In this document: positions 1 to 64,000 of the stretch, one piece after another | Position numbering within the stretch: the first letter of the stretch is position 1 | How the letters are laid out: each line of letters starts with the position of its first letter | From: Selaginella moellendorffii | Taxonomy: Eukaryota; Plantae; Lycopodiophyta | NCBI RefSeq assembly: GCF_000143415.4 | Contig: NW_003314277.1 | Location: 1,516,493 to 1,580,492, forward strand | Direction of reading: 5' to 3' | DNA length: 64,000 nt | The notes under the pieces: model-generated | Told to the model about the DNA's origin: nothing | What the model saw: the letters and a program-made list of their open reading frames with translations, nothing else | Databases searched by the model: none | Program-made: the position numbers and the translations under genes

Positions 1-27
1 TTTCGAGACAAGTTCCATCCTCACACG

Positions 28-305
28 CGACGCGAGATTTCTCTCTGTCATGCACTACGTTCTTCACCTGAGAAGAAAAAGAGAGAACGAAAAACTCGTG
101 AGAAAGAAAGAAAAACATGAACCAACTCGCGAGAAAGAGAACGAGGAAGAGCAATGAACGAACTTGCGAGAAAGAGAACGACGAAGATCAATGCATGGAG
201 CATTGCGACGAGAGATTCCTCTGTCATGCGCTACGTTCTTCAGAACAAAGAAAAGGAAACAAAGAATGAGAACTCGCGAGAAAAAGAACAAGGAAGATCA
301 ATCCA
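28..305. repeat. Degenerate GA-rich tandem repeats within the LCYB intron
   Basis: AACTCGCGAGAAAGAGAAC-like unit recurs near 92, 124, 161 and 271. A GCGACG..CTCTGTCATGC..CTACGTTCTT block recurs near 28 and 205. Confidence 0.7.
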
Positions 306-347
306 TGAAGCATTCTCAACGTCCGGAAAGAGAGAAGGAAAACTTAC

Positions 348-941
348 CTTGGTTGCCAGGAACTGGACGCCATTAGCGATGCACTGCTCGGTCATCTTGG
401 CTTTCAATCGCTTCCTGTTCACGCGTCCATATGGCCGCTGCAAGAACTTCTTGACACCATCATCGATGTAAACCACAGCGCTCGCCCAGGTGTGATCCAA
501 GCAATCGAGCAAATCCAGCGCCTCAAACTCGTCCACCCAGACGCCATAGTTATTCGGCCAGATGCTGAGCGGGCAAGGATCGATGCAGCAAACGCTAAGC
601 CCGGCGGCGGACACTCGAGCGGCAACTGCGAGCCCGGCAGGCCCTCCGCCCACCACAACCAGATCCAGAGGCCCTTTCCTGGACGGATTGAATAGCGGGA
701 GCTCGTAGCTCAAGCTCTCCTTCTTCCTCTCCGGGACGAGCTCCAGCAGCATGGACGAGCTCGCGGAGCCGGCGCTGGATTTCAGCCTCGCCTCAATTCT
801 CCGCGAGCTCGCTCCATTCTGCTGTGGCGCTAGGGCTAGGCGATTACCTCCAAAGCCGATCTTCCTCGTCAGGAGCTCCTGGTGCCTGGCGCCGCCGGAG
901 AGAGTAGCGGGGGATTCGAGCGCTCCCGCCATGGCCGGCAT
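348..941 (-). CDS. LCYB: Lycopene beta-cyclase, first coding exon (gene continues off the left edge)
   Basis: Transit-like N-terminus, LLELVPERKKESL, FAD motif DLVVVGGGPAGLAVA, WPNNYGVWVDEF, RPYGRVNRKRLK. Homology stops at an AAG|GTAAGT donor at 347. Confidence 0.9.
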
Positions 942-1686
942 TGCGATGATCTTCGCGACCTAAGCTAGAGGAGGATGCGCCTGGCGCGATACCATAGCCT
1001 ATATCATCCAAGGCTTTGTCGCCTCTCCACTGCGAGGTTCTCTCGTTTGGATTCGGCCACGTGGCCCATTTATCTGTGGTGTTGCGCATTTGCTTATTGG
1101 ATTTGGTGGTTGATTGCGCAAATGGATGAAATAGTAAAAGAGAAAATTCTCCCACTTCCAGGACAACTCCAGAAAGGTTATTAATCAATAAACATTCGCT
1201 ACTGGCTCAAAAGGTGGAACCACCCGTGATTCCTCGAAAGAGTTATCTGCAAAACAAGTAAAGATTAGCATATTGACAATCACTTTGATGGAAGATGTGC
1301 AACCAGAGATTAAAGCCAAAGTCTGATCCTTGCCTTGATTTGGTTGTTGTTTCTATCAGATGTTTCCTCAGGTTGCCCTCATCTCCATATTGAAACGAAG
1401 CTATGAAAATGGCATGAGGGTGGGATTGTTCAATCGGTTGGCGGGGCAACCGATGAGAGGGGCCTCCAGTGCATGTTGGAGGTTTGGGAGAGTATGGGGA
1501 GCAGGTGGAGCTCACATATGGGGACTTATAAAGAATGTTATAAAATAAAATGTATTTTAATCCAAAAACCAACAATGAATATACTACACACTTATACTCC
1601 TTGTAGAGATTCACCATGACAATATATCATACTTGTATAAAGAGGAAATAAACAAATAACTTGCTTTTCTTTATGATATTTAAGTG

Positions 1687-1851
1687 TGTGAAGGTCAAGT
1701 GTACAGCTACAATGCCATATACTAATATTAGCATAGTGGGATTTTGGTAGCCGTCGGATTGGTTTTAATCCGGACCACTCGCTCCTGTATATAAACTAGG
1801 GTTTTTGGGCTAATTGATATGCACATTTCTGTATTCCCTTATGCATTCACA
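1687..1851 (+). repeat. 5' LTR (165 bp)
   Basis: TGTGAAGG...TTCACA, aligns to 6327-6501 (about 18 substitutions plus one 10-bp indel by hand count). Confidence 0.93.
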
Positions 1852-1852
1852 T

Positions 1853-1870
1853 TGGTAGAGATGAGGGGCA
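1853..1870 (+). promoter_or_regulatory. Primer-binding site, probably tRNA-Ala
   Basis: TGGTAGAGATGAGGGGCA, 1 nt after the LTR. Near-complementary to the plant tRNA-Ala 3' end (expected TGGTGGAGATGCGGGG). Confidence 0.65.
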
Positions 1871-2018
1871 CCTTTGATTGTCCCTGGGGAGTGCTTGGAT
1901 TTGGGATTTCGGTTTAGATTTAGCTTTTGCATTGTCTAGATCTAGCTTTTTCCATTTCCTTTTTTTTGTTCTTTCCTTTCAGGATTTTGATTTAGATCTA
2001 GCTTTTTGCATTGTTTAG

Positions 2019-2852
2019 ATGTACCATTCGTTCACGGCACATGGTACAACTCCTCCTGCTCTTGGTGCCAATCCTCGTGTTCGACCGGAGTTCTTTCGTG
2101 GGAATTCTGGGGATGATGTGTACCATTGGTTCGATCACTTCACGGTGATTGCCACGTATCATTCTTGGGATGATGCTCGACGTTTGCGTGAGTTCCCCAC
2201 ATGTCTTCAAGGGACGGCATTGCATTGGTACAATGGATTGAGCGCAGCCACTCGTGGCGATTGGAGTGTTCTTCTGGACATCTTCAAACGCGCCTTCGGA
2301 CATGCCGACGATTGTGATGATGCCTTCCAACAATTGTATCATCTTCGCCAAGGGCCATCTGAGTCAGTGATGCAATTTGGTGTTCGTTTCCGAAGTCTTT
2401 TGCTTCGTGCAGAGCCAAATATGTCGGAGCGGATCAAGCTAGGAATGTTGTGGCCAACACTTCGTCAAGATCTTGTCGGACTTGTGCATGCACTTGCTCC
2501 TGCCACTCTTGACGATGCTCTTTGCTTGGCACAACGTTATGAGACGTCGCCTCTTCCACTTTTTGCTACACGTCCTTCAGCTCCACTTCCTATGAGTGAT
2601 GGTCCTGTTCTCATGGAGGTTGATGCTGCTACTACTCGAGTCCAAGGACAAGGGCGAGGACGTGGTCGTGGCTGTGACGTTCGTTGCTGGGCGTGTGATG
2701 AAGTTGGTCATACTTATCGGCGTTGTCGGCGCTTTCCGGATTGGCGACCTCCATTTCCGAGACCTTGGCATCAGCAACGTCCCGTTGGTGCTGCTGCGGT
2801 GGAAGGTTTGGATACCGAGGTGCATTCGGGAAACGAGGAGTTGTGCGAGTAA
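2019..2852 (+). CDS. gag: Retrotransposon Gag with CCHC zinc knuckle
   Basis: LQGTALHWY, LRQGPSESVMQF, PVLMEVD, CWACDEVGHTYRRC. Confidence 0.9.
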   Translation: MYHSFTAHGTTPPALGANPRVRPEFFRGNSGDDVYHWFDHFTVIATYHSWDDARRLREFPTCLQGTALHWYNGLSAATRGDWSVLLDIFKRAFGHADDCDDAFQQLYHLRQGPSESVMQFGVRFRSLLLRAEPNMSERIKLGMLWPTLRQDLVGLVHALAPATLDDALCLAQRYETSPLPLFATRPSAPLPMSDGPVLMEVDAATTRVQGQGRGRGRGCDVRCWACDEVGHTYRRCRRFPDWRPPFPRPWHQQRPVGAAAVEGLDTEVHSGNEELCE

Positions 2853-5800
2853 TGGAGGAACCTTACACGAATAAGTTAGTGACCCCTTCATCTTTCTTTC
2901 GGGAGTATCATCAAGGGGTTCACTCGGCACCGGTTCATCAAGTGTTTACTTTCCAAGCTCGTTTTTATAACAAAAGGTCTCCTATTCTTCTCTCCGTGTT
3001 GGTTGATATAGGTTCGAGTTTATCTTCTATTGCTCGACCTGTTGCCACACGTTGTTGTCTACACTTGCGTCGTGCGGCGGATCCAGTTTTCATTCTTTAT
3101 GGCAACGGCCGTACACATGCATGTGCACGAGATGAGGCGAACCTGGTTGTGCGTGTGGGCGATCTTGAGCTTGAGTTGCAGTCGTTGCGGGTGGTGCCGA
3201 GTCAAGCTTTTGACCTCATTCTTGGTATGGATTGGTTGCAGCACAATCATGCCAAGTGTGACTTTGAGGCTTCTCCCCCTTGTCTCATACTTCATTATGT
3301 TTCATCCATTCCTCTCACTTCCATACCTCTTCGTCCCTCTACTTCTACCTCTGCTTCTATTACTTTTGTTCCCCCACTATTTCCTCTTGTGTTTCCATCT
3401 TGTTCTGCTCTTCCCTTTTCTGATCCCTCTGATGATCTTTGTGTTGTAGCTGTTGACCAGCTCATGAAAGGGTATTTGAATTTGACCTATCGTCTGGGGC
3501 CAAGATTGCCACATGTCATCCCATTCCAACCGGGGATGCTCGTCCAATCAACGTTCCTGTTCGTCGTCGGTCACCCAAGGAGATCAAGATTTTACATGCA
3601 AACGTCAAGGAGATGTTGGAGAAGGGTGTTATTCAGAAGTCGCGGAGTCCTTGGGCATGTGAACCTCATCTTGTGACGAAGCCTGATGGGAGTATTCGTT
3701 TCTGCATCGACTATCGTCCGTTAAATGCGGACGTGTACCCTCTTCCTCACACTGCTGATCTCTTGGATTGTCTGGGGCGAAGTCGTTGGTTCACCAAGCT
3801 TGATCTTGCTTCTAGGTATTGGCAAGTACTGATGGCCGAAGAAGATATTCCTAAGATTGCTTTTCGTACACCATTTGGTTTGTACGAGTTTTTGGTTATG
3901 CCGTTTGGTTTGAACAATGCTCCAGCAACTTTTCAGGGGATGATGGACGAGGTTCTTTGCGATATGCCGGAGGTGACGGCTGACTTCATTGATGATGTCT
4001 TGATCCACTCGGAGGGGATGTGGGAGGAGCACATTCGTGATGTTTGTAAAGTGTTGGATCGGCTACGCGACGTTGGTTTAAAGTTGAAGCAGTCAAAGTG
4101 CGTGTTTGGGTCCAAGAACACAACTTATCTTGGGTACCGTATTTCTCGTAAGGGTTTGCAAGTTGATCCTGACAAACTTGTGGCTGTTCTAAAGTTCCCT
4201 ACTCCGAAGTGTGTGAATGATGTGAAGCGCTTTTTGGGTAAGGTGCAATATCTTGGTTGTTTTGTGGATCATCTTTCTGATCGCACTACACCATTGCGAG
4301 CGTTGCTGAAGTCATCAACGTCATCTTTCATCTGGTCTCCCGATTGTGAGCGGGCGTTTGTGAATCTCAAAGAGCTATTGACGACTCCTCCGGTTTTGGC
4401 ATATCCTGACTACACTCGACCTTTTATTTTGCGCGTGGATGCTTCTGACATTGGTCTTGGAGGTGTGTTGATGCAAGAGAGCTCGAGTGTGCCTGGTCAG
4501 TGCCATCCCATTGCATATATAAGCCGTACATTACAACCAGCGGAGATGAACTACTCCACGACGGAGAAGGAGTGTTTAGTAGCAGTCTGGGGTTTCGAGA
4601 AACTTCATGCATATCTACATGGTTCTCGGACGTTACTTGAAGGTGACCATGCTGCTGTTACTTCATTATTGAAGCGGAAGAACCTAGTTGGTTGTACAGC
4701 TCGATGGGCTTTGAAGCTTCAGATATATGATTTCGATGTTGTTCATCACCCAGGGAGTTCTATGGCTGATGCTGATGCCCTTTCTCGAGCTCCTTTTCCT
4801 TCTCCACTCACTTCTCATGTTTCTGACGAACTTGTTGTTCCAGCATCTGTGGATTTTCTAGATGAGGATTTTGTGCCGTCGGCAGTTGCTGTCCTTGACG
4901 TTCAGTGTCCACAGAGCGCAGAGCAAGATCTACCTTCTCTTGATGAGGTTCGCGAGGCTCAAAAGATTGAGCTGTGGATTCGAAAGCTTCGAGATGGGTT
5001 TGAGAATCCTGCATCACTTGCTGATGACTTGCCTTTCCGGCATTTACATTCTCAATATCACTTTGAAGATGGCCTTCTTTATTTTGTGGGGACGGATCCT
5101 GATGATCATTTATGGCTGGTGGTGGCTTCGGTGTTTATTCCGCGGTTTTTCCATGCCTACCATGATTCTCCTATTCTAGGTGGGCATATGGGACACCGTT
5201 GTGTCACCGAGAAGCTGCGTAGATCTTTCTATTGGCCAAAGATGTGACATGATATTATCCGGTATGTGCGTAACTGCGTTTGGTGCCAAACTTGTAATAC
5301 TCCCCCTTGTGCTGCGGAAGGACGGTTGGAGTCAATTGCAGTTTCTCGTCCGTTTGAGTTGGTGGCGTTTGATCTTATGGGACCTTTTCCACGATCGACT
5401 GCTGGCAATGAGTATGTTATTATTGCTTCTGACTATTTGACTCGTTGGGTGGAAGTTGGTGCTTTTGCTAGTGCCTCTGCAACTGTTGTTGGATACTTCC
5501 TCCTCAATCGAGTGGTGTTCCAGCATTCTTGTCCAGAGCGGATTCTTTCGGATAATGGTCCTGCATTTATGGCTGAGGTATTTCATGTTTTGACATCTCG
5601 GTTGGGGATACGCCACACTTTTACGAGTGCTTATCATCCACAATCAGACGGTCTGGTGGAACGGCTTGTTCGGAAATTTAAAGGGATGATTGCGAAGTAT
5701 GTGAACTTTCAGTATTCGGATTGGGATGGTTATTTGTTGTCTCTTCGGTATGCCTATGTCACAGGGGTGCAGAGTTCTGTTGGTGCTTCACTATATAAAC

Positions 5801-6201
5801 TTCTATATGGTCATGATCCAATATTACCAACAGAGCTGGGTTTACCTTCGCGATTGCCACGAGCTCCTAATGCTAGGTCATGGGATCAATATTTGACAAG
5901 CATTCTTCCACTTGTCCGAGCAGAGTCTGCTAAACACTTAGGCCACGTACAAGTGGGACAACAACGGTGCTACAATTCCCATCATCGTCTACCTACGGAG
6001 TACAAAGTGAATGATTTGGTGTTAGTCCGTTTTCCCCATCTTACGATACGTGATTTATCTAAGGGGCTCCTTGCACAGTGGAAAAGACCGTATCGGGTGT
6101 TGCGGCAAGTTGGACCACAAGTTTATGAGGTTCGGCATGGTGTTCAGCAGGCCAATCCTCCGGAGATTATGCATGTGCAGCAGTTAAAACGCTTCATATA
6201 A
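2828..6201 (+). pseudogene. pol: Defective pol (PR-RT-RNaseH-INT)
   Basis: PR LVDIGSS (DTG altered) and DLILGMDWL; [18 protein letters not shown] and FIDD; RH VDASDIGLG; INT HHCC, SDNG, HPQSDGLVER. Frameshift near 3460 and in-frame TGA at 5245-5247. Confidence 0.9.
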
Positions 6202-6311
6202 AGGGATCAGGACCAGTTAATACCGTCTACAGATCCACCAATGCCTCCTCCTGACATTCCTCCAGATCCCGGCCCATCTACAAGAGAACCCTGACAGCCT
6301 TCCATTATTCC

Positions 6312-6326
6312 GAGAGGAGGGGATGA
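6312..6326 (+). promoter_or_regulatory. Polypurine tract
   Basis: GAGAGGAGGGGATGA immediately before the 3' LTR. Confidence 0.85.
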
Positions 6327-6501
6327 TGTGAGGGCCAAGTGTACGGCTACGATGCCGTATACTAATATTAGTGTAGTGGGATTTTGGTAGCCATTGGATT
6401 GGTTTCAATGCGGACCACTCGCTCCTATATATAAGTTAAGGTTTTTGGGCTAATTGATATGCACATTTTTGTATTCCCTTTCCATATTCCATACACTCAC
6501 A
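6327..6501 (+). repeat. 3' LTR (175 bp)
   Basis: TGTGAGGG...CTCACA followed by AGTG. Confidence 0.93.
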
Positions 6502-7149
6502 AGTGAAAATGAAATAAATAAATATTTAATATAATAATTTACTTTTGTAAAGTCTATAAATATAAAGAGGATACAGCCACAACAACAATGTATCATCTAA
6601 TTTCCATTGCATTCTATTCTTCCATTGTGCCATGCCATAATTGAGGATCTAAAGTTGCATTAGATTAAATAATGATAATCCTAAATATGGTGAAAAGCTC
6701 TAAAGAGAAAAGAAGAATAATAGAACAAAAGTAAAAGCATAATCTCAAACACTGTAAATCATTAGAAAAGAATTTTGTTTTCCAAGGACAAATTGTAATG
6801 TTTCTTAAATTCTCAAGATATGTAATTTCTTCTCTTTGCTCAAACACTTCCAACTTTTTTTTTATAACAACTAGAGACTAATTATCAACTCGATAGACAA
6901 GAGTCCAACCCTAACAATAAAGTGAGAATGAATAAATATAAAAGTGGAGCAAGTAGATTGTAAAGTAAGGATGAATGTAACAAGTCTAAACATAACATTT
7001 AACCCCAATGTAGTGAGGTTGAATAAATATGATAATAGAGTGAAGCCAAACATAATTGGCAGAATGAGGACAAGTGTAGTAAGTTTATGTTATGAATGTA
7101 ACTGCGGGTATCAAAAGTTATTTGTTAGTTAATACTTTCATATATTCTT

Positions 7150-8300
7150 TCTTTACTGCCACGACAGGAGAAGGTCAATATTGTTAAATCCTTTATTAGT
7201 CTCCACTCAAACTAGTTGAGCAACCAATTATCATGTATGTACTTATGCCAAATAAACATAAGGTATGAACTCTTATGTGTTTTTTGTTGAGCATATTCAG
7301 CCCGATAGTAGAAATTTATATATTGGCTTGCACTTATTAGTGTTAGGAACCCTCATGATATTGAGTTTGATCCCTAAATATTCACAAAATGATAACTTAC
7401 CATGTTTACCAAGCATCCTTGATATTATGCACTTTATGTTAATTCTATTCGGTCCAATTGTTATTTATAAAAAGCATCTAGATTTACTAATTTAGCATAT
7501 CTATAGAATGTAAAGATTGTCTTGAACACAATAGTGTTGGTCCCATGTCCAAATTGGCAATCTAATACCATTCTATATTTAGTAATTTCGAGTTAACTTT
7601 TGGTACTAAAGGTGGCTAAAAGTGAAAGCCCAAAAGATGTGTTCTTCAAAGGGGGGGAAGTATAGAGTTCCAAATGTATAGTAAGGATAGTGGGTAGGTC
7701 AGGCATGGCTAACCAACCTGAGATATAATCTAATTCCCATTTGCATATTTACCTTTGTTTTGCATTTGGCTTAAATCTCTATCTAAATTTCACACCATGT
7801 TAGCTGGTGGCATATTCATATCCTCACGTTAGACCATTGGTATACTGAAATAGTGCCAAATTCCATTTAACTCCATTTTGCGTGTTGGTTTTGGCATTGG
7901 GATGTTGAATGCTTTAAGACTGTTTCAAGTCATTCCATGCTCATATTCTTTCACTCCTTAGACTGTATACTCAAAAGTCTTTTTGTGATCTAGTTATTTT
8001 GCTCCTTAGCTCCATGCTTAGGAGTTTGGCTTTGTTCTTTCATTCAGTGGCCCAAAGCTCTGAAACTTGAGTTTCGCTCTACTGTCCCTGGACATGTGGC
8101 ATGTGGCATATAACACGTGGCATGTGGATGGTTTAGGTTCTACTTCATAGTTATTATATAGTAAATCACTATAGGATAAAGGGTGAAAATCATATACACT
8201 AGAGAACAAATAAAATGAGTTCAACCTCCCATATACAATGTTAGATGAGAACTAAAGTAATGAGTTTGAGTTAGCATAGGTCATGAAAGTTAACCATAAG
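7150..8300 (+). mobile_element. Possible highly decayed gypsy 3' end (integrase GPF-like motif, PPT, LTR remnant)
   Basis: FGPIVIYKK resembles a GPF motif. TTCAAAGGGGGGGAAG purine tract at about 7645-7660. AT-rich decay; boundaries uncertain. Confidence 0.3.
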
Positions 8301-8711
8301 GATGACACATAGATAAATTTTATTAATGGTTGTGAGTATGAGTTAATAGTGGTTTCAAAGATTTACCAAAGGGCATATGTAAAGATAAAATTTATTATTT
8401 TCTGCAATGGTATTTAATAAACTGCAATTGCCTTTGAAGTCCTTTGCTTTGATTCAGAGTTGTGATTTTGAGGTTGGTTCAAACATGTGATACTTACACA
8501 CATAATTGTTGTTGATTTGTTGGGATTTTGTATTTGACTAATATTATGCTATAACTTTAGGTTTTGATTTAGTCATAGTTGCTAGTAACTACATTAATAG
8601 TTCCATAAAAATTTCAAATTCTTATAGCAATCTATAATCACTTAGTAGATGTTCCACTTAATTTATCATTGTCACCTTTCTATCTTTTAGCGAGGAATGG
8701 TGTAAGGTTTG

Positions 8712-8713
<2 letters not shown>

Positions 8714-8764
<51 letters not shown>

Positions 8765-8766
8765 TA
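8714..8766. repeat. (TA)n microsatellite
   Basis: Direct read. Confidence 0.95.
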
Positions 8767-9244
8767 CCTTGCCTAGATAATACACTATTTATAGTAGTAT
8801 AACATATTTACCATCTATTTATGACTAAATTTAGTTTATCCATTAAGTAGGGATAACCCTTCTTATTCCCATACTCATATCTTTTTATATAATATTATTT
8901 TTTATAAAATTAAAATAAGTGTAGTTTTTATCCCAAAGTTTCTTGTAGTGTATACTGATTTACATTTAACCTTATTTATGAAATGTTTAGTCCAATACTG
9001 GAGCTGATATTAAAAATATATATTTATCAGTGCTACAAATATATTTAATAGATATATGATCCTTTTAAATTTCTAACATAAGCTCAGTCCAAGCAGCCTT
9101 TTTTATAAACTTAACCTGCTATATAGTAATTCTTTCAACATTATATAAGCTTTTGCTTTTTCAATTAAATTTAATTTTATAGTATGTGCTTTTAAGGAAT
9201 TCAGTCTCAGAGCTTCCTTTGGTCGAAAACTCACTGTGCATCAG

Positions 9245-9700
9245 CTGCGGGAGCTTGCATGGACGAGCTCGTGGGTCATTCTGCTGGAGCTAGGCTGGCC
9301 TTTCTCGTCAGGAGCTCCTGGTGACCTAGTAAAAGAGTGGAAAATATTCCACTTCCAGACAACTCCAGAAAAGTTCTTCACCAATACACATTCCGCTACT
9401 GGCTCAATAGGTGGATCGTAGCACCACCCGTGATTTCTCGCAAGATCATTACAAACATATAAAAACATATGGCAATCACGAACTGACCTTGAAATTGAAA
9501 TTGTATAGATCTCCATCGGAACTTAAACACTTGATCAGAGCAATTATACTTCGCGGGAAGAGACGTGCAGCCTTCAGCACCAGAGATTAAAGCCAAAGTC
9601 TGATCCTTGCCTTGATTTGGTGCTGCAGCTGCAATTGCCTCGTTGGATTCCAAAGTAGCACAATGACCGAATCGTCCTCGTCTCTTTTGGCTGGTTTTTA
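9245..9700 (-). pseudogene. Deletion-riddled duplicate of the LCYB 5' region and its upstream DNA
   Basis: Colinear matches to 693-1360: GCATGGACGAGCTCG, CTCGTCAGGAGCTCCTGGTG, TAGTAAAAGAG, ACAACTCCAGAAA, CCAGAGATTAAAGCCAAAGTCTGATCCTTGCCTTGATTTGGT. Confidence 0.8.
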
Positions 9701-9826
9701 TCAAATGTACCACTGCTTTCCTCCCTCAATCACTGAATCTCCATAAAAGCTGTACGAGGGTAGAACCTCGATCTAAAACCCTAAACTCTAAACTTTAAAG
9801 TTCTTTATTCGCATAACAAGAGTAAT

Positions 9827-11734
9827 TTAAAGAATATGCAAAGCTGCCTGGGCTCGAGCGCTCTCTTCCCCCATTCCCGCTTCCTTGTAAATCGCCGCAA
9901 TCAACACATACGCCGAGGCATTCTTCTCGTCCAGTCTCACTGCTTCCTCGAATGCAAGCTCTCCGATAGCTACGTTCCGCCACTTCCGACACGCTCCCAG
10001 GAGCGTGATCCAGATGCTCAAACTCGGCCGCACAGGCATGCTCCTCACCATGCCCACGGCGACGTCGAGCTGGTTTGCACTGCCCAGCAGCTCGACCATG
10101 TAACCATAGTGCTCGGCTGTGGGAGAAACCGAGTAGCTTGGAAGCATGGCCTGGAAGTACTTCTTGCCTTCTTCCACCAGTCCGCCATGGCAGCACACGG
10201 CGAGAACTGATAGAAACGTGATCCCGTCCGGTTGCAAGCGTTTCCTGTGCATGCTCTCGAAGATCTCGAAGACCATCTTGCAGTCCCCTTGGCGGCTGTA
10301 CCCCGCGATCAGCGCATTCCAAGTAACCAGGCCTTTGGTTTTCGTTGCCGGGAATGCGTCGAAAACCCGCTGCGCATCAGCCACACAGCCACACTTCCCG
10401 TAGGAATCCACCAGCGAAGTCGCAACGACGATATCACCCTCCATTTTCAAGTCCACCGCATGCGCCTCTATACTTCTTCCCACTTCCAGAGCTCCCAAGC
10501 CACAGCAGGCCTTGAGCGCAGCAACGAAAGTCACTCGGTTTGGTTCACAGCCTTCTCTCTGCATGCGTTGATACAGCTCCAAAGCCATCTCGTGCTCCCC
10601 AGCCTCTGCGTATCCCAGGATCATGGAGTTCCAGGACACGGCGTCGTGAAGCCGCATGTTGTCGAAGACACGCCTTGCCTCCGCTAGACTTCCATACTTC
10701 CCATACATGTCCACCAAAGAGCTGGCCACGAATACGTTCCTTGCGTGTCCACTGCTCTCGATCACGGCGTGAATATCTCTGGCCTTGACGAGGCACCACC
10801 TGATGAAAGTCTTCTCGTCGCACTGAGCCGCTTGGAGGATACCTTCCGTGGGTGTGGCTAAGCAAGCCAGAGCCTTGACAGCAGCGACGAAAGTCCGAGC
10901 GTTCGGTGTAAACCCCTTCCGTTGCATGTCCTCGAACAACTCGAGTGCCGCGCAACCGTCTCCACATTCAGCATAGCCGAGAATGATGGAGTTCCACAGA
11001 ACGACGTCTTGGCAGCCTTGAATCTTGTCGAAAACTCTGCGAGCGTCTTCCATACTCCCACACTTCCCATACATGTCCACCAAAGAGCTCGCCACGAAAG
11101 TGTCCCTGTCTAGCCCAAACTTTGCAGCCTGAGCATGGATTTCCCGTCCCTTCTCCAGTGACACAAGTTTTACGAGCCTTCCGTCCGCTTGCTTAGCTTC
11201 TTCTTCCACCTCCGCTAAGCCAGAACAGGCCTTCAAGGCAGCGTAAAATGTGACACGGTTCGGCAGACAGTTTTCTTCCCTCATACGTTGAAACAGTTGC
11301 AAAGCCAAGCCTGCCTCTCCACAGTCTGCATATCCCGAGATCACACACGTCCATGAAACGACTGTCGGCTGCAGTATACCGTCGAAAGTCTTACGGGCCT
11401 CACTCAGGCTGCCGCATTTTGCGTACATAGCCAGCAGCGCGTTCGCAACGTAGACGTCTCTGTCTTCCCTGCTCTCGACCACGTAGCCGTGAATCTTCTT
11501 TCCGTTCTCTAAGTCCTTGGCGCGGCTGCAAAACTTGAGAGCGGCGATAGTAAGGGAAATGTCTGGCCGCTTCCCATCCAGATGAAAATAGTGATAAGCC
11601 CGTAAGTCTCCTTGAGATACCTGCCCGTTTCTCCCTGAGCTCCTATCTGGCCTCTCTGAACCTGGAATGCTGTCTTGCAAGAAGCTGAGATGTCCTGCTG
11701 TAGCAAATGGTTCCCCCCGTATCATTTCCTTCAA
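9827..11734 (-). CDS. PLS-class pentatricopeptide repeat protein with E domain, intronless
   Basis: Repeated MY(A/G)KCG..ARR.FD, VSWNSMILGYA, EHYGYMVELLG, LLGACR, AYVL. Confidence 0.92.
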   Translation of the reverse strand: MKEMIRGEPFATAGHLSFLQDSIPGSERPDRSSGRNGQVSQGDLRAYHYFHLDGKRPDISLTIAALKFCSRAKDLENGKKIHGYVVESREDRDVYVANALLAMYAKCGSLSEARKTFDGILQPTVVSWTCVISGYADCGEAGLALQLFQRMREENCLPNRVTFYAALKACSGLAEVEEEAKQADGRLVKLVSLEKGREIHAQAAKFGLDRDTFVASSLVDMYGKCGSMEDARRVFDKIQGCQDVVLWNSIILGYAECGDGCAALELFEDMQRKGFTPNARTFVAAVKALACLATPTEGILQAAQCDEKTFIRWCLVKARDIHAVIESSGHARNVFVASSLVDMYGKYGSLAEARRVFDNMRLHDAVSWNSMILGYAEAGEHEMALELYQRMQREGCEPNRVTFVAALKACCGLGALEVGRSIEAHAVDLKMEGDIVVATSLVDSYGKCGCVADAQRVFDAFPATKTKGLVTWNALIAGYSRQGDCKMVFEIFESMHRKRLQPDGITFLSVLAVCCHGGLVEEGKKYFQAMLPSYSVSPTAEHYGYMVELLGSANQLDVAVGMVRSMPVRPSLSIWITLLGACRKWRNVAIGELAFEEAVRLDEKNASAYVLIAAIYKEAGMGEESARAQAALHIL

Positions 11735-11785
11735 AACCTTTTATCAACACTGCCCTTCAGAGATGCAGTTTTTAGAAAAGAAAAC

Positions 11786-14700
11786 TCAATACCTGATAGT
11801 TTTGAACATTGAAGAACGCGTCTCGTCCGTTGCTGAAAGCATATGTGGGGCAGAACGGTAGTGCTTGTATTTGTCCAGCTTGAGTTCTCTCTGAATCAGT
11901 AACAGTAGACGCTTGTGAGTGCTTTGCTTCTTCGAAAGTACTTTGTGAAACGCTGCCCAGCCTAGCCACTCCATTTCTTTTGCTCGGCTCAATACTTTCC
12001 CAGATCCCACGGCTTGCATTCTTTGCCGAATCAATCGAAAGGTATACCTGGAAAAAGACTCGGTCACTGTTATCTTCAGGAATACAACTCACCTCGTCGT
12101 TCTTCGAATTGCCTGGAAAAGGAATAGTGGATTATTGACGTTGAATGGCCGTAAGCACTTCAAATACGCATGAAACTTCATCGCACAAAGAAGAAACGCT
12201 TGGTATGCGTTCAAGGATATCGTTGATGCTGAGTTGATCTCGGAGTCGTAAAATACCGGATGACATTTCGGCCTCATGAAATGAAACATCTTCACAACCA
12301 GATTTAGTCCTTGTTTGTGGCACCTCATGACCGTCAGACTAGATCTGATGTGTTCGCCGCAGTATCTGTAAAAACATGTCAGAACATACAAGAAACGTGA
12401 TCGCTTTCAAACGAACCTCGTATAGTCGGCTTGGATTTCAAGAGTGTGACAGTTGATGAGCAAACCACTCCATCGCATGAAACAAGCCCCATCTTCAGTC
12501 GAATACATGGACTTCACGTTCTTCCCACTAATGTCAGTATCAAAGCTTGTAGATGTTTTGTCCTCGTTGACACAGCATCCGAACTGTTCGAGGTCCCTGT
12601 GCATTACGTTCAAGAAAAGTGTTGCCTTTGCTTCAGACGTAGATATAAATAAGGAGTCGTCCACCAGCCGCATAAGAAGAGCCTCGTCTGTGGTCTCTTC
12701 CTTCACCAGGCCGTCCTGAGGTTTCCCTTGTAAAGCTGGTAGTATGTGGCGCAAGTCCAGGTAACCATAGTATAACGCGCATAGGAAAGACGAAAGTACG
12801 CTGCCTTGAGGAATACCGGTAAATTGTTGAAAGAAGTTGTGGCCGAGGTGCAAGATATTGGATTTTATGTGTTCTTTGAGAACTCTCAATAGCTGCACTC
12901 TTGACACATTAGAGTGATAGGCCTGTGGTAACGATTTGTTAGTAATACAACGCCCTGTAATAACCAAAGAACAAACCTGATCAGTAAATATTGTTTCGGA
13001 GCGCTTAGTTGTCAAGTTTCGAACAAAGTTGTAGACCCTCCCATCACTCCCCGCAGTAGCACAGGCTTTCTCGTGAAGCACTCGGACAGATGCCAGCCTG
13101 CTACGGACGGAAGTAAACCGCAAAACAACGTACTTCTCCTCGTGCAAGAACTTGTCAACAATGCTGTAAAGCCGTTCCTGATCGATAGTGTCGAACGCAT
13201 TAGCGACGTCACAAACAGCCAGAAAAATTTTCGTTGGTTCTCGTTGTCTGAAACGTCGGATGAAAGGAAGCAGCTTCAAGTAGATGTCGTTGTAGCCGAA
13301 TACAGACGCGCCAAGATCACCTTGATGACTTTCTTGCTCAAGCTTCAGACACTGATGAGCATCCCCGAGAGCAGAATTGACGGACTTGAACGAATAAACT
13401 GTCTGAATTTTCCCATCACCCCTGGAACCGGAACTTAGATCGGATGATCTCCTTCGATGGCTGACATGAACAACCCGTTTTCCTTTCCTGGACTTCGGAA
13501 AGGTGGAGTCTTTACGCTTGACCACGTAGATTGATGCCGAGCCGAGATTAGCTATTGGTCTGACGCTCGTTTTTTTCGGAAGAAGCCGGACTTTAGAGAA
13601 TCCCAGTGCTCGGTTCCTGAGGGCTTTGTCAGCGTCCACACGTTTGTAGACAGTCTTTGATAGATCACGAACAGCCGCAGACTGAATCTGCGACCATATA
13701 GGCTTCCGGTAAAACACCACATTTTGCCGTTGATTCTCGCTCTCTGTAACGTAGAAGTGAACACGTATCAGAGGAACCAATACGTTTGTAAAAATCCAGT
13801 ATAGCCAGTCTTCTACCATTTGACTTCTGAAATATCCAACTCCTTCGAGTTCCTTGATTGTATCCCGCTTGCTCAGAAAAGTAAAGTCGGAAACCTTAAG
13901 CTTCTGCAACAGCTGAACCGAGGAAAATGCTTCGTACCTCCGAAGTCCAACAAAGCGTGCATACTGCTTTCGAAGAGCTCTCCAGTTTTTGGGAGACCCG
14001 AGCATTTCCTGGGGTATGAGCCTCCTGGAAGCAGCCCACAAGAATGCCACAACTTGATGGTTGGTCGAGGTCATGGCCAGCAGCTCTGATAAAGGCCTCT
14101 CATTTTTTGGTTTGGTGCTACCTTTCCTTGGATCAGGCACTGACTTGCATGAACATGAAGAATCTCCACGAGATTCCTCTTGAGTAACATATCCATCATT
14201 CAGAAACATATCTTTAAAGTAAAGATTGCCATCGATTTCCTGCACGCTTATCCTCAGAACATACGAAATATTCTGGCAGCAATACCTTCCGTGGCAAAAT
14301 TGGCACAGGACAGTGCCGTTTCAAAAGATGGCCACACTGAAACTTTTTAGCGCGACAGATTAGTCTCTTCAGAAGCCGCAAAATAGAAGGTGGGTAGCTG
14401 TGAAAGATATTTTCAGAAACTTAACGCACAAAGCTCATCGACAAGTACCTCTTTTCGGTTGTTTTGCTTCCAAATATTGACTCGAACAACCACGCAGCTC
14501 CCCCGTCCTTACTAGCTGCTGATGTAAAAAGAATATCTGCCTTGGTCAAGGATTTACCAGAAACAAATTCAAATTACTAAAGGATACGAGTTTTTGGCAG
14601 TCCCCCCTTCCTGTTAAAACAAGTGCTATAAAACATCTGTGCACGATCAATCTGTCTATGACAGGCTGCAGGCACACTTTCCAAGCGCTCCACCACCTGA

Positions 14701-15690
14701 GGATTATCAAATAAATCGGAGAAACGGAGAACCACAAATATTACTTTTTGCTTTTTCCTTCGTTGCCAGCTGAAAGGTCTTCTACGCTTTTTAAAAGCTG
14801 CACCTTGAGGTTCAATCTGTGATATTGATTGTGGAGAATTTTCATTTATCACACCTGTTTTGACAAAAAAAATAAAGAAGCAAGGAGAACAAAGCCTGCT
14901 TACCTTCAAGAGTGTAGGACTTTTCATGGCTTCTTGACGAAATAAAACTCAAAAACTCCTGCGATATCCGTCGCTGGCTAGCTGATGCTAGCAAAGTGAT
15001 CGGAGTACCCGAAACTTGCATGTAGCAACAATTTGGAAGAGAAGCGAATACAGCAGCATGAGATAGCAAGTGTAGCATGAGGAGATCACCTGCAAGTATA
15101 AAAGAAAACAGAAGTTTTCAAGAGCCACGGCCAAACAAACAAAATCTTGCCTACACGGGAATGAAGAACACACCACGCAGTGGAAGTTACAGCATCCACA
15201 GTTGTGCTGCGAAATAGGCACTCCAAATTCTGAAAAACCGAAAACCAGAAAGCTAGTCATTTTCATTTCTAGTAAACACCAACTGACCTGCTGGTACCCA
15301 AAGCATAAAACATGAGACGGTCGTTCGCTCTTCCTGAATTGCAGCTCAATGACCCTGTGAACAACCTAGCTAAGAAAAAAAAAAAATTGCTACCGATCCA
15401 TTACAATACAAAGCTAGAAATACCTCTTGCTGCGACCACCGCTGATCGAGTGAAAATGCAGCAGTATTAAGCGACGGGGCGCTCTCAGAAAGGACCGCAT
15501 AGCTATCATACAAGAGCTCCTTGTAATCGGCCGAATCCCCTTCCTGGAACAGCATCCCTGCTCCGTCGCGGCCGCGGCCGAGGAGCTCCAGCACCAGCTG
15601 CCATAGAAATCGCAGGCGATCGCCATACACAGCTCGCAGTACCTTGGGATGGCGCTGCAAACCCTTGCGCCTTCTCGACCTTCCCGGCAT
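11786..15690 (-). CDS. TERT: Telomerase reverse transcriptase (multi-exon; start MPGRSRRRK at 15690 or ATG at 15726)
   Basis: CP motif LKRHCP, T motif HFYVTE..FYRKPIW, motifs 1/2 RLLPKK..RPIAN, A CDVANAFDTI, B' GIPQGSVLS, C RLVDD, E WSGLLIN, plant C-terminal extension ending FKTIRY*. Confidence 0.96.
14537..14587 (-). other. U12-type (minor spliceosome) GT-AG intron in TERT, 51 nt
   Basis: 5' splice site GTATCCTTT, branch site TCCTTGAC 8 nt before the 3' end, no pyrimidine tract. Splicing gives the in-frame LPKTHILF...IFG. Confidence 0.85.
15090..15150 (-). other. GC-AG intron in TERT, 61 nt
   Basis: GTAG|GCAAGA...TTGCAG|GTGAT restores W..L..RVGDLLMLHLL. The neighbouring GT donor gives the wrong frame. 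Confidence 0.75.
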
Positions 15691-15903
15691 TCCTTCTCTA
15701 GGGTTTCTAAAGCTCCCGCCTCTCATACATTTAAATTTAATGAGTCGTTAAAAAACTCTTTTGCTCATGCTAAGAATCGAACCCTGGTCTCCCGACTCCG
15801 TCCACGTGGACGGCTGAGGCCCCAAGGCTTTAGGATAGAGGGTTTAGGGCTTAAGCGTTAGGTCTCCATTTGGCCATGGAGAAAATCAGCTAAGCCGAGA
15901 AGC
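15691..15903. promoter_or_regulatory. Bidirectional promoter region between TERT and Twinkle
   Basis: About 180-210 bp between divergent ATGs. Telo-box-like CTAGGGTTT and AGGGTTTAGGG, and a 16-bp palindrome with a CACGTG core at 15798-15813. Confidence 0.7.
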
Positions 15904-18900
15904 ATGGCGCTGGTCGAGCAGCTCGGCTTGAAATCGGTGAGTTCTTCGCAGCTGCGCGTTGCCCTGTGGAGGAATTCTATGATGCTGCTATTGCAGCGGC
16001 ATTCGCCGGTCTCCTCCTCTCCATTCCTTCCCGCTTCTAGAAAATCTCTGCCAGTTTTTTTGCCAAGAAGATGGGAGCTCCAAATCAGCGCGAGAGGGAG
16101 TCCTGTCTGCCAGTTCGCTTCTGCCGCATCCGAGAATGCGTGTAAGTGATTTATTTCTCTTTTGGTTGCCCTGAGAGAGCGTCATTGTAGATTTGAGAAA
16201 GAACGATCAACTGCCTGTTCGTTTCGAGCTGGAGAAGCTGGGCATTGTCATGGATGATTGGACGCTTGGGAAAGAGCATCGTCTAATATGTCCCCAGGTG
16301 CGTGAAGAGCTTTTTTGTCCAAGTTTCACTGTTTTTCTTTCTCTTGGGCAGTGTAATGGAGGCACCACATACGAGCCCAGCTTTTCTTTGAGGCTTGAGG
16401 ACGAGTACGTTTTGTTCGTTTTTTCATGCGACTACATTTTATTATTTGTTCTGTAGATGGACAGCCATTTGGAAATGCCATCGGAGCACTTGTGGATATC
16501 ATGGAAAGGTGAAGCAATTTATTTAAATGACATCCATAGCTAACTCGGGTGTTTTTTCTTTTCTTTGTTGGCATCAGGCAAATGTACCACATGAGAACGG
16601 AAGTGCCTTGACCAAGCGACAAATGGCAGCAGCTTACCATTGGAGAAATCCCAAAATCACAGAGTTTTCACGCACAAGCTTGAATTTACAACCTTTGAGC
16701 GATGATGTAAGCTGCAGTAGAAGAATTTCACGACTCTGACTACATTTGCAGGTTATCAAATGGTTCGCCACCCGTGGTATATCTCAAAAAGTATTGCAAC
16801 GAAATAGAGTAGAACAGATTTACAGTGGCTCAGAGGTATTTGCTTTTTCTGGTGTATATTCTTGACCATAACTTCTCGTTTAGCTGGCTATTGCATTTCC
16901 TTATTACAAAGAGAACAAAATCATCGACTGTAAATATCGAACCATACCCGAAAAGCGCTTTTGGAAGGTACACGCTTAGCTTTGGCTTCGGTTTTGATCC
17001 GTTTGTGCCAGGCACGGGGCGCTGCAAGGAGAACATTCTATGGTTTAGAAGATATTAAAGGGAGAGACGAAGTTGTCATTGTAAGTGTGCATTTTTCCAG
17101 CGTTATATGCTCAATCTTATTTCTTTTTGGTGTTTTTGACAGGTTGAAGGTGAAATGGATAAGCTTTCTATGGAAGAAGCTGGTATCATAAACTGCGTTA
17201 GCGTGCCCGATGGTGCGCCTGTGAAGGCTGCTGACGGTGAAACGCCAGATCCTGAGGAGGTACGCATTATGGTTCGAGCATACGCATTTCATGTACCTTA
17301 ATATTTTTGCATTGCAGGACAAAAAATTCTCATATCTTTGGGATTGCAAGGAACAATTTGGAAAGGTTCGAGTTCCCGATGAAGTATTTGCGTTGCGAAA
17401 CTTGCATGAAATAATATTTGTGTAGGTGACTCGAATATTTCTGGCCACCGATGCGGACGGTCCCGGACTTGCTCTTGCCGAGGAACTCGCTCGACGTTTC
17501 GGTCGTGAGCGTTGTTGGCGCGTGAACTGGCCAGTCGTCGACGGAAAGCAGTTGAAAGACGCTAACGAGGTTTTCGACTTGTTTCTAACAGTGAACTTCT
17601 CTCAGCGTTTTTTATCGTCAGGTGCTGCTGACGCTCGGGCCAGAAGCGCTGCGAGAAGTTATTGCAAAATCGGAGCTCTATCCAATTCGCGGACTTTTTC
17701 AGTTCTCTAATTTTTTCAAGGAGATTGACGATTACTACCATATGCGTGTTGAGGAAGCGGAAGGTGCTTCCACTGGATGGAAGGGACTAGATGAGTATTA
17801 TACGGTAAGAATTTGGCTATCGTTTTTATTATTCACATGACGACTTTGTAGGTTGTTCCTGGAGAATTGACAATTGTGACCGGAGTTCCGAATTCTGGCA
17901 AAAGTGAGTGGATCGATGCACTGGTCTGTAATCTGAACCGCTCCAAAGGCTGGAGTTTTGCGCTGTGCTCCATGGAAAATAAGGTATGGCTTTCTTACGT
18001 TTATCATTTACTTACCTTTCTGTGACCAGGTGACGGACCATGCTCGGAAGCTTATTGAGAAGCATTACAGAAAGCCGTTTTTTGAGGCCAAGTACTGTTT
18101 TTTACTGTGTTTTTCTTCCTCATAGCTAAAGCTGGCATACTGCACGTTGACAGGTATAGTAACTCCACGCCCAGACTGACTCCGGAAGAGTTTGCTGCTG
18201 GTCTAGAATGGCTGGACAACCATTTCTATTTAATCAGGTTTGCATTGTTTTGTATGAGAAGCGAAGTTGTAACTGCGATTGTAGATGTGAGAATGAGAAG
18301 CTTCCATCTGCTGATTGGGTTTTGGATCGAGCAAAAGCAGCGGTTCAAAGATATGGCATACGAGGATTGGTCATAGATCCTTACAATGAACTAGACCATC
18401 AGCGATCTAGCAGCCAGTAATCGTTTAAAATTTCAACGTAAATTCCCTCCCTCCTCTAACTTGCTTTTGCAGGACTGAAACAGAATATGTTAGTCAGATA
18501 CTAACCAAGATCAAACGCTTTGCTCAACACCATGACTGTCACGTTTGGTTCGTCGCTCATCCGAGACAAGTAAATTTCTTTGTGTCCAGTTCCTAATAGC
18601 AATCTAATTGTTCGTTCTGAACAGATGCTCAACTGGCAAGGACAACCGCCAAATATGTATGACATAAGTGGAAGCGCTCATTTTATTAACAAGTGCGACA
18701 ACGGCATTGTAGTTCATCGAAACCGAGACGCAGAGAAGGGTCCTCTGGATCAAGTCCAGGTAACTTCCGTTTGTGTGTGCGTGTGTTTTGAGCAAGTTTT
18801 TGGTTGATTGCGTGAGAACTTGCGTAAAATCTCCTCTCTGCGCTTTTGTTCCTCGTGCTCATGACGCGTTTTTTGTAGATTCTTGTTAAAAAGGTTCGCA

Positions 18901-19082
18901 ACAAGATAGCCGGGCAGATTGGTGAAGCCGTCTTGAAATACGATAGGTTGGTGTTTGTAAGCTGTGATGTTCGTGCTTGGTTGATTGTTTGTAGCTCTCC
19001 TTTGGTTTCTTTTCTTTTGTGGTCTCTGAAGCTTGCGTTTTGCAGAGTAACTGGTTTGTTCTCCGATGCCGGGCCTGTATGA
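15904..19082 (+). CDS. TWINKLE: Twinkle-like organellar DNA primase/helicase (multi-exon)
   Basis: Zinc finger CPQC...CHRSTC, TOPRIM VEGEMDKLS and ATDADGPG, Walker A TGVPNSGKSEW, Walker B LVIDPYN, ISGSAHFINKCDNG, KVRNK. Confidence 0.93.
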
Positions 19083-20771
19083 ACAAGTTCGTGGAGAAGC
19101 TCCAATTTTGTGTTAGTGCAATGGAGGTAATGGACGTAGAGCCTGATGACGTGAACCTTGCTTTGTAGATTCACCACGGTAAACAAGTTTGTATATGACG
19201 GTAGGATATGATTTTCTTCTCGAGAGACTTTAGAACATTCTGCAGATAAGCTAATTATAAGGGTAATGTGACAATTTCCAAGATGATTACATGATAAAGA
19301 CCTTTTTAACAAGTAAAAACATAGTCCCACTTAAGGTTTTTCAATTTGGAGAGGGCCGCACGTACGCGAGCCCTCAACTTCCACAAATTACAACGTCCAC
19401 TCCTCCACTTTGGGAAGATGGTAGGCCGGCCAAGCCGAAGTGCAATGGGAAGGCTGAACCTAGGCCATTGGCTTTTACGATCACCAATAGACCCCGTCCA
19501 GGTAAGTCCCTATTAAACACACTAATAAATGGAAGTATTGAACAAATAAATTATATGGTTACACAACACCGATCATGGTTTGCCATTTAAAAATAAAATA
19601 TTATATTAACAGCACTAACCAATTTGTCATTTTGGGGAAGAAGCAATACCAATAGGCTGTGTTTATAACATTAGAGGCCTCCTCATAATATTGAAGTTAC
19701 ATTGAATGAGAAAAACATAAGAAGAGCTCGTGAAGCATCACTATGAAAAATCTTTGTGGATTTCTCAGTTATAGTTGTGTATAAATCTAAATCAATAGCA
19801 ATAGGAGGTTACTACAACAAAGCCCAACAAGAAATTGTGAGTGACTGCTAAGGATAAAAAAAGCTGGTAGCAAAACAAGGCTGCGATCAAAAGTCATCTA
19901 AATTATATTGAAATGCTCTTTTTACATGAATGATTTTCCTCAAGGAACAGGTTGAGACAGAATACCTTTAAAAAGTATCTCGTGGAGAAGTATGGCTACT
20001 ACTTTTAAGAGAATTCTCTGTTTAGTTTAAACCACTCAAGCAATAATTGCAAGATAGATTATTTCAAACTCTAAATTTTATCTTCTTCATCCTCATCCTC
20101 TTCATTGTCTTGTTCTGGTAGCTAGAGTGGTCCCAAAACAAACTCAAAATCTCTAAGAGCCTTCAAAGGAGCCAATTTAACCACTAATAATTTTTTGGAA
20201 CTCATTCATGGGATTATTTCATATTAAGAACAGAATTAAGGTAAAGCTAGGAGTCTAAACAATTTTCCCTGTTTGAATTACAAGAATCTTTGGTTAGGGA
20301 TAAGTCTTCAAAGGCCCTTTATATTTTATTGTTAAAAGAGCAAATGTTAAAATGATAAACATTATATTCAAATCTATTAGACACTCTTAATTAAATCAAT
20401 ATAAGACAATAATACAACCATAGAATAATAATAGCAATTTTAATATTAATAACAATAATAATAACCACTCTGCTTACTTTAAGAATATTCTCCATGTATA
20501 AGAGCTAATCAGAAAACCACAAATTCATATATAGTTATATAATACAACGCATCTTTATTAAGGATCTTTAGGATATTCTGTATCATGTGACTTTTATAAA
20601 TATACATTTTATAACGTCAAAACACTTTTTTAGATATTGTTTAGTACACATCTATGTTATTACCATCTCAATCTTTTCTATAAAGAGATTAGTAAAATAT
20701 CAAGTTTAACATAACAGAATTATTATTAAAGTGATTAAAAAATAATTTCTTATAAATTATATAATAAACAT

Positions 20772-21671
20772 TTATGGATAGTTATTATTTATACATTTAT
20801 CATGATGAAAAGTATTGGAATCCCACCAAATTGAATTTTGTGTGTTTGATTTGTAAATTACCATATTACAATCATTCTGTATTATAAGAAAAGTGAATAA
20901 AAAACAATTGTTACAATATTTTTTGGTAGACCACATTACTTTTTCATGTTCTGTATATAATACAAGATGACCATCATTTTGTAAAATAAGTAAACATAAA
21001 CCAAAATATTCATCTATATTATCTGATGTCCAAAACAAATTTCTTTTAGAATACAGAGAAATTTTACAATTTGATCTTAATAATAACATAATTTTCTTAT
21101 TTATGGAAACTATAAACTGGTCAGTATAAAGTTTGTTATTGGTAAATCCAGCATTCAATGTTGTTAATGATAAATCACAAATATATGATGATCCCTTTAA
21201 GCTAATGTTTCTTTTTTTATTTTTCTCAATTAAAAGGTTTTTACTTCTATATGCACTATATTCAAAATTAAATTTATTTGATGTTATTGCACATTCTTTT
21301 GCACGTTTTTGTAATATAGTTTTACGATTTTCATTATATATATGCCTTAAAGCAGTTCTTAATGAATTTCCAGTAACGTTTACATCTGGTGATATTGTTT
21401 GTGATGAACAATAAGGTGGATAACCTTCTAAACGCTGAAAAATGAAAGCTACAATTACTCTATTATAATCAACAATAAATATATTATGATATGTTGAAGA
21501 GTAAATGTGATTTCTTGATTTGATTTGTGATAAAAGATTACTAAATCCTTCATCAAGAGCCATTGCAGTTTCATTTTCAGTTAAATAATTTGTCTCTTCA
21601 AAATATTTATTATATTTTACTCCAAAACCTGAAATAAAATATAAACAAGTATAAAATATCATAAAAATCAT
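20772..21671 (-). CDS. Putative secreted protein with C-terminal bulb-type (GNA) mannose-binding lectin domain, very AT-rich, intronless
   Basis: Hydrophobic N-terminus; QNDGHLVLY..MWST and a perfect QxDxNxVxY (QNDCNMVIY)..WDSNT. Confidence 0.7.
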   Translation of the reverse strand: MIFMIFYTCLYFISGFGVKYNKYFEETNYLTENETAMALDEGFSNLLSQIKSRNHIYSSTYHNIFIVDYNRVIVAFIFQRLEGYPPYCSSQTISPDVNVTGNSLRTALRHIYNENRKTILQKRAKECAITSNKFNFEYSAYRSKNLLIEKNKKRNISLKGSSYICDLSLTTLNAGFTNNKLYTDQFIVSINKKIMLLLRSNCKISLYSKRNLFWTSDNIDEYFGLCLLILQNDGHLVLYTEHEKVMWSTKKYCNNCFLFTFLIIQNDCNMVIYKSNTQNSIWWDSNTFHHDKCINNNYP

Positions 21672-22360
21672 TTAAAAGTTAATAGAATTCCTTAAAGAGG
21701 TAAAATAAAATTTTGATCTTAATTTTGTATCATCCTTAATAAACTTAGGACTTTTATACTATAATATAGAAATATCAGTATACTATTATTTGTTATTTCT
21801 TAAAGTAGTACTTAACTTTTTCTTGAAGATATTATTTGTAATATAATAGTATATATATCACATATGGCAGTCATCAAAGAAAAAATCCAACAAGCATAAT
21901 ATGTTTATGTCATAAACCTTAGTAGGATAACTTATGAGGGAGTGCTCACATTAAACAAGCAATAAATAACCTAATAAATAATATACTTAACATGTGGCAA
22001 GTTTCATAATACAATAATTAAGTTTGATATGTATGTATATTTGTTATATGTTGCATGCAACAATGTTTGGTTTGTTTAATAGGTATTATTCTAATTCAAT
22101 TCATCAATTGAAAGTTTATAAACACATTATTAAGGTAGAATAAGATGTTTAGATAAATTATATATATATTGTTTAATAAAATATCCTAGAATATTAAAGC
22201 ATTATTAGAGGGTTTTTTTGAGGTTTTCGACCTCCACCCAAATTATCTTATTCTGAGTGGAGAGATGTTTGGATGTCAGGCCTCCTACACTAAACTGAAA
22301 TAGTTCATATATTATCCAGGTCACTGCAATCCATTTTTAGATCCATGACAATTTTGAGAC

Positions 22361-24400
22361 ATGGATTGTGTGTATGCCATACAATCTTGCAAAAGCCTTT
22401 CCATTGCAATAACTATACACTCCCAAGTTTGTCAGCGCTACAAAGAAAATTTGGACGTGTTTGTGATAAACAAGCTCATCCAAATGTATGCACGATGCGG
22501 CAGCACAATGCACGCACGAAGAGTTTTCGATTCCATGGACCCTCCAGTCAGAGATTCCATGACGTGGGATCTCATGCTCTTGGCATATACCCGAAACGGG
22601 TATCTTCTGGAAGCTAAGCAGTTTTTTAGCCAGATGCCTCAGCACAGCGTCGTTTGCTGGACAGCCCTTTTCATTGCTTATGCCCACAATGGGAATCTCA
22701 AGGAGTCTAAGGTAATATTTGATGCGATTCCAGAACCGGATCTCGTTGCTTGGACATCAATGCTCGTGGTATATGCCCAAAACGGGTATCTCTTAAAGGC
22801 AAGAAAAATATTCGGAAGGATGCCACAGAGGGACCTTGTATCCTGGACAGCCATGCTTTCTGCATATGCTCGAAATGGCAACTTAAGGGAATCTAAGCTC
22901 ATCTTTGACGACATTCCAGAACTGGACCTCCCGTCATGGAATGCGATGCTATCAGCTTATTCCCAAAACGGGCATTTGGAAGATGCCAAGCGCATCTTTC
23001 ACATGATGCCTGCAACGAATCTAAGCTCCTGCAATGCAATCTTGTCAGCATATTCCCAAGAAGGAGACGTCCCCAACGCAAAGAGGTGTTTTGACAAGAT
23101 GCCGCAGCATTGCATGGTATCGTGGAATGCTATGCTTGCGGCATATGCCCGGGCAGGGCATCTCGAAGATGCGAGGATATTCTTTGCCACCTTTCATGAG
23201 ACCGATCTTGTGTCTCGCAACACCATGCTCGTGGCATTTTCCCAGGCAGGTAATATCCAGGAAGCAACGCGCATCTTCAACGACATGCCCTTCTGGGATT
23301 CGGTATCTTGGAGCAGTATGCTCTTCGCATATGCCCTCAACGGGCATCTGGACAACGCAAAGGAGATGTACGACCGAGTGCCGTACAGGGACGTAGTGCT
23401 GGACAACTCGATGCTTAGTGCGCTCGCGCAGAGGGGCGACATGGCCGGGGCTAGGCGAATATTCAAGAGCATGCAGTACCACAACCTCCTGTCGTACAAC
23501 GCGATGCTGTGTTTGCTGCCCGTGGACGAGGCCCGCACAATGTTTGACCGCCTGGCCCGCCGCAACCAGGTGACGTGGAACGTCATGCTCAATGTGTACG
23601 GCCAGGCCGGGCGGGTGGAAGATGCGAAGATTCTCATGGACGAGATGCCGCAGCACAGCCTCGTGACGTGGAATTCGATGCTCACGGCATATGCCGTGAC
23701 CGGGCATCTGGAATACGCCAAGTGCGTGTTTGAGAATATGCCGCATAGGGATCTTATATCCAGGAACGTCTTGCTCAGCGCGTTTTGCCACTGCGGCGAG
23801 TTCGCGAGCGCGAAGGCGAGCTTCGATCTCATGGAGGAGAGGAATCTCAAGTCCTGGAACACGATTCTCGCGGCAAGCGCCTTCCACGGGCAACGCGAGA
23901 AGGTAGTCTCCCTGTTCCAGCGGATGCCGGAGCGAGATCTCGTCTCCTGGAGCACTTTCATCGCGGCGCTGGCTCGAAATCTCGATGCCGCTGGCGCGTT
24001 CCAGGGATTCCACACGCTGATGCTCACGGAGGAGCCCGACGACAGCAGCTTTGCCCTGTTCTTGGTGGCGTGCAGCCATGGTGGCAGCGTCGAGGCAGGG
24101 AAATCGTGCTTCCACTCGATGGAGAGGGATTTCGGGCAGAATCCCACACGGCAGCATTACAGCTCCATGGTAGATCTGCTAGCGCGGGCCGGATCAGTCG
24201 CGGACGCCACAAATCTCCTGAGCAGCATGCCATTCGAGCCGGATGGCCTGGAATTTCGATCCCTGCTTGGAGCTTGCGGCCGGGACAGAGATCTCGAGCA
24301 GGGAGGCGTCGCGGCAAAGGGTGCTGTGGATCTGGATTCCACATCGCTGCTATTGCTCTCCAATCTCTACGCCCCCGGAGCTTCTTCTTCCCGCCTATAA
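22361..24400 (+). CDS. PLS-class PPR protein (S-motif rich) with E domain
   Basis: Tandem approximately 31-aa DLVSWTAMLSAYARNG repeats, HYSSMVDLLARAG, LLGAC. Confidence 0.92.
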   Translation: MDCVYAIQSCKSLSIAITIHSQVCQRYKENLDVFVINKLIQMYARCGSTMHARRVFDSMDPPVRDSMTWDLMLLAYTRNGYLLEAKQFFSQMPQHSVVCWTALFIAYAHNGNLKESKVIFDAIPEPDLVAWTSMLVVYAQNGYLLKARKIFGRMPQRDLVSWTAMLSAYARNGNLRESKLIFDDIPELDLPSWNAMLSAYSQNGHLEDAKRIFHMMPATNLSSCNAILSAYSQEGDVPNAKRCFDKMPQHCMVSWNAMLAAYARAGHLEDARIFFATFHETDLVSRNTMLVAFSQAGNIQEATRIFNDMPFWDSVSWSSMLFAYALNGHLDNAKEMYDRVPYRDVVLDNSMLSALAQRGDMAGARRIFKSMQYHNLLSYNAMLCLLPVDEARTMFDRLARRNQVTWNVMLNVYGQAGRVEDAKILMDEMPQHSLVTWNSMLTAYAVTGHLEYAKCVFENMPHRDLISRNVLLSAFCHCGEFASAKASFDLMEERNLKSWNTILAASAFHGQREKVVSLFQRMPERDLVSWSTFIAALARNLDAAGAFQGFHTLMLTEEPDDSSFALFLVACSHGGSVEAGKSCFHSMERDFGQNPTRQHYSSMVDLLARAGSVADATNLLSSMPFEPDGLEFRSLLGACGRDRDLEQGGVAAKGAVDLDSTSLLLLSNLYAPGASSSRL

Positions 24401-24443
24401 GCGCCAGGAGCCCTACATTTTGAAAAGAGAAAGAAGAGGGTTA

Positions 24444-25305
24444 ATGGAGGGCTTTGCGGTGGCGATGGATCTCTTGGAGAAGATGGGCAGCAGCGCGCGG
24501 CACTGCAGGGAGGTGTACCAGAAGCTCCACAACGACGATGCCGCCGTGATCCAGCGAGTTGAAGCGATGCTCAGCGAAGCTGGGGCTGCCGTGGAGGAGG
24601 ATCGCGAGCGAATGACTGGGTTGCTCCAAGGTATGACTCTTTTTTGTCTTCTCTCTTTCTTTGCTCAAAGCTTTGTTGGCTAGATTTGAAGCAGGAAGTC
24701 GACGCGACCGATAAGATGATGGCTCGTTTGAAGAATGCGGGAGTGAATGACGCAGAACTGGAAGCTCTGACCATTACGCTCAAACAAATCAGAGACCATG
24801 AGCAGGATTTGGAGGAAGAAACCAGATAAGTGTCATGTGATTTCACTCTCGAAATTTTTGTATGTTTGTTCTTCGCATTCTTGACACTAGTTCTTGATTT
24901 TTCCACAGTTCTAAAAGACGAAGTGAACAGGATCGAAACTCGTTTCAACTCCCTGGAGGCCAAGAAGGAAGAACTTAAAAAGCTCGAAGCGCTCCAGCAG
25001 CACAACACGTGATGATAGCACCATTTTTTTTTTTCTCACTCTCTTCGTTTTGCTTCCAGTCACGAGCTCTCTTTGTTTGCACAAGTCACTAGGATCGTCC
25101 CGGACACCGAGTCTATTGGGAGCTCTATACTTACAGGCAGTAAGCACATCTCTAGAGATTAGTATCTCTCGAAAGCCTTGACGTGTTTTCTCCTTTCCTA
25201 GGCATCTTGGACGAGCAAAAGCGACTAAGGAGCGAATTCAAGCTCGACACCACGGAGAAATCTGAGTTTGAGACATGCCGAGCTCTCTGGCGCATGGAAG
25301 TCTAG
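24444..25305 (+). CDS. SPC24: Kinetochore protein SPC24-like (5 exons)
   Basis: Coiled-coil N-terminus. C-terminal ELSLFAQVTRIVPD...FKLDTTEKSEFETCRALW matches the Spc24 RWD-like tail pattern. Confidence 0.75.
24826..24906 (+). other. AT-AC intron, 81 nt
   Basis: ACCAG|ATAAGT...TTTTCCAC|AGTTCTA gives EETRVLKDE and removes an in-frame TAA. Confidence 0.7.
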
Positions 25306-25460
25306 TCTGAGCGAGAGTTTGCAAGTAAGCTTTGTTCCCTTTGGATTATTGATTACAGCTAATTTGAGATCGATAATGTAGGGACGGTACAAACTCTGAA
25401 AGAACCATTTGCTTCTTCGAGCAGCAAAAATGTTGATAGAAGGTTTTTTTTTTCTTTCTT

Positions 25461-27556
25461 TTATCGATGGAGGCGAGTGGTAGTAATGTACCGGCCCTTC
25501 TCAAGGTCATAAATGGTTTTCAACCGCGGTTTCCGGCATCTCAGAACGAGCCAGACGAGAACAAACACTAGCCCGAACGATCCAAAAAACGAAAGAATGG
25601 TTACCCAGTCATCCCCAAAACTCCACTCCGAGCGCTCCTCGATGTTATCAGCCAGCTTCACCATCAACGCTCCCAAGGCCCAGTCGAGTGGAACGTTGCC
25701 GACTTTGTTCGTGAAGCGCACCCTGGCCAGGAGAGATTGTTACTTATCGAGAACTTCGAAAGAAGAGAGGCAAAAAAGCTACGCTACCTTTCGTCGTGCA
25801 TGGCAATCCCGAGCCTGTCGTGAAGCAGCGCAACGATGTAAGCCGTGGAGAAGCAATACTTTAACAAGTCTTCCTCTTGGATTCCGACGTGCTTGTCCTT
25901 GAGCTTTGTCCATTGCTCGCCGCAGTAGAAATCACCCGCGGCTTCTACGTCGGCCAAAGAAGTGGTTGCCGGCAGTCCAAAGAACTGGAAGAAACGAAGC
26001 GAGAGAGCTTTAAAGAGAAACTTGTAGAAGAAACAAACCTCGGACGTGTAAAAGAAATTCTCTGTCGCAAAAAACTTTCCACGGAGATCCGGGACAAACG
26101 TGGATCCAATCGCGCATCGCTCATGTAGGCATTGGTCTGGTAAGAGTTACACAGGTTATTCATCCGGAGAGAAAGAAGACTAGCGTACCTTCGCCCATTT
26201 GAAGAAGTTCTTGAGCAGCTCTCCGGCACTCAGAAAAGTTTCCAGACGAAAGTACCGTGGAGACCTTGACTTGGTTCGGCCCCGGTAGAGTGTTTGCAAT
26301 CTTCTCTAGAAGCTCCGAGTTCATCACATAGCCGGCCGGAGTACACGGATCAATCACCACGCCGGGTTTAGCCTTTAATCCTGCAGTCGCGTCCAGTTAC
26401 CACTCAACTTAGAGAAAATAACTGAGCTTGCCATACTTGGTTTCACCGCCCCGGAGAGCAATAGCTGAAGTAAATTGTCCCAGGCAGCCTCTTGACCAAA
26501 GTGAAGAAAACTGTACGTGTAGAGTTTGTAATTGACTCCACCAAACTCCAAAGAGTGCAGAAACTCTGGAGGAAATGGTGAATCTGGCACAAATGTCACC
26601 TGATCAAACAAGGATTAGTGAAACGCAAGGACGTAAACATTCGAAAGGCTTACCTGAGCAGACGCGCCACCAAGCTCCACTATTCCAGTAGTCGCGTGTG
26701 GATCGCCACCAAGCGTGCCAAGAGCGTAATTTGCAGAAACCCACGCAAAAATTCCCTCCTCTGTGCCTGCAAGGATACACGAGAGAACTGTGAGCATACA
26801 ACACAAAGAAAAGATAAAAGCAAAGAAGAGAAGAGAAAGAAGCTTACCAGTGATAACCGAGGCCCAGCTATCTTCAAACATGAAATCAGACTTGCGAAGC
26901 ACCGATCGACAAGACTCAATGATATCGTCTTGGATGTTCTTCTCCAGCCGCCTCAAACCAGCAGTGGCCATGAGATATAGTCTCGTCTGTCCTCTATCCT
27001 TCTTCGCGATCCTCGCGTTTGCGAAGTCCAGCAGCTCCACCAGCGACTCCCCAGCCTGTTGTGGATTCGACGAGAAAGATGACAACCCGGGCTTTGTCTT
27101 GAGCGATGGGATGTCTTGCGTATCAATGTGGGGGAAGAGCTTCTCCACCTTGTAGCTAAAGATGTGGAGCCGGGACCCGGAGCTCCCAGCGTCGATCACG
27201 ATCGCATGGCCTCTGGAGTTTTGTTGGCGGCGCGGCCCTCCAAAGACCGAGAAGAAATAGAAGAGAGCCGAGACCGCGAGGATGAGCGTCACGGCCCCCC
27301 AGATCCTCCTCTGCCATTGCTGCCGATGAGAATGCGACGCAGCACCACCGCCGGAGCTGAGAGATAAGTGATACCTGGGAGGGAGCTGGGTTTTGTGCGG
27401 CGGAACGAATGCCGAGCTCGGTCGCGACTGTAGCTTGGCGAAATCCATCCTGCCGGACGAGGATTCCGCCGCGGCAGTAGCTGCCGATGACGATGCCGAT
27501 GTCGATGCGGTTGCGCCCGACGAGCGACGCATGAATCCTAACCCATTCGCGTTCAT
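25461..27556 (-). CDS. Apyrase (GDA1/CD39 NTPDase, APY6-like), multi-exon
   Basis: ACR1 IDAGSSGSR, ACR2 ATAGLR, ACR3 GTEEG, ACR4 ELGGASAQ, ACR5 DWALGA, N- and C-terminal TM helices, tail KTIYDLEKGRYI. Confidence 0.92.
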
Positions 27557-27761
27557 CCTCTCATCCCAGCTGGAGATCTACTCGAAATCATCGCTCCCTG
27601 TCGCTCAGCTGACCTGATCGCACCGCGGGGCCGACGGCATTGTCGTGGCGTGGCGCCTTCTTCTCCTTCCAGCAAGAACCCTAATCCTAAAGGGCTTGGG
27701 TATATAAAACTAGGGCAAACCAAATAATTTTTCCCTCTATTTTTTTCTCCGCGAGGAGCGA
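27557..27761. promoter_or_regulatory. Bidirectional promoter between apyrase and SKI2
   Basis: About 205 bp between divergent ATGs, AACCCTAA telo-box at 27677 and TATATAAAA at 27701. Confidence 0.6.
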
Positions 27762-30700
27762 ATGGCGCCTCCCAAGCTAGGTATCTCTTCGAGCTCGTGT
27801 TTCTTCCTCTCTGATCTATCGATCTTGCTCCAGGAGGCGAGCTTCCATTCAAGATCGGCGTCGCGGGATACAGCGGTGAGCTCCAGGTCGAAATATTGCC
27901 TTCGATTTCGCGGAGCAATCCCTTAGACGATCTTCCTGAGCTGATTTTGGTGAGTATTTTCAGACAGTGATCGTTTCCTTGATCGGCATTCGTGTTTTTG
28001 GCAGCCACCAGTGCAGCCTCCCCAGACCTCCGCGGGGATTCTTGCAGAGATCGAGGAGAAATATCTAGTTCCTCGGCTGGACAGGGAGATTGATGACGTG
28101 AAACGGACAGGAAAAAACTGGGAGGTCGACTGGTTTGGAGATGGATTTTATCTCTATGAGCCGTCTCTGGCACCGCTTACGATTTCTCCGGTGTGGAAGC
28201 CGCCGTTTAGACGAAAGGAGAGTGAGTATCGTACGTCGGAAGAGCAAGGGAGAGTTTGGGTTCCTGAGTTTGAGCAGGTATGTTGATCGAAGCCTTTCAA
28301 GTGTTTCTCTTCCATTTTTTTTAATGATTTTCTTGCTTTTGCTTCTTTCTCCAGATCAAGCCTGAGTATGGAAGCGACGCTGCTTCATCGATGTTGCGGA
28401 AGCCAGGAAATCCGGCCGACTTTGTCCGTGGAAGTTCGAGCAATCAACCGTTTCGACCAGGTGGAGTTGATCTTGGCGAAAAAATTATTCCCGAAGGCGC
28501 ACAGAACGGAGAATGGCTAGCCGAAGTTTTAGAAGGCAAACCACTGCAGACTGTTGCTCCGGGTTTTAAACGGGGTTTATCCAATCTTGGTGTCCCTGAG
28601 GTATGCAAAAGTATTAGCAACATATTTTGACTAAACTTCATATGCTGCAGCCATTTACATGGTCCAAGAAGTCGGATGTGTCTTCTGCAGAGACATTCAA
28701 GGAACCAGAAAAGGTTTGCTCTTTCGAAACGATGTTCGTCTTCTTTCCTGAACAGTGTGATTTCTACACAGAAGGACAGTGTCCTACATTACGAAGACTT
28801 ATTTCGGAAGGCATGGGAACATCAAATGCTGGAAGATGATAGTGAGGTCGATGACGAAGGTAAACCATTGGTAATTCCTTTATGTTTCAAGCAAGGCTTT
28901 GCAACGTTTTTCAGATCCCATCGACGAGGTTGTATTAAAGGACGAAGTGGAACCCGAGTCTGAAGTTGATAAAATCCTTGCAACTGAAACGGTCGAGGCT
29001 GCTCCTGTGCCGAAGGCAGAGGCTAAACAGGTAATATAGCTGGTTACAAATGAAAAACATTTTCTGACATGGAACTATTTTTCAGGAATGGGTGGTTATG
29101 GACGGAGATAGTGGTGTAGCAGAAAGGTTTTTGGAGCTTATACCAGATATGGCAATCCAATTTCCTTTTGAACTTGACAAGTTTCAAAAAGAGGTACGTC
29201 ATCTCGAGTCGTACTATGAAGTCTTGAATTACCTTCCGCAGGCAATCTATCACCTTGAGAAAAATGAATCCGTGTTTGTTGCTGCACACACATCAGCGGG
29301 CAAGACAGTTGTTGCTGAATATGCATTTGCATTATCTGCAAAGGTATGCTCCGCTAATGTATTCTAGCTTTGTAAGTCTGACTCTCTTATTCCAGCATTG
29401 TACAAGGGCAGTGTATACGTCCCCCATCAAAACCATCAGCAATCAGAAGTATCGTGATTTTAGTGAGAAGTTTGATGTCGGACTTCTGACTGGGGACGTG
29501 AGTATACGACCCGAGGCTTCCTGCCTGATTATGACCACAGAGATTCTCCGCTCTATGCTTTACAAGGGAGCGGACCTTGTACGGGATATAGAATGGGTAT
29601 GTATTCTCCCAGTTGATTCTCAATCTTTCTTTACGATCGACGTCACAGGTAGTTTTTGATGAAGTCCATTACGTAAATGATGCTGAGCGAGGTGTTGTAT
29701 GGGAAGAAGTCATTATCATGCTTCCCCAGCATGTCAATCTTGTTTTACTATCAGCTACGGTAAGAATTTTCTTGTTTACAATCTTCTTGCCTCTTATTGT
29801 GACTGTTTTAGGTGCCTAACATTAGGGAGTTTGCTGATTGGGTTGGTCGCACAAAGCAAAAGAAGATATACGTAACTGGGTATGCATGCTCTCCATTGCG
29901 TTTCCCAGCGTCTGAACTTTCTATGCGCAGGACGACTAAACGACCAGTTCCTTTGGAGCACTGTCTGTTTTATTCGGGAGAGCTTCATAGAATATGTGCA
30001 AACGAGACTTTCTTACCTCTCGGTGTCAAGGCTGCCAAGGATGCACATTTAGCGAAAACAGCAGTGAAAAAAGGTCCTGTGGCACCTACACAAGGAGGAC
30101 GGGGAAATGTTCAGGGGAGAGGCGGACCTGGTGGCAGAGGGGGCAGAGGGAACAAAGTCATTCCAGAGGAGAAAAACAGTCGTGGCGGTCCATGGCGTTC
30201 TGAGACTTCCCAGTGGTATGGACTCATCAACGTACTATCAAAAAAGAACTTGTTGCCTGTACGTATTTTCTTGCATTACATTCTTATGTTGTGTAATTTG
30301 GTTCTCTGTATAGGTGGTGGTGTTCTGTTTTTCAAAATCTCGCTGCGATCAATCAGCAGACAGCTTAACCGGATCAGATTTGACAACATCAACAGAAAAA
30401 GGAGTGATTCGCGTTTTCTGTAACAAGGCCTTTTCACGCCTCAAGGGCACGGATAGGCAACTTCCTCAGGTGTGTACGTATCTTCTAGCTCAGTACTTAT
30501 GCTCGAAGTATTTTATAGGTCCTTCGGATTGAAGAATTGCTGAAGCGAGGTATCGGAGTTCACCACGCTGGTTTACTTCCTATTGTGAAAGAGGTAGTGG
30601 AGATGCTCTTTTGCCGAGGCGTAATCAAGGTGATGAGTTCGTAAGGTTTCTGAAGTGGTCCTTTCTAACTGGAAGTGCAGGTCTTGTTCTCTACTGAGAC

Positions 30701-32971
30701 ATTCGCAATGGGAGTCAATGCACCTGCCAGAACGGTAAGATAGCCATGCAGTTGAGATTATCATATACTTATTCGTATGAGATGCAGGTTGCATTTCATG
30801 GATTCAGGAAGCATGATGGTAAATCATTTAGGCAGCTTTATCCAGGCGAGTACACTCAGATGGCGGGCCGAGCCGGGCGAAGAGGCCTTGACACGGTAAA
30901 TATGGGACTCTTCTTGCTAGGCCAGTCATTCTCACCTCTTTTTACTTCAGGTAGGAACTGTAATAGTTATGTGTTGGGATGACATACCCGACGAAGGAGA
31001 TTTAAGACGTCTCTTGACTGGGAAGGCCACGAAACTGGAATCACAGTTTAGATTAACTTACACGATGATTCTGAACCTTCTTCGAGTAGAGGAGTTGAAG
31101 GTACAATGAACCGATTGTTTTCTTTCTTTTCGCTTTTTCAATGTCAACTCTCCTTGTAGGTCGAAGACATGCTCAAACGCAGTTTTGCGGAATTTCATGC
31201 CCAACGTGCACTTCCTGAGCAACAGCAGCAACTTCTTAGACAAGAGGGCGAGCTTTCAAAAATGGCTGCAACGATAGAATGTATTCTTGGCGACCCCACG
31301 ATTGAAGATTATTACAAATTAGCAAGCGAGGCAGATATGCTCGGAGAGAGCATTCAGGAAAAAGTGATGAACTCCCGTGCAGCACAGCAAGCTCTTATAC
31401 CGGGACGAATAGTCACTGTCAAGACGACTATCGTAAGTCATATTTCTACGCTGCTTTCGTGCACTAGTGATTTTCTCTTTACAGTACCCAGTTCCAGCTT
31501 TGGGTGTTGTCCTAAGAGGACCTAGCGGGACAACAAAAATGAGCATCGTTTTGACACTTTACCGTGGTGCAGTTCCAGCCTCAGCAAAACTTCAGCCTCC
31601 AACTAAAAAGCTTGATCAAGATGGAGGATATTTCATCAGCAAGAAGAACAAGAACGACGACGACGAGTTCGCAGTTTTTTCGGGGTCCAAGAAATCTTCA
31701 GGTGTCATTCGGTTGACGATGCCGCACTACGGAACGGTGGGAGGAGTCTCCTTTCTGGTCGCAGAGACCAGTGGCCAGGAGTTTCTCAGCATCTCGAAGG
31801 AGAAAATCCGGGTTGATGCCAATCGGATCTTAGAAGAAGAAAGCACTATGGCCATCTCGGCTGTACTGCAAGCCCTCACAGAACTTGAGAGACTTTATCC
31901 GGCAGATCCTCCACCTCTTGATCCCGTAAAAGGTAATTACTTTCGATGCTCTTGACTAGCAAAACTTGACTAACGCATTGTCTTTCAGATTTGAAGCTCA
32001 ACGATATCGATGCCGTCGAAAAGTACAAGAAGAAGCAAGCCATCACGGAGCTTATGGCACAAAACAAGTGCCATCGGTGTCCAAAGCTGCAAGAGCACTA
32101 CTCGATTATCAAGAACCGACAGCTGCTGAGAGATCGCGTGGACAAGCTTAAATTCGATGTTTCAGACAACGCATTACAACAAATGCCAGAGTTTCAGCGT
32201 CGTGTAAGTATTCTTCCTTGGCAGCCGTTGTTTGGTTTTTGACTTTGCTACACAAATGTGGATGGCAGATGGATGTTCTCCAGGACGTTGGCTGCATCGA
32301 TTCGGAGCTCATCGTTCAGCTCAAAGGCCGTGTGACGTGCGAGTTCAACACTGGCGATGAGCTGATCGCGGCGGAGTGCCTCTTTGACAACCAGCTTGCG
32401 GATCTTAACGCTGCTGAATCGATCGCCTTGTTGTCCTCGCTGGTGTTCCAGCAGCGTGAAACTAGCGAGCCTGTCCTCACTGAAAAGCTCGCGGCTGCGA
32501 AAACAAGGTAATCGTTTAATGGTTATCGTGTGCTACTTGTGTTTTTCTACTCTTTTCTCTCAGGCTTTACAACACAGCGTTGCAGCTTGGAGATTTGCAA
32601 GTGAGCCATGGGCTTGTTTCACACGCCGAAGACTACGCTCGTGACGCCCTCCATTTTGGACTCATGGAAGTGGTGTATGAATGGGCAAAGGTAAATTATA
32701 AGCATTTGCATTCCAGGCACTTTCTTCTTCCTTCGTTGACTCTTTTGTGTTGCAGGGAACTCCATTCTCAACAATTTGTGAGATGACCGACGTTTCCGAA
32801 GGTCTGGTGGTGAGAACTATAGTCCGATTGGACGAGACATGTAGAGAGATTAAGAACGCGGCGCGGATTATGGGAGACACGACGCTCTTCAACAAAATGG
32901 ATGAAGCTTCCAACCTTATTAAAAGAGATATCGTCTTTGCTGCAAGCTTGTATGTTACAGGGCTTGTATAA
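27762..32971 (+). CDS. SKI2: SKI2-type DExH RNA helicase (multi-exon)
   Basis: N-terminal [46 protein letters not shown] tail [15 protein letters not shown]. Confidence 0.94.
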
Positions 32972-33196
32972 AACTCTGCAAAGTCAGAAGTAAATAGTAT
33001 TCCAGATCAACTTTTAAGCCATTATATTCATATATTTTAAAACTGTCACCTTCCAGATTAATTTTGCAAATTGACACTTATTGTAATAAATTTAGCTATA
33101 TATATCCAAAGTCAACCAAATAATCAATTTTTTTAGATTCAACTACCGGAAAGATCAAACCCTACATTTCTTGTGCATCAATTCAAAAATTAGAAT

Positions 33197-34070
33197 ATGG
33201 AATTCCTTGTGTATGTTCTTCTTGGCTCCGTATTTCTGTTCTACCTCTTGGTCAGGCCCTTCCTCCAGCCACGCAAACTGCTGCCACCATCTCCAAGGGG
33301 CTTGCCATTGATCGGCCACCTCCATCTCTTGGGAAGGCAGCCCCACATCTCTCTCCAAGAGCTGTCCAACAAGTTTGGAGACATTGTGTGCCTGAGATTG
33401 GGGCTTGTGCCAGCGATTCTAATCTCCAGTTCCGCGGCAGCGAGAGAGGCACTCAAAACCCATGATCAAACATTTTCTGGTAGGCCATACTTCCTCTTGG
33501 GCGATTACGTCTACAGCTCCAAAAGCATGGTGTTGTCACCCCCTAACGAGCACTGGAGAAGAATGAAGAAGCTCTTCAACGCGGAGCTCTTCACGGCAAA
33601 TCGCTTGGCTTCGTTCTTGGAGGTGAGACGCGAAGAGCTGGCTTCCATGGTTTCTTTTTTGATCGACAACCAGTCGAGAGTGGTGAACGTGAGAGAGCTT
33701 GTCCGGAGCTACACTTTCAACACAATAACGAGGATTGTCATGAGCAAGAGGTTTTTTGGGGAGAAGAACACTGTGAACGAGGAGGAAGCTATGGAGTTCA
33801 TGGAAGTTATGGAAGAGATTATCAAGTTTGGCTTCGCATTCCACATAAGCGAGCTTGTACCGGCTTGGGTCAGATGGATTGACTGGAAAATCCCAGCAGT
33901 GAAACGAATCGCCGCAAGGGAAAACATTGTCATCCAAAAGATTTTAGACGAGCACAGGAAAACCAAAAGTTCCCGAGGCACAAAGGATTTCCTGGACATT
34001 CTTCTTGAGAATGATACTGAAGGCGATGGAGGTGGAAATGATCTTGACAATGCCAGAGGTACCATCATGG

Positions 34071-34120
<50 letters not shown>

Positions 34121-34747
34121 AATTCTAGAGTATGATCGTGCCAGGAACTAGTTGGAGCTGGAACTTATACCACTGCCTGTGTGATCGAGTGGGTTATACT
34201 AGAACTTCTAAGGAATCCAGATGTTCTTGAAAAAGCCCAGCATGAGCTTGAATCCATTGTGGGTCAGACCAATCGCCTGGTAGAAGAATCAGACATTGAG
34301 CATCTGACTTACCTCCAAGCGATTGTGAAAGAAACGTTTCGGCTCCATCCTCCTGCACCACTCCTGTTACGTATGTCCACTCAGGAGTGTGTTATATCCA
34401 ACTATCACATCCCGAAAGGTGCCAACACCTTTGTAAATGTCTACGCTATTGGAAGGGATCCAGGCCTGTGGGAGAATCCAATGGAGTTCTCGCCAGAGAG
34501 GTTTGTTGGTTCGAGCATGGACGTCCGAGGTCAGGACTTCGAGCTGATTCCATTTGGAGCTGGGCGGAGAACTTGCGCGGGACTGACACTCGGTTTGAAG
34601 GTTGTCCAAATTGGACTTGCGAATTTGCTCCATGGGTTCGACTGGAGCTGTGTTGCTGGAAGGGACTACGATGTTGCTGAAAGCAGCGTTTCTGTGATTT
34701 GGCCAAAGAAACCACTCGAAGCAATGGTGACTCCAAAATCTAGATAA
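33197..34747 (+). CDS. Cytochrome P450, CYP71 clan (2 exons; intron about 34070-34144)
   Basis: TM anchor, PPSPRGLPLIGHLHLL, KETFRLHPP, PERF, heme motif FGAGRRTCAG. Confidence 0.93.
34074..34114. repeat. (CT)n microsatellite in the P450 intron
   Basis: Direct read. Confidence 0.95.
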
Positions 34748-35003
34748 GAAAATGAGAAAATAAATAAATATTAAGTTAAATGTAATCATGATAAGATTTG
34801 AATAATGTATTTTTATTTGCTAATAACCAAATGATCTTTTATGGATCAAATGGTTTGGTTTATCTTGTAATAATTCTTATCGCATGTTTCTGTTCTTTTC
34901 TTTGCTGGAGTGAACATGGCGAGTGTAAGTCCCACCTAGAAGCCAGCCAAGCAAAAGCGTTGAATTTCCATTCGACACTGTTCATCAAGGCTACATTGGT
35001 CTA

Positions 35004-35554
35004 ATGGAGAAATTCAAGAGCATGGATTTCTCCGCGACTGCCCACGAGCTGTTCGAGTCCGCCAAGGAAGCCAAGGAGAAATCTGAGGAGGCAATCAAGG
35101 CCGGGGTGAAGAACTCGCAGGATAAGGTAAAGGAGGTCGCGGAATTGGTTCTGGACGAGGCACACAAGGCCGCCGGGAGCGCCAAGGAGTTCGTCAAGGG
35201 CGCGGTCCATCGAGTGGAAGGATATGCCGACAATTTCAAGACAGGCTCCAGCGAGATCAAGGGCAACCTCAAAGACAACCTCTCGCAAGCTCTGGATCAA
35301 GTAAGTCAAAAACTAGATAAGGTTTTCTTGTGGCGTGACAAATTCTCGCTTTTCTCATCTAGAACAAGGGGAATTTCACAATGGAGACATTGGGCAGCTA
35401 TCCAATGGCCATGGTGAATTGGTGTAGCAATGCTTGTGGATCGTCCAAGAATCACTACAAGGACATGGCTGACGATGTTACCGAAGTTCTCAAGGAGTCA
35501 GCCACCAAGCTTGAGCACGAGACCGCGGCGGCTACGTCCTCTAAAACCGATTGA
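35004..35554 (+). CDS. LEA-like hydrophilic protein (spliced)
   Basis: A/K/E-rich amphipathic repeats (ESAKEAKEKSEEA, AGSAKEFVKGA); GTAAGT donor at 35301. Confidence 0.6.
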
Positions 35555-35767
35555 TCAAACAAAATCTCCATATATGATTGGAATGATAAGAACTTATTCA
35601 TTTGCTAGCTTTCACGATATGTTATACAAGAGATTCAAGAGATCTATTCTATAATCAAGCAAGATCACGATGTATTGAGCTTTTTCAAATCCATAAACTA
35701 TTTATCCATTAGAACGATCAAGTCCTTTACTTATACATTGTCAACTGAACTAGAACGATCAAATTCT

Positions 35768-36655
35768 TCAGGACGTCTCTACATTTAGCAGCTTCTTCAT
35801 TTGCTCGTAAACACAATATGACACACTCGCTGCTGGTGCCACCCTGCACAGATTTGGCAAGAGCCCTTTGTAGAACCCCCGCACACCCTCTCTTGCATAA
35901 GTTCTCTTGAAAACATCCCTCATTCCCTTGTATAATTCCTCTGACCCATTTGCTACCGTGGATTGTGCTTGCAATCTAGTCCTCACCACATGTAAAGGAT
36001 ACACCAAAGTCGTTCCAATGCTCGCCGATACAATCCCACACCCCATATGTACCAGCGGGGCATACTTCGAATCCGAGTCAATCAAGCCTCTCTCCAAGAT
36101 GCCCTTCTTAAGCGTCTCATACATCGCAAAGTCAAAACCAGCATAGGGGAAGATCCCCATCACCGAGGGAAGCAATCCCCTGTACAAAGAGAAGCCACCT
36201 TCACGCACCCACATCTCCCTTGTCAACTTTAGAGCGCTCGTTTTTGCATCGCTGGAGACTTGTATCCTTGTCTTCACCACCTCGAATGGGTATGCCACGA
36301 CCGTGGTCAGAACACCCGCGCAACCTCCGGCGAGAAACCTAGAAACCGGTCCTAGATCCGATTCCTTTACCCCTTGTAGATCTGCTGCCACGCTCTTGAG
36401 CCTCTCAAACGTCAAGAACCTCACGCCCGCCTCCGGGAAGTGTTTGAGGACATTCATGCCATTCCCAACGTAGTACCCGGCCAGGCCACCTTTCTGGTAT
36501 ATGTGTTGCATCCCTTGACGGACGGTCATCGGGCTGCTCGTCGTGTTGGTCTGGAGGAGGACTCGTAGACGATCCAGAGGCGCGGTCACGGTTCTAGACG
36601 TGGCTCCCGCAACAGCCCCGCAAACGAAGCACCTGATCTCTTTTTCTTGTGCCAT
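35768..36655 (-). CDS. Mitochondrial carrier (SLC25, ATP-Mg/Pi-carrier-like) without EF-hands, intronless
   Basis: Three Px[DE]xx[KR] motifs (PLDRLR, PFEVVK, PLHVVR), GNGMNVLK, PYAGFDFAMYETLK, RTRLQAQ. Confidence 0.88.
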   Translation of the reverse strand: MAQEKEIRCFVCGAVAGATSRTVTAPLDRLRVLLQTNTTSSPMTVRQGMQHIYQKGGLAGYYVGNGMNVLKHFPEAGVRFLTFERLKSVAADLQGVKESDLGPVSRFLAGGCAGVLTTVVAYPFEVVKTRIQVSSDAKTSALKLTREMWVREGGFSLYRGLLPSVMGIFPYAGFDFAMYETLKKGILERGLIDSDSKYAPLVHMGCGIVSASIGTTLVYPLHVVRTRLQAQSTVANGSEELYKGMRDVFKRTYAREGVRGFYKGLLPNLCRVAPAASVSYCVYEQMKKLLNVETS

Positions 36656-36755
36656 TTTGAGTGATAACCCTAGCAATGGGGCTTCTGGTTTATACAGTGC
36701 TTTCTGCCTTTTCCTTTACATAGGATTTAGGTCTATATCATTAAACTCACCTTTT

Positions 36756-36801
36756 GGATAATTCCGCCATGCAGACCTGGGCTCGAATCCCAGCAGCCAC
36801 A
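36756..36801 (+). pseudogene. tRNA-His 3' half relic
   Basis: GCCATGCAGACCTGGGCTCGAATCCCAGCAGCCACA matches the plant tRNA-His 3' half. Anticodon loop and 5' end are missing. Confidence 0.75.
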
Positions 36802-38245
36802 ACTTAGAGAATGCGTGTATAAGATCTGAGATCTGGATATGAAAGAGGGCCTTTTCTACAACAGGGACACAAATACGCGCAGCATATATGCTTTTTGTTT
36901 TGAAAACCAGATGCACGTATTGCTTTATACCAAAATTGACTGGTGTATCGGCTTGACCGTCAAGAAAGTTTATCACAACGAGACAAGCCCAAAATGTGAT
37001 ACCCGATCTCTTGAGCGATCGTTTTCACCAGTTTTCCCTGTGGTGGGGTGATGGAGCTCATTTTCACCTTTTCAAGGATCTTCGCACACGGGAACCTGAA
37101 TCTATTCGATCTAGATTATGTTATGAGGCTATATGGAATATCGGCCCATGAGGATACTCATAGTCAAAATATGAGATTTTTACACGGTGGAACTTCGCTA
37201 TTTCGTTTTGACCATGAGGGCAATTGCCAAGAAGAATGCCAGAAAACGTCATGAGCTCCAGAGATCTCTCAGAATGGAGAACAACTCACACAAATTTGAA
37301 AATGTGATTTATAACCCGCCAACCTTTTATGTCAACCTTGATGTCACTCCATTTTTCTTGCTCGATTCGCGCCTGACAATGGCGCTGGAGCTTCCTTTTT
37401 GTGCATATGATAAATTCTCACACCTAGCACCGAAACCATGGAAGGAGAAGCTCAATGGAATCTTCGCATGGCTCCCTTGAGCTGGCCAGAAATTTTATAT
37501 AGAGAACCGCAGCAACGTTTTCAACCTTTGCATGAGAGGTTCTACACATAAATGTTGGGAAATTTTTCTCTTAGAAGATCAATCTAGTCAAAGACAATGT
37601 TATTATACTATAATTTAAGGGAATGGAAAGAACAAAAGCATGGCGTAACATAGCCAGCAAATGCCAGCTCTCGATATTCGACTAGAGGTGGGGCTCGTAC
37701 AGTGTACGGATGACGTGTGTGACCCATGCTTGGGTTTTGGACCAGATTGGGCCGAATCCCAGCCAAAACAACATAAAAAGGGGGCACTAGGCATCACATG
37801 AGATGAGATACGTCTTTGGCTGTTCTTGTGTTGTTTGGCTTAAATTCGATCCATACGTGTCGGGTGAGTGATCCCAGAGCGTTGTTTTTCCATTCCATTC
37901 GTGATAGAATCTTTGTTCTTGCGCTGGATTGAGGGAAGAATAGAGCGCTCTTCTTGGGCTGAAAGGGAGGGAAGAAGAATCGTGATCATATTGTGCAATG
38001 TGGAGTAGAATTCCTTCTAATCAATCCCTGATCTATCCTCTCAATCTTTGTTCTTGAGAGTCTGATTTGAGAGAAGGTAGCAACAATTATTTCTTGCGCG
38101 CACAATGTGGAAGGAGTGATGAGGTGAATTCCCTCTTTTTCATAGCCTCTGCTCTTCCAAAGCTAGACAAGAAATTCCCCAACTAGAATCGATTAGAATT
38201 GGATCCAATCCGAAAGAGGAGGAGCAATTCCAATCCAATCCTATC

Positions 38246-38983
38246 ATGGGCGCCGAGAAGCGATCGATGATTGATCACCCAATGCCCGGCTGCGGCGAAG
38301 CGAGCAAGAAAAAGTACCGGGGCGTGAGGATGAGGACGTGGGGCAAATGGGTGTCGGAGATTCGCGAGCCCACCACGCAAGCCCGGATATGGCTGGGGAG
38401 CTTCGCCACCCCCGAGATGGCGGCGCGGGCGTACGACGCGGCGGTTCTCTATCTCAAGGGCTCCTCCGCCCTTCCCGCGCTCAACTTCCAGGATTCCATT
38501 CACCACTTGCCCAATCTCGCCGCATTCTTTGATCACTCCACCGCCAATTCCTCGTCCGATGATCCACTGGCGCCGCAGATCAAGGCAATCCAGGCTGCTG
38601 CAGCCGCGGCTGCTACCGCATCGATGGATCGCTCTACCGAGGAGCAAGATTCCTCCTCCAGGACGCTGTCCCTCCAAGAGCAAATCCTTGGAATGGAGCA
38701 ACAAGAGAGTGGACGTTTCTCCCAAAATCCAGAGGACGATCGCGACGATGAGGTCGTGTTCCTCGCAGAGAAGAAGCCCAGGATCGCAATGCAGGAGCAG
38801 GAAATCGTGGAGGTCGAGGCCATGGCCGAGGAGCAGCGAAATTGGCTGGATTTCTACTGCGACAACGAGTGGATCTTTGATCTGCCGCAGGTTTTCATGG
38901 CCAATTCGCCTCTCGGCAGCCCGATAGACGAGGTCGACAGGATGGACGACCGGCTCTGGCCACATTCTTGCAATCCACTGTGA
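38246..38983 (+). CDS. AP2/ERF transcription factor (DREB subfamily)
   Basis: [19 protein letters not shown]...[23 protein letters not shown]...LNF, acidic C-terminus ending in LW. Confidence 0.93.
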
Positions 38984-39563
38984 TCCATCGCAGCTCTATA
39001 GACTAGATTTCCCGGAAGTGTACATATGCTCTGTTTGGGTTCTATGCTCTGTTTTTAGGGTTCTTGGTTGGTCAACCAATCATTTTCTCATGGGACATCC
39101 CTTCCATTTCACTCCAGCTGGAATGTGGATTGGAAGCTGCCCTTGAAATTCCTCCTTGTCAGTTCTTATAATTGTGGAATAGCTTTGACAATCCAAAGGA
39201 TTCCTTGTACTTGGCCACTGTCCGGACAGAGTTTTCTATGGATTGTCTCGCGTACGGTATTAGCGCGTATGTGTACGACAGGGGATCTACACACATGGGC
39301 AGTGGTGGTGGTGGTGGTGGTGTGTTCTTGGGATGGACGGATCAAATAATCGAGATTGGAGGCATTCAAGTTTCCGTGTTCTTCAGGCTTTTCAAACCCC
39401 CAAAATAATTCTCGAGAATTTGACAGCAAGCAATGCCAAGTTTTTCAATGCAGGCACTGTTGACAAAGTTCTCATACCCAATCGGTGCGAGCTAGCTGGT
39501 AGATTTGACCACCGTTGAGTATGTTGACTAGGGCTGACCAAAGAATTAGGGTTCTTGCTGGCT

Positions 39564-40901
39564 ATGGCGTGCGCCCGCGGGCACGCTCTTCTCCTTCCCC
39601 GCAAGGTGAGACACTACTCTTCTAGGGTTCTTGCCTGCGAGGGGTCTGTGATTCCTGCCGCATTGCCGACGGCCGCGTACGTGCATCTCCCATTCTGCAA
39701 GCGCCGATGCCACTACTGCGATTTCCCGATCGTCGCGCTGGGCGAGTCGAGCTCCAATGCCGGCTCCACCATGGAGAGCTACGTCGATCTGGTGTGCCAG
39801 GAGATCGCCGCCGAGCGCTCGCCTTCGAGAGGCGCTCTCCAGACGGTCTTCTTCGGTGGAGGTACGCCATCGCTCATTCCAATCCCGCTGCTCCAGCGGA
39901 TCATCCAGGCGCTGGAAGCCAAGCACGGCTTCTCGCGTGACGCACCGATGGAAATCAGCATGGAAATGGATCCAGGAACTTTCTCCCGGGACTACCTCGC
40001 GGAGGCGATCCAGTCGTGCGGGATCAACAGGGTCTCTCTCGGCGTCCAGGCCTTCGACGACGATCTCCTCAAGCTCTGCGGAAGATCCCACTGCCTGGAC
40101 GACGTCTTCCAGTCGATCGAGTGGATCAAAGACTCGCTGCAAAACTGGAGCTTGGATCTCATCTCCTCGCTCCCTCACCACACTCTAGCGTCCTGGAGGA
40201 AATCTCTCGAGCAAGCGATCGCTGCGTCCCCGGCCCACGTCTCGATCTACGATCTCCAGATCGAGCAAGGCACCAAGTTTGGGAATCTCTACAAGCCGGG
40301 CATGGATCCACTCCCCAGCGACGACGACTCGGCCGAGTTCTTCAAGCTGGGATCGTCAATGCTCCGGGAAGCCGGCTACGATCACTACGAGATCAGCAAC
40401 TACGCGAGGAAAGGCTTCCAGTGCCGCCACAATCTCGTCTACTGGAAGAACCAGGGATACTACGCGTACGGGCTGGGATCCACGAGCTTCGTGGATGGAA
40501 AGAGGGTCAAGAGGAGCAAGAGAATGAGAGAGTACGCCAAGTTTGTGGAAGCTCTAGCAGCGGGATCACCTGTTCTTCCCGAAAGTTTGGAGGGATCACG
40601 TACGGAAGCCGTTCTTCCCGAGAGTGTGGAGGATCGGATCCTTGACACCGTGATGCTGGCTCTCCGGCTGGCGGAGGGGATCGACCTGCGGCGATTCGAG
40701 GCGGAGTTTGGGAGTGAATTGGCAGGGATGTTGTGCGATGGGCTCGCGGAGTTTGTGGCGAGTGGGAATGTAGTGTTCTTGGACGCTTCGAGGGAGTGTA
40801 CGGCGGAGCGAGCGAGGGCTGTGTACGGCAGGCTGACGGATCCAAACGGATTTCTAGTGTCGAACGAGATAATCTCGAGGCTCTTCTGTTTGGTAAAGTA
40901 A
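39564..40901 (+). CDS. HemN/HemW-like radical SAM protein, intronless, with organellar presequence
   Basis: YVHLPFCKRRCHYCDF (CxxxCxxC), FFGGGTPS, RVSLGVQ, HYEISNY, HNLVYW. Confidence 0.9.
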   Translation: MACARGHALLLPRKVRHYSSRVLACEGSVIPAALPTAAYVHLPFCKRRCHYCDFPIVALGESSSNAGSTMESYVDLVCQEIAAERSPSRGALQTVFFGGGTPSLIPIPLLQRIIQALEAKHGFSRDAPMEISMEMDPGTFSRDYLAEAIQSCGINRVSLGVQAFDDDLLKLCGRSHCLDDVFQSIEWIKDSLQNWSLDLISSLPHHTLASWRKSLEQAIAASPAHVSIYDLQIEQGTKFGNLYKPGMDPLPSDDDSAEFFKLGSSMLREAGYDHYEISNYARKGFQCRHNLVYWKNQGYYAYGLGSTSFVDGKRVKRSKRMREYAKFVEALAAGSPVLPESLEGSRTEAVLPESVEDRILDTVMLALRLAEGIDLRRFEAEFGSELAGMLCDGLAEFVASGNVVFLDASRECTAERARAVYGRLTDPNGFLVSNEIISRLFCLVK

Positions 40902-41044
40902 AAGATTCGGAGAATATGCTCTTGCCACCTTTCTAAAGGTTTTAGGGCATTGACTTCAAACAATCTAACTAAAATATGGAACAGGTCGGCGACGCGAGCT
41001 TGGTGGGATGTTCTTCAGCTTTACAGGAATACATGCATTTTTAC

Positions 41045-43990
41045 CGTTGGATCATCTTCCAGCTAATCCCACTTGGTAGCCTGAGGTTCTTGGTGTTCAG
41101 CCACACCTTCTCCCCAGCTTGGAACTCTACGTCCCGGCGCTTCTAGTTCGCGTACTTGGTTTGCCTTTGTTGAGCCCGTTCCAAGGAATCCCTCACTAGA
41201 TTCCAAATGTTGAGTCTTTCCGCCGTGAATGCCTCCACTGCGGGTAACTCTCCATGATACTCGGCCACGCTGAGTTCCACAGTACCTTCAATAGCTCACC
41301 CATTGATGACTTCCCATGGACTCACCCCGATGCTCGAATGTGGTGAGTTGTTATAACACATTTCCGCAAGTCCCAAATGACTTACCCAATCGGTCTGGTC
41401 TCCTGAGACATAGCATCGCAAATAATCATCCAGCTTCCTATTCACCCTTTCCGTTTGTCCGTCTATCAAGAAGTGTTAGTGCCATCAACTTGACTTAATA
41501 CCCCATACCTGTCTGTGGGTGATAGGCTGTGCTGAATTTCAACTTGGTGCGATACTGTTTCAGGAGGGTTCTCCAGAACTTACTAATAAAGATTTTATCT
41601 CGATCTAAGATAATCTCCTCTGGCCTTCCCCGCACTCGAACCACTTGTTTGAAGAACAGCTTCGCCACACCTTCCGCATCCACTTCCGTTGTGGTGGGTA
41701 TGAAATGTGCCATCCTCGAAAATCAATCCACCACCATGAATATCGCATCGAACCCCTCGCTTGGGGGTAGTCCCATGATGAAGTCCATCGTAAGACATTT
41801 CCACGGACAGTCTGGAATTGGGATGCTTTGCAACAAACCCCCACTAGCCTTAGTCACGGCTTTGACCTGCTGACATATTAGACATGTCTTTACATAGTCT
41901 TGGACGTCCTTAGCCATATCTGGCCAATGGTACTTCCTCTTGAGTAAGCCCATCGTCTTGGGCACTCCGCCGTGTCCCGCAAGACGTCTGTCATGACACT
42001 TTTCTAAGGCTACCTTCCTTAGTCCCCCTTCTGGAACATACACCCTCGTTTGCTTGTAATAGATGAGTCCATTGTGTTTCGCATAGCCTGTTTTCTCTTC
42101 CATTGGCAGCTCACCTCTCTGGTGAGCTTCCCTTGCCTCTAGATTCCTCAGCAACACTTCTTGTGCTAGACCATCGTTCTCATATGCAGTCCGCACATCG
42201 TCCCAGAAGGTTGCTGTTGCGCTGGATATCGCCAACCTCAAGCTCGCTTTTCGACTTAGCGCATCCTCCACGATGTTGCTCTTCCCAGGCTTGTACAAAA
42301 TCTCGCAATCAAACTCGGCCAAGGCATTGACCCACCGACCTTGTTTCCCTCTCAGATCGGGCTGTGACAAGAAGTGTTTCGTTGCCACATTGTCTGTGTA
42401 AACCTTGAAGTGTCTCCCAAGGTAGTGTCGCCACTCTTTGAGCGCCTTGACCACCGCAAACAATTCCTTCTCGTGGGCAGGCCACTTCTGTTGAGCCTTG
42501 TCCAACTTCTTCGAGAAGAACGCTACTGGATGGTTGTCTTGCTTCAAAACCGCGCCCAACGCAAAGTCCGAAGCATCCGTTTCTACCTCAAAGTCCTTAC
42601 CAAAGTCTGGTAATGCTAACACGGGAGCCTTCATCAACTTCCCTTTGAGGTGGACGAATGCCGCCTCGCATTTCGCTGTCCATACCATCTTCCCTTTTTC
42701 GGTTTGGTCCGTTAAGGGCAGGGCTACTCTCGAATAGTGTCTGATAAACTTTCGATAGTAGTTGCATAGCCCCAAGAATGCCCTCAACTCATGTACATTC
42801 GATGGTCGCTCCCATTCCTGGATTGCTTGGACCTTCTCCAGGTCCACCTTGAGCCCATCCTAGCCCACCACATGCCCGAGAAACTTTACCTCTTGTTGAG
42901 CAAAGTCACATTTGCTCTCTTTAGCATACAATTTGTGTTCCCTTAGTTTCTCAAACACTTTCGCCAAGTGTTCGGCATGCTCCTCTAACGTCTCGCCATA
43001 GATCAGGATGTCGTCGATATAGACGACCACAAAGTGATCTAGATAGGGTACAAAGATGTGGTTCATCAGCGCTGAAAATGTTGCCGGCACATTGCATAGC
43101 CCAAAGGGCATCACCAGAAACTCAAAGCTCCCATACCTCGTTCGACAGGTTGTCTTCTCGACATCTTCCTCGGCTACCCTGATCTGGTAGTATCCTGACC
43201 TTAGGTCAATCCTCGATAAGTATTTTGCCTTTCCCAACCTATCGAACAGGTCCTCAAATCTTGGCAAAGGGTACTTGTTCTTCTTTGTATACTTGTTGAG
43301 CAACCGGTTGTCTAAACACATGCGCATAGAACCATCTTTCTTTTTCACAAATAACACCAGCGCCCCATACGGCGACTTGCTCAACCTAACATAGCCTTTG
43401 TCCACCAACTCCTCTAGATGGCACTTGAGCTCCTTGAGTTCTTTTTCGTTCAAACGATAGGGGGGACGAACCACCGCCTCAACACCCTCGACCAGCTCAA
43501 TCTTATGTTCTATCGGTCGTGCGGGGGGCAACCCCGCTGGTAGCTCCTCCGGCATGGTATCCTGGAATTGGTCCAACACCCGCTGGATCGCTAAAGGTAC
43601 TTCTTCCATTCCTGTCTTTTTGTCACTCTTCACCGAGAGTAAGCACAAAAAGGCTGCCTTAGTTCCTTTAGTGAGTTGTCCTCTCGTGGACACCAGGTTT
43701 AAGCAGGAATCTTTGGCCTTGCTTTGCCCTACCTTTAGATCCTGGGCTTCCACCCTAGATCTTCTTCCTTGGGCATTCGCCAGTACCACAAGGTTCCTAC
43801 CTTGTCCATGCAGGGCTACCACGAACCGATTGAACCAATCCATTCCGAAGATCACGTCAAATCCCGCCATATCCAACACAGTGAAATCCATGTCTACTTT
43901 CCATGTCCCTACTTCGACTCTCGCTTGTCGAAGTACCTCATCGGTGCTTTGGCTACCTTGAACAAACTCCCCGATAGTTTCTTGGGCGAG
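41045..43990 (-). mobile_element. Truncated Ty3/gypsy pol fragment (PR C-terminus, RT, RNaseH, INT) with in-frame nonsense codons and a 46-nt intron
   Basis: [39 protein letters not shown]|DGQTER, KRRDVEFQAGEKVWL. Stops at 42860, 41723, 41296 and 41143. No LTRs seen. Confidence 0.92.
41463..41508 (-). other. Spliceosomal-type GT-AG intron within the integrase coding sequence
   Basis: CAG ACA G|GTATGG...CACTAAC..TTCTTGATAG|AC GGA CAA ACG GAA AGG. Removal restores HPQTDGQTER exactly. Confidence 0.85.
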
Positions 43991-44070
43991 AAGGAGCTGT
44001 TTCCACTGACCTCCTTCTCGAGGATTTCCTTTTGCAGAACTCGAAGCCTAGAGAGGATCGGGAAGACATA

Positions 44071-44611
44071 CTACTGGTTCTTCAAGCGCCAAATTTCAGC
44101 GCTAGAGAATGAAAGAGTGGGGAAAAGTCCGATGCTAGTGCAGCTCCGACCATTCTTCTCAATCCCTGTCGGATAGACTCGAAGGAATGTCCCCGAATGA
44201 GGCTCGAATGTGCTCTTGGCACAAGTGATCCAGGCCAGGCCAGGCCACAGCGACAACTAGCGCGTGGATCTCCGCCAGATCGGCATTGATAGCTGCCAAG
44301 AGAAATAACTGGACGCTCGAAAAAGAGTAACAAGGGCAAATGCCGCGATCGCAATCTTCCACGAGAAAGAACCTCGATCTTTCATCTTCTGGAAGATTTC
44401 CAGTGCCCGCACTTTCCATACATTTCTATGACCAGATTAGCAAGGAACCTCGAGGCCACTGGAGACGATTTTCCTCGTGGATGCGCCTTCCCCCTCCCAG
44501 ATCTGTGCTCATCGCATTCTCGCCCAGGCGCCCACCGCTGGAGATCGCTCCTCCTTCCTGCAAATCTTCGCTGGATGGCACCTCCTCGTCAAGGCTCAAG
44601 AACGATGCCAT
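44071..44611 (-). pseudogene. PPR pseudogene fragment
   Basis: Frameshifted GRRIHEE, MYGKCG..ALEIFQKM, LAEIHA motifs. Confidence 0.55.
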
Positions 44612-44777
44612 GGAAAACCACCGCCATTGCCATTATACGCTACTGCTGCACATTTTCGATCCAAGGGGCTCTTTACCCGGGCGGTCTGCTGCTGCCGGGT
44701 GTGCTCTATGAGTCGAGCAACATGGTCTTTCTTCTCAGTCTCAGACATCTTCAAACTAGGCTCACAAGCACAAGCAC

Positions 44778-45060
44778 TGCTTTTCCGCGGTATGTATGGT
44801 TCTTCTCGTGCTCATTTTGCTTATACTCTTGTCCAGTCCAGATCGCTTCATTCCTCATCTTCGCCACCCTTTGGCCTCGAGCATTTTCCAAGATAAAATG
44901 GAGGCCTGTAGTTCATCAACATCCAAGGCGTGGAGTGACCACAACGAGATGAGTTGGTGACCTGGTATACTTTTTTGTGTTATGCCATCTGCTCTTTGGA
45001 AACTTTTGAGAAAGCTTGCTCTCAGCTGATTGAGTTTGAGCTTGGTCAAGGCTCTCACAG
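44778..45060. repeat. About 280-bp dispersed duplication, copy 1 (copy 2 at 48028-48297)
   Basis: Long near-identical tracts, e.g. GGTATGTATGGTTCTTCTCGTGCTCATTTTGCTTATACTCTTGTCCAG. Confidence 0.9.
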
Positions 45061-45739
45061 GTTTATTGGATCTCTGGTGCAACCCTGGAGTTTTGTTTGT
45101 GGGTGAGTAAGCTTTCACGGTTTCAGAGCAATATATTATTGCCGCATCAAAATTTGGAGCTCCGAGTCTCACGCCCCGAGGATTTGAAAGGATCCAAACC
45201 TATGGACCTCCAGCTTTGACAACCAAGTGAAGAATAGATTCCCGGGACTAGGGTGCCTGGATCAAATCAAACTCGAGCTCAGACAAGCCATCTTCCAGAA
45301 CAATATCTTAAACAGATGTTGCTGGTTCTTGTTGCAGCATACTTATACTTTGTTTCTCAAAAGTAGCTTCTGCATCAGCTGCTTGCTCAGATTGAGATAC
45401 ATACCTCCCATCCAACCCGTTTTGTTTGCCATGACCTCGCTAGAGCATGGAGAAAGCGAGAGTTTCATTCCATCGAGAAGAGAATGGTTTCTTTCTTGAG
45501 CTTGACAGTAGCAACGAGCACAAAACGAAAATCTCTTGCGCCGCTGTTTACATTATGGTATACGTTAAGAAGCAGTTAGTGTACACTTCGAACGGGAACC
45601 TGATGCTGGATATCTGGCTAGAATAAGAAAATATATTGGTAAGGTCACAGGTTCGAATCCACAGCCAGAGATCCAATCACATTTTTTTGTATGAACGAGG
45701 ATTTCTCTTCTCCGCAAAGTCGCTCTCGGAGCTAAATCT

Positions 45740-46625
45740 TCTATCGTGCCGATCGCGACGCCACGAATGATCCACGCCGCCGCGCCGGGTTCAGGCTCTT
45801 GGATCGCGCGATATTCCCTTTCGCTGGCAAATGCGAGCAGCAAGAACAGGGCATTCGATCGATGCGGCGTCAATCTTGTTCGATTGAATGCCCCAGAGGA
45901 ATCTCGTGTCCTGCAACACGGTCGCACAATCCTCCATCAATCTCAACCAGGCAAACAAGATCTTGGATTGACGTGGTCGGTTGGCACTCACTCAGTACAC
46001 TGTATGCCCAGTCCGGGCATCATGAGATTTCCAAGAACAAGGAGTTCCGTGATCGTCTCCTGGAACGCGATGATCACCGCGTATGTGGCGGCATCCCGCA
46101 TCCGAGAGTGAGAGTCTATATTTGATTGCGCCTCAGAGCGCCATGGAACTCGATGATAATGGCGCTCGCGCACCAGGGGCAAATTGTGGCAGCGAAATCG
46201 ACCTTGGGCAAGAACGCCGGCCAAGGATCTCGTGTCCTGGACGAATCTACTGCCCAGAATGACAGGATGTTCCATGGGTTCCCCTTCCAGCAGTGAATAC
46301 CAGAGGGGGGATTTGGCCACCTCCAAAGAGATCTTTGATTTCATGCCGGATGAAGACGTGGTACATGGACGGCGATGACGTCAGCCACCAAGGCTTCGTC
46401 GCCCTCACGAAGAACAGCTTCGGTCAAATCCCGGAGAAGAATCCAGTACCGTGGATCCTCGCATTTGCGAGAATGGGCATTTTGACAAGGCCGTTCACGA
46501 GATCCTGCGCAAGACCATTGTCTGCTGGATAGCTCTCACGCAAGTTTCAACTTGAGCGCCGCCATGAGCATGTTTGAGAGCATGAAGATGCGCACCTTGG
46601 TTTCCTGGATGACCAACGCTCAAAA
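45740..46625 (+). pseudogene. Degraded PPR pseudogene
   Basis: IVSWNAMITAY, DLVSWT, GDLATSKEIFDFMP fragments in mixed frames. Confidence 0.65.
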
Positions 46626-46639
46626 CGCTTGAAGGACAA

Positions 46640-47330
46640 AATCACACAACCATACTCAGGTGCTTCAATCCCTTTCGAAAGCTTCCACAGTCAGACCGTT
46701 TGCTTCTACATCCCAAAGAAACCAGGGGATACCTCCAAACCATTCAAACGCCATTTCAGCAGCATTCACTCTCTGCATTATCTCTTTGGCTTCTTCCTCG
46801 TAGTCCGTCACGCGTTTCCTCCAAGAAGACACAAGAGCATCGTACTCGTGCTTTTCCCACGGAGGCAGATAGCGAGTGAATGTTGTCCGCTTGGCTTTTC
46901 TGACATTGAACTCGTCTGGTGATGAAGCAGCAACAAGGGTTTTATTTCCAACCATCCGCCCCAAGTCCACTCACTGATCTATGAGATGGTAATCTACTTT
47001 GCTGTCCAGCACAATCTCCTGAGGGAAGTCTTCTCTATTCACCACCCTGAGCTTGTCACCCTCGAACATCAAAACAGTCGCTCTGGACTCGTAGATCATG
47101 ACCGGAAGTACCAGAGGAATGCAGATTTACCAACCCCCGAATTTCCATTCAAATGGCAGCACAACATCCACATGAACGGCACCAGGATCTTCCTGATCTC
47201 TTTGTACAACGCATCGAATATCTCCTTCACGTACAGCTTCAGAATATTGTTGTGGAATGTGGTCAGACGAGCACCTTGAGCAAGAAATTTCATCCGTTCC
47301 AGATGGAACATTGATCCACCATGCCTGCTG
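46640..47330 (-). pseudogene. Crinkler/RHS-like (CR-NTPase) pseudogene
   Basis: KLYVKEIFDALY, P-loop GNSGVGKSAFLWY, YHLID, TLVAASSP, YLPPWEKHE, FEWFGGIP. One frameshift and one TGA. Confidence 0.65.
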
Positions 47331-48027
47331 AGATCTCCTAACATAGACTGCATGTTCCCACAGGAGGCAAAGCATATTATTGTACGTTTTAATTGAAAAG
47401 CATTTAGCTCAAGCGTTACAATGTTGCTATCCAATAAGAGCACAACTCCTTAAAATGGACATTCCAACAATGGCCTAATCTTCATTATTGAGCTTAGTCC
47501 TTGTAAAAGATTGTAACCGAGCTTAGTCTTTGTGCTGTGGGTTCCTTGTAAAAGATTGTAATTAGAAGTTCTATGAGCTAAAAGAGTGATGGAATCACAA
47601 GGAATTCAATCACGGTGGCGTTCTTCAGGCCACTTTAGCACACGACAATGACATCCTCAATGTTAACAATCCACCTTGCGTGTACTAGTGCTCCACGATC
47701 GGGCAAGTCTCCGCATAGGTTCATCATTTGGCGAGGAGCCCCACGTAGCTACATGTTATAACTTATGTCTAGCATTCTTGAGGCCAGTTTCGTCATACTA
47801 GATGGTACATCCTGACAAAGAACTTTTCTAATTTCGGAAGTGAATGTGATCTAGTCGGGAAGCCATTCCTTCCAAGACCATGTCCTGGTAGAGGATCAAA
47901 TTAAAGCGTGGAAGAATTTCCCAGTGAGAGCGTAGGCCTAGCAGTCCATGCGACAATGTTGTGGCACTCGGGCATTTGATCGAACATTGCCCGTGCCATG
48001 TGTGTGTCGTTTTGAGTGTAGAACTCA

Positions 48028-48297
48028 TGCTTTTCCACGGTATGTATGGTTCTTCTCGTGCTCATTTTGCTTATACTCTTGTCCAGATTGCTTCATTCCT
48101 CATAAATGTATTTTCCAAGATAAATGGAGGCCTGTAGTTCATCAACATCCAAGGCGTGGAGTGACCACAATGCAACTTGTGATGAGATGAGTTTGTGACC
48201 TGGTACACTTTTGTGTTATGCCATCTGCTCTTTGGAAACTTTTGAGAAAGCTTGCTCTCAGCTGATTGAGTTTGAGCTCGGTCAAGGCTCTCACAAG
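48028..48297. repeat. About 270-bp dispersed duplication, copy 2
   Basis: Matches 44778-45060 with small indels. Confidence 0.9.
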
Positions 48298-48729
48298 ATT
48301 GGACAATAGTGTGAAAGACAGAAGATGGCCATACTTTTGGCACCCAAAACCATGTGTTTGACGACAAGCTTAACTTTCTAGTTGCACCAAGATCACCACC
48401 AATTCCACGAGGTGTGACTTGTTTATGTTTCCGCAGACAGGATCCATCGCCACCTTGAGGAAGCTCGTGAAGTTGATCGTCGAGATTACCCCAGACTGCA
48501 ATTGTCCAGAGCCTGAAATGGCTTGGTTGATTCTGGGCTGGAAACGCTTTGGAAGCGATTATGTTGGAAAGGTATCGATTCGGCCAATAGCTGCTCTCCA
48601 GGATCCGCGTGGATCCTCCAAATCTCTGGCCTCGCAGCCCCTGGATGTTGTCCACGTGGATAGTTAGAAAAATCTTCCTTTGCATTCAAATCTAATGAGA
48701 GGTGCTGAAACTATATTTTATTATCTCCC

Positions 48730-48925
48730 AGTGTTCATGGCTTTGTGGTTGTAGCATGGATGCTGTAATGTTCTATTGTGTAGGGTTGCTGGGTTCAATT
48801 CCCATCTGCCTCAACTTTCAATTAAGATTAATATGGTATTAGGGTTGCCCCCTAAACATCAACACTATTTTATTATTTTTTGCCCCCTAAACGTGAATAC
48901 TATTTTATTATTTTATTATTAAATT
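48730..48925 (+). mobile_element. Candidate tRNA-derived SINE relic
   Basis: A-box-like TGGCTTTGTGG, B-box-like GGGTTCAATTCCC, duplicated TGCCCCCTAAAC unit and TTTTATTA tail. Confidence 0.35.
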
Positions 48926-49269
48926 AACTGTGTTGAGTTAAGTACCATCTCCACTGTAGTCATGCAATCAAATTTTGTGGAAGGGAAGATATATATTTGA
49001 TTTGCTCCAGCAGCACATAAACAGCACAAACATGCCATTGAGCTTACCAATTCAATCATATATACCAAATTCTCATCAGTTGTCACTTCAGCATAATCGA
49101 TCAATCACACACAATGTTGTGCCATTGAATTCTCGATGACCCTGCCAGCATATGCAAACCTTCCTCACCATTTGAACAAGAAAGACGCTAGACAACAAGC
49201 TAGAAATAGTGAATGAGAATGAACTTTTAAACGCAGTTTATATTAGTGGTAAACCGGGTCGCAGTCGCT

Positions 49270-49410
49270 ACCATGGCGCGCTCTGCCATCTGGAAGCATG
49301 GACGCTGGACGAGTTGATGGAATGTAGGGACTCTGGGCTTCACGGATGCCTAGCTTGCACACCGTTTCTTCTACTGCGGTGGAGAAGTTTTGGACAGCGG
49401 GAAAGCCTAT
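49270..49410 (+). pseudogene. Second Crinkler-like fragment
   Basis: CHLEAWTLDELMECR followed by frameshifted AVEKFWTAG, resembling the CR-NTPase WxxxEL and F...GG motifs. Confidence 0.4.
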
Positions 49411-49612
49411 CGAGAACCTGAAAAGTATCATGGAGTCCCGGGCTCCAACAAGTTGGGAGGAAATGCGGAGGATCTCGTGATAACCAACTGTCTTCGCCAT
49501 TATCATCTCCAAAGGGAGCCCGATTGCAGTATAAAATTTGGATCCGGTAGAGAATGGGATTTCATTATAGAGATCGGTGAAGAAGTTCGATATTTGCTTA
49601 CTTCACAAGGTC

Positions 49613-49684
49613 GGGCATTTGGTCTAGTGGTATGATTCTCGCTTTGGGTGCGAGAGGTCGCGAGTTCGATTCTCGCAATGCCCC
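49613..49684 (+). tRNA. trnP: tRNA-Pro(UGG)
   Basis: 72 nt; GGGCATT/AATGCCC acceptor stem, CTCGC-TTTGGGT-GCGAG anticodon arm, TTCGATT loop, T-run terminator about 12 nt downstream. Confidence 0.97.
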
Positions 49685-49716
49685 GGCAATTCTTGTTTTT
49701 TCTCTTTTTGTTTTGT

Positions 49717-51639
49717 TCAAGTCTCCATTTCTTTTGCGCCAAGCGAATATATGTTGGTGATTAGCACGTAAGCTTCAGTGCCTTGTGGATCTAGATCAAT
49801 CAAATTCTCAGCTGCTAGTTTTCCCAGCTCAACACTAAACTGGCTTCTACAGGCTCCCAGGAAGCACGTCCAGTCCAGAGCATCTGGCACAAAAGGCATA
49901 TTCGCCACAAGATCCTCGGCATCTCTCAGGCGATTGGCCCTTCCCAGAGCATCAACCACGCACAAGTAGTGAGGCTTTGCAGGAAAAATGCCAAAGTCCG
50001 AGACCATTGACCGGAAAACGCATCCTGCGGAATATACCCCTCCCATGTGGCTGCATGCGACGAGGACCGGAACGAACCAAGCCTGCTCGCAAGCCTCTGC
50101 GGTGTTTCCCTGATTGAAAGTTTGTAGAGTTTCACTGGCATGGCCATTGTATGCATAGATCGCTAGCATTGTGTTCCAGGAGACCGGGTCTCGCTCTGGA
50201 AAGGAATCGAACAGCCGACGTGCCAGGGAAACGCTGGGCATTGCGGAGAGCATCGAGTTCCAAGATGCCAAAGTCCTGTGTGGCATCTTGTCAAAGAGTG
50301 CTTTAGATTCCTGGATATACCTTTGTCTGGCATATGCTGTAAGGAGTATGTTTGAGGCTAATGAGTTGTGCTCTGGCATAGCGTCGAAAAGATTCCTTAC
50401 CATTTGCGCATCACTCGCTTGCGAATATCCGGATAACAAAGTTGACCACGAAACTATATTCTTCTGGGGCATATTCTCAAACACAAACTGTGCTAAAGAC
50501 ATATGCCCATTTCGGATATATGCTGCAATATTCGAGTTAAGCGAGAAGAGGTCGTGTCTAGGCATTAAGTTGAAAAAGCTCTGAGCTTCAATTAAACTGG
50601 TACAAGCCTCAGAAATCATTGCAAACATAATATTCCAGGAGACAACATTTTTCTGTGGCATTTCAGCAAATACTCTCTTAGCTTCTGGCATTTTCCCAGA
50701 TGTGCTATATGCCAATAGCAAAGCAGTCCACGAAAAAATATCCCATTCTTTCATTTTATAAAAAAGAATCTTTGCTTTCTCTACACAGCCGTTGTGAGCG
50801 TAAGCGGAAAGCATTGCATTGAGTGATACCAGATTCCATTGAGGCATTTGAAGATGTATAGTTTGCGCAAGCTCTAAATGCCCGCTTTGGGCATATGCAG
50901 TAAGCATAATTGTCTGGCATGCTATGTCCCTCTCGGGCATAGAATCGAATATCCTCTTCGTTCTCTCCAGGTTTCCACGGCGGGCATACAATTCCAGCAC
51001 AGAACTCCACGAGAACAGATCGCGCAGCTCCATCGCCCGGAAGAACATCTCTGCGTTCCTCTCATCGCCCAATGCCGCGTACGCCGCGAGCATCACATTC
51101 TCCGCCACGAGATTGTGCTCGGGCATGGAATCGAAGAGCTGTTTGGCGTCAAAGAATTGATTGCGCTGCTGGGCGATGGCTGCGAGGAGCGACGTCCACG
51201 AGACGAGATCCAAATGTGGCATCCGAGAGACGAATAGCATCTGGGCGTCGTCGATCCGTCCGGCGCGGGCAAATGCCGCGAGCATCGACGAGCAGCTGAC
51301 GAGATCGTGCTGGGGCATCCGATCGAAGGCGTGCGCAGCCTCAGCGATATGCCCGTTTCGGGCATACGCGCCGAGCAATGCCGTCCAGGACACCACGTCC
51401 GGGGCACCGATCCGGTCGAAGATATTGCGCGCGTGGGCGATGCTCCCACACGCCCCGTAGAGCCCGATGAGCTTGTTGGAGATGAAAGCATCCCGGGCGA
51501 GAAGAGGATCTTCCTTGATCTGGCGATCGATTTCCCTGGCAGTGGGAAGATCTTTGCAAGATTGTATGAAGCCGAGCGCTTGTTTCCTGTCCATCTTAGG
51601 GTTTATCGTGAGGAGCGGGAAAACGAATCTTCTTAGCAT
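49717..51639 (-). CDS. PLS-class PPR protein with E domain, intronless
   Basis: Tandem [16 protein letters not shown]-type repeats, [27 protein letters not shown]. Confidence 0.92.
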
Positions 51640-51763
51640 AATTTTGAAATAAATCCAACGGTCTAGATTTGTTTGAATACTACCGTCAAAATCTAGTAAA
51701 CAAGTGGAAAGCGAGGAAGATATTTGAGGATACTTTCAGGCTTTCGTCTCTCTCGTTCTGGCG

Positions 51764-53520
51764 ATGGTGCTCACTGGATCGAAATGGTCGCCATCGCCAA
51801 TGCTGTGGGAGCTCCAGCAGCGCAAGCTCGTCTCTCCCGCCTCGAGGTAAAATGTTCTCTGGATTTCTGACCGATTTTCAGTGGATTGGGATTTTAGGCA
51901 GTGCAAAGCCGCGGCTAGCAAGCAAGAACACACTGGAAGCGGCACAAATCAGCAAGATTACTATGAAATTCTCGGTGTTCTTCCGGGTTCCAGCATGGAA
52001 GCCATCCGCAAGGCGTATAGAAAGCTCCAGAAGCAACATCATCCAGACATTTCGGGATCAAAGGTAAAAGAAGACTAGAAACCTCATGGATGATTTTCTT
52101 AGTTTCTTTCTTGTCCAGGGCCACGCAATGACTCTCATGCTAAACGAGGCCTACCAAGTTCTAAGCGATGAACGTTTGCGTTCCAAGTATGATGCTTCGC
52201 AGCCTCACTTGGCATCAACTAGAACGATGAATTACTACTACTCCAAGCCTTCGTTTACTGGATCCATGTATAGTACCTGGAATGGACCGGACAGGCCACA
52301 AGGCATCTTTGTTGACGAGAACGTGTGCATAGGTAAAGAACAAAAGCCTTTCTCTTCATTTTCACTATTTTATCTTTTATCTATTTTGGAAAATAACAGG
52401 CTGCCGAGAATGCGCGTTTGCAGCAAAAAATACTTTTCTTTTCGATGAATCCACTGGTTGTGCCCGTGTCAAAGCACAATGGGGTGATTCGGACGAGACT
52501 GTCAAAGTAAGTGAAACTTATCTTCTTCTTTTCTTAAAGCTTGGTTTTTCTTTTTCGTCTTTTTTTTTTTTTTTTTTGCAAAAGGTGGCGATACAAACTT
52601 GCCCAGTGAATTGTATTCACTGGGTCGAGCGATCTGATCTATCTATCTATGAATATTTGATTCGTCCACAGCCGAGGCCTAGCAATGGAGTATACGGCGG
52701 TGGATGGGAGAGGCCCTCCAACATCTTCATGGCTGCAAAGGCTTTCAAGCACCAGCACCACAAATCACAGCAGCAGGATAAAGGTTTGCACAGTTCTTAC
52801 AAAGTTTTCTTCTAGTTTCTTCTCACTGATCAGTTCACTGCTATTCTAGATTCAAGCTTGAATATGTCCGAGACTCCAGCACAAAGAAAAGCTCGGATGG
52901 ACGCAGATTTAAAGCTGAAAATGGGACCGTTCTGGAGCATGTTTGCATGGATGAATGGCAACGCTTCGTCCGGGACAAGGCGTTCCAACGCTGCTGGAAG
53001 CGTAAAGTCCGAAAGGAGGAGACCCCTGTTTGGGAAAGCTTGCACCTCCGAGATTTTCAGCCATCGCATTGCACTGGCAGATAAAGCAAAGGTAAGTTTC
53101 TGGTTTTTCTTCTCTAGATTCCATAGTAACTTTCCTTGGCAGACTGTTGCTATGATTCAAGAGTGGGCCATCAACTTTGCATCGTCCAGCGAGCTTCCCT
53201 TGCCGATGCCTTTCCAAGCGGACTCGAACGAAAATGGCGTGCAACTCAAGCTAATCTCCACTGGCGATGGAGTCTTAAAGTCGATCGGTTCTTTCCTAGT
53301 GACCTGCGAGATTCAAGAGCCAGTAAGTACTCCTCAAGAACAAGAAGAACAAGGAGGAAGCGATCAGTCACAACCCGAGTGCTTCGTTTGCATCACTCGG
53401 CTTGGTTCCACGACAACAGGCCCACTCCCCGGTGAATCCAGGATCGTCAAACTTGTAAGAGATTTACTGCTCCAGCGAGATTCTTCGTATGCTTCTTATC
53501 GCATTCCTCGCTCTGTCTAA
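51764..53520 (+). CDS. Plastid DnaJ protein with 4Fe-4S ferredoxin domain (DJC76/77/82-like), multi-exon
   Basis: DYYEILG, AYRKLQKQHHPD, LNEAYQVLSD, FVDENVCIG|CREC, CPVNCIHW. Confidence 0.9.
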
Positions 53521-53721
53521 AACGAAGGATCTAGCAACCGTGTATATAAGCCAACAAGATTAAGTTGCAACAAAATTAAATTTGGACTACATAAATTTTA
53601 AAGACGCTCGTCCGCGTGACAGGACCACTATACTACAACGACAATGACTTGATGCTATTTTTCCATTAGGGTAAAATTTTAACCTTTAAAAGGCCTTACA
53701 AGTTTAGGGCTTTTGACAAGA

Positions 53722-54780
53722 ATGATCATCGATGGATCAACACTGGAGGGCGGCGGCCAGATCCTTCGCAACTGCGTCGCCTTTGCGGCCATTCTCAACA
53801 TTCCACTCCACATTACCAACATCCGAGGTAACAGGGCCAAGCCGGGCCTCCAGCGGCAGCACTTGGCCGGCCTGAAGCTCGCAGTGGAGCTGTGCAATGC
53901 GCGAGCCACGGGGCTGGAGCGAGACTCCACTCAAGTGACCATCGTCCCCGGCAGCGAGATCAAACACGGCCAGTTCACGGCGGACGTAGAGAGCGCGGGG
54001 GCTTGCACGCTGCTCGCTCAGATCAGTCTCCCCATCGCCCTCTTTGGATCCGGCAGCTCCACCTTCGTCCTCAAGGGTGGCACCAACGTCCCATTCTCGC
54101 CACCTTTCGAGTACCTCAAGCGCGTCTTCCTGCCAGCCCTAGCGAGGTTTGGCATCCCCGAGGGCGCCGTGGAGGTGTGCGAGGAGAGGCAGGGGTTCAT
54201 GCCGGGTGGTGGTGGTGAAGTTAGGGTTAGGATTGAGCCCCTGACGAGGCCACTGGTGGGTGCGTGCCTGGACGAGCGCGGGGACGTCACGAAGTGTACG
54301 GCGTACGTGTCCGGGGCGTGTACGGCCGCGTTCGAGGCCGAGGTGGCGAAGGAGATACAGGACTGCCGGAAGTTGGCGGTGGCGATGGAGAGCGAGTTTA
54401 GGGTCAGGAGAGTGGATCGCGAAAGCAAGTGCCAAATGCAGGTGGTGCTTGTGGCAGAGACGAGCAATGGGCACCGGATTGGAGCGTCGGCGCTGACGGG
54501 CGGGAAGCGGAGCTCCGGGAAGGGACTGGTGGCGGCGGCGGTGGTGAAGATGGTGAAGCAGCTCGAAGGGGAGGTCTGTGTGGACGAGTATCTGCAGGAT
54601 CAAGTGGTGATCTTCATGGCGCTGGCGAGAGGGAGGTCGAAGATGAAGTGTGGAGAGATTACGCTCCACACGAGGACGGCCATCCATTTTGCAAGCCTTT
54701 TGAGTAGGGCGGTGTTTGAGATCCAAGAACTTGGAGGAGGAACCAACATAGTCTCTTGCGATGGCATATCATGTTTATAA
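53722..54780 (+). CDS. RTCA: RNA 3'-terminal phosphate cyclase (class I, RtcA/RTCA type), intronless
   Basis: IDGSTLEGGGQILR, IRGNRAKPGLQRQH, GGTNV, GFMPGGGGEV, VDEYLQDQ, catalytic His in ITLHTRT. Confidence 0.85.
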   Translation: MIIDGSTLEGGGQILRNCVAFAAILNIPLHITNIRGNRAKPGLQRQHLAGLKLAVELCNARATGLERDSTQVTIVPGSEIKHGQFTADVESAGACTLLAQISLPIALFGSGSSTFVLKGGTNVPFSPPFEYLKRVFLPALARFGIPEGAVEVCEERQGFMPGGGGEVRVRIEPLTRPLVGACLDERGDVTKCTAYVSGACTAAFEAEVAKEIQDCRKLAVAMESEFRVRRVDRESKCQMQVVLVAETSNGHRIGASALTGGKRSSGKGLVAAAVVKMVKQLEGEVCVDEYLQDQVVIFMALARGRSKMKCGEITLHTRTAIHFASLLSRAVFEIQELGGGTNIVSCDGISCL

Positions 54781-54817
54781 ATAACCAACCCTCTTTTTAG
54801 ATTTTCCATGCACATAG

Positions 54818-55570
54818 GGCTGTAGAGCGAGGACATTGGGCGGCTTGCCGTGGTATGCCGATCAACGAGATCTGGAAGGATTCATCCGGTTTGGAGATAT
54901 CACCAGCGCCAAGGTAAAGATTCATTGCCTTTTTGCTTTGAAATTCTCTTCTTTTCTCCATTAGATAATGTATGACGAGAGAAACGTCCCAATGGGCTAT
55001 GGCCTCGTCACCTTTAGCAGCGAGAGAGGCATGCGCAAGGCCATTGAGAAGATGAACGGCAAGCCGTTGCCGGACACGGGCCCTGAGCGCCACCCGCTAG
55101 ACGTGTTTGAAGCAAAGCCAGGGAGGGACTCTTGGAGCTGGGACATGCGAGAGTGCGGGAGGTGTGGACTGCCCGGGCACAGCAAAAGGGATTGCAACAC
55201 CATTCCTCCTACCGATCCAAAGCATGTCTTTGCGGGAGAGCTCGAGAGCGACCCATTTAATCCTGAGGTGAGTTAAAAGTTTGTAATTTCTCCCCTTTTG
55301 TGACTGAAAGTTTGTAATCTCAAGGGAATGGAGTACATGCTCACCCGTGAGGACTGGCCATGGGAGCCTCCATCGCCTGCTTACAGCCAGAGAGAATGGC
55401 GGCAGGTGAGGAGAAGGTATTGGAGGATGAAGGTCCCTGTGGATCCAAAGCGACTCCAGGAGAGCGTTTTGAGAGCCTTTTCTATCTTACCGCCTGAGGA
55501 GTACTTCCACGATGATACGCTAAGATCTGATGGCTCTTGCCGTGAGGTCCCCAGGATTATCAGGCCATAA
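54818..55570 (+). CDS. RRM plus CCHC zinc-knuckle RNA-binding protein (5' end unclear, possibly a pseudogene)
   Basis: RNP2-like LGGLPW, RNP1-like MGYGLVTF, AIEKMNG, CGRCGLPGHSKRDC; GT-AG introns near 54913 and 55268. Confidence 0.6.
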
Positions 55571-56372
55571 GAGTAAGGGACTTGGACCTTTGTTTTCCAA
55601 TAAAACAAATAGTAAATAAATGCTCCCCACGGCGCTCGTCGTCCTGGAAGAAAAGGAGAAGAACAGCTCTGAGTTCTGGCCGAAAGAAAGCTCGTCTTAG
55701 TAGTTCCTCACCTTAATGGCCGCAGGTGTAGCAGTGGCAGTGGTCTTTCTTTCTCGGTCCTGTTCTGTTGGGAAGCTCGCAGCCGAAGTATCGGTACAGC
55801 CTTCAATCCGAGGTACTGGCTGAGAAACTCAGAGCAACGTATAGTTTTGCAGCACCCGACTATCATCTGTAGAGAACTGTATCAGTAATCTTCCTAGAAA
55901 CAAACAAAGAGCTAAAGGATCCTTCCATCCTCTATCGTCGCGGAATGGTTTCGGGTGTCAATCCGGTGCTGCGAATCTTCTCCTCCTCGCGACTACGTTC
56001 TCCGCATGAAATGGTTCCACTTGGCATGGCCGAGTTCCTTTGAAACCCCAGGTTGACGAGGGCGTTTAAGCGCGGCGACGATGAGCGAGCCCGTCGTCCT
56101 CCTCACAGTATTCACGCCTCGTGAGTGACAATGAGCAAAGGCGCCAGACATCAACAAGAAGCGATGCTACAAACTTCGGCATATGCTTTTTGTGCTACGT
56201 CAAGCACAATATGCTGGCTAAATAGTCAAACGGAGTGCCGCTGTAGCACACTCGCTGCTCCACTTCCTCCATCCTATAAATGGTCTCCTCCAATTCACCA
56301 CAGAGCAGCAAAGTTTGCGAAAAGACAGAGTACACTTCGAAAGTTTCCTTTACCAGGATCAAGTCCCAGCTG

Positions 56373-56610
56373 ATGCTTCTGGCCATGTTTGTGACAATCC
56401 TCCTGGTTGGAGTGGACATCCAGCAGCCCAGCGGCAATGTAAATCTGGATGGAACTAGGACGGCGACAAGCATCCAGTGTCCCAACGGCTGGTACTGGTA
56501 TAACCATCAATGCCTCTCCGCATGAAAATGGAGTGGAAGCAAGTGTAAGACGCCGCCCGAGTGCCTGGTATTGGTATAACAACGATTGCCACCGCTGTCC
56601 ATATGGCTAG
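56373..56610 (+). pseudogene. Secreted Cys/Trp-rich repeat peptide, disrupted
   Basis: Signal-like MLLAMFVTILLVG; CPNGWYWYNHQC and frameshifted PSAWYWYNNDCHRCPYG; TATA (CTATAAAT) at about 56274. Confidence 0.45.
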
Positions 56611-58428
56611 AACTAAGTGAGTTAACTCCAGCAAAAAAGAAGTACCTTCCAGTTCCTTATTTCATTGTCCTCAAGATAATGTGCCAGCGTCTTTGGCAAT
56701 TGCACCTACTTGTTTTGAATATCAAACCTCTCATCGTGCAGCAGCAGCAACCTCGGCAGCAAAATCCTTTTCAAGCCTGGGAAAATGAAGGCTTGAACTG
56801 TAACAAGGACTTACCTTTTTTTCCAGCAGTCGAGGCCTGCAACAACAAAACTGTTCCGCTCATGCTCCAGTGCTTCAGAGTCCACGAGTTCCTTAGACAA
56901 AAACAGCGGCCTTGCAGCAACAACATGCATTGCAAGAGACGAGCCCAAGCTTTTCAGTGTTTCCGAACGCAAGCCCATCTTCAACCTCGAGCGAAACGAG
57001 CCCCGCGAGCAGAGATAAACCTTTCATAATAAATCTGTGAAAAACGAGCAAACAGTGGAATTTACAAGTACCTGATACTCATGTGCAAATACGAGGACAC
57101 GATTCCTCTTTGCGAAGACATATAGAAAGCTCTTCGAAGTCTCACATTTTCTCCCGTGATAGCGGCAACTTCCGAGACTGCGTCGCGTACACATGGTCCA
57201 GCTCCAAGCCCTACCTTGCAATGGCGCGCGGCGACGGCGATTTGTAGGAGCCTGGATTTCCTAGAATAATCGAAATCGTTCTCGGTCGATGCTTCCTCCT
57301 CATCAAGACTCTGCGCGAGCGGACGGGAGCGCCGATCAAGGATGTCAGGTGAAACGAAGGTATGCTCTCGATGAGATTGTGGAAAGGAAGGGAGAATTAT
57401 TTTTTTCTTTGGTTTTTTCTATAGAGAATGCCCGAGGAAGAAGGGTCTTGCTGCTGCGACGAAGAAATCTTCTCGTGTGGCTGCGGGAGGATTGCTTGGA
57501 CTGGCACACTTCGAGAGAGGTGCCGCGGTCATAGAGATTAACAGCGAGACTGACATGTTGCTCGAAGCGATCTCTTCCAGAGCCTTGTAAGTGATGGATG
57601 ATCTTCTTTGGCTTTAAGTTTTTCTCACTAGTTTTTCCAGGTGCTGTCAGTCGCAAAAGCGGCATCGACATTGAAAGCCGTCCAACAGTTTTCTTCCAAA
57701 CCAGCTGCTCTGGATTTGCACGATTTAGAGGTAAGGCTGCTCTCTCAATGGGAAAGTTTTTCATGTTCGGAAATTTCAAGCTTGCAAATTTGGAGAGAAT
57801 TTGATAATTGCCGAGATTCGAACACTCGACGTATTGTTAAAGAGAATTTTGGCTCTTTTTCTTCCCATTTACCTTGTCAGCAATGAGCACAGTAAAAGTC
57901 CCCAGTAAGTCCGAGCCATAGACATGGCCCATTTTCTCGCGCTTGGTTTCCAAGTAGCGCTTGTTCTCGTCAGTGAAAGTGGAGATCACTGAAATGAGTG
58001 ATCGCCAAACCATAGCCTTTCAATGCCATATACTTTGCTGGATTGTTTGTCATGAGCTTCATCATTCTAACACCCATGTCCCTTAGAATCTGTAAAACGA
58101 AAGTTCAATCAGTTGCAACGTTATCAAGTGTTTGATCCATTACCTGTGCTCCAATTTTATACACCTGCAAAGCCTGCTTCCACAATGTTACAGCCCTCAT
58201 CCTCTTTCTCAATTTGCATCATCATGATTTCGAGCTGGTTGTGCAGTCGCATCTCTCAGCACTGAAAACGTCCCCATTGCCCTAGAAGAATTTTTTAAGT
58301 TGAGTGTATGGAAAAGAGTGTTTTTCATGGTACTAAAGTGGGGCACCACACCATTTAAGTTGGGAGCACTGTTATCAATTTCCTTTCTGGGAGCTTCTTT
58401 AGCATTTCTCAAGCCTATGCTCATTCCT

Positions 58429-58494
58429 ACCCAATGTTATTCACCCTTAATTTCAATCCCAACCCAATGTTATTCACCCTTAATTTCAATCCCA
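58429..58494. repeat. Perfect 33-bp tandem duplication
   Basis: ACCCAATGTTATTCACCCTTAATTTCAATCCCA twice. Confidence 0.9.
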
Positions 58495-58677
58495 ACTCGA
58501 TTTTAAAATATAATTGGAAAAGTTTCTAATACTAGGTCTTTAGCTTCACTATCTTTATTATACTTTTGGAACTTTTTGCATCCTTCCCTTTTAGAAGGAT
58601 GATCACTTTGAGCTTTTAACCCATAACCTATATTAGTACTTGTATTCAGCATTGGTTTTAGAATTCAGTAAAAAAGC

Positions 58678-58820
58678 TTAGTCTCAAACTTAATCTTAAA
58701 TCTTGGATTTGATTTTAGACTTTAGACTCAACTTAGATTTGAATTTGGACTTGATTTTGGATATAGTCTTGAATTCAATTTTGGACACAATCTTAAACTC
58801 AGTTTTGGACTTGGTTTTAT
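58678..58820. repeat. Degenerate hexamer array (TTRGAY/TTGAAT)
   Basis: 6-bp periodicity giving LDLNLDL or KSKSKS reading frames. Confidence 0.6.
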
Positions 58821-61800
58821 TCAATGAATTCTTTACTATTTTAATTGTGATTTTAAGGGATCCTCTAGCCTATAACATTTCGGTGAGTTAGTTTTTTACA
58901 GACTTAAGCTTAAGTTGGATGTAGAATAAGGAGTAACACATGTTTTAGGTGGTTGTCTATACTTCTGACAACTATCCCTACTATAGAACCTTATATAAAT
59001 AAATATGGTAATGATGAAAATCATAATAAACTTGAGACTAAAGTCTAAATTTTCAATAACAATCACATCTAATATAGTGCACCTCAATTTATACGTATAT
59101 AGATTTGAATTTGGCCTTTATACTTAAGGATTACACAAAATAGTTATTTACTTAAATTTTAAAAAATTATTTAAATTGATTTTTTATTCTAAAAAGTCTT
59201 TGCTTTCAGTCAAAATAGTGAATTTAAAATTAAAATTTTGATACTTTTTATAATATTAATAATTTAATATTATATATTTTAACATTCTCAATCAAAACTA
59301 TTATTAGTATTTTTCTTGAGAGAATTTCAGCAATGCATCCCCAATTTCCTCACAAGTGCACGAGCACCAAACGCCATCACTATAACAAATACGCCACCAA
59401 CAATATATTTTTATACAGTTTCAGAAAACTTTATCAAGATAAAAGATTTATATGATTTCCATATTTATTTCTTGATATCCATTAAATAAAATAAAAATAT
59501 TTATTTATTAAAAAATTAATATATACATATATTATGAAAACGAATCAAAAGCCAACTACAAATCTTCATCAAATGAATCACCACTTTAGAATCGTTTTTG
59601 CCAAAGGAAAAGATCACTAAGATCCCAATGGTTTTTCCATTATTAAAGGAATAAATTAAAATTTATGACCTGGGGAGAAAATACACTTTCATTAATGAGC
59701 TTTGCTACTAAAGAGTCATTGAATTATATGTCCTAGTTTCTTTTTTATGAGTTAGAAAGTTTTAAATGTGACAATACCACAAAAAGATTTTTTTTACTTA
59801 GTTAGGGTTCTATATGCTTTTATTAGGATTTTATGTGGATAAAATAGTGTGGTCAGGACATTATCTGAGGTGAGAATTGATGCTAAAGTAAAAGAATACA
59901 AGATTTGGATCTAAGGATGTGTAAAGTTACAATTCTAGGGTTATTGTACATAAGTTTTAAGTTTCAAATAGGTCAAAAAATAATAAATTTAATAATCCTA
60001 GCCATTCAAAATTATTGAGTGAATAAATAATATAAAATATAAACTAAAGCTTTTAGAAAGTATGCATGTGCAAATTTGAAGGACTTAATTAAGAGTAAAA
60101 TTATTTTGAATGTGGTCCAGTAAAAAAATTATAATTTTTTATTCAGTTTTCTTATAATAAAAAATATTATAATATGGTAATACTTATAATCATGATAAAT
60201 ATTATAAAGATAATAATATATAAATTATTAAATTAATTTATAAAAACTATTTAAGCCAAATTTTTTATTTATTTATTTTTGCTACATGCCCTTACCACTA
60301 TAATAGATAGCATGATGGATTAAAGGAGAAAAGATAACCAAAACTAAAAAGTATTTGATAAAATGACAAGTATATTGTATCAATATAGATAATATTTAAA
60401 TGGATTATAACTTTTTTTATATATTTATAAAAAAATTATGATAATCAAATGATGATTATGTGTTTAGTGGAGGTATATAGATGTTCTAGTGTAGTAAATA
60501 ATTCAATCATATTGGAATAGAATGTATGTTTAAATTATTTAAACGCATAATTCAGAAAATAATGTTGGTCGCAACTTTGTTATCAAGGTATATATAAACT
60601 TGGCTTATATATCAATATATGTTTAGTTTTTATACACATTAATACTAAATATTAATTCTTTATGTGCCATAATATTGTAATTCACATTAATTTATTTGCC
60701 ACATCAATGTAAATGTAAGTGATTAAATTTTCTATTTTACTTTAGTCACTTATCTACAGTTTAGGAATCTCATTCACAACCTTTATAAATCCTCATCCCA
60801 ACTTAGAGTCATTAATATGACTTTAAAGTTAGCTTCAAATTCACATTAACTCTACATATAGTTTAAATATTCCATGTGTCTAAATCCCACCTCAAACACT
60901 TAAAAGTATTAATAATATATCAACATTTTACACTAAAGCCATGTTCATTGTCACTATCTCATTAGTAATCCATTACCACAAACCCATCCCTCCAATCTAT
61001 TTTATGAATGGCCATCTTATGACCACTAATTAGCATATTTAGAATGCTTTAAGATGTAGAAAATCACTATCCTCCAATGTATTTTCCTTGATTCCACTAA
61101 ATTCCTTTCCAATTAAGATAATTCTCACTAATATTTGCCATGCTTGAAGACTTGTCTACTAAGTCATATTAACTTTTGAGATTTCCTCACCATATAACAA
61201 TTAGTGGAAGGATAGGTCATTAGGAACAAGCAATTGCAATTGCAATGATATATTGAATCCATTGAGCTTTGTGCATTAGTGCTTTTGGGAATTATACATT
61301 TAATTTACTTTCACCTATAAGAGTGAAAAGTTCACTTTAACTTTGGACTCCTTAATATTTATATCATTATCTATTGCATGAGTACAATAGCTTTTAGTCA
61401 CATTGACTCATGTAGAGTCCTCCCCCAATTATCTCATAAGGATTTACCAAACCCCTCAAGTTTTGGGAGATGATTACTTTAGGCTTCACTTTAGAGATAT
61501 ATCAGACTCCAAATATATTTTACCCTAAATATATTTGATATTTCACACACTTTGGGGAAGATGATTTTAACATTGTTCCACTTCTAGTCCTTGGGTTTAA
61601 TTTTTAAGTATTAATTATTTTTTTATCCCTTTCTTAAAACTACCATTTCATATTCACTCCTTAAATGTTTCTTTAGGAATTCCCTTCCCACTCTTGACTT
61701 TTTAAGTCAGAGCTTCATTTTGGATCTTTAGCTAGAAATAATTGTTATGACTCATGGAGTATGAGCTAAGTTCTTGAACTTGTCAAACATAGTTTTAAGC

Positions 61801-63173
61801 TTTTTAGTTTAAACTTCTTGGAACCCTTATTTATGAACACTTTCTCTATTATTGAATTCTAATAAATCTCTTTTTTTCCTTTTGATTGCTTTACACTTTC
61901 TTGCAAGTTCATGTTTTTGTAAATAGAATCTACCCATGGCTTTCTTAAGAAACCCTTTTTTTTTTTAATATATTCTACTACTTAGGTTTAGCTCAGGTAA
62001 AATAAATTAAATTGCTAAATCCTTGAGGCGAGAGAGCGGCGATCTCTTGTGACTTGCTGGGAAGACACCGCAGGTAATGACAATGCATCCCGGAAGAAGC
62101 AAGCGATTGCGCTAAGAACTCCTACATTATTGGCAAGCTAGGATACAATCAATCCTTTGCTTCTCTTCCTTTTCTTGCGAGATAGAGAAATGCTTCCTTC
62201 CTCTGGCAGATCAAGCAGAGCACCACGACGAGGTTTTATTGACCCACGAGCGCTGATGAAAATCATCGGCACAAAGATGGGTTTCATCTGAAGATCGTCT
62301 CAAGTAGGTTTAAAGTTCTTCCTACCATTGGGGTGCTAACGTATATAGTGTGATTCTTTTAGCCAACTAATAGAGTCAAATTTAAAACTTCTTTAATACT
62401 AGATATAAGCTCTTTACTTTGGACTTTTTAAAAATTCATTCATTTTAGTATTATTTAAATTAATAATCACATAGTTTTTATAATGTTAAAACCTTTAATC
62501 AGTTTGGAAAAAGGTGAACTTTTGTTCATACGCCATTTCCCTCTATTAGTAAACCTTGATAGGTCTTTCTTAGGTTTTTCTCTTTGGCTATTTACAATGG
62601 CCATTATACCTTTAATTGCATAGATATCCTGTAAATCATACAATTTAATAATTACTCCCTCTCCATATCTTCACTCAAGCTTTTGACTTTATATATGTTA
62701 TTGTTCTGCATACACAACTTGAGTGCATGTTGCAAATGAGGATATCAAACTTCCATTTCTTCCACTTGATAGCGTTGTAAACTTCTGAGATTTTGTCAAG
62801 CACACTAACATTGATATATTTGTTGATGAGGATGTTAAGAGTTATCTTTAATGGCTTTAAGCAATAGCTTATCATCTATGGCAAGTGTGACTTTTTTTGC
62901 TTGTCAATCAAGATTGTTGAAGAGAACTATATTTGGCTTGATTTCAACATTTTGAAAGAGTCATAAGATTGCCTAGTAGTCCCTAGCTCTTGAGTAATGG
63001 TTGTGATTACGCCAAACAAGACCAAGTTGGTTTTTTAGTTGTTCTTCTGCATTATTTGATAGAGATCTATGGTTTGTTCTAATGCTACTCTATCTCAATC
63101 TTAGGGCAAGTGCCAAAGAAGCATTTAAGCAAGTCCAAGACTCTATGATAAATAATTTTTTAAATTTATTTTT

Positions 63174-63175
<2 letters not shown>

Positions 63176-63237
<62 letters not shown>
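63176..63237. repeat. (TA)n microsatellite
   Basis: Direct read. Confidence 0.95.
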
Positions 63238-63240
<3 letters not shown>

Positions 63241-64000
63241 TCTCAATATATTCAAATTAATTACTGTAAACTATAATGTTAAATTAGTAATAAATTATTG
63301 AGCTTTGCAGCAGAACTTCATTTGTGTGCCATTATTTGTTTCAATTCTTGTTTAATCATACTGTAGTATATTTTTTATTAATTCAATCCAGATCTTATCA
63401 TTGAATAAAATAATCAAAATCTCATTAATCATTAATTTCAGAAAATAGTGTTAACTGTCAATATATTATAAACATGTATATAATTTATAAACACAAGATT
63501 AATCTCTTCTTTGAGAATTTGCATTTGGTATTCATATACAACATTGCTTTCTTTCTGCTAATTATACACAATCTACAACTCCCACGTCAGGTGAAATTCC
63601 AAAATCAAGACACATAGATCATAAAAACAGCAGGTCTGACTGATCGATCCAGATATCCTTCAATTGATAGGCACACATTCATGTCCATATTTCTCCTCGA
63701 GTTTTAGTCACTTCACCTATAGACAAAGTATTTGACGAGGCAAAGTCAGTTTAAAAATAAGCCAAAGCTCAAAATCGTTTTATTTTTAATTAGCCTTTAC
63801 GCTCTAGGGTTTTGGGACTGGCTTGCTTGAAGAATGCTTCACGAGCTCCTGCTAGCGCTGGTCGGATGCACTGGCGATGTGTTCATCGATGCTGACGAGG
63901 AGGATCGGCGCCTTGGATTCAAGGACGGTAGCAGGCACTACGCACAGGATGATCCTGACGGGGCGAGCAGCGATGAATGTACGTTCCGGATTGCGCCGGA

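What the first reader, a model, noticed from the sequence alone, without database searches (positions are those of the whole stretch)
14537..14587. Minor-spliceosome (U12) intron in telomerase reverse transcriptase, only 51 nt
Seen: GTATCCTTT donor, TCCTTGAC branch site close to the AG, no pyrimidine tract, and splicing keeps the frame (KTHILF..IFG). Known: these are the diagnostic U12 signals, and U12 introns are often rate-limiting. Inference: telomerase output here depends on the minor spliceosome. The intron is also unusually short for its class.
Basis: partly seen in the sequence, partly recalled or inferred. Interest (0 to 1): 0.7.

Follow-up and report, generated by a model that had tools for sequence, protein, structure and literature searches.

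The report
Ancient U12 intron in plant telomerase
A 51-base intron in the spikemoss telomerase (TERT) gene is cut out at exactly these sites and carries the signals of the rare minor spliceosome at a position it shares with moss and poplar, so plant telomerase likely needs this second splicing machine, and incomplete removal of the same intron may explain a known truncated telomerase form in Arabidopsis.

Summary
Confirmed. Window 14587-14537 (- strand) is intron 6 of Selaginella moellendorffii TERT: GTATCCTTT donor, TCCTTGAC branch motif, CAG acceptor, phase 1. The exact junction stands in assembled contigs of 7 of 8 public runs. Retention stops the protein after 279 of 1110 residues. The same intron has a perfect U12 donor in Sphagnum and Populus loci, a worn one in Phaseolus and a U2 donor in an alga-like locus, so it is at least as old as land plants. 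51 nt is the median intron length of this gene, and shorter minor introns are published. Rate-limiting splicing is unshown: no contig retains this intron, while U2 introns 5, 8 and 9 are retained. New lead: the published Arabidopsis isoform TERT V(I8) retains intron 6 and stops in it; published primers place that intron at this position with a U12-like branch motif. Ten paper searches found no text naming a U12 intron in TERT, but bulk catalogues that I could not read probably list it. The scan's earlier notes do not hold it.

The parts
14537..14587 (-). TERT intron 6, GT-AG U12-type, 51 nt, phase 1 (splits the His277 codon C|AT)
   Evidence: Sequence; joint in 7 of 8 runs; exon count and His277
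14579..14587 (-). U12-type 5' splice site GTATCCTTT, preceded by C at -1
   Evidence: same nine letters in Populus and Sphagnum loci
14545..14552 (-). U12-type branch motif TCCTTGAC; presumed branch A at 14546, base 42 of 51, 9 nt before the end
   Evidence: the branch nucleotide itself is inferred, not mapped
14537..14539 (-). 3' splice site CAG (used)
   Evidence: Joint ends at 14536 with no ambiguity
14541..14542 (-). Upstream AG 5 nt after the branch A, not used in any contig; use would shift the frame (285 aa product)
14577..14579 (-). In-frame TAG met on retention (...KT-R-I-L-stop; 279 aa)
14588..14696 (-). TERT exon 6
   Evidence: Joints, exon table
14449..14536 (-). TERT exon 7
   Evidence: Joints, exon table
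12977..14239 (-). TERT exon 9, the large exon with the telomerase RNA-binding domain; anchors the intron numbering to Arabidopsis
   Evidence: Pfam PF12009; exon table; T motif in Arabidopsis exon 9 (PMC3223050)
11731..15690 (-). TERT coding region, 1110 aa, 12 introns of 45-61 nt (the 12th falls in the second-last codon)
   Evidence: the start codon is taken from GenBank model ACH81295

Best explanation
This is intron 6 of Selaginella TERT, spliced at 14587/14537, with U12-type donor and branch signals that are kept at the same codon in moss and poplar; it is therefore likely removed by the minor (U11/U12/U4atac/U6atac) spliceosome and likely inherited from the ancestor of land plants, and it shrank to 51 nt along with every other intron of this gene. 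Shown: splice sites, signals, position in relatives, truncation on retention. Inferred from established U12 biochemistry: U11 reads GTATCCTT, U12 pairs with TCCTTGAC and bulges the A, and the acceptor is set by distance from the branch site, which would explain why the AG 5 nt after the A is skipped for the one at 9 nt. Full-length telomerase would thus need minor splicing as a standing requirement, not as a demonstrated regulator. A small retained fraction would give an N-terminal fragment or be degraded; the Arabidopsis V(I8) transcript, a few percent of full-length, is plausibly that fraction (about even odds).
For: Signals and 1 in 2,000,000 shuffle result. Junction in 7 of 8 runs. Of 27 loci fetched, 11 land-plant loci hold the whole intron at the same codon and phase: 5 with GTATCCTTT (2 Populus, 279 nt; 3 Sphagnum, 172-173 nt) and 6 Phaseolus with GTATCCAC (475-479 nt); all 11 have a CC(T/G)T(A/C)A(C/T) motif 10-14 nt before the AG. 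Three gene models (2 Striga, 1 Rumex) read R-I-L at this site, the translation of C|GTATCCTT. S. moellendorffii has U11, U12 and U6atac genes and 157 minor introns (PMC11347168 supplement rows). Gene median intron length 51. Retention stops after 3 codons in Selaginella and Sphagnum, 26 in Populus, 9-12 in Phaseolus.
Against: No intronIC score and no minor-spliceosome mutant data. Branch-to-acceptor spacing (9 nt from the presumed A) is below the 11-13 nt optimum (PMC3584512 passage). The same supplement lists 0 copies in the column that I take to be U4atac for Selaginella (header not seen). Phaseolus has a worn donor, and L027 has a U2 donor at this position, so the class is not fixed everywhere and the ancestral class before land plants is open. 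Only three land-plant genera were seen at DNA level with both intron ends; no monocot, fern, gymnosperm or Arabidopsis donor.
Confidence: 0.85

Rival explanations
1. The intron is a regulated, rate-limiting switch: minor-spliceosome activity sets the ratio of full-length TERT to a truncated N-terminal form (V(I8)-like), tying telomerase to proliferation in plants.
For: U12 introns are spliced 2-5 times more slowly and a rate-limiting role has been proposed (PMC3584512). Arabidopsis V(I8) retains intron 6, stops in it and binds AtPOT1a (PMC3223050). Retention truncates in all lineages seen. The intron has kept its class between moss, lycophyte and poplar.
Against: No contig retains it in 7 covering runs, while U2 intron 8 is retained in 3 of 8 runs and introns 5 and 9 in one; weak, as contigs drop rare forms. 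V(I8) is only a few percent of full-length and its authors allow that it has no telomeric role. V(I8) also involves intron 8 and a poly(A) site, so U12 slowness need not be the cause. Long conservation is the norm for U12 introns, and a pan-eukaryote survey argues for largely neutral evolution (PMC10639083).
Confidence: 0.2
2. The intron keeps U12-looking signals but is removed, wholly or in part, by the major spliceosome (a hybrid GT-AG intron).
For: GT-AG ends suit both machines; spacing is below the optimum; U4atac apparently not found in the Selaginella genome; relatives show drift (Phaseolus GTATCCAC with A at -1 and 75-80% pyrimidines; L027 GTGAGC).
Against: In Selaginella the donor is 8 of 8 and the branch motif intact, with C at -1 and 45% pyrimidines; both signals persist in distant plants, which needs selection by a machine that reads them.
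Confidence: 0.05
3. Chance motifs in an ordinary short intron, or a wrong intron call.
For: The donor 9-mer alone is expected 1.3 times in the window by chance.
Against: Exact junction in 7 of 8 runs; joint probability about 2e-6; same signals at the same codon in other plants.
Confidence: 0.01

Closest known systems
GT-AG U12-type (minor) introns of plants and animals (Turunen et al., PMC3584512; Moyer et al., PMC7367187; passages seen)
   Same: Donor, branch motif close to the acceptor, weak pyrimidine tract, non-zero phase, pyrimidine at -1, position kept over long evolutionary distance.
   Different: 51 nt long; 9 nt from branch A to acceptor against an optimum of 11-13; host gene TERT is not named as a U12 host in any text I could search.
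Arabidopsis TERT V(I8) isoform (Rossignol et al. 2007, not held; described in Fojtova et al. 2011, PMC3223050: introduction, passages and primer table seen, figure not seen)
   Same: Retains intron 6 and stops in it, giving an N-terminal fragment. Exon 9 holds the T motif in both species. The exon 5/6 and 7/8 junction primers bracket the P-x-N-H-I-L site in a Raphanus TERT. The reverse complement of primer 6iR ends TTCCTTATGATATACA, like the Populus intron end CCTTAATGATATTTAG.
   Different: That paper never mentions U12 (0 hits). V(I8) also involves intron 8 and its own poly(A) site. The Arabidopsis donor was not seen. No retained form was seen in Selaginella.
Conserved plant U12 introns in single genes, e.g. 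CBP20 intron 4 (PMC5932401) and QQT1 (PMC5853960); search listing and abstract start only
   Same: One U12 intron among U2 introns, kept across land plants, in an information-processing gene.
   Different: Those were tested by experiment; this one is not.
Very short minor introns of Blastocystis (Larue and Roy 2023, PMC10639083, passage seen)
   Same: Minor introns shrunk with a compact genome.
   Different: Blastocystis averages under 42 nt, so 51 nt is no record; the Selaginella intron keeps canonical signals and phase.

Membership tests
U12-type (minor) intron | 5' splice site RTATCCTT | tested here: met
   GTATCCTTT, 8 of 8; the other 11 introns of the gene match 3-5 of 8
U12-type (minor) intron | Branch motif TCCTTRAY (consensus recalled) near the 3' end | tested here: met
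   TCCTTGAC at 14552-14545; absent from the other 11 introns
U12-type (minor) intron | Short branch-to-acceptor distance, optimum 11-13 nt | tested here: inconclusive
   9 nt from the presumed A; 10-14 nt in relatives; optimum from PMC3584512, where the point of measurement is not given in the passage seen
U12-type (minor) intron | No distinct polypyrimidine tract | tested here: met
   45% C+T in the last 20 nt, against 55-85% in 9 of the 11 other introns (45% and 30% in the remaining two)
U12-type (minor) intron | Really spliced at these sites | tested here: met
   Joint in 7 of 8 runs, unambiguous
U12-type (minor) intron | Signals conserved at the orthologous position | tested here: met
   Perfect donor in 5 of 11 land-plant loci with the whole intron (Populus, Sphagnum), worn donor in 6 of 11 (Phaseolus)
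U12-type (minor) intron | Host encodes a minor spliceosome | not testable with these tools
   No genome held; none of these snRNAs in the window; published rows list U11 x2, U12 x2, U6atac x10 for the species
U12-type (minor) intron | intronIC score above 90 / dependence on U11, U12, U6atac | not testable with these tools
   No intronIC, no mutant data
Rate-limiting (regulatory) minor intron | Higher retention than neighbouring U2 introns, varying with tissue or state | tested here: inconclusive
   No retaining contig in 7 covering runs while U2 introns 5, 8, 9 are retained in some; contigs cannot measure retention
Telomerase reverse transcriptase (plant TERT) | Telomerase RNA-binding domain plus RT domain | tested here: met
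   PF12009 E 9.6e-35 and PF00078 E 4.2e-09; 97% identity to the named S. moellendorffii TERT model

The most novel reading that the evidence does not exclude
Land-plant telomerase has been gated by one minor-spliceosome intron since the moss/vascular-plant split. Its donor reads into a stop, so retention yields an N-terminal fragment without RNA-binding or RT domains. The POT1a-binding Arabidopsis isoform TERT V(I8) is the product of this retention, which makes minor-spliceosome activity an unrecognised control on plant telomerase. Minor-spliceosome mutants should then gain V(I8) and lose telomere length, and lineages with a worn or converted intron (Phaseolus) should have escaped the control.
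Probability: 0.25. Interest if true: 0.68.

Novelty: new member of a known kind. Interest (0 to 1): 0.4.

Why it matters
It adds TERT to the plant genes that likely depend on the minor spliceosome and offers a simple, testable origin for the one studied plant TERT isoform (V(I8)): retention of a U12 intron. Existing RNA-seq of Arabidopsis and maize minor-spliceosome mutants can test this at once. It also warns that automatic TERT models often break at this intron (29 of 120 angiosperm models were broken or missing there, many of them isoforms of one Citrus species). The small size is ordinary for this gene and does not matter in itself.

Tried and rejected
No whole genome is held, so no genome-wide U12 length distribution for Selaginella could be made; the baseline is the 12 introns of this gene. 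The look-up of sequencing runs listed no holder on record as RNA ('no RNA holder listed'); only contigs were available, so retention could not be measured. Of the 27 loci, 7 do not cover the intron (L003, L004, L006, L008, L009, L015, L022), L014 holds only the acceptor end, and 6 are a frameshifted Populus copy (L018-L021, L024, L025; 3 of the 6 were read at the acceptor, 1 at the deleted donor); these 14 were left out of the donor count, as were L026 (no intron) and L027 (U2 donor). No Arabidopsis DNA or V(I8) protein was found. The taxon of L027 could not be fixed: best hits were weak and mostly unnamed, one a haptophyte. The ortholog loop and the acceptor pattern failed through script errors and were redone. 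Supplement searches for TERT/telomerase/AT5G16850 gave 0 hits in PMC2426677, PMC10639083, PMC7367187, PMC5853960 and (telomerase, AT5G16850) PMC11347168, but I did not see that any of these files is a full gene-level U12 list. The U12 list of PMC3371709 could not be read, and Zhu and Brendel 2003, Rossignol 2007, Sykorova and Fajkus 2009 and two further papers asked for by recalled ids were not held; any of these may already record the intron. Primer 6iF ends in TAG and has no U12 branch motif; I took it at first for the intron end, but 6iR fits the Populus intron end better. Earlier scan notes: nothing on this gene.

Full report
Observation. On the minus strand, 14587-14537 reads GTATCCTTT ... 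TCCTTGAC CAAGGCAG, 51 nt. It lies in a TERT gene: the large downstream frame hits Pfam Telomerase_RBD and RVT_1 and is 97% identical to the Selaginella moellendorffii TERT model. Splicing gives GLPKT-H-ILF...IFG, as in the RefSeq and GenBank models. I laid 8 of the 15 runs that hold the stretch, one from each listed study. The joint 14536/14588 appears without ambiguity in 4 of 4 runs and 3 of 4; run X13 has no cover there. The runs are contigs and only guessed to be RNA, but they skip the neighbouring introns as well.

Chance. The donor 9-mer alone occurs twice in the window against 1.3 expected. The combination is what counts: with GT..AG fixed and the interior shuffled, donor and branch motif fell in place together in 1 of 2,000,000 shuffles (product of single rates 2e-6). 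None of the other 11 introns of the gene has more than 5 of 8 donor letters or the branch motif.

Anatomy. The joints give 12 introns and a 1110-residue protein from the start codon of the GenBank model (that script left the 12th intron, in the second-last codon, unspliced, which changes only the final residue). The U12-type intron is the sixth, phase 1, splitting His277. The presumed branch A is base 42 of 51, with 9 nt to the end; an AG 5 nt after the A is not used in any contig. This fits distance-based acceptor choice, though 9 nt is under the 11-13 nt optimum (PMC3584512, passages). The length is a multiple of three, but retention meets TAG after R-I-L and leaves 279 residues, with no RNA-binding or RT domain.

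Size. The 12 introns are 45-61 nt, median 51. Across species, median minor and major intron lengths correlate (rho 0.903) and Blastocystis minor introns average under 42 nt (PMC10639083, passages). The intron is short against its own orthologs (172-479 nt), but it is simply the normal size for this gene.

Conservation. One metagenome scan gave 27 TERT loci. Eleven land-plant loci hold the whole intron, all at the same codon and phase. Two Populus loci (279 nt) and three Sphagnum loci (172-173 nt) have GTATCCTTT and a CCTTAAT or CCTTCAC motif 10-12 nt before the AG. Six Phaseolus loci of two species (475-479 nt) have a worn donor, GTATCCAC, with A at -1, and TTCCTTCAC or TTCCGTCAC 14 nt before the AG. 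Genus labels come from 93-100% protein identity. L014 shows only the acceptor end, with TTCCTTAGC. L027, a 68% GC, intron-rich, alga-like locus of unfixed taxon, has a 330-nt intron at the very same codon (LPAK-H-ML) with a U2 donor GTGAGC and a pyrimidine tract. L026 has no intron there. The other 13 loci do not cover the donor or are a broken Populus copy. Among 120 angiosperm proteins (the listed best 120 of 274), the junction residue is His in 84, Asn in 7 (Phaseolus, Vigna, cucurbits) and broken or missing in 29; many of the 29 are isoforms of one Citrus species, and not all need be due to this intron. Models from two Striga species and Rumex read R-I-L at the site, which is what C|GTATCCTT translates to; this is indirect evidence of the U12 donor in those plants. 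The simplest reading is a U12 intron in the land-plant ancestor. Whether the older ancestral state was U12 or U2 is open.

Machinery. Supplement rows of PMC11347168 list 157 minor introns, U11 x2, U12 x2 and U6atac x10 for S. moellendorffii, and a zero in the column that I infer to be U4atac. I saw only those rows and the search listing of that paper.

Is it rate-limiting? U12 introns are reported as 2-5 times slower, but nothing here shows it for this one. Depth arithmetic shows no contig inside intron 6 in X1-X4, and the bin is empty in the other four runs. By contrast U2 intron 8 is retained in contigs of X1, X2 and X6, intron 9 in X1, and X1 has excess depth over intron 5.

The Arabidopsis link. 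Fojtova et al. 2011 (PMC3223050; introduction, passages and primer table seen, figure and one supplement file not seen) describe TERT V(I8) as retaining introns, with its stop codon in intron 6, at a few percent of full-length, and cite its binding to AtPOT1a. The paper has 0 hits for U12. Three points place Arabidopsis intron 6 at our position. Exon 9 holds the T motif in both species. The exon 5/6 and exon 7/8 junction primers (translated by hand) match L-T-D-F and C-L-Y-H-S-L-L-K-S in a Raphanus TERT, and P-P-N-H-I-L lies between them. The reverse complement of the intron-6 primer 6iR ends TTCCTTATGATATACA, close to the Populus intron end CCTTAATGATATTTAG (10 of 16 ungapped), which would put a U12-like branch motif 10 nt before the acceptor. 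The Arabidopsis donor was not seen, and the primer's place in the intron is inferred. V(I8) also involves intron 8 and a poly(A) site, so slow U12 splicing is a plausible, unproven cause: about 0.9 for same position, 0.75 for U12-type, 0.5 for cause.

Mechanism. Shown: splice sites, signals, conservation, truncation on retention. Inferred from established U12 biochemistry: recognition by U11/U12 and catalysis with U6atac. Hence full-length TERT likely needs the minor spliceosome (0.85 for the whole reading). A regulated switch is possible but unsupported (0.2).

Novelty. Ten full-text searches and passage searches in plant telomerase papers (PMC7916837, PMC3223050, PMC7658794, PMC8745574; 0 hits for U12 in each) found no statement that TERT holds a U12 intron; PMC9887622 names TERT only as an outgroup. 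But Selaginella is in the species sets of two bulk surveys, the RefSeq model uses this intron, and the gene-level U12 lists and key telomerase papers could not be read. It is probably catalogued without comment. Verdict: a real, conserved, new-to-me member of a known class; interest 0.4, resting on the testable V(I8) link, not on size.

Noticed in passing
window 13744-13816 (-): A 73-nt GT-AG intron inside exon 9 is spliced in contigs of 3 of the 4 runs laid there (depth 5.7, 13.1, 4.1, roughly a quarter to a half of neighbouring contigs). It removes the core of the T motif and shifts the frame (547 aa): a candidate inactivating isoform, perhaps a better regulatory lead than the U12 intron.
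   Followed up: partly
window 14240-14285 (-): U2 intron 8 is retained in contigs of 3 of 8 runs (X1, X2, X6), giving a 366-aa product. Arabidopsis V(I8) is named for intron 8.
   Followed up: partly
window 15090-15154 (-): Intron 3 uses a GC donor (61 nt) in 3 of 4 runs; run X2 shows a GT donor 4 nt upstream (65 nt, frameshift, 173 aa).
   Followed up: partly
window 11723-11792 (-) and 9827-11740 (-): A 12th intron falls in the second-last TERT codon; the spliced stop (11731) lies 5 nt before the first ATG of a PPR gene on the same strand, and contigs of X2-X4 run across both genes. Read-through or overlapping transcripts; a contig does not prove one transcript.
   Followed up: no
L001:5146-5624, L010:2482-2956: Phaseolus TERT intron 6 has a worn U12 donor (GTATCCAC, A at -1), in P. 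vulgaris also a worn branch motif, and 75-80% pyrimidines: possibly a U12-to-U2 conversion under way. Vigna and cucurbit proteins share the His-to-Asn change that puts A at -1.
   Followed up: partly
L027:6232-6561: Same intron position in an alga-like TERT, but U2-type; the position is older than land plants if this locus is an alga.
   Followed up: partly
L018-L025: A frameshifted second TERT copy in Populus-like contigs; in L018 a deletion has removed most of exon 6 and the U12 donor while the branch motif remains.
   Followed up: partly
window 19349-19509 (-); 49613-49684 (+): A U1 snRNA gene and a tRNA gene.
   Followed up: no
window about 16800-19100 (+): Short frames that look like exons of a Twinkle-type primase-helicase gene (likeness recalled, not tested).
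   Followed up: no

What the first reader, a model, noticed from the sequence alone, without database searches (positions are those of the whole stretch)
15750..15882. Pol III-like cassette with a telomere-template-like motif immediately upstream of TERT
Seen on the minus strand, in order: A-box-like TGGCCAAATGG (15876-15866, within a 7-bp stem TCTCCAT/ATGGAGA); CCCTAAACCCT (15849-15839, about 1.5 plant telomere repeats); a 16-bp palindrome; a tRNA-like CGGGAGACCAGGGTTCGATTC with a B-box (15783-15774); and a T6 run (15755-15750). Known: land-plant telomerase RNAs are longer and use USE/TATA promoters, so this is probably not the canonical TR. Inference (speculative): either an approximately 130-nt Pol III RNA or structured TERT 5' leader that might bind TERT as a decoy, or a TFIIIC/insulator site in the bidirectional promoter. 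The mundane alternative is a telo-box next to a tRNA relic.
Basis: inference. Interest (0 to 1): 0.7.

Follow-up and report, generated by a model that had tools for sequence, protein, structure and literature searches.

The report
tRNA relic in telomerase gene promoter
In the spikemoss Selaginella, the 213-base gap between the telomerase gene and a DNA-helicase gene holds tRNA-type promoter boxes, a short telomere repeat and a T-run; this is most likely a tRNA-derived relic lying over an ordinary shared promoter, and probably not the telomerase RNA itself.

Summary
The window is Selaginella moellendorffii; the cassette fills most of the 213-bp gap between head-to-head TERT (ATG 15690, minus) and Twinkle (ATG 15904, plus). 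An A-box/B-box/T-run pattern occurs only here and at the window's real tRNA-Pro, and in 0 of 300 random windows. A 21-nt stretch is identical to a tRNA-Asp variable loop and T-arm, but no cloverleaf survives. The telomere 11-mer is weak evidence: telomere runs are five-fold enriched window-wide and a second 11-mer lies at 9776; the palindrome is centred on a G-box. Plant telomerase RNA tests fail: no USE/TATA, no pseudoknot, no P4-P6 stem, fold no better than shuffles. In two RNA-like data sets the Twinkle contig leaves the window at 15852, between A-box and telomere motif, so another version of the locus may lack the intact cassette. No evidence on transcription, and no lycophyte relative could be compared. 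Best reading (0.55): tRNA-derived A/B-box element plus an independent telo-box in a bidirectional promoter. A miniature type-2-promoter telomerase RNA beside TERT is not excluded (0.1) and would be a major surprise.

The parts
15866..15876 (-). A-box-like element, in the 3' end, loop and second arm of a 7-bp hairpin (15882-15863)
   Evidence: Sequence; fits TRGCY...YGG as given for tRNA-derived A boxes in PMC10886601; 6 strict A-box matches in the window; lies within Twinkle leader contigs of runs X1 and X3
15839..15849 (-). 11-nt telomere C-strand run; likely telo-box, would be the template under the novel reading
   Evidence: S. moellendorffii telomeres are TTTAGGG (PMC3400083 passages); 10 of 11 nt mostly unpaired, P 0.66-0.83
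15798..15813 (.). 16-bp palindrome centred on a G-box CACGTG (15803-15808); a GGNCCC TCP-type motif lies at 15818-15823
   Evidence: motif names are recalled
15774..15794 (-). tRNA-like variable loop, T-stem 5' strand and T-loop, including the B-box (15783-15774)
   Evidence: Exact 21-nt match inside a tRNA-Asp(GTC) gene, L004; the 18-nt core lies in tRNA genes in 12 of 13 loci
15750..15755 (-). T6 run, possible Pol III terminator, 18 nt after the B-box, at the distance expected after a tRNA 3' end
15699..15706 (-). Canonical telo-box AAACCCTA just upstream of the TERT ATG, outside the cassette
11786..15690 (-). TERT gene, ATG to the stop of the last large exon ORF
   Evidence: spliced contigs
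15904..19082 (+). Twinkle primase-helicase gene, head to head with TERT
   Evidence: spliced contigs

Best explanation
The cassette is a set of tRNA-type A and B boxes with a T-run, likely left over from a tRNA gene or tRNA-derived element, lying over the shared TERT/Twinkle promoter, and its telomere 11-mer is likely an independent telo-box rather than a telomerase template. Shown: the motifs, their rarity as a set, the tRNA identity of the B-box half, the loss of tRNA pairing, the head-to-head genes. Inferred: TRB proteins would bind the two telo-boxes and a bZIP/bHLH factor the G-box to drive the two replication genes; TFIIIC would probably still bind the A/B boxes (83 nt apart) as a chromatin-organising site, with little or no Pol III output because the upstream DNA is GC-rich Twinkle coding sequence with no TATA or CAA element and a T4 run precedes the A-box.
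For: 21-nt identity to a tRNA-Asp V-loop/T-arm; 18-mer in tRNA genes in 12 of 13 loci. B-box to T-run distance as in a tRNA gene, pattern shared only with tRNA-Pro. ARAGORN and Rfam see no tRNA here, so it is not an intact tRNA. Other B-box relics lie at 45650 and 48792; the species has 1290 tDNAs (PMC2888827 passage) and its own tRNA-bearing TRIM (PMC10886601). Telomere runs are five-fold enriched in the window, with a second 11-mer at 9776 and a plain telo-box at 15706; telo-boxes peak just upstream of start sites in moss, near the start of 9% of highly expressed wild-type genes (PMC12616469 passages). No USE or TATA match in the 148 nt upstream; no plant-type pseudoknot. Twinkle contigs of 2 studies switch to 169 unlike letters at 15852, between A-box and telomere motif, and the printed 30 letters are not in the window.
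Against: A-box, telomere run, palindrome, B-box and T6 share one strand and a sensible order within 133 nt next to TERT of all genes; each step of the mundane reading needs a coincidence. Both boxes match consensus while tRNA pairing is gone, which suggests selection or a young functional gene. The tRNA likeness outside the 21-mer is not significant (5' part p 0.07-0.95 for 9 tRNAs; 3' part 1-5 of 11-13 nt). The comparison tRNAs were picked by the match itself and come from viral contigs, not from Selaginella. A-B spacing of 83 nt is more than twice that of the window's tRNA-Pro and of the Helenus-1_SMo LTR. The window's U1 gene also shows no match to my USE patterns, so the USE test is weak in this species.
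Confidence: 0.55

Rival explanations
1. It is a real, miniature telomerase RNA gene (main or second copy) that uses an internal type-2 Pol III promoter and sits beside TERT. The 11-mer is the template (4 nt to align, 7 to copy), a helix 15856-15849 with 15770-15763 is the template boundary, and the long hairpin binds TERT.
For: Template fits the TTTAGGG telomere and is mostly unpaired. Order template, CCCTCT, G-run, CCTCAG-CCG loosely echoes the AtTR segment visible in mutagenesis primers (PMC11093817 supplement 3; compared by eye; the wild-type G-run there is recalled, the primer shows it mutated). Full A/B/T set is rare. No paper found that names the S. moellendorffii TR.
Against: All sampled plant TRs have a type-3 promoter, a pseudoknot and a P4-P6 stem (PMC8287931 parts 4-6). 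Here: 0 pseudoknots under published-like or medium geometry; 1 under loose rules, which 71 of 150 shuffles also give. Boundary helix P only 0.21-0.25. This TERT keeps a KRxR motif that binds P4 in Arabidopsis. Lycophyte TRs with the standard P1.1 element are already reported. Possible break of the cassette at 15852 in another version of the locus.
Confidence: 0.1
2. It is a transcribed, lineage-specific Pol III small-RNA gene of about 135 nt built on a gutted tRNA. It affects TERT, either as a template-bearing decoy RNA or because Pol III running towards TERT and stopping 60 nt before its ATG modulates the promoter.
For: Consensus A and B boxes and T6 with decayed tRNA stems; two stable hairpins.
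Against: Fold not better than shuffles; no upstream TATA or CAA, whereas tRNA-Pro has CAA 7 nt upstream (their importance in plants is recalled); T4 just before the A-box; single copy in the window.
Confidence: 0.14
3. The A-box side and the telomere/B-box side are unrelated and meet by chance or through a haplotype-specific junction near 15852; only a lone B-box relic and ordinary promoter motifs are real.
For: Junction at 15852 in 2 studies, same length of unlike sequence; A-box matches are common (6 strict in the window); A..B without T-run arises 21 times in 300 null windows; two haplotype scaffolds carry both genes.
Against: Full pattern 0 of 300. The unlike contig end could also be a k-mer join to another locus that shares the 5' hairpin, or a derived insertion; only 30 of its 169 letters were shown.
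Confidence: 0.13
4. It is a solo LTR of a Helenus-like TRIM (tRNA promoter inside a short LTR), a family known in plants only from this species.
For: A TG...CA segment 15768-15888 is 121 bp with 5-nt flanks differing at 1 position; Helenus-1_SMo LTRs are 120 bp with 5-bp TSDs.
Against: By eye the published Helenus-1_SMo LTR shares only the B-box core, has normal tRNA spacing and different ends.
Confidence: 0.08

Closest known systems
tRNA pseudogenes and tRNA-derived A/B-box elements (tDNA relics; TFIIIC-bound ETC-type sites, the latter recalled)
   Same: A-box, B-box, tRNA V-loop/T-loop sequence, T-run at tRNA distance, lost cloverleaf
   Different: A-B spacer of 83 nt holding a telomere run and a palindrome; overlaps a 213-bp bidirectional promoter
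Plant telo-box promoter modules bound by TRB proteins (PMC12616469, passages)
   Same: Short telomere runs near gene starts, here two, with G-box and TCP-type motifs, at two replication genes
   Different: The upstream run is 11 nt, ends in CCCT-C rather than the canonical AAACCCTA, and sits between A and B boxes
Viridiplantae telomerase RNA (PMC8287931, PMC6765143, PMC12133305)
   Same: Telomere C-strand run of 1.5 repeats, unpaired, on a unit that ends in a T-run; loose echo of the AtTR post-template segment
   Different: No USE/TATA, internal A/B boxes instead, no pseudoknot, no P4-P6, about half the roughly 260 nt of AtTR, adjacent to TERT
Helenus-1_SMo TRIM (PMC10886601)
   Same: Same species, about 120 bp, tRNA-derived A and B boxes
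   Different: Sequence unlike the consensus outside the B-box core; long A-B spacer; no convincing TSD

Membership tests
Viridiplantae telomerase RNA | Template of more than one telomere repeat, single-stranded | tested here: met
   11 nt, 10 of 11 with unpaired P 0.66-0.83
Viridiplantae telomerase RNA | Type-3 promoter (USE and TATA) upstream | tested here: not met
   No TATA or USE match in 148 nt upstream, which is Twinkle leader and coding DNA; caveat: U1 upstream also gave no match
Viridiplantae telomerase RNA | Pseudoknot 3' of template (P2 about 5 bp G/C-rich, U-containing 6-8 nt loop, P3 7-12 bp) | tested here: not met
   0 under published-like and medium rules, 1 loose candidate at chance level; candidates use the terminator U-run and have a loop without U
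Viridiplantae telomerase RNA | P1c closing helix / P1.1 boundary element | tested here: inconclusive
   Helix 15856-15849 with 15770-15763 at P 0.21-0.25; 5' hairpin ends 13 nt before the template
Viridiplantae telomerase RNA | Long P4-P6 stem 3' of the core | tested here: not met
   Only about 13 nt follow the candidate closing helix before the T6 ends
Viridiplantae telomerase RNA | Hit with the published plant TR covariance models | not testable with these tools
   Supplements too large to read; Rfam scans gave no telomerase hit, and I did not verify that Rfam 15 holds a plant model
Viridiplantae telomerase RNA | Templates telomere synthesis with TERT | not testable with these tools
   Needs TRAP reconstitution
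Intact tRNA gene | Cloverleaf: acceptor, D, anticodon and T stems | tested here: not met
   No ARAGORN or Rfam call; T-stem 3' strand and acceptor strand differ from all matched tRNAs
Type-2 Pol III promoter unit | A-box, B-box and downstream T-run in order on one strand | tested here: met
   2 hits in the window incl. tRNA-Pro control, 0 of 300 null windows
Type-2 Pol III promoter unit | TFIIIC/Pol III occupancy and a transcript | not testable with these tools
   No raw reads or stranded total RNA were offered
Helenus TRIM solo LTR | Similarity to Helenus-1_SMo LTR | tested here: not met
   Compared by eye only
Helenus TRIM solo LTR | TG...CA ends with 5-bp TSD | tested here: inconclusive
   121-bp TG...CA with 4 of 5 flank match, near chance
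tRNA-derived SINE | Many copies, TSD, body and tail 3' of the B-box | tested here: inconclusive
   One copy in the window, no 6-nt TSD, T6 follows the B-box directly; genome-wide copy number untestable

The most novel reading that the evidence does not exclude
Selaginella moellendorffii encodes a roughly 135-nt telomerase RNA, or a TERT-binding template RNA, from a tRNA-type internal promoter wedged into the TERT promoter itself: a pseudoknot-less plant TR that swapped the ancient USE/TATA promoter for A/B boxes and is physically linked to its protein partner.
Probability: 0.1. Interest if true: 0.9.

Novelty: new member of a known kind. Interest (0 to 1): 0.35.

Why it matters
Under the best reading it is a modest case: a tRNA-derived A/B-box element inside a very compact promoter shared by nuclear (TERT) and organellar (Twinkle) DNA-maintenance genes, and a caution that telo-boxes mimic TR templates. 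If the novel reading held, it would break three regularities of plant telomerase RNAs (type-3 promoter, pseudoknot, about 260 nt) and be missed by the USE-based searches used so far. One model search of the genome and one RT-PCR would decide it.

Tried and rejected
No whole genome is held, so copy number, the second haplotype and a canonical TR elsewhere could not be searched. Run search: no RNA holder listed on record; 18 holders are only guessed RNA. Of 24 listed runs I laid 8, all contigs. None of the 7 runs with spliced contigs covers 15697-15851; this is no evidence either way, since most libraries are poly(A)-selected and miss Pol III RNAs (PMC8287931). Run X20, of unknown kind, has one 274-nt, depth-2 contig 15751-16024 identical to the window; it shows that the sequence exists in a read set, and its left end lies in the T6, but a contig cannot show an RNA end and the run may be low-cover DNA. 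Conservation: only 3 Sphagnum-type TERT loci were found (96-99.8% to a Sphagnum TERT); 2 have about 5.8 kb upstream; none has Twinkle, a tRNA or a cassette match; too distant to weigh. Rfam: nothing credible; the beta-tmRNA hit (9.7 bits against 84) comes from the T-loop. A split tRNA-Asp model (5' arm, insertion, anticodon arm with fold-back) looked attractive but was not significant. Intron-bearing tRNA rejected: no anticodon or D stem. Penelope-like element link: nothing in the passages read points here. Accession spacing of TERT and Twinkle on the two scaffolds is not positional, so it says nothing on adjacency. Earlier scan findings: none by sequence or in this genome.

Full report
Setting. 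The minus-strand gene is TERT; its closest protein is Selaginella moellendorffii TERT at 97%, and its ATG is at 15690. The plus-strand gene is the Twinkle primase-helicase, ATG 15904. Both genes are annotated on two scaffolds, 2.47 and 6.18 Mb, which I read as the two haplotypes; the window matches the 2.47-Mb proteins, and the other Twinkle allele differs at 15955. The 133-nt cassette therefore fills most of a 213-bp gap that must also serve as promoter for both genes.

Observation. Every motif is at the stated place. As a set, A-box, B-box and T-run are not chance: 2 hits in the window, the other being the true tRNA-Pro, against 0 in 300 Markov windows (spacing range chosen post hoc). The parts alone are weaker. 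B-box plus T5 arises 154 times in 300 null windows. Telomere runs of 8 nt or more number 21 against 4.4 expected, and a second 11-nt run lies at 9776. Palindromes of 16 bp or more are expected about once per window, and this one is centred on a G-box. The RNA fold is unremarkable (z -1.0 to -1.6; plus strand -1.9).

tRNA origin. Positions 15794-15774 are identical over 21 nt to the variable loop and T-arm of a tRNA-Asp(GTC) gene, the only hit in the viral collection. The 18-nt core gave 13 loci; ARAGORN was run on 12 and called a tRNA over the match in 11; the one left out (L011) is the same place as L004, and L007 is cut by its contig start. The distance from B-box to T6 fits a tRNA 3' end plus a 6-nt trailer. 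But the second T-stem strand, the anticodon arm, the D-stem and the acceptor do not pair, ARAGORN and Rfam call nothing, and similarity outside the 21-mer is not significant for any of 9 tRNAs. Two more B-box relics lie at 45650 and 48792, so tRNA-derived debris is not rare here.

Telomerase RNA test. PMC8287931 (parts 2-6 of 7 read) and PMC6765143, PMC12133305 (passages) define plant TRs by a USE/TATA promoter, template, P1.1/P1c, a P2/P3 pseudoknot and a P4-P6 stem, and state that lycophyte TRs have the standard boundary element. The cassette meets the template criterion only. There is no upstream USE or TATA match, though U1 in this window also fails my patterns. No pseudoknot is found under published-like or medium rules; one loose candidate is matched by 71 of 150 shuffles. 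A boundary helix next to the template has P 0.21-0.25. In its favour, the stretch after the 11-mer loosely echoes the AtTR segment seen in primers of PMC11093817 (supplement 3 and section 19 read), but the strand that would close P2 is missing; this is a by-eye lead. I recall that Song et al. 2019 used a Selaginella kraussiana TR; that paper is not held and I saw none of it.

Read data. Eight runs were laid, all as contigs. TERT contigs reach 15686-15696, Twinkle contigs begin at 15852-15959. In X1 and X3, from two studies, the Twinkle contig continues past 15852 into 169 letters unlike the stretch laid, and the 30 letters shown are nowhere in the window. The switch falls between the A-box hairpin and the telomere run. 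The simplest reading is another version of the locus (second haplotype or duplicate) with different DNA there; a k-mer join to another locus sharing the hairpin is also possible. Either way it is unexplained, and it weighs mildly against an indispensable unit. Nothing here shows or excludes a transcript of the cassette.

Other options. S. moellendorffii is the only plant with a described Helenus TRIM, whose 120-bp LTR carries tRNA boxes (PMC10886601 passages, sections 11 and 15, supplement hits). A 121-bp TG...CA segment spans the cassette with a 4-of-5 flank match, but the consensus is unlike it by eye and such flanks are near chance. Three Sphagnum-type TERT loci lack Twinkle and any cassette; no lycophyte DNA was reachable.

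Mechanism. Most likely (0.55): two overlapping things. A Pol II promoter with telo-boxes at 15849 and 15706, a G-box and a TCP-type motif, as is usual near plant gene starts (PMC12616469 passages; binding here inferred). And a tRNA-derived A/B-box element that TFIIIC probably still recognises but that is poorly set up for transcription (inferred; upstream needs of plant tRNA genes recalled). Rivals: expressed regulatory Pol III RNA 0.14, chance or junction 0.13, true miniature TR 0.10, Helenus-like solo LTR 0.08.

Literature coverage. Ten searches returned no paper on this locus, on the S. moellendorffii TR or on a plant TR with A/B boxes. The TR tables most likely to settle it are in supplements or papers I could not see. 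Also seen as passages only: PMC3400083, PMC8557442, PMC7145096, PMC10856949, PMC2888827; PMC13447467 gave no term hits; 12 of 18 supplement files of PMC12169523 were searched with no Selaginella entry.

Verdict. Real and non-random motif set, probably an ordinary tRNA relic plus telo-box; interest 0.35, carried mainly by the small chance of a TERT-linked miniature telomerase RNA, which is cheap to test.

Noticed in passing
window 15690-15904: TERT and the organellar Twinkle primase-helicase are head to head with ATGs only 213 bp apart; the 2 Sphagnum-type TERT loci with long upstream flanks lack this neighbour.
   Followed up: partly
window 15852: Twinkle contigs of two studies continue into the same length (169 nt) of sequence that is not in the window: other haplotype, duplicate locus or a join to a related small-RNA locus.
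   Followed up: partly
window 45556-45679 (+): 124-bp TG...CA segment with a B-box, 4-of-5 flank match and a 3' end that resembles by eye the Helenus-1_SMo LTR end; possible decayed solo LTR.
   Followed up: partly
window 48740-48810 (+): A-box-like and B-box motifs at near-tRNA spacing, resembling by eye the tRNA part of Helenus-1_SMo; no Rfam hit.
   Followed up: partly
window 19349-19509 (-): U1 snRNA gene (118.6 bits) whose upstream region matched none of my USE or TATA patterns; the Selaginella USE may be divergent, which would hamper USE-based TR searches.
   Followed up: no
window 15421-15690 (-): The 4 RefSeq TERT protein models start downstream and omit the first exon, which UniRef B5TFM8 and spliced contigs include.
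   Followed up: partly
window 15877-15894 (+): Five-codon upstream ORF in the Twinkle leader, starting inside the A-box hairpin.
   Followed up: no
window 9769-9790: About three degenerate telomere repeats just downstream of an intronless PPR gene (9827-11740, minus) that directly follows TERT.
   Followed up: no

Follow-up and report, generated by a model that had tools for sequence, protein, structure and literature searches.

An AT-AC intron with a U2-like donor in the SPC24 gene of Selaginella moellendorffii and of eudicots, aligned with a human U12-type intron

Results

The SPC24 gene and its surroundings

The window, that is the whole stretch of 64,000 nucleotides of Selaginella moellendorffii DNA that was analysed, carries on its forward strand a gene that an earlier note, made from the sequence alone, had named SPC24. 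The features to which the analysis refers are the following:

24444..24630, + strand: SPC24 coding exon 1, from the ATG of the RefSeq model P0001
24631..24683, + strand: SPC24 intron 1, GT-AG, phase 1, 53 nt; joint found in 4/4 and in 3/4 runs
24684..24825, + strand: SPC24 exon 2, 142 nt, 3' end CAG; absent from the JGI models P0002 and P0003
24826..24906, + strand: SPC24 intron 2, AT-AC, phase 2, 81 nt; splits the Arg110 codon; joint found in 7/8 runs
24823..24833, + strand: 5' splice site CAG/ATAAGTGT of intron 2, complementary to U1 from -3 to +6 save at +1, with G at +5 and without the U12 CC at +5/+6
24878..24885, + strand: candidate branch site TTCTTGAC, with A at 24884, 22 nt from the 3' end; probably the preferred one for major splicing
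24891..24898, + strand: second branch-like motif TTCTTGAT, with A at 24897, 9 nt from the 3' end; lacking in poplar
24898..24908, + strand: 3' splice site TTTTTCCAC/AG of intron 2; splicing is at the AC, and the AG two bases on is passed over
24907..25008, + strand: SPC24 exon 3, 102 nt; also 102 nt in 9/9 eudicot contigs, 105 nt in human
25009..25059, + strand: SPC24 intron 3, GT-AG, phase 2, 51 nt; retained forms and a second allele in contigs
25060..25139, + strand: SPC24 exon 4, 80 nt; from contig joints and the reading frame
25140..25201, + strand: SPC24 intron 4, GT-AG, phase 1, U2-like donor GTAAGC; leftover CCTTGAC at 25176-25182
25202..25324, + strand: SPC24 exon 5; stop TAG at 25303-25305
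25325..25381, + strand: SPC24 3' UTR intron, GT-AG, 57 nt; joint found in 4/4 runs
19349..19509, - strand: U1 snRNA gene, outside the SPC24 gene (Rfam RF00003, 118.6 bits)

When exon 1 was used as the query, P0001 (XP_024540363, 204 aa) and P0002, both from S. moellendorffii, were recovered. P0001 was identical to the joined frame of the window in length and junction and differed from it by a single D/N exchange elsewhere, a site at which the window has Asp, as does P0003. P0002 and P0003, which lie on different scaffolds, both skip exon 2. By itself P0001 fell under the Pfam cut-off for Spc24 (19.4 vs 25.3 bits), single exons gave nothing useful against Pfam, P0001 gave only coiled-coil noise against the PDB with phmmer, and a word search with alignment A1 yielded 6 proteins only. 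However, PF08286 (Spc24) was matched by 17 of the 19 aligned relatives, among which named plant SPC24 proteins occur, and the best PDB match of the plant profile was human Spc24 (8ppr_F). Through its relatives and the plant profile the protein is thus assigned a C-terminal Spc24 domain after a coiled coil, and the name given to the gene stands.

A frame of 680 codons coding for a PPR protein (22358-24400, + strand) ends 43 bases upstream of the SPC24 ATG at 24444, and single contigs span both. Farther away, an uninterrupted 637-codon frame at 12407-14320 (- strand), with telomerase RNA-binding and reverse-transcriptase domains, is part of TERT in one long exon, and retroelement frames with RT, RNase H and integrase zinc domains were found at 3457-5247 (+ strand) and 41723-42859 (- strand). 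Within SPC24, intron 3 was often retained in contigs (X1, X5, X6 and X19), which leads to immediate stop codons, and it occurs in a second allele that has five substitutions and two insertions relative to the window.

Intron 2 is joined at AT and AC

Intron 2 starts with ATAAGTGT after the exon end CAG and finishes with TTTTTCCAC before the exon start AGTT. In the unspliced reading an in-frame TAA (24827-24829) follows directly after the split Arg codon. The earlier note had proposed that AG/ATAAGT...CCAC/A joins the frames, and this was borne out: AT..AC joining gave an open frame of 204 aa with ETR/VLKDE at the junction, the same junction as in XP_024540363, so that the RefSeq model already has it. 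It had also stated that no GT donor precedes the TAA. With the intronic GT donors tried, all 36 combinations stopped at 110 aa; in exon 2, however, three GT dinucleotides do lie upstream, at 24698, 24726 and 24743; the 15 GT-AG pairings from these gave 67-176 aa and none of them was seen in contigs. Use of the acceptor AG two bases past the AC shifts the frame and gives 132 aa.

Contigs from eight of the 24 listed runs, which are only presumed to be RNA, were compared with the window. The joint 24825^24907, which the earlier note had put forward as a check, was present in contigs of seven of them, from seven studies, with a short side of at least 82 letters in six runs and of 27 letters only in X16; the contigs of the remaining run, X20, had no coverage of this joint. 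No other joint at intron 2 was listed in the contigs of the runs compared; a shift by one base (TA..CA) fits the sequence equally well. The interior of the intron was read by contigs of none of the eight runs, which should not be taken as evidence for efficient splicing.

The same intron in eudicots

A scan of metagenome contigs for SPC24 gave 18 loci. The count for intron 2 excluded nine of them: L001 is spliced, L010 has the 3' end of the intron only (it is AC), exons 1-3 were not found in L004-L008 and L012, and L018 is not from a plant and misses its 5' end. The other nine, all eudicot genomic contigs, contained the whole intron, and it was AT..AC and in phase 2 in 9/9, with six distinct sequences; these contigs represent three genes of two lineages and are not nine independent cases. 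The four poplar contigs, whose exons were 94-100% identical to P0010, have CAG/ATAAGTAC. The second eudicot, which from its protein sequence we take to be Arabidopsis or a close relative, contributed two contigs of one gene with TAG/ATAAGTAT and three contigs of a paralogue with TAG/ATACGT. AG/ATA.GT and AC/A were invariant in the alignment of the six sequences. The exons of L016 were matched at 100% identity by the spliced transcript L001, which joined at AT..AC. Scans of genome contigs and viral contigs revealed no plant or algal SPC24 DNA, and L019, whose 16 matching residues in a bacterial record are due to chance, was set aside. Poplar contigs L004, L006-L008 and L012 have exons 4 and 5 of SPC24 together with the U12-type intron 4 but no exons 1-3, and L008 has no match to exons 1-3 even in the 4.4 kb upstream; they are likely to be a partial SPC24 duplicate.

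The strongest early rival to an AT-AC intron was an error of the assembly, or a dead allele, hiding a true GT-AG intron in Selaginella, because a GT-AG intron with two donor bases missing from the assembly and AG 24907-24908 as its acceptor would give the same mRNA; TTTTTCCACAG is a good ordinary acceptor, and base 24826 is read in the assembly only. Against this, identical AG/ATAAGT..AC/A borders in independent eudicot DNA are a strong argument; L016, to which transcript L001 belongs by its exons, has no AG after the AC. Moreover, exon 2 is missing from the JGI models of both haplotypes, which is what the lack of a GT there on both scaffolds would predict, and contig 1 of X1 corresponds to the window without any difference, the allele-specific intron 3 included, with the AT-AC intron 2 spliced out (the contigs are unphased). 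We consider an assembly error or dead allele extremely improbable. Contig joints and transcript L001 together show that the AT and AC ends are used in mRNA, and that SPC24 intron 2 is a real AT-AC intron is virtually certain. The idea that an AG just past the AC is needed for recognition was abandoned, because L013-L017 have none there.

The codon split by the intron was examined in 143 gap-free plant proteins (29 of 172 were gapped and set aside, and P0031 was excluded as unrelated). It was Arg in 137, Ser in three and Lys in none, and the other three proteins are models read in from the intron; poplars are over-represented in this set. Arg and Ser, found in 140/143, can both be coded by AGN. 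This pattern was dropped as a diagnostic because a control column, Arg120, likewise has no Lys. Models from four other genera (P0020, P0026, P0153 and P0172) were read in from the intron with Thr, which is what an AC intron end predicts. Ten models from unrelated eudicots lack the same eight residues at the end of exon 2, a shared loss that is likely to be a common mis-prediction around the AT-AC intron:

Models with the eight-residue deletion: P0056, P0128, P0138, P0144, P0146, P0148, P0151, P0155, P0157, P0173

Signals for the major and the minor spliceosome

The 5' start of U1 snRNA is usually AT. The U1 gene of the window has GG as its first modelled bases; it may be a variant copy, and its modelled 5' end may not be the true one. 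With this U1, the intron 2 donor forms 8/9 pairs at -3 to +6, position +1 being the lone miss. It is the best U1 pairing of the five donors of the gene (-6.1 kcal/mol), and this degree of pairing is reached by 5 of the 9600 AT sites in the window; the ATACGT donors of the paralogue pair poorly (-0.8 and -1.1 kcal/mol). Canonical U12 AT-AC introns have an ATATCC donor and a TCCTTAAC-type branch site. Among the ten donors compared, G was found at +5 in 10/10 and CC at +5/+6 in 0/10, and ATATCCT was matched at only 3-5 of 8 positions. The intron 2 donor follows the U2 consensus, G+5 included, everywhere save at +1. Similarly, all ten introns had a candidate YTRAY branch site whose A lies 19-30 nt ahead of the 3' end, and the pyrimidine fraction of the last 20 nt was 0.65-0.75; the 3' region of U2-type introns has a YTRAY about 20-40 nt upstream and a U-rich tract. 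The description of intron 2 as AT-AC with a U2-like donor was therefore confirmed.

The branch-like motifs noticed earlier near the 3' end do exist at 24878-24885 and 24891-24898, and they turned out to be weak as a relic of a U12 branch site, because they are not conserved and both contain an ordinary YTRAY. Each of TTCTTGAC and TTCTTGAT matches the U12 branch consensus at 7/9 positions, and the two look like a local duplication; in 5000 shuffles of the intron one 7/9 match arose in 14.9% and two in 0.7%. The best U12 branch match was 5/9 in poplar and 7/9, T-rich, in L016, with no CC in any.

Intron 4 served as an internal control. Among the 16 plant genomic loci examined, all 13 eudicot contigs with both ends of this intron had GTATCCT and TCCTTRAT, so that there is no general drift of U12 signals in those genes:

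Eudicot U12 GT-AG intron 4 (GTATCCT, TCCTTRAT): L002-L004, L006-L010, L013-L017

The intron is U12 GT-AG in eudicots, whereas in Selaginella it has a GTAAGC donor and a leftover CCTTGAC. By these signals the Selaginella intron 4 is likely to be a second, ordinary U12-to-U2 conversion, which likely leaves Selaginella SPC24 without a minor intron.

For Selaginella, PMC11347168 (Tables S4 and S7) lists genes for U11, U12 and U6atac as well as 157 minor introns, and its CBP20 gene has a U12 AT-AC intron according to PMC5932401. Since the minor machinery is present, the assignment of intron 2 to one spliceosome is made from its sequence. The minor spliceosome might still act on it, wholly or partly, by recognising a degenerate donor and a branch site of U12-like sequence: the ends are AT-AC, the window has its two 7/9 U12-branch matches, one of them 9 nt from the 3' end, and in Selaginella U6atac ATGGA replaces AAGGA in the donor-pairing box (PMC2396436). 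Yet this variant motif, paired by hand with AGTGT at +4 to +8, gives one Watson-Crick and two wobble pairs; all ten donors have G+5 and none has CC at +5/+6, the poplar branch match is poor, and intron 4 of these eudicot genes still has its true U12 signals, all of which makes such hybrid splicing quite unlikely. With 8/9 U1 pairs and without a U12 signature, intron 2 is very probably spliced by the major (U1/U2) spliceosome.

A U12 AT-AC intron at the aligned position of human SPC24

The statement that mammalian SPC24 is a minor-intron gene was borne out for human. According to the supplements of PMC8280824, the human intron chr19:11148118-11149093 is U12 AT-AC and in phase 2, with the donor ATATCCTTT and the branch site GTCCTTAAC; it is flanked by Ala-Ser-Leu-Leu/Gln with a phase-2 split, and it is retained on loss of CENATAC and in ZRSR2 mutants. 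In a profile made from plant sequences only, the plant split Arg was aligned with the second human Leu (E 0.00023, in a coiled coil of about 20% identity). The human exons after this intron measure 105 and 77 bases in the same supplement, and by hand count human introns 3 and 4 agree with plant introns 3 and 4 both in the aligned codon and in phase. The length of exon 3 (102 vs 105 nt) fixes the position of intron 2 to within one codon. Exons 3 and 4 add up to 182 nt both in human and in Selaginella; this agreement was not used as evidence, as it is partly chance (poplar exon 4 is shorter). Another lineage thus has a U12 intron at the orthologous codon and in the same phase, as judged across a low-identity coiled coil. 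The last human SPC24 intron is classed as minor in Table S6 of PMC11347168 and as U2 in PMC8280824; a second U12 intron common to eudicots and human would make SPC24 an old minor-intron gene.

The human and plant introns belong to the same gene family and are alike in aligned codon, phase 2, AT-AC ends and the alignment of the next two introns. They differ in that the human one has ATATCCTTT, GTCCTTAAC and the exon end CCT, while the plant ones have ATAAGT or ATACGT, the exon end AG and no conserved U12 branch site. Because codon, phase and the two following introns are aligned, the sequences make it very likely that the plant and human introns come from one ancestor with AT-AC ends.

Discussion

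Probable conversion of a minor into a major intron with its ends kept

Conversion from U12 to U2 type with AT-AC ends retained, as the earlier note had proposed, is the best reading of intron 2, because a human U12 AT-AC intron lies at the aligned codon and phase. The same note had called the intron an intermediate, and this part has to be given up: poplar shows the same state, as do two paralogues of the second eudicot, which argues strongly against a fresh intermediate, and its sharing by a lycophyte and eudicots points to a stable end state. The comparison that the note had recommended across plants and animals thus found AT..AC in 9/9 eudicot contigs and a human U12 AT-AC intron at the site; the sequence of intron 2 was at hand from three lineages, Selaginella and two eudicot ones, and for human from the paper.

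The direction from minor to major at this intron is inferred from priors, none of the plant-side lineages compared having a U12 AT-AC form of it. In the literature, conversions are described as going nearly always from the minor to the major class (PMC10639083, PMC7367187). On the other hand, a major origin has been inferred for 15-20% of human minor introns (PMC11347168), and TAF2 offers an old AT-AC II intron common to human and fly (PMC1557818). The plant intron might never have been U12, an ancestral U2-type AT-AC intron having turned U12 in animals, or the two having separate origins; none of the ten plant donors shows a U12 form, and the split-codon Arg is also found in the chlorophyte proteins P0017, P0027 and P0046. 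We regard this as unlikely: apart from the prevailing direction of conversion, SPC24 has a second U12 intron common to eudicots and human, and separate AT-AC origins at one codon and phase would be improbable. Model P0047 has a deletion and a Thr before exon 3, and from the protein sequences there is some small chance that the AT-AC state is older than the green algal split. A fungus-like Spc24 piece (L018, 1-330), on a contig without the 5' end of the gene, has a 105-base exon 3 after an intron ending in AG, which suggests that the intron-2 position is also there with ordinary ends.

Our preferred explanation, which we think probable on the sequences compared, is that intron 2 of vascular-plant SPC24 is a major-spliced AT-AC intron descended from a minor (U12) AT-AC intron. 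U1 would pair from -3 to +6, with the full match elsewhere offsetting the A at +1. U6 takes over the donor at +4 to +6, and G+5 and T+6 of the intron 2 donor would suit it. U2 would bind the YTRAY branch site 22-26 nt upstream, likely at A24884 in Selaginella. In the second step the first-base A would pair with the last-base C in place of G with G, and such rescue of A by C, for which PMC1557818 cites U2 introns of yeast and human, would be the reason why splicing goes to the AC and not to the adjoining AG.

As for its history, the donor may have drifted from ATATCC to ATAAGT before the split of lycophytes and seed plants, which dates to about 400 million years ago, and the U12 branch site would have decayed. 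The AT-AC ends would have stayed because altering one end only would destroy the pairing and, in this gene, also put the frame out: a change of the donor only would favour the adjoining AG, with the frame shift to 132 aa, which fits the trap described in PMC2831892. A route from AT-AC U12 to AT-AC U2 has been proposed, without an orthologous example in the section concerned (Lin et al. 2010, PMC2831892, section 16). Whether intron 2 is the first orthologue-backed case of it, minor in animals, major in vascular plants and frozen for some 400 million years, we judge to be about an even matter.

Comparison with known introns

SPC24 intron 2 joins a known rare class, and its value lies in the orthologous pair and in a built-in test. 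AT-AC II introns are described in human SCN4A, SCN5A and other sodium channels and in TAF2 of human and Drosophila (PMC1557818), and in SYCP2 and TAF2 in a preprint on CENATAC (10.1101/2020.08.06.239418). Intron 2 resembles them in its AT-AC ends, U2-consensus donor, G+5 and long conservation; it differs in being native to plants and conserved in them, in having a U12 AT-AC counterpart at the aligned position and in that its U2 dependence is predicted from the sequence. For Arabidopsis, the relevant count in PMC1557818 was 0, and PMC7367187 gives 0.01% of U2-type AT-AC introns, with no genes named in the text available, so that a database may already list the intron without naming it. An artificial U2-type AT-AC intron of a GFP reporter in Arabidopsis (PMC5473141) is close in that the plant major spliceosome is reported to use AT-AC beside a competing AG; it is, however, alternative and used at 17.5% in the wild type, whereas SPC24 intron 2 is native and conserved and its joint is the only one seen.

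With the conversions of the Burge model (PMC2831892) intron 2 shares an orthologous site that is U12 in one lineage and U2-like in another, and Selaginella intron 4 would be the ordinary GT-AG case of that model. All 87 converted introns of the survey reported in PMC2831892 were GT-AG, whereas SPC24 intron 2 keeps AT-AC. Neither a plant SPC24 AT-AC intron nor an orthologous U12/U2 AT-AC pair was named in the literature searched, which comprised mostly open-access papers and preprints rather than intron databases such as IAOD, MIDB, ERISdb and introns.info, and the parts available of the supplements of PMC5716242, PMC7367187 and PMC10639083 held nothing on SPC24 intron 2.

Significance

This AT-AC intron breaks automatic annotation, as both JGI models and many plant models illustrate, in which exon 2 is skipped, eight residues are deleted or the intron is read in. 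SPC24 likely supplies an orthologous pair for the origin of major-class AT-AC introns, with an ordinary conversion, that of Selaginella intron 4, standing beside the AT-AC one in the same gene, and plants gain a native, conserved candidate of a class that was once counted as absent from Arabidopsis (PMC1557818). The drol1 mutation affects AT-AC introns only (10.1101/2020.10.19.345900) and ttl affects U12 introns of both kinds (10.1101/2025.02.25.639993), as far as the accessible text of these two preprints goes. If our reading is true, the eudicot SPC24 mRNA would combine a major AT-AC and a minor GT-AG intron, and eudicot SPC24 would be a natural test of whether DROL1 reads the intron ends or the class of the spliceosome.
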